A DNA stretch of 63,984 bases, the filler included, from Octopus bimaculoides (taxonomy: Eukaryota): assembly GCF_001194135.2 (NCBI RefSeq). It is 8 parts of 7 records of this genome, joined end to end, with 100 filler letters (N's around TTAATTAATTAA, not from the genome) between each part and the next. Parts side by side here need not be neighbours in the genome. Positions count along the whole stretch, not along the records: positions 38,694 to 52,404 come from NC_068984.1; 7 more parts are not named here. The stretch is one strand, 5' to 3'. This document shows positions 1 through 63,984 of the stretch, piece after piece; within the stretch, counting starts at the first letter, position 1, and every line of letters begins with the position of its first letter. The notes under the pieces are model-generated. The model worked only from the letters and a program-made list of their open reading frames with translations, made no database searches and was not told where the DNA came from. A program made the translations under genes and the position numbers.

Positions 1-25525: not shown

Positions 25526-26024
25526 TCTATCTCAGTGTCTGTCTTCAGTTATGATTTCTAATTTTCCCTGTCCCTCTTTTTTATGTATGTTTTATCTTTC
25601 TGTTACCACGACGACCACCTCCACCACTACCATCATCACCATCATCATCATCTCCATCGTCGTCATCATCGTTAACAATAGAAACAGCAGTCACGTTCTG
25701 TCAACATACTCCTTATCTCTTAAGTAAAGTACGTATTGGACAGTGCACTCATACAAGCTTGTCACAAGACAAGTGATTGTCACAGCTGTTACCCCTTGTC
25801 GTCATGTCTGCGTTCGATTGAGAGTTGGAAATATTAACCGAGAAAAGAGCGCAACACACTGCGCTGTCGTTTCTACTGCTAATAATAGTAGCCAACTATC
25901 CATATACCGCAACTTGGAAAGACACACAAGAAGATTTGGTCTAGAATTTAAGCTGGGATGGTCACGCCTGAAATACTTTTGATCATGAGTCTATGCAATC
26001 AGAGACAATAAAGGACTAATCAAT

Positions 26025-26292
26025 ATGGGTTTAAAATTTTGGCACAAGGCCAGCAATTTCGTGAATTAAGTAGATTAGATTACATCGACCCCAATGCTAA
26101 TAATTTTATCGAGCTCGAAGGGATGAATGGCAAAGTCGACTCCAATGCGTAACTGGTACTTAATTTATCGACCCCGAAAGGATGAAAGGCAAAGTCGACC
26201 TCGGCGGAATTTGAACTCAGAACGTAACGGCAGACAAAATACCGCTAAGCATTTTGCCCGGCGTGTTAACGTTTCTACCAGCTCGCCGCCTT
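26025..26292 (-). mobile_element. S2 SINE, full length, tail type b
   Basis: Same head and centre as 12974-13208, but the tail reads GGCCTTGTGCCAAAATTTTAAACC on the minus strand. Confidence 0.85.
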
Positions 26293-27389
26293 CTGGCAAA
26301 AGTCAGTTGTACCTACAGTTTAAAGGGTCAGCTTTATCGTATTCTATGTCACGCTGAATCTCCCCGAGAATTACGTTAAGGATACAAATGTTTGTGGAAT
26401 ACTTAGCCACTTGTACGTTAATTTCCCGAGCAGGCTGTTCCGTTGATCGGATCAGCTGAAACCCTCATCATCGGCACCAGCTGATTCCTAGTTAGAATAA
26501 GAATAGCCAAATATGTCTGAAATGGGAAAGACACAACGGAAAACGTCTCGAATCTTATATCTAGGATGTCCACAGCTGGAAAATCTTTGGGCAGATTTAT
26601 ACAACCAGCGATAGAGCAAGACTAATCAGCATCAACATCAACAACAATAATTTACACAGGACATTTATAATAAGCAATAATGATACAAGAATTAGACAGT
26701 AATCACACCAATACCAATTTACTGTTAGAAGAATAATGGTAAACCCTTGAAGTAATTTGTAAGAAATCAATAACACTCTGTGTTATTAACTGAGTTTGTG
26801 AACTGTATATAGTAATTCCCGCGCGTAGCAATAATTATGTTGTTAACACCCTTGTGGCCACGTTTCTTAGATAAATAATCAATAATTATTAAATATGTGA
26901 GTATTGAGTGCCAAAACCGAATGAAAAAAAAAAACAAAGAAAAAAACATACAAAAGTCAAGAACTGAACTCTGTAAGAACTTATCCGTTAGACCACGATC
27001 GCTATCTGCTTTTAACATTAAGAGGATGTGCAAGCCGCATTGGTGTCTGGTTATCATATTCATTGCACAACCAAACGGCCATTTTATATATTTTTGTGCT
27101 TATATATATATAAATTGTTATTAATCCAAGCAAGTGGAGGCAAAGAAGAAATTGAGTTGAAAATGCACATAAGATGTATTAGAATGTGAATTGAATTATA
27201 TTTTAAAGGAATAGACTTGGCCGGCTTCACATAAGATTTCCGAAGATATATACTGCATAGAGTTGTACCCCACGAACTATGACTGCCTGGACTTCGTATA
27301 AAAAAATAAGCACGCGCACACACGCACATACATACACACACATACAAACATACATACACACACATACATTCTTTTAATCTTCTAATCTT

Positions 27390-27560
27390 CTATTCTTGTA
27401 CACATCTCAGTCATTTGCCAGCGGCCATGCTGGAGCACCGTATTAAAGGTTTTTTTTTTTTTTAGTCAACGAAATCGACCCCAGGACTTATTCTTTGTGA
27501 CTCTACTACTTATTCTGTCGCATCTTTTGCCGAAGCGCTATGTTACGGGAACGTAAATAC
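27390..27560 (-). mobile_element. S1 SINE 3' half
   Basis: GCGGCCATGCTGGAGCACCG...GAAATCGACCCCAGGACTTATTCTTTG...TACTTATTCT...TTTTGCCGAA. Confidence 0.8.
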
Positions 27561-28401
27561 ATCGTTTGGTCCAGGTCTATCATAATCATAGTTCCAATAA
27601 ACAAAGGACATTACAGGAGCAAAATTTAACCGGAGCACGTTTTTATTGGCAATATAACCTTCTCAAAATATGTGTTTGTACGTGTCTGAGTGTATTAATG
27701 TATGCTGGTGTGCATATTTATATCTGCATATGAGACATAATGGAAAATTTGAGTAACGTATGTGCAAAACTCCGATCTAAAAAGTGGCCAGACGTTACGA
27801 CTTTCGTCTCATCGGAGAATCTTCTTCGAGTATAAAATACTCAGAGACACTTCGTCTCTAGGATACGATAAGTTGCAACATCTTGTATGCTTGAGAAGCC
27901 AAAATAATTCGATCATCATGTATTAAATTCCATGTGTGCTTGTTAGTTTGTGAATCTGTGACTGTTTTTGACCCAGAGAATTGAACACCACTGCCTGTAT
28001 TAAAACCTGTATTAAAAATGTCTTCTTAACTTACAAAGTTGATAACATTATGTTGTAGGGCTAAGTAAAATTACGCGACTATCTAGCCTATAATGGTGTC
28101 CTCCATTATACTTGTCATAAAAACTGAATTTCGGAGTGGGCTTACATTGTGGCCATTACCATCAAGCAAATATCATTACCATCAAGCGAATAGGTTTCCA
28201 GAGATTCTTCGTAGAGAAGTTTTCATTAACGTCTCCCATTGATTCCTCTTCTAATGGTTTCTAAGGAACGTGATGCAGTTACGAGCAGAAAGCTAAAAAG
28301 AAAACAATGATTTCTGTCATATGCAAAGAGGGAAAAAGAACAAAATTTCGAGTGTTGTTTACGATAAAAGCAATTATTTTAGCCAAAGACAAGATAAAGT
28401 A

Positions 28402-28404
28402 GGA

Positions 28405-28463
<59 letters not shown>

Positions 28464-28495
28464 CAGTAGTAGCAGTAGTAGTAGTAGTAGTAGTC

Positions 28496-28537
<42 letters not shown>

Positions 28538-28563
28538 ATATCGATGANNNNNNNNNNNNAGGA

Positions 28564-28622
<59 letters not shown>

Positions 28623-28654
28623 CAGTAGTAGCAGTAGTAGTAGTAGTAGTAGTC

Positions 28655-28696
<42 letters not shown>

Positions 28697-28700
28697 ATAT
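28402..28700. repeat. (GCA)n(GTA)n microsatellite, present twice around a 12-N gap
   Basis: Identical blocks at 28401-28547 and 28560-28707; the doubling is probably an assembly overlap. Confidence 0.9.
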
Positions 28701-28708
28701 CGATGAGA

Positions 28709-29376
28709 TTCAAATGTTGACTCAAGGCCAGCAATTTTGAAGGAAGGGAGAGGTCGCTTGGTGATTGCTTCTTTTACTTTAAGCAAACCCGAATGAATGG
28801 AAGACAAAGTCGACCTCGACAGCATTTGAACCCCGATTGTAAAGCGCCTGAAGAGATGCCGTTAGGCATTTTCTTTTCGGGTTCGCTAACGAGTGTGCCT
28901 ACTCGCTGCTTTAATGATAATAATAATGGTCTCATATTTTGGCCAGCAAGATCGGGAAGGAGATAAGTCATTTAAACCGACCCCAGTTTTCAACTGGTAC
29001 TTGTTTTATCGACTCCGGAAGGATGAAAGGTAAAGTCAACCTCAGCGGAATTTGAACTCTGAACGTAAAGACAGACGAAATGGTGCTAAGCATTTTGCCC
29101 GGCGTGCTAACGATTCTGCCATCTCTCCGGTTTCTTAATGATAACAATAATCCTTTCTATTATAGGCACAAGACGTTTGTGAGAGAGGACTAGTCGATTA
29201 CATCGACCCCAGTACGCAACTGGTACTTAATTTACTGATCCCGAAAGGATAAAAGCAAAGTCGACGTTGGCGGAATTTGAAGTCAGAATGTAGCGACAGG
29301 CGAAATATTGCAATGCATTTCGTCCAGCGTGCTAACGACTCTGCCAGCAATCTGCATTCTTAATGATAATAATAAT
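28709..29376 (-). mobile_element. Three head-to-tail S2 SINE copies (tail b), each followed on the + strand by TTAATGATAAYAATAAT
   Basis: Copies at about 28709-28910, 28928-29134 and 29152-29359; spacers at 28911-28927, 29135-29151 and 29360-29376. Confidence 0.85.
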
Positions 29377-30919
29377 AACGAATAGTAGACGAGGCAGGGC
29401 CAGGAGGTCAACAGAAAAGGTTGTGTGAAAATGACCATCCCGAAATATAACAATATAACAATATATATATATTTGTGTGTGTGTGTGTGTGTAAGTGTGT
29501 AAAAACACCATCCCGCAAAAACAAATATATACACGCCAATTGACAATTTCTTTAATATCCTTAGTCTTGACCTCAATAAATACTATAGAAATAAAACCCG
29601 GGGATTCTATTAATTAAGTGGTCGTTTTTTGACCTTCCGACATCTTTAATTTCTTTGTTTGCCCATTCACCCACCCTGCATACATCTTTAACCTTGTTTT
29701 TTTTTTATTGGAATTTTACTCCTACGTAAAGAAATATTGCTTTACTTCTCTTAAAACGATTCTTCTCCGACTCTCTATGTATGTATGTATGTTTGTTAAG
29801 AAACTTATTACCAAATTGAATAACCTGTCAGGGAAAAAATTATTATTTCACTCAGAACTAATTTTGTAATACAAATATACGCAGACATACAATTATACAT
29901 GTAAACAAACACACACACACACATACGTTGATATGTATACACAAGCTGAAAGTTTCGCCCGCTTGCAATTATCAATTGCCAAACGCACAGAACACTCTGA
30001 ATATCAGTTGGTTATTAATACAAAAATTATATACCCATTTCTTGAGATCCAAATTCCTGTTTGTATCACCAAATCTACCAAAATTATATATGTACATATA
30101 TATATATATATATATANNNNNNNNNNACTTTGCTGTGCATTCGTACTAAGTTTTAGTGTTCTAGCTCACTTCCGTTGTTTAGAGCAGTGCTTGGGATAAA
30201 GGTGTGTAGCGTGTGATCACCTCATTGACCATTGCAGAGCAAGATGTCATGGCGATACCTGCTCAGAAGTTTACGCAAAGTTGCAGAAAGTGAATGCAGA
30301 CACAACAGAGGTTCAGGTCAATTTGTGTATTACTGAATATAAAAACGAACATTCACACACACACACACACACAAACATACGTCTATGCGCAATCCACAGA
30401 TATATATATATATATATACATGTATGGACATAAGTTTATATGCCTCTTTTGTGATCTCTATATAGACATACACACTCAAACACCAATATATATACGTGTG
30501 TGTGTGTGTGTATTTGTATATGCAGAACACAGCACACTACAAGAAACATTGGCATATAGACACCCACTTCATAAAAAAAAATTGAAACAAAAATTTTCAA
30601 AAAAAATGTAATTTATGAGATTATCTCTAGAATCTTTATTAACAGAAAATTACAAATCGACCCTGAAGGTACAGGTGCAACGCACATGCTATACGCTGGA
30701 GAAATAACCAGATATTAATCTTTAAACAAATTTAAATCCGGAGATGATGAATTTATCAGACAAAGTCTCATTTCTATGATTCCTTGTTGTCTATCACAAA
30801 ATTTTACTATTTATATGTGAACATGAATCTCGCCATTCAGATGGTTAGTTCTAGACAGTTTTCAGAAAGTAAAAACGATGTATGAATAACTTTTAATAAA
30901 TAGATAAAATTCGAATCCA

Positions 30920-31050
30920 GTTGTATGGCGTAGTGGTTCTGGTTTGTGGCTTACGATCACAATGCCGTCGGTTCAGTTACTTGAATGTGCTGCGCGCCGT
31001 GACCTTGAGCAAGGCATTCCATTTCATGTTGCTCTGTCAGTTATAACGAC
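30920..31050 (+). mobile_element. Degraded tRNA-derived SINE head (third family)
   Basis: TGGCGTAGTGGTT (A box), GGTTCAGTT (B-box-like), then GTGACCTTGAGCAAGGCA. Confidence 0.55.
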
Positions 31051-31925
31051 ATGGGTCCCAATTGTTCCGATCAACGGAACATCCTGCTCGGGAAATTAAC
31101 CTGTAAGTGGCTGAACAGTCCACAGAAACAAGTACTCTTAACGTAGTTCTCAGGGAAATTCAGCGTGCCCCAAAATGTGACAAAGATGATTCTTTGAAAC
31201 GCAGGTACTACTCAATGTTGCCAGCGGAGTGGTGTGCAGCAACGTGCAATAAAGTGTCTTTTTCACTTCTAATGGAGAAAACAAGCAGGAGATCTCCATA
31301 GAGCTGTTTCTTGGTGGGATGAGATCTCCAAGATATGTTTAAGACATGTCATACCATTCATACCATTCGAGCGTAAGTTCTATCCTTGTGTTTCATAACT
31401 ATCATTAATTTTCTTAACGAAACTTCTCTACATTATTAACATACGTTAATATTACTATCTTATTTAAATATTTTAGCCGTTCTTCATAACTTAATCTAAT
31501 TCGAATTTAATTCCAATCTTTACTTCTTTTTTTTTTCTTTCTTTGTTTTTTCTTTTTCCAGTTTTTAATATTGTTTCGGGATCATTTCTGATTACTACAT
31601 TTCTTTCAAATTAATTGGAAATTTTCTAGTCAGTCATATTTTTTCATGACAATTGTGAAAAATCGCAACCATTTTATTGAGAAATTCATAATAAATAATA
31701 GTTACAAAGCTTTAAAAATGGACATTATTTCATAATTTTAGTCACTCACATTTATTAGTTTTCTACACGCCGTCTTGACTTTATGGGAAGGTGCCATTTT
31801 CGTGTTTTGTTTCATGATTTTGGAGTCACCATGTTTCTTGATTTCTGAGAAATTAATAATAGTTTCAAAATTTGTAACAAGGCCCGCAATTTCGCGGGAG
31901 GGAGAGAGTATGTTTCATCCATCCC

Positions 31926-32048
31926 GGAGTCTCGTGGAGTTTTAGATGTTTTCGCTCAATAAACACTCACAACGCCCAGTCTGGGAATCGAAACCGCGAT
32001 CCTACGACCGCGAGTCCGCTGCCCTAACCACTGGGCCATTGCGCCTCC
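31926..32048 (-). mobile_element. Well-preserved tRNA-derived SINE head, distinct from S1 and S2
   Basis: Minus strand reads GGAGGCGCAATGGCCCAGTGGTTAGGGCAGCGGACTCGCGGTCGTAGGATCGCGGTTTCGATTCCCAGACTGGGCGTTGTGAG. A and B boxes are intact, but there is no canonical acceptor-stem closure or Pol III terminator, so this is a SINE rather than a tRNA gene. Confidence 0.75.
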
Positions 32049-35000
32049 ACTCAGAAATTAATCAAATAATCGATCCGAAAGGATTCTTAACTTATTTATT
32101 ATTGAATTCTCTATGAAATGTCTGTAATTATCGTAATTTATTTGGAACCATTACATCACTTTTCTATTATTTCTTTCAACCACTGAATTGCGTCCATGCT
32201 GGAGCATCGAATTGCAGAGTTAGTCGAATAAATCTATCCCAGGAGTCAAATGTTGTCTGGGCGAAGAAAATGATGCGCAAAAAAAACTCGAGCACACACA
32301 CATACATACATGCACACACATACATACATGCACACACATACATACATGCACACACATACATACATGCACACACAGACCTACACGCATATATATTCGTCAT
32401 TGTGCGTGTGTGCGCGTGCGCGTGTTTTGTGGCCAATGTGTTTATATACACAACAAAACCAATAGCTTCAAAGAATTGGGGTTAATAATTTGCATACATT
32501 AAGCTTTCATCACTTTATTTGATACTAGTGCAAAAGGCGCACTCTGTGCAGACCTTCAGTCTACCTCGTGCCGAAGGCTAATCGCGTGTAGCCCAGAACT
32601 AAAGAGGATTAAACAGCATGACTGCAATAAGTCTATAATGAATATATACTCCAGTGGTGCTTGTTTGATCAGACGTTAAGGACGGATGAGGATTAATTCT
32701 GTAATGCAACCATTCTATTCTTCCAGTCCCAAGTCGAATTCCGACTGTTGGCCAATTTGTCCCAAAGTTCTTATCTTGACGTTATAGCTACGAAGCGAAT
32801 GTCATTTATGTCTCCTTTGATTTCTGACGTCATCTGACAAACACAAACAAGATGGCGAGTATCAGCTAAACTTTACCTGCTAGAAACAGGAAACCAAATG
32901 CTTTTAAATCAGTTCCCAATGCTGGATGTTCGAGAACTAAATGAAGTGAAGATTTTCAATCCCGGGATCATCTTGATTCGAAAAAGGTATAATATGTCTA
33001 TGTAGAGTAAATGTAGACTGAGATATAGGAGTCACAGACGGACAGACAGAATTTCGCTTTTATCAATGTAGGTAAGCTACTCGTTGACGGGTATCTCAGT
33101 CAATACAATATCAAGGTATGATATAATATAAGTCATTCTATGCAGCAGATATATAATCACGGCAAAGCTAACTATTTTCGCGTTTTGACTGAAAAAAATG
33201 ATGAACAGCCTCAATCGATTTTCGACCCTTATTGAGGTCTCGTCAGAGGTGTCCGCATCAATTGACCTATCTCAGAGAAAATAATTAGCCTATCTGTTTA
33301 GATACAAAACGCATCCAGTAGCGTCAGACATACGCGTGTCTATATGCGCGTGTGTATGTGCAAATGTAAGCATGTATATATACGCATACATAAATATATT
33401 CATACGCACACGTACTCGTATATACACATACTAATATATTAACAGATATATGTAAATATACAGATAAGGTTGTTTTTAGACATCTGTATGTAGTATGTAG
33501 ATATTATATAAGTACATACGTATGTAAACGTGTATGTATGTATATATGCATGTATGTATTATGTATGTATGTATGTGCACACACACATACATATAATGTA
33601 TGTATGAATGCTTGCATATGAGTGAGAAGAAAACCGACGGAGATATAAGATAAAATGTGTGAGAGTTTATATTTATATATATATATATATATATATCTGT
33701 AGCTGCGTGTGTGTGTGTGTGCGCGCGTCTGCGTGTGCGTCTGTGTGTCTGTGGGTGTGAGTGTGCGAGTGTCTGTGTGTTTGTATGTTTGATGTGCGCA
33801 TGTGAAATTATAGATTTTTTTTTCTCCCATTCTATGATTTAACAAGAAACGACTGGAAGTCTAGAAAAAAAAACGATAGCTGCAAGTTTGAATACAATAA
33901 AATATGGAAGCACCAATACACCAATATACTCCCGATATCTTCATAGATACATTTGTAAACTCCTCTATACAGAGAATAATGAGCGAAAGTTAAGCACCGC
34001 TTCAATGGTTCACTTCCATTTTGGCGGGTATAGGGAATGCTACAAAGTCCTGCCAAACCTCTCCAATTAGCTGACTACTTTTAGCCGCCATTTTATTTTC
34101 GACTTTCAGCTTCTTTCTAACTCACGGTTACATGTGTTTGTGTGCGTATGAACGTATTTATGCATATATANNNNNNNNNNNNNNNNNNNNNNNNNNNNNN
34201 NNNNNNNNNNNNNNTTAATTAATTAANNNNNNNNNNNNNNNNNNNNNNNNNNNNNNNNNNNNNNNNNNNNTATATATATACACTGTGTCTCACGCCCAAA
34301 ATAAAATACTAAATATTTCATTCAACCATACCGCCCACAGAGAAGATCTGAATGTTAACATTCCCCTCTACATAGGTATTAATCTACACATGTTTACCTC
34401 AGTTTCCTTAACGAACCAATGCCGTCAGCCATTATATCACCGAGTGACCTGCTAAACTTAACATTTCACATCATACTGTCTTTAAAAAATTAAGCATATT
34501 AGAATTGTAGTCTGCATGATTAATGTCTAAATAAAGATTAAATATCACTGTTGGGTCAAATATCTTCATTAAAGAAATGTTTGGAAATTCTATACCTGAG
34601 ATTAAATAACAAGAACAGCGGCAGTAACAATAACATCAACAACACAACAGTAGCAGTAGCAGCAACAATACCAACAACATCTGTTCTCGTATTGGATCTC
34701 CATTCTTCCGTCGATATAATACAATTTCTCCTCTTGAGTTTTCTCTTATTAAATGTTAGATGGATTTGTTCATGTGTTATTGCTTAGAAGGATATGCGGG
34801 TATTTTGAAAATACCTCACGGTATAAATATCGTGCCCTGCATCATTATGGCCTGCCCTTTGGCAAGGCATAGCACCCGTGCCAGGGACACAGTGAAATCA
34901 TGGGACTGCAGCATGGCGGTTTGTAAAGAGGTAGCAGAAGAGCTCGACTGAGCCAACGATGCTTCTTACAGTGATGCTGAGCAAAGGGAATCATATCAAG

Positions 35001-35552
35001 AGAGTAACTGTAACCATATGAGTGGCGTCCATAGTTGTGCAATTAGCAAATGGAAGATTCACTATGACTCAAGGTCCCAATTCGAATTCATAATAATAGA
35101 ATTGGATGGTGACAGAGAGTTATGGGAATCCGCGAAAGCGGCGAGAATGAAACTGCTAATTCAGGTCAATCCTGAATTAAGAGATCTTTCATCAAAGATA
35201 TTCTACCCATAATCATCTGAACTATCTTGGTATCTGTCGAATGATATTCTTGATACTTTTTAAGCGGTTTGTGATTTGAGAGAAATGTTGTTGCTGTTTC
35301 TAATATGCTTCAAAGATCACCTAGCTGGGTCTTTGTGAACTCGTGATTGTTTGCCTGTCCAAAGTTGCCAGTGATAGAATAGGATGCATCACCCTAACCG
35401 TTTGTAATCCACCTATAGGCACGACCAGCTGTATCTGTCTGCTTAAATCAGAAATCAATAAAATTTATAAATGAAATAACCAAAGCTTTCGTCTCAATTG
35501 ATTTTCTTTTTCTAGATTAAACTTTCGCAAATTTTCATCACACTGTGGGTGC

Positions 35553-35583
<31 letters not shown>

Positions 35584-35758
35584 TGTATGCATGTATGTAT
35601 GCATGTATGTATGTATGTATGTATGTATGTATGTATGTATGTATGTATGCATGCATGCTTGCAAGCATACCGGTCTGTCTGTATGTATGTATTATCTGTG
35701 CATGTATGTGTGTATGCATGCACGTATGTATCTACATGTATGTATGTATGTATGTATG

Positions 35759-35793
<35 letters not shown>

Positions 35794-35800
35794 ATCTATA
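35553..35800. repeat. (ATGT)n / (ATCT)n tetranucleotide tract
   Basis: Directly visible. Confidence 0.95.
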
Positions 35801-36786
35801 TATATATATATATACATACACACGTAAGTATACACATGCATGTACATATTTATCTACGTACATATACTTATATACATATATCTGTATATATAAATATATA
35901 CACGTATATAAACATATACACACATATATGCGCATACATGTGTGTATATAAATATATGCATATATATGTATATGTGTGTATCCGTGTTCTATGCATACAA
36001 ATGCACCAATGGAGTGTATTGATTGCTTGGCGATATTATTGATCTCTTATACATAAATAAATATCGATTTTTTGGGATGTTTCAGTGAAAACTTCCTTCT
36101 GTTCGATTGCTGAAGCAATTAATCAAGTGAAAGGCGAAGAAACTGACCTTGTCAGTTTGTCGGTTGTTTACACCATGTCAACATGGAGGAGAAGGCGAGC
36201 AAGTAACCATGTGACTTAGTACGTGATGTTGAAGTATAGCTTTAAAATATTACGTCTGGTTATTGTTGTTGCTTAGAACCAGTTCAACGCTCTTTGTGAA
36301 AACTTACAAGACGTTCCAACCGTGACCATCCCATCTTTCTCCAGAGAACCTCAAGAACAAGTTATCCAGAGTTTCATTTTCTACGACGTTAGAGTGTGAT
36401 ATGAGGGTAAGTTGACTATTTCCAGTTGATTGTGCTACTAGTCATCCTCGTAATATGTTGTGGTGGTATTCATACCTTTCATGGTTTATTCATTAGAATT
36501 TGTATTTTACATGAAATGTAGAACGAATCTATAGCTAATTTTAAATGTATAAACGATTTATGAAGAAGATTTGTGAAATCCAGTCAGTTACCTCAGTCAA
36601 CATTTCAATAGAAAGTGTTCCAGAAATGAAAATCCAGGAGATATTCGTCAATCGCTGAGTATGCTATAATAAGCACAAGATTAGACATAGTGGTCTTACA
36701 GATGTTTTTAGGTCACGACCGTTTCGACAATAGATGGGTCAAATAAATAGTTTGACATAGTGAAGAACATATAACCATCGATATAA

Positions 36787-36870
36787 CCAGGCGTGGCTAT
36801 GTGATAAGAAGCTTGCATTCTAATCACATGGTTCTGGGTTCAGTCCTACTGGGTGGCACCATGGGCAGCT
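36787..36870 (+). mobile_element. S1 SINE head only
   Basis: CAGGCGTGGCTATGTGATAAGAAGCTTGC...GGTTCTGGGTTCAGTCC...GGCACCATGGGCA. Confidence 0.8.
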
Positions 36871-38368
36871 GTTTTCTGTTAGTAATTATAATAAACTTAA
36901 CAGGATTTTCAATACTGTCTGGAGAATATGCACTACGAGTAAGGATAACATGGCAATTAATAACTATGCTACCAATACGGACAGCGACCATATCGGCAAC
37001 AACGCAGATGAAAATGTAGATAAAAATATTAAAAAAACTTCACTCAAGCCCCAATCTAAATATGGGATAGGAAGCATAGCGTACACAAAGATAGAAACAA
37101 GAAGAAACATGGCGTAATATGGTATAACCCTCCCTTCAATTTCATAATAGATACTAATACAAGTAGAAAATTATTTAGTATACTAAAGCGCAACATCCCC
37201 CTCATACAAGTATTATCGTTTATTCTCCCGTAGAAACGTTAAGATCTCCTACTCAACACTCCCCAATATAAGTACAATTATAGCTAGCCTGAATAAGACA
37301 CACATTTCCATGTCTCGGAATAGTAATAATACCCCTTGCAGCACCGCTCCCAATAAAAATTGCAGTAGGAAAAACAATTGTAATAATAATAATAGTATTA
37401 AGATTCCTTTTATCATTACTATCTCAACCGACACAACAATACCAACAGCGAGCAAGTCATGTCAGTTAATAGATATTATAATACTGACCTCAGTCAGCTT
37501 GCCACTTATAGGGATAGCAGCTGTAGCAACTCTGCCACAACTACAAATAGTCGCTGCGGTAAAGATTCCACTAGCTTAAACTCACACCATACCGTTCCCA
37601 ACAACACTAACGCTCTCTTCACTAGCCGTAATCACAGCCCACCTACTCCCATTCATGTTGTCGATATGCTAAACGCACAGAATTCTAACACCTATGCTGG
37701 AAATCTTTCCATTATACCACACACCCCGACCCTCTAGTGTCACTATCTGAAATCCAAACAGAAGAATATCGCAAGAATACAGCAGGGATGTAGCTGGCTA
37801 TGACCAGCTATGTTGTCCGTTGATGTTAAGAATACGGTTCTTGAAAGTGTGTAATATGATATTTTAGGTCATCTGATGAGTACGGTCGTTTGTAATGGAG
37901 TAATGTTCTTATTCTATTAAAAAGTTACGTAAGAAACAGTTGTAATGAGCTGACAATTAGCCATCGTATATTATTATTCATCTATAATAAATGCCAAAAC
38001 GAATTTCTCTGTCAGTGTGTCACACTTTGACTCCACTCTCTCATTATTCAATGACTCTCTTACTATTTCTAATGTTAGGGTGCAAGTAATAGTAGGCATA
38101 GAGACAGTGAGGGCAGTAGTAGATTGACGGTGGTGATGGTAATGGGGTGATAGTATGAGCTGTAGTTGTGATAGAGACGGAGGCAGTCAGGGATGATGGT
38201 GGTAGTTAGCAATGTGAAAGACAGCGGTGATGGTGGTGGAGGGGAAGGCAACGAAATCAAAGGTATTGATGGCGGTGGTATCAGAAGTTTGAATGATGCT
38301 TGTATGGCAGTTGTGGTGGCGATGGTAGTGGTACTGGTGATGGTGATGGTTGAAAACAATCAACAGAA

Positions 38369-38415
<47 letters not shown>

Positions 38416-38729
38416 GAGGTTAGATTGAAAAAAAATTGTTCTGAGTCCCAAATGGGAAGACAAAAAATGTTTATCATGCAGCTTTGCAATAAGTTCCAAG
38501 TCGACAAATTATATCATTGTTTTGATGAAAATTATTCATTGCTCGAAAAATATTGTTCAAGTTTAATAAAATCTAATATGTACTCAATGCATGNNNNNNN
38601 NNNNNNNNNNNNNNNNNNNNNNNNNNNNNNNNNNNNNTTAATTAATTAANNNNNNNNNNNNNNNNNNNNNNNNNNNNNNNNNNNNNNNNNNNNATATATA
38701 TATATATGTATATATAAATATATGTTATT

Positions 38730-39941
38730 TTGAGAAAAATAAAATTAAAATGCTGTAAGACTTGCACTTGTCAAACTACAGGAACAGTGCAGTGTAACAG
38801 CGGTAAATGTGGCTGTTATTACAAACATTCACAATATCAAGAGGGTCAAAATTTCGCTGATGCTTGCAACACTTGCCGCTGTATAAACGGTCAAGTAGAT
38901 TGTACAACAAGAATCTGTCAATGTACATATCAAGGACGAACTTATAATATTGGCCAAAGATTTGGTGAATGTGACGAATGCCAATGTTTGTCTAGTGGCA
39001 CAGTCCACTGTTCTAACAAGCCATGCAAATGCATCTATAACGGAAATACCTATCGAATTGGTGAAAGATTTGCAAACGGCTGCAATACATGCACATGTAA
39101 AATCGATGGTAGTGTAGACTGCACTACAAATCCATGTACCTGTACTTACAATCATAGGGTTTATAATATTGGGCAGAAATTCGACGATGACTGCAATACT
39201 TGTACATGTAAACATAACGGTCAAGTTGAGTGCACATATAAAACGTGTCGATGTACACACAAAGGACAAACTTATAAAATTGGTCAGAGATTTCATGAAG
39301 ATTGTAACCAATGCCAATGTTTATCAACTGGATATGTTCAATGTACAACCAAAGTTTGCAAATGTACTTACAACAACCAGATTTACAATGTAGGTCAAAC
39401 ATTTAGACAGGGTTGTAATAGATGTACGTGCGAAGTGAACGGGAGAGTAAGCTGTACTAATAACCCATGTCAATGCTTTTACAATGGAAATACCTACCGA
39501 ATCGGAGATTCATTTAGAAAAGGCTGCAATACATGCACTTGTAAAATCGATGGTAGAGTAGAGTGCACAACAAATCTATGCACCTGCAATTACAACGGCA
39601 AGCATTACGACATTGGTTCTATATGGTTTAATGACTGAAACAAATGTCAGTGCACTTCTGGAGGAAGAGCGGTTTGTGAACAGAAACCATGCACGAAACC
39701 CTGTATACACAAAGGAAATACATATTCCGCTGGCCAAACATTTAAAGATGACTGCAACACCTGTAGATGCGGACAGTTTGGTCGAGTATCCTGTACTAAA
39801 CTGTACTGTCCCCCAACCACGTGCCAATATTACGGAAAAACTTACAAACAGGGACAAACATTTATGACTCAAGATAGATGCAATGTTTGTCGATGTTCAA
39901 ATGGAAATGTCAAGTGTACCAAATACGATTGTTATAAAGAG
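38730..39941 (+). CDS. Large exon of a cysteine-rich repeat protein: 10 complete + 1 partial six-Cys modules (half-VWC / pacifastin-like), with an in-frame TGA at 39636-39638
   Basis: Module consensus C-x-Y-x-G-x2-Y-x2-G-x2-F-x3-C-N-x-C-x-C-x3-4-G-x-V-x-C-T-x3-C, ~37 aa. The frame continues after the TGA (NKCQCTSGGRAVCEQKPC TKPCIHKGNTYSAGQTFKDDCNTCRCGQFGRVSCTKLYC PPTTCQYYGKTYKQGQTFMTQDRCNVCRCSNGNVKCTKYDC YKE) to a phase-0 donor GAG|GTGAGT at 39941/39942. The 5' end abuts an N-gap, so the true exon start and any signal-peptide exon are not visible. Confidence 0.85.
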
Positions 39942-40613
39942 GTGAGTAAAGTTTTCTATTAGTTTTGATCTCCCTAATATAACGTGTCTCATCCTTATAT
40001 AGTTAGTCATTGTAAACAGAGAAAATAACAAAGAATTGAATAATGTTTAGCATAAACATTGGAATGCACTCACTGTACTACACTATGTTACGTTATACTA
40101 CCAACAAAATGATACCAGTCATTTGGTTTCCATATTTATTTGGAGTAGCTCATTTTATTGACGCTAGCATTATCTTGAAGAATACTAATGTTCTTTTGAT
40201 TGTAAACATGAAATGTTGTATATATGCATTTATTTAATAATTCATATGAAAATTATTAACTTTCAATGTTTTGTCTAAATTTATTGCTACTTTTATGAAA
40301 TCGGTAGCATATCTTTCGCATTACATCATCATTTTAAGAACCGTTATGATACAGAATTGTAAATTTTACAATATATTGTCTCACGTTTCAGTATATAGTT
40401 CGTGAGCGAGAGAGTTTTTTTTTTTTATTATTGCACCCGGTGAAATATGTATACTTTGTTGTGACATAATGTGATATATATTTAATCTTTACACTTCTTG
40501 AAATAGAAATTTAACTTTATACTTAAGTCTATGTTATAATTTTAATCTTTATACAAAATATTTATGTCCAATCTTATAAATATATTAATTTCTTGTAACT
40601 TTATTCTTTTCAG

Positions 40614-40628
40614 AGTCGACATTACTGA
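40614..40628 (+). CDS. Putative last coding exon of the six-Cys repeat gene (SRHY-stop)
   Basis: Polypyrimidine tract and acceptor CTTTATTCTTTTCAG ending at 40613; in phase 0 it reads AGT CGA CAT TAC TGA. Confidence 0.65.
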   Translation, partial: SRHY

Positions 40629-40695
40629 TGAACAACAGTTAACTTATTTTTGATTAATTTTAATAATTGTAAATATTACAAACATAATATTTTTA

Positions 40696-40730
40696 AATAA
40701 AACCTATATTTACTGCACATTTTTGTTTGA
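40696..40730 (+). terminator. Polyadenylation signal with a downstream U/GU-rich element
   Basis: AATAAA at 40696-40701, followed by CACATTTTTGTTTG at about 40717-40730, roughly 70 nt after the stop. Confidence 0.55.
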
Positions 40731-41399
40731 TTTATAATTGTAAAAGTTATAAAAACGATTTTAGATAACTAAGTTATCTATTTGAATAGCCATGATGAAA
40801 AGCATTGCGATACTTCAATACTTGAATAATTTGTAGTGAAAGACCTAAATAGTAATTCATTTTAATTTTGGTACAAAGCCAGCAATGTTGAGAGAGGTGC
40901 AAATTGATTACATCGACACTAGTATGTGACTGATACTTTATTTGATCGAGTCGGAAAGGACGAATGACAAAGTTGGTTAAATTATTTCAGGATTGTTAAA
41001 AGAATTTTATTTTCGATAGTTAGAAAATTTCAAGTCGGGTGCTAGCGAATAAGAAAGGACATGTTTCATCAATAAATTAAAACAAAAGTAACCTCAACAA
41101 CTGCAAAAATAATTTCATGAAAAAGACAGGACTAAAGAGAATGAGAAATATCAATTTAGCTGGAAATGCATTATTCCAGATTAACTTGGAAATGATAAAC
41201 ATTGTGAATAAAAGATGGAACATAAGTCGTGTTTTCAATAATCCAGCTACACACACAAACACACGCACACACAGACACGCGCGCGCGCACATACACACAC
41301 ACATACACACACACAAACACATATATTCACACGCACACACTAACATACAGGGAAACACATCGGCATATTTATATATTGGTATGAATTTGTCGTCGTAAC

Positions 41400-41530
41400 A
41401 ACAGCAGTAGCAATGGCAGCAGCAACGGCAGCAGCAACGGCAGCAGCAACGGCAGCAGCAACCGCAGCAGCAATAGAAACAGCTGCAGCAGCATCAGCAT
41501 CAGCATCACTAGCAGTATTAGTAGTAGTAG
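41400..41530. repeat. (GCA)-derived 12-bp repeat GCAGCAGCAACG with flanking (GCA/GTA)n
   Basis: Directly visible. Confidence 0.9.
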
Positions 41531-41877
41531 TTATTTTATATGCCTAATGCAAAAATGAGAGTAATACAAAGTGAATAGAATGAATATAGGGTTCAGTTTG
41601 CGGAATTTAACATGATTTATTCCGAGTTACGTGAAGGGATGATCTTCGCATATATACATACATACATGCATGCATACACACATACATACATACATGCAGA
41701 CAGACAGACAAACAGACAGACAGACATGCATACATACAGATTACATATTTACGGGATGGCTGTTCACTCATGTCTCAGGATTGTCATTGACTATTGAATG
41801 CATCTTACACACGATCACGATTACTATTTTTGCCTGTTAAGCTTCTACACGTGTTTCGACGGACCAGAAAAACAAAT

Positions 41878-42387
41878 CTGTTTATAAGTACATCAGAATG
41901 TAGAAGCATATTCCGATATACTGCACTGTGTGTAGTCAAACCAACACTGGACTGGCAAATACGCAATCTATAATTATGAGCATAAAACAATCTATTGTCC
42001 GACTTCGTTGATGACTGTTTAGCTCATCTTTGGAACGACGTATATACCCACAAATAAACTTTGTTGAGGCAAGACACTTGACTAGTGGACCTCTGAGGGA
42101 AGCATGTGTTTCGGCAGACCACACAAACAAGGGCTGTTTATAAGTACATCAGTATGCAGAAGCATATTCCGATATACCGTACTGTTTAGTTAAACCACCA
42201 CTGGACTGTCAAACATTTCCACATCTTATTGCAAGTTTCGCAATCTATAATTATGAGCATAAAGTAATAAACTTTTGTCCGACTTCGTTGATGACTGATG
42301 AGCCCAGCATTGGAAAGTCGTATACGGCCACAAATAAACTTTGTTGAGGCAAGACATCATCAGACTAGTGGACTCCTGAGGGAAGCA
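41878..42387. repeat. Diverged ~256-bp tandem duplication (2 units)
   Basis: CTGTTTATAAGTACATCAG at 41878 and 42134; CGCAATCTATAATTATGAGCATAAA, TGTCCGACTTCGTTGATGACTG, CACAAATAAACTTTGTTGAGGCAAGACA and GAGGGAAGCA each occur twice, colinearly. Confidence 0.9.
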
Positions 42388-42693
42388 GTTGCTTTCTGAA
42401 GTCTTATGATATTTCATCATCTAAGGAGTAAGAATATTCATCATCTAAGGAGCAAGAAATGCTACCCAAGTAAACAAATTTGTCTACTATTTTCAGATCT
42501 GTTACTTCAGCTTACGTTTCCTGGGATAGTTTGGAGCATAAGGAGTCTCATACCCGGGCTAATGGCAAATTTCTATACCTTACAAGAAGCAAAAAATGAT
42601 TCACGAAAATTTGTGTGTCGTAAACAGAAAGTGCAGTAGATTTTCAGTCATTTATGTAATATCGCACGTTCGGATTTCTTTATTGCTCAACTG

Positions 42694-44055
42694 ATTTCTT
42701 TATTGCGGCATATAGCCTTAAAAAAGAGGGGACATTACAAGGACAGGCAACACAAAACGTGGGGTACAAAAAACGAATGATGAAATACGAAATGAAATAT
42801 TTAACAATGAAAGGATGTAATGACATACGAGCCCCTCAAAGCTCGCAGTTCCGTTTTACTGTTCTAATTATACATATTAATTATCAGTCTCTTTCGTCTG
42901 TTGTGTATTCCATGAGGTTCTCTAATTCCATCACATTGGGTAAACTGTCATATTGTATATATATCCCGGTAGGTCTGATTCTAGTTTCAAACAACTCCAT
43001 CAGTCTTTCCTTTCTCTCTTCCTCCAATAATACCGCTCTTTCATCAGGTTCGAACATCTCATAATTCAGTCCTCTCCCCCCCTTACTTTCTCCTTCCACT
43101 CATCCAACTTCTCTCTCGCTCTTTGCTCTTCGGTTTTTTCCTTCCTGCTTGTTGTTAGCTCTGTTTCTTGCGTTCGAATCTCCATACTCTCTTTTTCCAT
43201 TGTGACTTGTCTCTTTGACTCCGATTTTCTTTTCTTGGGACTCTGGCGCAGACTCCACTCTCGTTGTAACATATTGGTGGTTTCCCCTCCACCACGACTC
43301 TCAGTCGGATCTTATCGGGGAGCATCAACTCCTCCGCCATCTTATGTAGATCTGGCAGGGTTATGTGTATCAAAGCTTCGAGACCATAACCCGATCAGTT
43401 GATCTCCTTTGACTTCTCCACCTTTATTATATCTACCTCCTCCTCGCAGTTGTAGATGATGGCTGCCACCAGCCATGCTTCGTCAATCTCTGGGGGCACT
43501 CTCCCTATCCTAACTCTTACAGTAGGCCGGTAAGAGTGATCACTTTGTTGATCTCAAAGGCCTCGTAGCGTGCCTTTTTGCCTGCTTCTCGTTAACGAAG
43601 CGCACCTACACCGTGTCGTACTTCCTTCCTCTCGAGCAAAATGTTGTTACTTCTTTAATCTCTTATAAACATTCCTCAATTTCTTCGATTTCCGCTACTT
43701 CAATCTTTTTCGTTTCTATGTTAAATGTTCGGTAAACTATTCTTTTTTTCTCCGCTCTTTGTAACATGTCGGCTGGTGGTGTTAAGCGGAAGCAATCTCC
43801 CTCCTTCACAATTAGTCCATTGTATTCCATAAAATCTCTTCCTTCTGTCTCAACTTCCCTTAGCTGCAACATGTTGGGTGCCGGGCTTTTGGCCGCCACC
43901 GCAGCATAGCTGCCAGATTCCAGGCCCAACAATGGGTAGAAGAAACAAATTCAACAACAGTTCAATCAATAAATCCAACGAAACTATCAACAATTTCAAT
44001 AACAGCTTCAAAAATCAATTTTCACAACTCACCGCTCGTTGACCTCTACTCAACT
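42694..44055 (-). mobile_element. ORF1-only non-LTR element, unit A (disrupted ORF1, zinc knuckle deleted)
   Basis: T-rich 5'UTR. ORF pieces LLGLESGSYAAVAA...VKEGDCFRLTPP...EECL*EIKEVTTFCSRGRKYDTV, ALIHITLPD...RLRVVVEGKPPICY and EMFEPDERAVL...ELENLMEY*. The 3'UTR ends GCAATAAAGAAAT. No RT or APE sequence. Confidence 0.8.
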
Positions 44056-44060
44056 ACTAA

Positions 44061-45296
44061 CTTTATTTGGGCATAAAGCCCCAACATAGAAGAACATTAC
44101 AAGGACAGACAACACAAAACGTGAGGTACATATAATGAATGGTGAGTATGAATTGAATTATTTACAATGAAAGGAAGGAGATTGCCTACGGGTAACACCG
44201 CCAAAAGAAGCCACGCAACATGCGGAAAGGAAAATAATAGTGTATAGAACACTAAATGTTGAAACCAAGAAGATAGAGGTAGCGGCAACAGAAGAAATAG
44301 AAGAATATCTGACCCAAGTGAAGGAAATGACGACCTTCTACGCAAGAGGGAGAAAATACTGGGATCTTTTTTAAAACGGGGGCCACATCTTTCATTAATG
44401 TTTTACGTAGTTTTTGGTACCGAAAGACTTTCAAACTTCGTATACTTATCTATTTTGTGTTATAGAACAGAAAAATATTTTTGTATTCGAATTTATTTCA
44501 TGTAAAAAATTGTCTTATTTCGATAATTTCAACCAATCACTGACAAGTATTCAGTTGTTTACATTTACTCCTTTGGCTGATTAAGCGGTGTAAAGCGTAT
44601 TTAATTTCCATAGCTTCGTTTTGCTTTTTTCTTTTTAAATTTGCTGTTTTATCCTAACCCTAACCCTATCACCGATAGAATTGTTTCAGAATCGTTTGTT
44701 TATGTAGTCGGCACTTAATGTATATCGGCTGAATGGACGTCACTGATTGGTTGAAATTACAGAAATACGACAACTTTAACATAGAATAACTTAGGGATTT
44801 CTTTTTTTTTTAAGAAGACTAAGAGAAAAAGATGTTTTATATGACACATTCTACCAGTGTTCCAAGTTTCAAAGTGTTTCGTTAATGAAAAATGTGGCCC
44901 CCGTTTTAAAAAAGATCCAAATACTGGCTTCAACATTCAGCACTCCACACACCACTACTATCCCTTCCGCCCGCTGCGTGGCCTCCCTCGGCGGTGCCAC
45001 CCGAAGGCAATCTCCCTCCTTTACAATCACCCCCCCCTATGCTTCTTCACCTTGCTCATATGAATATCAACATCAGTCACTTGCATAGCGTCGGCAGACA
45101 GCCCCCACCGCCTACTGCCGCAGCGCAGCTGGCCGCTTTCACACCCAACACAGGGTAGTACAATAATTTTTTAAAAAACGTTCAGCAATAAATAATAACA
45201 ATATTCTTCAACAGTCTCCAACAATACTCAAACAATCGAACCCACCGCAATCAACGCCGAAAACACAAACGCAACTCTGAAGAACTCTGGTCAACT
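44061..45296 (-). mobile_element. ORF1-only element, unit B: 5' end and 3'UTR on - strand with an inverted internal ORF1 piece, interrupted by a MITE
   Basis: 3'UTR at 44061-44170 (-). Segment 44171-44360 reads on + KEGDCLRVTPPKEATQHAERKIIVYRTLNVETKKIEVAATEEIEEYLTQVKEMTTFYARGRKY. Segment 44927-45296 (-) encodes LGVKAASCAAAV...VKEGDCLRVAPPREATQRAE..LNVEA. Confidence 0.8.
44362..44918. mobile_element. 557-bp MITE with 37-bp TIRs and 8-bp TSD (Merlin-like; superfamily tentative)
   Basis: TIR GGATCTTTTTTAAAACGGGGGCCACAT(C/T)TTTCATTAA with one mismatch. TSD AAATACTG at 44354-44361 and 44919-44926. Internal inverted repeat TAATTTCAACCAATCA(C/G)TGAC at ~44524 and ~44738; central CCTAACCCTAACCCT. 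Confidence 0.92.
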
Positions 45297-45300
45297 ACTA

Positions 45301-47039
45301 TTTCTTTATTTGGCACTACGGCCACAACACAGAGGAGACACTACAAGGATAGGCACAACACTACAAGTACAGACACAATGGGGACAAAAAACATAAAACG
45401 AATGCAGTACAATTTGAACGTTTATATACACTATTTACAATCGTTCAATTTTTGCATTGTTTTTTTTCTTTATCATCTTTTTTTTCCTCTCTCTTTTTTT
45501 CCATGAAACACTTTTACTTTTTTTTCTCTTTTTTCTTGTTCCCTTTTTTACCTTTGTTTTTCCTTTTTTTTCTTTCAACAAAACAATTTTACTTACTGTT
45601 TTTTTTCTTTTTAATACCTCATGAAAGGCTCCAAGTCTTTTAGCTTAACTACTGGTGGTAGGTGTTCGAAATCCGCCAACACTCCGGGCGGGTCAATCCC
45701 GTCTCCGCACATGTCTTTCAGTCTCTTGTATGTGTCTTTATCGACCACAATGGCCTACCCGTGGGTAACCTCACTCTTATCATATGCTTGAATTTTAAAA
45801 TTTTCTTTCCGTCTCTTTGCTTTTTGCATATGTTACGAAATTCCATTTATTTTTTTCTCCAGGTTTTCTCTTTTCTTCTTCCACTTCTTGTACCTTTTCC
45901 TTTTCAACTGTGAACAATCTCTCCGTTTCACCCTCGTATAGTTGCACTCCTGAATCTTTTTCTTTCACTGGGACAACCGGCATCTTTAACACTATTTCCT
46001 CTTTCTGTAACTCCTCGCACACTTTTCCAATTACTTTTTCGCTTTCTTTCTCCACCACCCTTTTGTCTGCCTGCCTTCTGGTCGCAGCTTTCATGTCCAC
46101 CTCTTCTTTCTTCTTTTTCTGGTTCTCTGGCGGTGAGCTCGCTTTTCCACTTCTCCTTCTTTTTCNNNNNNNNNNCTTGTACTACCTGGTTCGCACTCTC
46201 CCGTTTCTCCCCACATGCAAAACATATAGGTGGCCTGCCCTCCACTATCACTCTCAATCTCAAGTCGTCGGGCAGCACTATCTCCTCAACAATTCGATTT
46301 AAGTCTTCTATTGTTGCTTGGATAGTGAGCTCAATTCCGTATCCCCAGTAATTAATTCTTTGTGTCCTTGTGGCCTTCAGTATCTTGGCCTCATCCTTCA
46401 TGTTGAACATTATGGCTGTCATCAGCCACGTCTCTTTTAGTTCTGGGGGTACTTTGCCTACTCGCACTCTGGCCAGACGTTTGCCACAGTACGAAGGCAA
46501 AAGCACCCACTCCTCTGATCTTATTGCCTCCGTCGAGTGTTTAATTGCTTCTTCCTCTGTCGCAAAGCGCACCTCCACGGTGGCATACTTCCTTCCTCTT
46601 GTTATAAAGATTTTTTTATGCTTTATAAACATTCTTCAATTTCCTCCACTGTCGCAATCTCTATATTTCTCGTTGTAATTTTCATTGTCTTGAATACAAC
46701 TGTTTTTTTTGTTACATTGCCTGTCAGTTCTGCAGGTGGCGTTAACTTTAACGTATCTCCAACTCTGTCCAGCAACCTCTCACATTCCTTCATTTTCTTT
46801 GGTTCTACCTTAATTTCAATTATTTCCAACGTTTCCTCTTCTATTCCTTTTCCAGTTGCGGCCGCATAACTGTGGCCACCCACTGGCATGTTCTCCATTT
46901 TTCTCCCAATGGGAAGAGAAGAAATAAAACAACAATTCCAACAGTAATAATTAACAAACAAATATTTAACGCTCTGACTTACGATAAAAACACTCCGTTA
47001 TCAATAACTCAAAAGACCTCTGCACAATTCTGCTCAACT
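45301..47039 (-). mobile_element. ORF1-only element, unit C (distinct subfamily, ATG start, knuckle half-deleted)
   Basis: MENMPVGGHSYAAATG...LKLTPPAE...EIEECL, then RGRKYATVEVRFATEEEAIKHS...RVRVGKVPPE..ETWLMTAIMFN...VLPDDLRLRVIVEGRPPICFACGEK|RESANQ. The 3' end reads GTGCCAAATAAAGAAA. Confidence 0.8.
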
Positions 47040-47040
47040 A

Positions 47041-47867
47041 TTTATCTTTATTATAGGCATATAGCCTGAACAAAGAATGGACACTACAAGGACAGACAAC
47101 ACAAAACGTGGGGTACATATAACGAATGATGAAAAATGAAATATTTATAATGGAAAAATGGAATGGCTTACGAGTCCCCCAAAACTCGCAGCTTCATTTT
47201 ACAGTTCTATTTATACTGATTGTTTTTAGTCATCATTTTCATTTGTTATATGCCCGGTTACGTCCTCTAACCCAATTACGTTCGGCAGATTTTCGTACTG
47301 AACATATATTTGAGCATTTATAATTTTATCAGGGAATAACTCTATCAACTTCTCCAGTCTATCCTTCTCCACCAGCACTGCTCTTTGATTGCCTCAAACA
47401 TCTCTGTGTTCAACTTTACTCTTATCAAAGCCTTGATCTTCACTATCTTTTTCTCTATTTCCATTTCTTTTTTGTAAAACATGAACGTTCTCAATTTACT
47501 CCCCTTCGGTCTTCCTGTTTTCACCACATGTTCTAATTGCTTCTCCAATCTTCCTTCCGACTTCATAATTTTCTGCATTCTTACTACATTTTCTATGTTG
47601 ATCTATGCTTTCTCGGGTTCTGAAGTTCTCTTCTCTGTATCTTTCTTTATTCTCAGCTGCATTCTTTTTCCCTTTCTTTTTCTTGGGGCTTTTTGGCGGT
47701 GAATCGACTCGTGCTCTCTTTCTCTCTGCCGCTGTTTCCTCCACCTTTTTTTCTATTTCCACCACTGCTTCTTCACTGACCACTGTTTCCTCCGTTAACC
47801 CCACCAGTTAATCTCTCGTGACTTTTCGACCTTTAGAACTTCCACTGCATCTTTAAAATGTAAAAAA
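47041..47867 (-). mobile_element. ORF1-only element, unit D (3' half; linker and knuckle deleted)
   Basis: KDAVEVLKVEKSREINWWG joined directly to LTEETVVSEEAVVE...RVDSPPKSPKKKK...IRVKLNTEMFE; 3'UTR homologous to A, B and F. Confidence 0.75.
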
Positions 47868-48322
47868 TGAACAATCTCTCCATTTCACCCTCGTATAGTT
47901 GCACTCCTGAATCTTTTTCCTTCACTGGGACAACCGGCGTCTTTAACACTGTTTCCTATTTCTGTATCTCCCTCTCGCACACTTTTCCCATTACTTTTTC
48001 ACTTTCTTTCTCCACTACCCTTTTGTCTGCCTTCCTTCTGGTCACAGCTTTCATTTCCACCTCTTCTTTCTTCTTTTTCTGGTTCTCTGGCGGTGGGCTC
48101 GCTTTTCCACTTCTTTTTCTTTCCACTACCGTGAATCCCTCCTCCACTGTTTCTTCTTCCATCTCCACTTGTACTACCTGGTTCGCACTCTCCCGTTTCT
48201 CCGTCTGTGATCTCTGTGGGCATCTCGTCTTCATGTGGCCTTTCTCCCCACATGCAAAACATATAGGTGGCCTGCTCTCCACTATCACTCTCAATCTCAA
48301 GTCGTCGGGCAGCACTATCTCC
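47868..48322 (-). mobile_element. C-subfamily ORF1 fragment (C') with an intact CCHC knuckle
   Basis: Near-identical to 45911-46285 but retains CFACGEKGHMKTRC (C-x2-C-x4-H-x4-C, 48220-48261). Confidence 0.85.
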
Positions 48323-49260
48323 TTCTTCTACCGCTTCTTCTTCACTCGCTACTACTTCCTCCATCTGTACTTCTCTTAGGGGACAATTTGCCTGCGTGTG
48401 TCCCCTACTTCTACATTTATAACATACAGGTGGTCTCCCCTCCACCACGACTCTCAGTCGGGTCTCATCGGGGAGTACCAACTCCTCCGCTATGTTGTGT
48501 TGATCTGGTAGCGTCACATGGATTAGACCTTCTAATCCCAAATCCCACCAGTTGATATCTCTCGACTTCTCAACTTTTATGACTTACACTTCGTCCTTAC
48601 AATTGAAAATGATGACTGCCACCAGCCATTCTTCGTTCATCTCCGGGGGCCCTCTGCCTATTCTTATTCTTGCGGCACGTCTCCCGCAGTAGATTGGCAA
48701 GAGTGCCCACCTTGTTGTTCTCAAGGCCATATTGGAGTGCTTTTTCGCTTCTTCTTCGCTCCTAAATTGCACCTCCACTGTGTCGTATTTCCTCCCTATT
48801 GTGTAGAAGGTTGTCTTGTCCTTCACTTGTGTCAGACATTCTTCTATGTCTTCCGTTGCCGCTACAGCAATTTTTTTGCTTTCAACGTTTAGTGTCCTGT
48901 ACATTATAATTTTCTTCTCTGCTCGTTGCGTGGCTTCTTTCGGAGCTGTCACCCTAAGGCAATCTCCCTCCTTCACAAATAATTTCTGATGTTTTATTAC
49001 TTTGTTTATGTCAATTTAAACTTTAGTCATCTGCATTGGGTCGGCAGACAGGCTTTTTGCCTACTGCCGCAGCGTAGCTGGCTGTTTCTTTACCCAACAA
49101 TGGGAACTATAACAATTTTCAAAATATTCAAAAAAGTCCAACAATAATAATTAATAATTTACTTTAACAATTTTCACCAACAAAAAATTCAACTCACCAC
49201 ACGCAACGCTCTCTTCCAACTAAAATCACAAACGCAAACTCTGAATAAGGATGGCCGACT
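48323..49260 (-). mobile_element. ORF1-only element, unit E (5' half with intact CCHC knuckle)
   Basis: LLGKETASYAAAVG...KEGDCLRVTAPKE...GRKYDTVEVQFRSEEEAKK...RIRIGRGPPEMNEEWLVAVIIFNC...RLRVVVEGRPPVCYKCRSRGHTQANC (knuckle at 48383-48424). Confidence 0.85.
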
Positions 49261-50639
49261 TCTTTCTTTATTAGGCACTACGGCCATAACATACAGGGGG
49301 ACACTACATGGACAGACAACACAAAACGTGCGGTACATAAAACGAATGATGAAATACGAAATGAAATATTTAACAAGGAAAAGATGCAATGGCTTACGAA
49401 CCCCACAAAGCTCGCTGTTCCACTTTACTGTTCCAATTATACATATTAATTATCAGTCTCTTTTGTCTGTTATATATTCCATGAGGTTCTCTAATTCCAT
49501 CACATTGGGAAAACCGTCACATTGTATATATATCCCGGTAGGCCTTATCTTTGCTCCAAATATCTCCTTTAACCTGTCTTTTCTTTCTTCATCCACTAGT
49601 ACCGCTCTTTCCTCTGGTTCGAACATCTCGTAATCCAGTTTAACTCTTATTATGTTTTTCATTTTAGTTAGTCTCTTTTCCACTTCTATATCCTTATCAT
49701 ATCCTATCATTGTTTTTATATATCTACCTGCATTCTGCCCTGTTCTTGCTACGTAATCCATTCTCCTCCTTACTTTCTCTTTCCACTGTTCTTCAGTTCC
49801 TTCCCCCCTGCTCGTTGTTGGCTCTGGTTCCCGCGTTCCAATCTCCATACTCTCCCCCTCCACTGTAACTTGTTTCCTTGTCTACGCCTTTCCTCCCTTG
49901 GGACTCCTTGGCGGAGACTCCACTCTCGTTCCCCTCCTGTCCGGCAGGGTTACGTGTATCAACGCTTCGAGACCAGAACCCCGCCTCCTTCGACCTCTCC
50001 ACCTCTATTATATCTTCCTCCTCCTCGCAGTTGCAGATGATGGCTGCCACCAGCCATGCTTCATCAATCTCTGATGGCACTCTCCCTATGCCAACTCTTG
50101 CGGCACGTCTCCTGCTGCAGGTCGGTAAGAGTGCCCACCTTGTTGGTCTCAAAGGCCTCGTGGCGCGCCTCGCCGCCTCTCCCTCGCTAACGAAACGCAC
50201 CTCCACCGTGCAGTACTTAATGTTGTAACTTCTTCAATCTCTTGTAAACATTTCTCAACTTCTTCGACCTCCGCCACTTCAGACTTTTTGGCTTCTATGT
50301 TAAATGTTCGGTATACTATTCTTTTTTTTCTCTCTGCCCCTTGCAACACGTCGGCTAGCGGTGTTAAGCGGAAGCAACCTCCCTCCTTCACAACTAGTCC
50401 ACTATATTCTTTAAAATCTCTTCCTTCCGTCTCAACTTGCCTTAGCTGCAACATGTTGGGTGCCGGTCTATCGCCCGCCACCGCAGCATAGCTGCCAGCT
50501 TCCCTGTCCAACAATGGGTAGAAAAAACAAATTCAACAATAGTTCAATTAACGATCCAACGACAATATCAACAATTTCAATAACAGTTTCAAAAATCAAT
50601 TTTCACAACTCATCGCTCGGAGACCTCGACGTCTAGACT
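49261..50639 (-). mobile_element. ORF1-only element, unit F (sister of unit A)
   Basis: The 5'UTR and ORF pieces (LLDREAGSYAAVAG..., IRVKLDYEMFEPEERAVL...ELENLMEY*) are colinear with unit A. The 3' end reads GTGCCTAATAAAGAAAGA. Confidence 0.85.
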
Positions 50640-51201
50640 TCTCCCTCTATATCTACGTATTGGGCTAGCCTACTTCACCGGCTGGGGACGTCAATACAAT
50701 AATTTGCAAATGGAGAAACCTTGAATGAAAAATTGAAAGACTTTTATCGAGTAGCTGGCGCGTGTGTATACTTATTGAAGCGCTTGGCTTTTACGCACAG
50801 TAATAGTCCTTGATATTATAACATATTTTATAATATAGAGAAAAAAATTAGATATCTTGTATTAATTTTTTTCCTTAATTGGTTTACACTCTGGCTACCC
50901 TATAAAATCGTATATGGATTTTATCCTTATATTTTATTTACAAATATTGAACCGGAATATATTCAGTAGAGAATTATTTCGATTATACACACGTGATGAG
51001 ATGAACTAGGCAGAGATGACTTTAATTGGATTTATAAGTGTAAACATTTATATATTTTCTACTGGATGCGTTGTGTTCGTTTGATATATACAGATGTTTA
51101 TATTGTTTATATATCTGTTTTTCCCGGTTATGTTCTTACTGATGAGTGGAGAACATGGTAATACATGATAACAAGAAATCATTAATGGCATACGACTAAA
51201 G

Positions 51202-51233
<32 letters not shown>

Positions 51234-51732
51234 NNNNNNNNNNNNNNNNNNNNNNNNNNNNNNNNNNNNNNNNNNNNNNNNNNNNNNNNNNNNNNNNNNN
51301 NNNNNNNNNNNNNNNNNNNNNNNNNNNNNNNNNNNNNNNNNNNNNNNNNNNNNNNNNNNNNNNNNNNNNNNNNNNNNNNNNNNNNNNNNNNNNNNNNNNN
51401 NNNNNNNNNNNNNNNNNNNNNNNNNNNNNNNNNNNNNNNNNNNNNNNNNNNNNNNNNNNNNNNNNNNNNNNNNNNNNNNNNNNNNNNNNNNNNNNNNNNN
51501 NNNNNNNNNNNNNNNNNNNNNNNNNNNNNNNNNNNNNNNNNNNNNNNNNNNNNNNNNNNNNNNNNNNNNNNNNNNNNNNNNNNNNNNNNNNNNNNNNNNN
51601 NNNNNNNNNNNNNNNNNNNNNNNNNNNNNNNNNNNNNNNNNNNNNNNNNNNNNNNNNNNNNNNNNNNNNNNNNNNNNNNNNNNNNNNNNNNNNNNNNNNN
51701 NNNNNNNATATATATATATATATATATATATA

Positions 51733-52284
51733 CAGTGTACATTTAAACACATAAGAGGTATCCATCATAGGACTATCTGCACGCTAGAGAGGACAGTTAA
51801 ATTCCAAATCACTATTCAGTACAGTGTACACTGTATTTATATGAATAATGTATAATCTATTGACTAAATTTTTACTCGCTAGGCCACTGGTAATGGAAAT
51901 TTCTAATATTTCAGATTACCTTTTTGATATTATTAAGTATTGATATTTTTTTTTTTTAATAATTTTCGAAAGGAAAAAGCCGGCATATTTATTTACTGCC
52001 GACAAGGAGCTGCGCTTGTGCGGTAGATTTGAAAAATTAGAATGTATAAGCACGAGGCATATACTGGATTGCCTCGTGTATATATATTTAATCTAGGGTG
52101 TACCTGCTGATGTAGGCTTCGCCTAGCAAATTATTTTACTTGCTAAAAAGGTTTGAAACCATTTGGTCCAGTGAGTTAGATGGTAAATGTTTTTATTTTT
52201 CATTCCCTTCTATATTTTATCCCTAATAGTGGTAGTGCAGGTAGTCCTATGAAAGAAACCTCTTATGTGTTTAAATGTACACTG
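51733..52284. mobile_element. Tc1/mariner-type MITE with ~52-bp TIRs and TA TSD
   Basis: Left TA|CAGTGTACATTTAAACACATAAGAGGTATCCATCATAGGACTATCTGCAC versus the reverse complement of the right end TA|CAGTGTACATTTAAACACATAAGAGGTTTCTTTCATAGGACTACCTGCAC. Confidence 0.85.
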
Positions 52285-52504
52285 TATTTATATGAATAAT
52301 ATATAGTCTATTGACTAAATTTTTACGCGCTAGGCCACTAGTAATGGAAATTTCTAATATTTCAGATTATCCTTTGATATTATTAATTATATATATGCAT
52401 ATATNNNNNNNNNNNNNNNNNNNNNNNNNNNNNNNNNNNNNNNNNNNNTTAATTAATTAANNNNNNNNNNNNNNNNNNNNNNNNNNNNNNNNNNNNNNNN
52501 NNNN

Positions 52505-54435
52505 TACATACGTACGAATGAACGACTAAACGAAAGAACGAACGTACGTACGTAAGTACGAAAGAACAAACGAATGATCGAACGAACGAACGAACGTAGG
52601 AATGAAGGAACGAACGAACGAGCGAACAAACGAACGAACGTATGAAGGAACGAACGAACAATCGAACAAACGAACAATCGAACGAACGACCGAACGTACG
52701 TACGAAGGAACGAAAGAAGAAACGAACGATCGACCGAACGTACGTATGTACGTTCGTAGCTATGTACTTACATACGTACCTACGAACGAACGAACGAACA
52801 AAATGGAGGAAGGAACAAAATAACGTATGAACGAAACTACGTAGGTACGTACTTACGTACATACGTACGAATGAACGACCAAACGAAAGAACGAACGTAC
52901 GTACGTACGTACGAAACAACAAACGAACAATCGAACGAACGAATGAACGGAAGAACGAACGAACGAACGAACGAACGAACGAACGGCCGAATGAACGACA
53001 GAACGAACGAACGAGCGACCGAACGAACAAATGAACAAACGAACGAACGAAGGTACGTACGTAAGTAATTACGAAAGAACGAACGAACGAAATAAAGATT
53101 CAACGAACGTACGTACGAACGACAGAACGAATGANNNNNNNNNNNNNNNNNNNNNNNNNNNNNNNNNNNNNNNNNNNNNNNNNNNNNNNNNNNNNNNNNN
53201 NNNNNNNNNNNNNNNNNNNNNNNNNNNNNNNNNNNNNNNNNNNNNNNNNNNNNNNNNNNNNNNNNNNNNNNNNNNNNNNNNNNNNNNNNNNNNNNNNNNN
53301 NNNNNNNNNNNNNNNNNNNNNNNNNNNNNNNNNNNNNNNNNNNNNNNNNNNNNNNNNNNNNNNNNNNNNNNNNNNNNNNNNNNNNNNNNNNNNNNNNNNN
53401 NNNNNNNNNNNNNNNNNNNNNNNNNNNNNNNNNNNNNNNNNNNNNNNNNNNNNNNNNNNNNNNNNNNNNNNNNNNNNNNNNNNNNNNNNNNNNNNNNNNN
53501 NNNNNNNNNNNNNNNNNNNNNNNNNNNNNNNNNNNNNNNNNNNNNNNNNNNNNNNNNNNNNNNNNNNNNNNNNNNNNNNNNNNNNNNNNNNNNNNNNNNN
53601 NNNNNNNNNNNNNNNNNNNNNNNNNNNNNNNNNNNNNNNNNNNNNNNNNNNNNNNNNNNNNNNNNNNNNNNNNNNNNNNNNNNNNNNNNNNNNNNNNNNN
53701 NNCGTACGTACGTAGGAATGAAGGAACGAACGAACGAACGAACAAAATGAGGGAAGGCACAAAATTACGTACGAACGAACGTAGGTAGGTACGTACGTAC
53801 GTACGTACATACGTACGAATGAACGACCAAACGAAAGAACGAACGTACGTACGTACGTACGAAACAACAAACGAACAATCGAACGAACGAATGAACGGAA
53901 GAACGAACGAACGAACGGACGGTCGAATGAACGACAGAACGAACGAAAGATCGAACGAACGAACGAGCGAATGAACGAACAAATGAACAAACGATCGAAC
54001 GAAGGTACGTACGTACGAAAGTACGAAAGAAAGAACGAACGAAATAAAGATTCAACGAAAGTACGTACATTCGTACGTACAAACGACAGAACGAATGAAC
54101 GAACGAACGAACGAACGTACGTACGTACATTCATTCGTTCGGTTCGTACGAGTGAACGAATTAACCAACGAACGAACGAAAGAACGAACGTACGTACGTA
54201 AGAACGAATGAACGAACGAACGAACGAACGTAGGAATGAAGGAAGGAACGAACGAACGAGCGAACGAACGAACGTATGAAGGAACGAACGAACAATCGAA
54301 CGAACGACCGAACGTAAGTACGAAGGAACGAAAGAAGAAACGAACGAACCACCGAACGTACGTACATACATACGTACCTACGAACGTACGAACGAACAAA
54401 ATGAGGGAAGGAACAAAATTACGTACGAACGAACA
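52505..54435. repeat. CpG-rich (AACG)n/(TACG)n mosaic satellite with higher-order repeats
   Basis: 4-nt periodicity. Landmark ACAAAATG.G.GAAGG.ACAAAAT at ~52797, ~53742 and ~54397; GAAATAAAGATTCAACGAA at ~53089 and ~54041. Partly gapped. Confidence 0.9.
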
Positions 54436-54556
54436 NNNNNNNNNNNNNNNNNNNNNNNNNNNNNNNNNNNNNNNNNNNNTTAATTAATTAANNNNNNNNN
54501 NNNNNNNNNNNNNNNNNNNNNNNNNNNNNNNNNNNATATATATATATATATATATA

Positions 54557-54720
54557 TATACGACGGGCTTCTTTCAGTTTCCGTCTACCAAATTCACTCA
54601 CAAGGCTTTGGTCGGCCCGAGGCTATAGTAGAAGACACTTGCCAAAAGTGCCACGAGTGGGACTGAACCCGGAACCATGTGGTTGGTAAGCAAGCTACTT
54701 ACCACACAGCCACTCCTACA
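54557..54720 (-). mobile_element. S1 SINE 5' half, well preserved
   Basis: Close reverse-complement match to 599-770. Confidence 0.9.
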
Positions 54721-54932
54721 TATACACATACATACATATGTACATATTGTGTGTGTGTGTGTGCGTGTGTATGTGTGTGTGTACGTATGAATGCATGTAT
54801 GTTTTTATATGTATATTCATACATGCACACATGCATACAAACTTGAATGTGTGTGTATGTGTGCAGAAATTGAATTTAATACGTATATCAATTATAAATG
54901 TTCTATGTACACACACACACACACACACAAAC

Positions 54933-55410
54933 ATACGACGGGCTCCTTTCAGTTTCCGACAACCAAATCCACACACAGTGCTCGGGCTGCGGCTATAGTA
55001 GAAAACACTTGCTCAAGGTGCCTCGCAGTGGGATGTAACCAGGAACTATGCGTAGCACCTTGGGCAAGTGTCTTCTACTATAGCCTCGGGCCGACCAAAG
55101 CCTTGCGAATGGATTTGGTAGACGGAAACTAGAAGAAGCCCGTCGTATATGTACATATATATATGTTTGTGTGTGTGTGTATGTGTGTGTGTGTATGTTC
55201 GTGTGTATGTTTGTCCCCCCAGCATCGCTTGACAACCGATGATGGTGTGTTTGCGTCCCCGTAACTTAGCAGTTCGGCCAAAGAGACCGATAGAATAAGT
55301 ACTAGGCTTACAAAGAATAGGCTCTGGGGTAGATTTACTCGACTATAAAGACGGTGCTCCAGCATGGCCACAGTCAAATGACTGAAACAAGTAAAGAGTA
55401 AACGAGTAAG
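54933..55410. mobile_element. Head-to-head S1 pair: minus fragment 54933-55040 plus a headless plus copy 55055-55410
   Basis: Inverted arms 54933-55021 and 55055-55148 with a 33-nt spacer; the plus copy continues to the GACTGAAACAAGTAAAGAG tail. Confidence 0.85.
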
Positions 55411-56395
55411 AGTAAATATATATATACCCATATATCCATACATGACTATATTTATGTGTATGTATGTATGTATGTATGTATGTATAAATGTGTAAATATA
55501 TATGTGTATATATATATATATATATATNNNNNNNNNNNNNNNNNNNNNNNNNNNNNNNNNNNNNNNNNNNNNNNNNNNNNNNNNNNNNNNNNNNNNNNNN
55601 NNNNNNNNNNNNNNNNNNNNNNNNNNNNNNNNNNNNNNNNNNNNNNNNNNNNNNNNNNNNNNNNNNNNNNNNNNNNNNNNNNNNNNNNNNNNNNNNNNNN
55701 NNNNNNNNNNNNNNNNNNNNNNNNNNNNNNNNNNNNNNNNNNNNNNNNNNNNNNNNNNNNNNNNNNNNNNNNNNNNNNNNNNNNNNNNNNNNNNNNNNNN
55801 NNNNNNNNNNNNNNNNNNNNNNNNNNNNNNNNNNNNNNNNNNNNNNNNNNNNNNNNNNNNNNNNNNNNNNNNNNNNNNNNNNNNNNNNNNNNNNNNNNNN
55901 NNNNNNNNNNNNNNNNNNNNNNNNNNNNNNNNNNNNNNNNNNNNNNNNNNNNNNNNNNNNNNNNNNNNNNNNNNNNNNNNNNNNNNNNNNNNNNNNNNNN
56001 NNNNNNNNNNNNNNNNNNNNNNNNNNNNNNNNNNNNNNNNNNNNNNNNNNNNNNNNNNNNNNNNNNNNNNNNNNNNNNNNNNNNNNNNNNNNNNNNNNNN
56101 NNNNNNNNNNNNNNNNNNNNNNNNNNNNNNNNNNNNNNNNNNNNNNNNNNNNNNNNNNNNNNNNNNNNNNNNNNNNNNNNNNNNNNNNNNNNNNNNNNNN
56201 NNNNNNNNTATACTTATATACATGCATGCAAACATACATCTATACATTCATACATGCATACATACTACACGTACACGCAAACACAAAAACACAAACACAT
56301 ATATACAGTATAAACATACACATATTCTACATGTATGTGTATGTTTATATATACATATATGTATATGTATGCATATGTGTGTATGTATGTGTGTC

Positions 56396-56429
<34 letters not shown>

Positions 56430-57269
56430 CATACACACCGCTTGTATTAGTTTAGTATGTAGCGAAACTCCAGGACTTCATGTCACTCCTACAGCAACCT
56501 CGACTAATAACATATTCTGTATACGTTTGATTGAAACTGCTGGTACATATGCCCGCACATGCGCATGAGGAGGGCGTATTTTCTATTGATATATATATAT
56601 ATAATTTCACGTGTGTGCTTATGCGCGTGCGTGAATATGTGTCGTGTATACGAGTGTTATTATGTAGTTTCGTATGGAATTCGGAATTCGTAGTTAAAGC
56701 GGTTATCGCCGCACACGAAAAAGAAAAAGAAAAAAAAAAAAGAATAGAAAGAAAAGAAAAGAAGAAAAATTATAAAGATATAAATAAATGAATAAGCACA
56801 TATGAGTAGAGTAAGGTTTGAAAGTGTTTTTGCATGTCAAATTTAGTTGAATGGAAAGTAGGCCGGTTTGGTGATAATAAAGATCGCAGCGATCCGGGTT
56901 GGTCTCTCCATGTTGGCTGCCAGATACTGGAGCACTCACGGTATAATTTTCTTATCTAAAGCATCTAAGCATCTAGGTTCTTGCTGGGATTTATTTGGGT
57001 TTTTTTTTTCAGTTTTCTATTTTGGCTTTGCATCCATGTTTTTAATTTTCTGTATATATTTGCTTTTCCTTTCTTTGCTTCTTTTTTTTCTGGCTTTTCG
57101 TCTTTTTTTTCTCGTAATCTTTCCAAGATAAAGAAAATAATTCAAACTACCTGGACCTAAATGAGGGCGACAAATATTTGAAATAAATATATAAATTTAC
57201 TTTTGAGTATAAGCAAATGCACTGTATAGTAATGTAGACCGAGAGCAGAATGCGGCGATTCGACAGAAT

Positions 57270-57480
57270 CAGTAGAATGTCTGAGATAAAAGCACTGCGG
57301 TATCTGTTACGATTCTCTGCTCGATGAGTTCAAATCCTGCAGTGGTCAACTTTGAATTTCATTCTTTCGGGTTCGATAAAAGAAGTATCTCTTCCAACTA
57401 TCTGCTCTCTCAGTTCAAATCTCACCGAAGTCACCTTTGTCTTTCATCCTTTCGGGGTTGAAGTTTGTTTCCCAACCACG
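57270..57480 (+). mobile_element. Two degraded S2 fragments
   Basis: GAGTTCAAATCCTGCAGTGGTCAACTTTG...TTCTTTCGGGTTCGATAAAA, and CAGTTCAAATCTCACCGAAGTCACCTTTGTCTTTCATCCTTTCGGGGTTGA. Confidence 0.7.
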
Positions 57481-57519
57481 TTTTCAGGTTCAGTCTCAAC
57501 TTGAGCAAGGGAATTCTGG

Positions 57520-58090
57520 TCGCATGCATAGCTGGTTGGTAAGAAGTTTACTTCTCAACCACATGGTTTCGGGTTCAATTCCAATGGGTGACACTTTGGG
57601 CCTGTGTCTTCTAGGTGCACGCATACCTGTGGGATAAGCAGTTTTCTTTCTAACCACAAGGTTTTGGGTTCAGTCTCAGTGCGTGGCACTTTGGGCAAGT
57701 GTATACTAGGCGCAAGGATAGCTGTGAGCTAAGAAGTTTGCATCTCAATCAATTGAATTCGGGTTCAATCCCGCTGCGTGGCACCTTATGCCAGTGTCTT
57801 CTACTATTGCTTCAAGCCGACCAAATTCTCGAGATTGGATTTGGTTGGTGGAAAATGAAAGAAAGCCATCGTATATACACATGTGTATATGTATGTGTGT
57901 GTGTTTTTGTGTTTGTATCTATCCTCTAACCGCTTGACAACCGGTATTGGTTTGTTTAAGGCCCTGTAACCTAGCATTTGGGTATAATGAATCGATAGAA
58001 TAAGTACTAGACTTTAAAAGTAAGGACCGAGATCGATTTGCTTGATTAAAACCATTCAAAGTGGTGCCCCAGCATAGCTGCAGTCCAATG
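57520..58090 (+). mobile_element. Two tandem 95-bp S1 heads followed by a full S1 copy
   Basis: Heads at 57520-57614 and 57615-57709 both end in CTAG; the third copy starts GCGCAAGG at 57710 and runs to the CAGCATAGCTGCAGTC tail region. Confidence 0.75.
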
Positions 58091-59152
58091 TAACAGATAA
58101 AAAGGAATTCTTGGAAATAAAATTATGGGAACTGAAAAAAAAACCATCATTGAATCGGATTCCTAGGGGTTTACTGCTGTTTGAGTTTCCAGTTCGAACC
58201 CCACCATAGCCTAGTTTGCGAGGCAGGCTTAATCCGTCACCCAGTCAAACACCACAACCTGATACTGGTTGACTTTACCGAATTCATTTTTTTTTTGGGG
58301 GGGGGGGTTCTGTGCAAATACTTGGACCAGGTTCCAGCTTGAAAATATTTACACCCTTTCCATGCCTTACACTCGGAGGCCTTGTAAAGAATCACACTTG
58401 TTGTTTAGACACAACTCTACTCTGATCGAACAGACAACAACGACATTTCAATTGTGATGACCCTGCCATTTTTTCTGCTTCAAACATGCTGTAGACAGTA
58501 GCCCATGTAATATTCTTTTCTTTGTAAGATTGCAATGATGATGATGGTGATGATGATGACGATGACTGTGAAGAGGAAAAAGATACAGAAATAACATCAA
58601 CGACTAGGAAATTGAGGATAACGAGAAGCGAAGATGCGGACGAACAGGTGATTACAATGGTAACGACGACGTTGTTATTTAACCCCAAATAAGCCCCGAA
58701 CGAGCAGTCCAATGATCAAAGACATTCTAGTCAGAAAAAACATCTTATTTTGAAGAACATGTAACTAATGCTTCTTGCCCTTTTTTTTTTACAGGCGTTA
58801 AGATACCGTTTGAAGATGTGACTATGATTTCTAGCAAATCTTATGATTCTTAGCACAGCTTAAAATTTGACTTTTTAAAAAATTTCTTTTTCTTTGCCCC
58901 ATTTGTTGTAACTGTCAACATACGTAATGGTGCCTTGACGCCTGTTTCTTTGTTAGTTGCTTGTTGACATGTAGGGAGTGACTTCCAATAAAAGGGAAAA
59001 TAAAGAGAACTTCGCGTGACGACACTTACGCACAACCATTTGTATAATAGTGACGACAATGAAAATAATAGTATTGGGACTGAGGGATGATGACGATGAG
59101 GAGGAAGAAGAAGAAGACGACTGCGATGACGCTGATGCACTAAAGAAATATA

Positions 59153-59205
<53 letters not shown>

Positions 59206-59903
59206 NNNNNNNNNNNNNNNNNNNNNNNNNNNNNNNNNNNNNNNNNNNNNNNNNNNNNNNNNNNNNNNNNNNNNNNNNNNNNNNNNNNNNNNNNNNNNNN
59301 NNNNNNNNNNNNNNNNNNNNNNNNNNNNNNNNNNNNNNNNNNNNNNNNNNNNNNNNNNNNNNNNNNNNNNNNNNNNNNNNNNNNNNNNNNNNNNNNNNNN
59401 NNNNNNNNNNNNNNNNNNNNNNNNNNNNNNNNNNNNNNTATATATATATATATATATATACACATATATATGTTACCATACGTTTAACCAAGCCCTCCCA
59501 GTCTGGTGATGAAGTCAAACTTCAGTAAATCGAGACTTCAACAGGAAGAAAATAATAAAAATAAAAAAAAGAAAAGAAAAGAAAGCGTGGGTGAGAATTA
59601 GGAGTTCCAAGTGAGCTGCAATCTCTGCAGGAAGGATTAGGTTCTGGTGTCTAGTGCAAATTGTTGAAGGTGACACACAGAAGATGTGACGAAAGGAGTT
59701 GTCATCAAGTGCAATATTTCGCAACTGCAAGGGAATTTTGAAAATGAAATAATGATGTTTACGTACGAAATGTAATAATAATTAGCTTGTGAGTTTGTTC
59801 GGCCTTAACAAAAATAAGACAACGCTGGAACAGGAGGTTGTGAAACACTAAAGAGCAACTGTGTGAAACAAAAGAAAACATTTTAACTTGATTTCACATA
59901 ATA

Positions 59904-59938
<35 letters not shown>

Positions 59939-60301
59939 ATGAGAGAGAGAGAGAGAGAGGGAAGAGATGACAAAGGAATAAGCTATTCTCTTATGAACTT
60001 CATTAGCTAAGTCGTTTATTCCTATTTCATCGCTTTTCTTACCGCTTTTTACTCGACTAACGATTCGTTCAAAAGCATATGCATACTGAATTCTACAAGG
60101 TTATTAGTTGTCTCAATGCCTAAGCGCAATTATATATATATTTATGCGCGCGCGCGCGTGTACGTGTGTGTGTGTGTGATAATAAAACGAATGTTTTATA
60201 CTTGATAGCATATCAAGGTCACTTTCACAGTGTCCGTTTTGCAACTGGTTAATGAGAGACGGAAGATGGAATATACGAGAGTTTTTATTAATCACTAACT
60301 T

Positions 60302-60525
60302 AAGGCGGCGAACTGGCAGAAACGTTAGCACGCCGGGCGAAATGCATAGCGGTATTTCGTCTGCCGTTACGTTCTGAGTTCAAATTCCGCCCAGGTCGAC
60401 TTTGCCTTTCATCCTTTCGGGGTCGATAAATTAAGTACCAGTTACGCACTGGGGTCGTTGTAATCGACTTAATCCCTTGTTTGTCCCCTTTATGTTTAGC
60501 CCCTTGTGGGCAATAATGAAATAAG
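60302..60525 (+). mobile_element. S2 SINE, full length, tail type a
   Basis: AAGGCGGCGAACTGGCAGAAACGTTAGCACG...GAGTTCAAATTCCGCCCAGGTCGACTTTGCCTTTCATCCTTTCGGGGTCGATAAATTAAGTACCAGTT...TTGTCCCCTTTATGTTTAGCCCCTTGTGGGCAATAATGAAATAAG. Confidence 0.92.
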
Positions 60526-61639
60526 TAGACTAACCTATCCTGGAATCACTGAGCGGTAACTGTCAACGTGGGGGTCCGAATGAGGTCGATAGGGTTTATA
60601 GAATACGGTGGGGAAGTGGATGAATGCTGTAGTGAAGAAGTATGATGTGTGAGAAGGAAGCAGTAGTACATTAAGAAACTCAGCCAGCCTCAACTGACTT
60701 CGGTTATAAACCGGTTTATAGTAATGTTTGAAAGAAAAATATTGAATCATCCTGTATCTTGTTAAAGATTTGAAATAAGTTTAACACAGAATAAATAGAT
60801 AATTATTTAAAAATATGCAATGATTATAAAAGTACAATTAAAAATCATGAAAACAGAAAAACACGAAACCTCATTAACTTTGAGTGGAAATTGAAAGGTT
60901 CATCCACACTCACGGCGGGCTGAGTACTTGTTCGTACTGAGACAAATTCATCGGACAGGGAGATACACACTTTTGTAATACACCACTGCCATCTCTTCAT
61001 ATTTTATGCTATTTATTTTTTCTTAGACTACACTGGAAGTGAAAGTTTTCGGAGAAAACAACGCTCGCAAAACAACTTCCAAACCTATTCACGTTTACGC
61101 TCGGCAAAATCTGTATTTGTTTGTGAGTGCTACTGCTGCTGTTGTTATTTGCGTTTTCGCTTTCGCTTCGAAAGCTTAAGTCAATACCATCAGCGTTATT
61201 TGTCATGATGTTATTAATTTTTCTCCGAGATTTTTTCGATGCTGTTAGCTTTATTTTATTTCATTTATTTTTTTGTCGCCCCCACCGCTTTTTCAGCTTG
61301 TGTTAATATTTTGTTTTTCGCCAATGTTGAAATGTTTGTCGAGGGCAGGTGTATTTCTTTATCTTGGTGCTATCACCAATGTGGAGAGCACCTCTACCCG
61401 CTGCCAAAATTCGAGGGGTAATACTGAATTCTGACTAAGCAAATAATAATAAATAAACAAATAAATAAACATGAAACAAATATTTTCGAAAACGTTTTTA
61501 ATACCCAAACATAGCAGGAAAAAAACATTGAAGACAATCTTCTTATTTCTATATGTAATTTGTTCTGCGAGACACGATGCATAAATACTTATTCATCAAA
61601 TATTTGGAAAAATAACAAAGGAATGTAATCCAAAACATG

Positions 61640-61830
61640 CCAGGACAGGATCGTTAGTGCGTCAGAAGAAACACTTAGAGGCATTTCTGTTGTTTTTTTT
61701 AACATTCTCAGTTCAACTTTGCCTTTCACATTTTCAGGGTCGATAAAATGAGTATCAGCTGGGTACTGGGTCGATGTAATTGACTGTCCTACAAATAGTA
61801 GGCCTTGTGCCAAAATTTGAAATTAATATC
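61640..61830 (+). mobile_element. S2 SINE, diverged, tail type b
   Basis: ACTTTGCCTTTCACATTTTCAGGGTCGATAAAATGAGTATCAG...GGCCTTGTGCCAAAATTTGAAA. Confidence 0.75.
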
Positions 61831-62210
61831 AATATTATTGACAATACTGAACGCCAGTCAAAAGTAGTTGTTTTGTGGTTCAAATCCTGCCGAGACTGAT
61901 TACACCTTTTATTCTTTCAAAGGGGATAATATGAGCCCCAGTTGTTGTTTTTTGGTTTTGTTTTTAATTCCTAGATCAACGTTTAATCGAGCGGACCAAT
62001 AATCAAAGATGCTCTATCTGGCATCCTGATTTTTTTCTATTTTCGTGTATTGGGAACTACGTTGTCCTGTGTGTCCTTCATTTTTCAAGGTGGTAGAGTA
62101 AGATTCGATGGCCACTTTTAGTAGGCCAACTAATCACGCAGAGTAGTGAACGAAGTAGCATCTGCGGAGAAGTCCCTACTCGCTAGAAATAGGAGTCAAC
62201 TCTCGCTTAA

Positions 62211-62241
<31 letters not shown>

Positions 62242-62251
62242 NNNNNNNNNN

Positions 62252-63511
62252 TTAGGTTGTTCCGAAAATAATGACTGCTCAAAGTGTTGTGTTCTGAAAC
62301 GCAATTTTATCATAGTATTTTAATTATATTTTAGGTGAATTTCGCCATACTTAATAATTGATGTATGCTCTTTAATAATTTTCTACTTATTTCAACAGAA
62401 AGCATTCTTGATGTATAGGCGCCCTTAATTATGAACATGACAAAAAAGTACATTCGCTTACTTTTTTTGCATGAAGTCTAGCTTGGGCACAATGCCTCCC
62501 AAACTGCTGCCAATATCAACAGAGCATGGGAAGAGAGGTCCACAAATTATCGCAGAGTATGAAGGTTGTTTCAGAAATTCTGTAGATGAAGAAAGTAGAG
62601 AACGGTGATGCAGTCTTGACAATGAACAATTGAAAGTAATTGTTGAATAAAAACCGACGTCAAAGTGTCAGAGAAATGTACCAGGCATTTGGTTTCGGTG
62701 TTGCAACGGTCTCACGTAATCTGCAGAAAATTGGTAAGGTGAAAACGCTCGATAAATGGGTACTGCATGAGCTGATTGAAAATCGAAAAAGTTCGGTGTT
62801 TTGAAGTGTGCTCAATGCTCTTTCTGCGAAACACCAATTATCCTTATTTTGACAGAATAGTCACTTGTGACGAAAAGTGGATCCTTTATGATAACCGTAA
62901 ACGATCAGGTCAATGGCTTGATCATGATGAGTCCCCCCAAACATTTCCCAAAGCCAAAGTTGCATCAGCAAAAGATTATGGTAGCTATCTGGTGGTCTGC
63001 AATTGGTGTTGTCCATTACAGCTTTCTGGAAGCCAATCAGAGCATTAGAGCAGAGGTTTACTGCAATCAACTCGCTGAAATCCATGCTCAGTTGGAAAAA
63101 AATGAATCATTGGTGAATCGGCGTGGCTCAATTCTGTTCCACAATAATGCAAAGCTACATATTGCAAGAATGACGCCTCAGAAACTCAGACTTGGGATAC
63201 AAGACTTTACCACATCCTCCATATTCTCCTGATCTTTCACCCACTGACTACCATTTTTTAAAGCATTTAAACTCATTTTTAAGTGATAAAACTTTCAGAT
63301 CCAAACCAGAGGTGGAATCAGCTTTCAGAGATTTCTTAGCATCAAAGCCAATAAGTTTTTATTGAACGAATTATAAATAATCTCGTTGATCGATGTCAAA
63401 GATGCATATATGTTCGCGGCTCATACTTTGGCTAATCAAAACACTTCTATTGTTAATTTTTACCGAATAAAATTGTTTCTGAAATCGGCCATTATTTTCG
63501 GAACAACCTGA
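62252..63511 (+). mobile_element. Full-length (~1.26 kb) mariner transposon inserted in (TA)n
   Basis: TIRs TTAGGTTGTTCCGAAAATAATG (62252-) and CATTATTTTCGGAACAACCTGA (-63511), followed by TA. Confidence 0.93.
62431..63435 (+). pseudogene. Dead mariner (D,D34D) transposase
   Basis: Motifs WVLHEL (for WVPHEL), DRIVTCDEKWILYDN, KIMVAIWWS, FHNNAKLH (second catalytic D changed to N), HPPYSPDLSPTDYHFF and GSYFG*. Multiple stops and frameshifts. Confidence 0.92.
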
Positions 63512-63984
63512 TATATATATATATATATATGCATATATACGTACAGGTATGTGCGTACCGACATCCACCTGTATGTATAGGTGCATATCTGGGTACAGGA
63601 CATTGCAAACAAAACGTAGACGAGAAAACACACAAGCCACATAGAGAACATTCTTCTTCATCAGCTACCTCCGTTTTAACATCGGCGTTTCGAAGAGCTG
63701 AGCAGGACGCATCTCTAAAACGGCTCTTCCCATGGACCGCAAATTAAATTTGTATACACAAATTAAACCTTGCCATGGAGGAATGTAGTGGCGGACAAAA
63801 AAACAAGACAGGAAAACAAACAGAAAAGGCTATACGGCCAGACGGGAAAAATTATGTGTATGAACGCTGTGAGGCACGAACTTGAAAGTGGGGACGAAGT
63901 AAGTTCGCGTGTTTGCTCGGCGATAGCCAAGGAAGAAAAGGATTATTGACCGGAAGCATGTGACCATGCCGGTGTAAGGGGAAG

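What the first reader, a model, noticed from the sequence alone, without database searches (positions are those of the whole stretch)
42674..50640. 8-kb head-to-tail array of ORF1/Gag-only retroelements from several subfamilies
Seen: consecutive minus-strand units (A, B, C, D+C'+E, F; ~1.2-2.2 kb each). Each has a T-rich 5'UTR, one ORF1-like frame (SYAA N-terminus, RRM-like TVEV.F..EEEA, CCHC knuckle, acidic/basic tail) and a 3'UTR ending AATAAAG(A)AA that abuts the next unit's 5' end. There is no RT or endonuclease anywhere. The most similar units are non-adjacent (A~F, B~E, C~C'), which argues against simple tandem duplication. Known: ORF1-only non-autonomous elements exist (HAL1 from L1), Tx1-clade ORF1s have this SYAA/RRM/CCHC layout, and Drosophila HeT-A forms gag-only head-to-tail arrays. 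Inference: a family of ORF1-only elements, mobilised in trans, repeatedly inserts at one site and builds an interstitial array. I do not know of this being described in cephalopods.
Basis: partly seen in the sequence, partly recalled or inferred. Interest (0 to 1): 0.85.

Follow-up and report, generated by a model that had tools for sequence, protein, structure and literature searches.

The report
Tail-to-head cluster of ORF1-only octopus LINEs
This 8-kb stretch is a decayed chain of seven copies or fragments of an octopus jumping gene (an L1/Tx1-type LINE) that keep the RNA-binding gene ORF1 and the element's ends but lack the reverse-transcriptase gene, so it resembles mammalian "half-L1" elements, with the unusual habit of joining tail to head.

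Summary
The array is real. Seven minus-strand units or fragments lie at 42673-50630, in three subfamilies: A/F, B/E/D and C/C'. All are pseudogenes, and only E and C' keep an intact CCHC knuckle.

The protein is a LINE ORF1p, with two predicted RRM folds and a CCHC knuckle. Homologues are multicopy in Octopoda. In O. sinensis, O. vulgaris, Argonauta hians and one ENA assembly the homologous ORF1 is followed by an ORF2 with an APE endonuclease and a reverse transcriptase (plus zf-RVT in the three octopod loci), closest to human L1 ORF2p.

The window units run from the ORF1 stop straight into a ~190-nt 3'UTR. Its terminal motif matches the 3' end of those full-length elements. There is no ORF2.

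ORF1-only copies also occur elsewhere. One O. vulgaris copy has a target-site duplication. O. bimaculoides and a read-archive contig each show two ORF1-only units in series.

dN/dS between units is 0.2-0.4, so they come from distinct, once-functional source lineages and not from local duplication followed by decay.

Junctions join a 3' end directly to a 5' end, with no target duplication between them. Full-length relatives also form tandem arrays.

I infer, but have not shown, that reverse-transcriptase template jumping built the chain. The finding is a HAL1-like variant of moderate interest.

The parts
49266..50630 (-). Unit F (subfamily alpha, like A). It has a 5'UTR, ORF1 residues ~7-195, a deletion of the CCHC region, at least 2 frameshifts, the C-terminal domain (frame 49863-49453), a 3'UTR and a tail with AATAAAG at 49272-49266.
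48331..49265 (-). Unit E (subfamily beta). It has a 5'UTR and ORF1 residues ~1-250, with an intact CCHC (CYKCRSRGHTQANC), one stop and one frameshift. It is truncated at the 3' side at ...EEAVEEG, where C' begins.
47868..48330 (-). Fragment C' (subfamily gamma). It is an internal ORF1 piece, residues ~190-340, with an intact CCHC and neither head nor tail. It is 96% identical to the matching part of C.
47046..47867 (-). Unit D (subfamily beta). It is 5'-truncated at about residue 155, has the knuckle region deleted, and keeps the C-terminal part, 3'UTR and tail (AATAAAG at 47052-47046). It matches the C-terminal half of O. bimaculoides P0005 at 71%.
45304..47045 (-). Unit C (subfamily gamma). 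It is full length from head to tail. It has a frameshift near residue 90, a 45-nt deletion that removes half of the CCHC, the assembly gap at 46166-46175, an A/G-rich expansion after the stop, and a tail with AATAAAG at 45310-45304.
44061..45303 (-). Unit B (subfamily beta-like). Its head and the first ~67 ORF1 residues are followed by a rearrangement. This comprises a foldback element (44357-44923, 42-bp inverted ends) and an inverted ORF1 fragment (residues 25-100, plus strand, 44126-44359). Then comes the tail (AATAAAG at 44067-44061).
42693..44060 (-). Unit A (subfamily alpha). It is full length from head to tail, covers ORF1 residues ~4-233 with frameshifts, has a mutated knuckle, and keeps the C-terminal domain, 3'UTR and tail (AATAAAG at 42704-42698, then AAATC).
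42673..42692 (-). Terminal remnant after unit A. It consists of AGTTGAGC (the 5'-start motif of a unit) joined directly to a second AATAAAGAAATC (the 3'-end motif). Unrelated DNA follows.
   Evidence: unexplained, see full report
46166..46175 (.). Assembly gap of 10 N inside unit C. It stands for about 42 nt when compared with C' and L003, and the frame is continuous if that is the true length.

Best explanation
The interval is a decayed, interstitial, tail-to-head chain of non-autonomous ORF2-less copies of an Octopoda L1/Tx1-type LINE family.

Each complete unit keeps four parts: a T-rich 5'UTR starting AGTTGAGC... (inferred to hold the internal promoter); ORF1, which encodes two RRM folds, a CCHC knuckle, a charged linker and a small C-terminal domain; a ~190-nt 3'UTR; and the family's 3'-terminal motif, which ends 4-7 nt after AATAAAG with no poly(A).

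Shown:
- The units belong to three subfamilies that diverged under purifying selection on ORF1.
- All three share the same ORF1-stop-to-3'UTR architecture.
- Related ORF1-only copies are dispersed in octopus genomes, one of them with a target-site duplication.
- More distant family members carry an APE+RT ORF2 and the same 3' end.

Inferred:
- ORF1-only RNAs are reverse-transcribed in trans by the ORF2 protein of full-length relatives, which recognises the shared 3' end.
- The chain arose when the reverse transcriptase, on reaching the 5' end of one RNA, jumped to the 3' end of another. This would join 3' ends to 5' ends directly with no target duplication between them. Switches inside templates would explain the E/C'/D mosaic and the 20-nt remnant after A.
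- Later DNA-level events followed: the foldback insertion and inversion in B, deletions of the knuckle, and frameshifts.
For: Family identity:
- The closest proteins are O. bimaculoides CCHC proteins.
- An exhaustive phmmer search finds 346 clusters at 50% identity. All those looked up are octopod or unnamed Logan/ENA sequences, several inside chimeric gene models, which is typical of transposable-element fragments.
- A profile search finds clusters with up to 159 near-identical members.

LINE context:
- The homologous ORF1 is followed by an ORF2 with Exo_endo_phos and RVT_1 (plus zf-RVT in the three octopod loci) in Argonauta (L002), O. sinensis (L001), O. vulgaris (L005) and an ENA assembly (L008).
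- The best solved-structure match of that ORF2 is human L1 ORF2p, E 4e-42 over the full length.
- L002 has a perfect 16-bp target-site duplication, and L001 lies in (ATT)n.

ORF1p fold: the model has pLDDT >90 over residues 20-230, and Foldseek hits are tandem-RRM proteins. Pfam finds zf-CCHC.

ORF2-less architecture:
- No ORF2 similarity is found in the window, L003 or L004.
- The 3'UTR and tail of the units align with the post-ORF2 3'UTR of the full-length elements.
- L006 is an intact 379-aa ORF1 with the same tail, no ORF2 and a ~17-bp target-site duplication.
- L004 and L007 show further ORF1-only units in series.

Independent sources: dN/dS is 0.20 for C vs L003, 0.40 for A vs F, 0.20 for A vs E and 0.20 for E vs C, with an excess of third-position changes.

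Chain-forming habit: L005 has 2.8 tandem full-length copies at 99% identity. Their junctions differ by 3 mismatches and 3 indels within 23 nt. That points to junctions made by reverse transcription, not by DNA duplication.
Against: - No copy of subfamilies alpha, beta or gamma could be checked genome-wide, so a full-length (ORF2-bearing) member of these same subfamilies cannot be excluded.
- L003, the one solitary gamma copy, runs into an assembly gap right after ORF1.
- No target-site duplication is detectable around the whole array; 36% of shuffles score as well. A single-event origin is therefore unproven.
- C and C' are 96% identical while other pairs are at most 85%, so at least one local DNA-level duplication or conversion may have occurred.
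- The dN/dS segments were chosen where frames could be aligned, which biases the ratio downward.
- Template jumping is inferred from junction anatomy only.
Confidence: 0.8

Rival explanations
1. Stepwise insertion. ORF1-only elements, and their full-length relatives, insert preferentially right next to a resident copy, at its 5' or 3' boundary. The chain then grew one retrotransposition at a time, as HeT-A/TART arrays do and as in the 'double insertion' tandems described in Drosophila.
For: - Units come from different subfamilies with different degrees of truncation; D is 5'-truncated, the hallmark of separate TPRT events.
- Most Drosophila non-LTR families form tail-to-internal tandems through repeated insertion (PMC5932611).
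- Tail-to-head pairs recur at independent loci: L004, L005 and L007.
Against: - Double insertion should leave a copy of the target site in each junction. This family makes ~16-bp duplications, yet the junctions here run from the 3' end straight into the AGTTGAGC 5' start.
- Solitary copies have unrelated targets: (ATT)n, TCTTCAACTTATGTTT and GCTGGGTTCG.... There is thus no sign of sequence-specific targeting.
- C' has neither a head nor a tail, so it cannot be a normal insertion.
Confidence: 0.3
2. Local DNA duplication. A single ORF2-deleted LINE copy was amplified in place by unequal crossing-over or replication slippage, and the copies then diverged. No ORF1-only retrotransposition would be involved.
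For: - C and C' are 96% identical and lie 1.5 kb apart.
- All units share one orientation and one architecture.
- Arrays of repeats are prone to unequal exchange.
Against: - dN/dS of 0.2-0.4 between units that are all pseudogenes today does not fit neutral decay after duplication.
- The most similar units are non-adjacent and appear in mirrored order, alpha-beta-gamma-beta-gamma-beta-alpha.
- Gamma-type units lie on two other O. bimaculoides chromosomes.
- An ORF1-only relative has its own target-site duplication.
Confidence: 0.07
3. Host gene cluster. The units are members of a tandem family of domesticated gag/ORF1-derived genes, most of them now pseudogenes.
For: - Purifying selection acted on ORF1.
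- Intact 350-450-aa ORFs are annotated as genes in Octopus (P0001, P0006, P0008, P0040).
Against: - No unit in the window is intact.
- Units abut with no intergenic DNA.
- They end in the same terminal motif as full-length LINEs.
- A relative has a target-site duplication.
- 5'-truncated copies occur.
- Fragments sit inside unrelated gene models.
- Purifying selection on ORF1 is expected for active LINE lineages.
Confidence: 0.03
4. Assembly artefact. Repeat-rich reads were mis-joined into an artificial chain.
For: - A 10-N gap lies inside unit C, next to the only high-identity pair, C/C'.
- The piece also holds a 474-N gap at 51234-51707.
Against: - Apart from C/C', units differ by 15-35%, too much for collapse or mis-joining by similarity.
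- Four junctions are read through without gaps.
- Both sides of the gap are collinear with C' and L003.
- Equivalent junctions exist in independent assemblies: L004 and the long-read-based L005.
Confidence: 0.03

Closest known systems
HAL1 (half-L1) elements of mammals
   Same: Both are non-autonomous derivatives of an L1-superfamily LINE that keep ORF1 and the element's ends but lack ORF2, and both are mobilised in trans. HAL1 arose several times (PMC5753468, citing Bao & Jurka 2010). Here too, ORF1-only copies are seen in at least two deep ORF1 lineages: the window clade and P0040/L006.
   Different: The ORF1p here is type I (two RRM folds plus a CCHC knuckle), not the mammalian coiled-coil/RRM/CTD type II. 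The elements end without a poly(A) tail and are found joined tail to head. The host is a cephalopod. It is not a member of HAL1 proper.
L1/Tx1-type LINEs with type I ORF1p (Tx1 group; annotated as 'L1-Tx1' in Octopus vulgaris)
   Same: - Relatives carry an ORF2 with an APE endonuclease, a reverse transcriptase and a C-terminal zf-RVT, closest to L1 ORF2p.
- The RRM + CCHC ORF1p is described as typical of Tx1-like elements of non-mammalian animals (PMC5203782).
- O. vulgaris is reported to hold 13 recently active L1-Tx1 families (PMC13282606).
   Different: The window units have no ORF2. The three target sites seen are unrelated, unlike the sequence-specific targets that I recall as typical of many Tx1-group elements. 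Placement inside the Tx1 clade by RT phylogeny was not done.
HeT-A / TART / TAHRE arrays at Drosophila telomeres
   Same: A gag-only element (HeT-A) depends on the RT of relatives and forms head-to-tail arrays that mix element types and truncated copies (mentions the telomeric tandems; the rest is general knowledge).
   Different: HeT-A belongs to the Jockey clade. It attaches to chromosome ends and leaves oligo(A) at its junctions. Here the flanks are ordinary interstitial DNA (a Cys-rich gene exon 3 kb away, plus dispersed repeats), the junctions have no A-run, and the clade is L1-like.
Tandem TE dimers from double insertion (McGurk & Barbash 2018) and concatemers from R2 reverse-transcriptase template jumping
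   Same: Non-LTR elements commonly appear as tail-to-head or tail-to-internal tandems. End-to-end template jumping by a LINE RT yields direct 3'-to-5' joins; this is known for R2 from general knowledge, and the term appears in PMC11371274.
   Different: Double insertion predicts a target duplication in each junction, which is not seen here. Template jumping has not been demonstrated for this family or for L1-type enzymes in this setting.

Membership tests
L1-superfamily LINE (autonomous) | An ORF2 encoding an APE-type endonuclease and a reverse transcriptase | tested here: not met
   TBLASTN with the family's own ORF2 (L002, L001) finds nothing in the window at E<=0.01. The interval is fully accounted for by ORF1 units. 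The feature is met in relatives L001, L002, L005 and L008, with human L1 ORF2p as the best solved-structure match.
L1-superfamily LINE (autonomous) | Target-site duplications and 5' truncation, the footprints of TPRT | tested here: met
   This was met in relatives only. L002 has a perfect 16-bp duplication, L001 lies in (ATT)n, and L006 has a ~17-bp duplication. 5'-truncated units are D in the window and the upstream unit of L004. No duplication is detectable around the window array itself.
Type I ORF1p (Khazina & Weichenrieder classes, as summarised in PMC5203782) | At least one RRM plus a CCHC zinc knuckle | tested here: met
   The AlphaFold model of P0001 shows two beta-alpha-beta-beta-alpha-beta units, and Foldseek hits are tandem-RRM proteins at E ~6e-5, probability 1.0. 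Pfam zf-CCHC is found in E and C'. Pfam RRM models do not match by sequence.
Tx1 clade | Placement in the Tx1 group by RT phylogeny | not tested
   Only domain content and the best PDB match were examined. A published O. vulgaris annotation lists L1-Tx1 families, but its library could not be compared.
Tx1 clade | Sequence-specific target sites (a feature of many members, from general knowledge) | tested here: not met
   The three resolved insertions have unrelated target duplications.
HAL1-like ORF1-only non-autonomous LINE derivative | ORF1 retained, ORF2 absent, and termini shared with an autonomous relative | tested here: met
   The ORF1 stop runs directly into a 3'UTR that aligns with the post-ORF2 3'UTR and terminal motif of L005, L002 and L001. 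The architecture is the same in subfamilies alpha, beta and gamma.
HAL1-like ORF1-only non-autonomous LINE derivative | Dispersed copies mobilised on their own, each with its own target duplication | tested here: inconclusive
   This is met for the related lineage in L006. For the window's own subfamilies, dispersed gamma copies exist (L003, L004), but their 3' flank or 5' end is hidden by gaps or truncation. No genome-wide search was possible.
HAL1 proper (mammalian) | Derived from mammalian L1 with a Transposase_22 (type II) ORF1p and a poly(A) tail | tested here: not met
   There is no Transposase_22 hit, the ORF1p is type I, and the elements end 4-7 nt after AATAAAG without an A-run.
HeT-A-type telomeric array | Attachment to chromosome ends, oligo(A) at junctions, Jockey-clade gag | tested here: not met
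   The flanks are interstitial sequence holding a gene exon and dispersed repeats. The junctions lack A-runs. The linked ORF2 is L1-like. The chromosomal position of the piece is unknown.
Tandem duplication / satellite-like array | Neighbouring units are the most similar, and divergence after duplication is neutral | tested here: not met
   The most similar units are non-adjacent, and dN/dS is 0.2-0.4. The exception is C/C' at 96%.

The most novel reading that the evidence does not exclude
An octopod L1/Tx1-type LINE family routinely builds heterogeneous concatemers in single integration events. Its reverse transcriptase would jump from the 5' end of one RNA to the 3' end of another, producing interstitial HeT-A-like chains. 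A long-lived ORF1-only lineage (subfamilies alpha, beta and gamma, all sharing one ORF2 deletion and kept under purifying selection on ORF1) would parasitise this machinery. If so, it would be a natural, genome-scale record of LINE template jumping, and an ORF1-dependent non-autonomous lineage outside mammals and Drosophila.
Probability: 0.3. Interest if true: 0.65.

Novelty: new variant of a known kind. Interest (0 to 1): 0.45.

Why it matters
ORF1-only LINE derivatives are well documented only in mammals (HAL1) and Drosophila (HeT-A). They bear on an open question: does ORF1p act in cis on its own RNA strongly enough for an ORF2-less element to compete for a partner's ORF2p?

Here an ORF1-only lineage with a type I ORF1p (RRM + CCHC) appears to have diversified into subfamilies under purifying selection in octopuses. 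In these genomes LINE activity has drawn interest because of its expression in the brain.

The direct 3'-to-5' joins, seen for both ORF1-only and full-length copies, offer natural material for asking whether L1-type reverse transcriptases jump between templates in vivo. They also show one way retroelements can seed tandem arrays.

On the practical side, several annotated 'CCHC-type domain-containing' or 'uncharacterized' Octopus genes are copies of this element. Chimeric gene models contain its fragments.

Tried and rejected
- Composite, frameshift-corrected proteins could not be used for the exhaustive search. An alignment of exact fragments was too gappy for a profile, so P0001 alone was used.
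- P0001, P0002 and P0129 have no contig on record.
- I tried to reach the orthologous locus through the neighbouring Cys-rich gene. There is no exact record, and the homology search returned only bivalve and metagenome relatives. The age of the array could therefore not be checked by synteny.
- A phage-collection BLASTN was a pointless negative.
- A PDB sequence search with P0001 gave only retroviral nucleocapsid knuckles at non-significant E-values; the fold comparison was needed.
- I considered a 3'-terminal hairpin (GGC-loop-GCC, with GCC/GGC and CCC/GGG variants in full-length relatives, plus a possible outer stem between CTTTGTT and AATAAAG). Single-sequence folding is no better than shuffles in about half the cases. 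MAFFT did not place the arms in register for a pair count. It remains a lead only.
- A target duplication around the whole array was sought and not found.
- The NJ tree of ORF1 cores has no bootstrap support, because the first attempt timed out. I use it only as a hint.
- L003 could not show what follows ORF1, because an assembly gap starts 50 nt after the stop.

Full report
**1. What is in the sequence**

Only 38694-52404 is genome. Self-comparison shows related segments on one strand between ~42.7 and ~50.6 kb. TBLASTN with the closest database protein (P0001, Octopus bimaculoides A0A0L8HDN2, 352 aa, 'CCHC-type domain-containing protein') maps the pieces on the minus strand:

| Unit | Coordinates | P0001 residues covered | Notes |
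|---|---|---|---|
| F | 50630-49266 | 7-195 | |
| E | 49265-48331 | 18-234 | |
| C' | 48330-47868 | 190-232 and onward | |
| D | 47867-47046 | from ~155 | |
| C | 47045-45304 | 4-219 | |
| B | 45303-44061 | 37-67 | also an inverted fragment, residues 25-100, plus strand, 44126-44359 |
| A | 44060-42693 | 4-233 | |

Every frame is broken. Only E and C' keep a full C-X2-C-X4-H-X4-C knuckle, which Pfam zf-CCHC detects.

The five tails align over ~190 nt and end in ...GTCCCCTCTnTGTTnnGGC-loop-GCC-AATAAAG plus 4-7 nt. After that the next unit begins with AGTTGAGCAG or a variant. Upstream of F is unrelated AT-rich DNA.

After A comes a 20-nt remnant (42673-42692), AGTTGAGC + AATAAAGAAATC, and then unrelated DNA.

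**2. The assembly gap**

C and C' are 96% identical in ungapped columns, 351 of 366. Relative to C', unit C has a 45-nt deletion flanked by GGAGAAA, which removes the GHxxxxC half of the knuckle. The 10 N replace about 42 nt.

With 42 nt the frame upstream (…PPICFACGEK…ANQVVQ) continues into the frame downstream (…SGKASSPPENQKKKK…). The O. bimaculoides copy L003 is collinear across the same point. The join is therefore plausible and in frame, but its length is unknown.

**3. What the protein is**

An exhaustive phmmer search with P0001 finds 346 clusters (at 50% identity) with E<=1e-3. Those looked up come from O. bimaculoides, O. sinensis, O. vulgaris and Argonauta hians, or are unnamed Logan/ENA contigs. 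Some are fused into WD40 or LDL-receptor gene models, which is typical of transposable-element fragments swept into gene predictions. A profile search finds clusters with up to 159 near-identical members.

An AlphaFold model of P0001 with a 40-sequence alignment is confident over residues 20-230. It shows two consecutive beta-alpha-beta-beta-alpha-beta units followed by the knuckle. Foldseek against the PDB returns tandem-RRM proteins such as U2AF65, IMP3 RRM12 and NONO/PSPC1, with E from 6e-5 and probability 1.0.

This is the type I ORF1p layout, RRM + CCHC. The literature describes it for plant L1s and for Tx1-like elements of non-mammalian animals (PMC5203782).

**4. The family includes ordinary full-length LINEs**

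- **Argonauta hians (L002).** The homologous ORF1 (527 aa) is followed 39 nt later by an 812-aa ORF with Exo_endo_phos and RVT_1, and then by a zf-RVT ORF. The 5.4-kb element is flanked by a perfect 16-bp duplication, TCTTCAACTTATGTTT.
- **O. sinensis (L001).** The same arrangement is present but broken, and it sits in an (ATT)n microsatellite.
- **O. vulgaris (L005).** There are 2.8 tandem full-length copies (ORF1+ORF2) with a period of ~5.28 kb and 99% identity, ending in an assembly gap.
- **An ENA assembly (L008).** It again has ORF1 followed by an APE+RT ORF2.

The best solved-structure match of the ORF2 is human L1 ORF2p, E 4e-42 over its full length, well ahead of R2. A 2026 annotation of O. 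vulgaris lists 13 recently active 'L1-Tx1' families (PMC13282606). It says nothing on ORF1-only forms or arrays.

**5. The window units are ORF2-less derivatives**

TBLASTN with the family's ORF2 finds nothing in the window, L003 or L004. In A, D, F and C the ORF1 stop codon is followed directly by the 3'UTR. That 3'UTR aligns with the 3'UTR after ORF2 in L005, L002 and L001. Shared blocks include GGGGCTCGT, CATTCGTTTT and the terminal GTCCCCTCTnTGTT…GGCC…AATAAA.

All resolved elements end 4-7 nt after AATAAAG with no poly(A). Subfamilies alpha, beta and gamma share the same stop-to-3'UTR join, so the loss of ORF2 most likely predates their split.

**6. ORF1-only copies elsewhere**

- **L006 (O. 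vulgaris).** An intact 379-aa ORF1 (P0040) with the family tail and no ORF2 within 10 kb. It is flanked by GCTGGGTTCG[T/G]CTA[G]CTC on both sides. This is the footprint of an ORF1-only RNA inserted by target-primed reverse transcription.
- **L003 (O. bimaculoides, another chromosome).** A solitary gamma-type unit that starts with the same AGTTTGAGCC motif. Its 3' side falls into a gap.
- **L004 (a third chromosome).** A 5'-truncated gamma-type unit whose tail (…TAATAAAGAAAAC) abuts the GTTGAGCGGCAG head of a second gamma-type unit.
- **L007 (a Logan contig).** An ORF1, a tail with AATAAAG, and then another ORF1 fragment ~380 nt further on, with no ORF2.

**7. The units come from separate functional sources**

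Codon alignments of in-frame segments give the following values (Nei-Gojobori method, bootstrap over codons):

| Pair | Codons | dN/dS | 95% bootstrap range |
|---|---|---|---|
| C vs L003 | 301 | 0.20 | 0.14-0.28 |
| A vs F | 185 | 0.40 | 0.25-0.69 |
| A vs E | 116 | 0.20 | 0.09-0.34 |
| E vs C | 169 | 0.20 | 0.10-0.38 |

There is a clear excess of third-position differences. All window copies are dead, so most of their divergence accrued in lineages with a working ORF1. This argues against in-place duplication followed by decay. My choice of alignable segments biases the ratios downward, but the codon-position pattern is robust.

An NJ tree places the window units with P0001, P0004, P0006 and L003 in one clade, and the ORF1s linked to an ORF2 elsewhere. 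It has no bootstrap support and is only a hint.

**8. How the chain formed (inferred)**

- Repeated insertion at one target should leave a target duplication in each junction (PMC5932611). This family makes ~16-bp duplications, yet the junctions run from the 3' end straight into the 5' start.
- The three resolved targets are unrelated, so I see no site specificity.
- In L005 the units are 99% identical, but the two junctions differ by 3 mismatches and 3 indels in 23 nt. That fits junctions made by reverse transcription, not copied as DNA.
- The E/C'/D block is a mosaic. E stops at …EEAVEEG. C', an internal piece of a gamma unit, runs from residue ~190 to ~340. D then resumes at residue ~155 of a beta unit. 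The remnant after A joins a 5' start to a 3' end.

These features are most simply read as a reverse transcriptase moving between RNA templates, at their ends and sometimes inside them, during one or a few integration events. Such jumping is known for the R2 enzyme (general knowledge). I have no direct evidence for it here.

Stepwise insertion next to a resident copy remains a serious alternative. Local DNA recombination probably contributed too, as the 96% identity of C and C' and the inversion in B suggest. No target duplication is detectable around the whole array.

**9. Comparison with known systems**

The closest kind is HAL1, the ORF1-only derivative of mammalian L1, which arose several times (PMC5753468). 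The present elements work like HAL1 but are not members of it. They have a type I ORF1p, no poly(A) and a cephalopod host.

They resemble HeT-A in being gag-only and chained. However, they are L1-like, interstitial and lack A-runs at their junctions.

My library searches found no description of ORF1-only LINE derivatives or LINE chains in cephalopods. Repbase and Dfam could not be consulted.

**10. Verdict**

It is an ORF2-less derivative of an ordinary octopod L1/Tx1-type LINE family. Tail-to-head chaining is a trait of the whole family, not of the ORF1-only elements alone. I class it as a new variant of a known kind, of moderate interest.

Noticed in passing
window 38730-39638 (+), cut by the piece's left edge: A 302-aa open frame made of about eight Cys-rich repeats of ~37 aa (CxCxYxGxxYxxGxxFxxxCNxCxCxxxGxVxC). 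The best homologues are bivalve 'kielin/chordin-like' proteins at 42% identity, carrying Pfam PF05375, PF23334 and PF00093 (VWC). No octopus orthologue was returned. It is probably an exon of a secreted Cys-rich protein gene 3 kb from the array.
   Followed up: partly
window 44357-44923 (inside unit B): A 567-bp foldback element with 42-bp inverted ends (93% complementary) and a second inner inverted pair (44506-44554 / 44729-44777). A related sequence lies in O. sinensis locus L001 at 9118-9207 (81%), so it is a dispersed MITE-like repeat. The ORF1 pieces on its two sides are inverted relative to each other.
   Followed up: partly
window 41848-42387: Two tandem copies of a ~255-285-bp repeat at 78% identity lie just downstream of the array. 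Their nature is unknown.
   Followed up: no
window 51708-52396, on both sides of the 474-N gap at 51234-51707: Copies of a short dispersed repeat: 51825-51946 vs 52276-52396 at 92%, with inverted matches at 51711-51782. The repeat is also present in O. bimaculoides loci L003 (1146-1382) and L004 (15329-15512) at 72-83%. It is SINE-like. (TA)n runs border the gap.
   Followed up: no
window 41249-41738: A run of microsatellites: (AC)46, a (CAG/CAA)-type 12-nt repeat at 41399-41508, and (CATA)22.
   Followed up: no
L005 4438-19184 (O. vulgaris OX597840.1, about 31.86-31.88 Mb): 2.8 tandem full-length LINE copies (ORF1 + APE/RT ORF2) with a 5.28-kb period and 99% identity, ending in a 100-N gap. 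The ORF1 is annotated in GenBank as 'EPM2A-interacting 1-like', which looks like a mis-annotation of a transposon protein.
   Followed up: partly
window 42673-42692: Right after the last unit, the 5'-start motif AGTTGAGC is joined to a second copy of the 3'-end motif AATAAAGAAATC. It could be an abortive template switch, a unit with nearly everything deleted, or a 12-bp duplication around an 8-nt insert. It is not resolved.
   Followed up: partly
L002 1321-4061 (Argonauta hians): ORFs with DUF1759 and DUF1758 (a putative peptidase) lie upstream of the LINE. By my recollection these are typical of a BEL/Pao-type LTR retrotransposon. They are unrelated to the finding.
   Followed up: no
3' ends of all units and of L001, L002, L004, L005, L006: A small GC hairpin sits just before AATAAAG. 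It is GGC-loop-GCC in the ORF1-only units, GCC-CTTGT-GGC in L001 and L002, and CCC-CTTGT-GGG in L005, so it varies by changes on both arms. An outer stem may form between CTTTGTT and AATAAAG. This is a possible RT recognition structure, but the folding energies are not convincing.
   Followed up: partly
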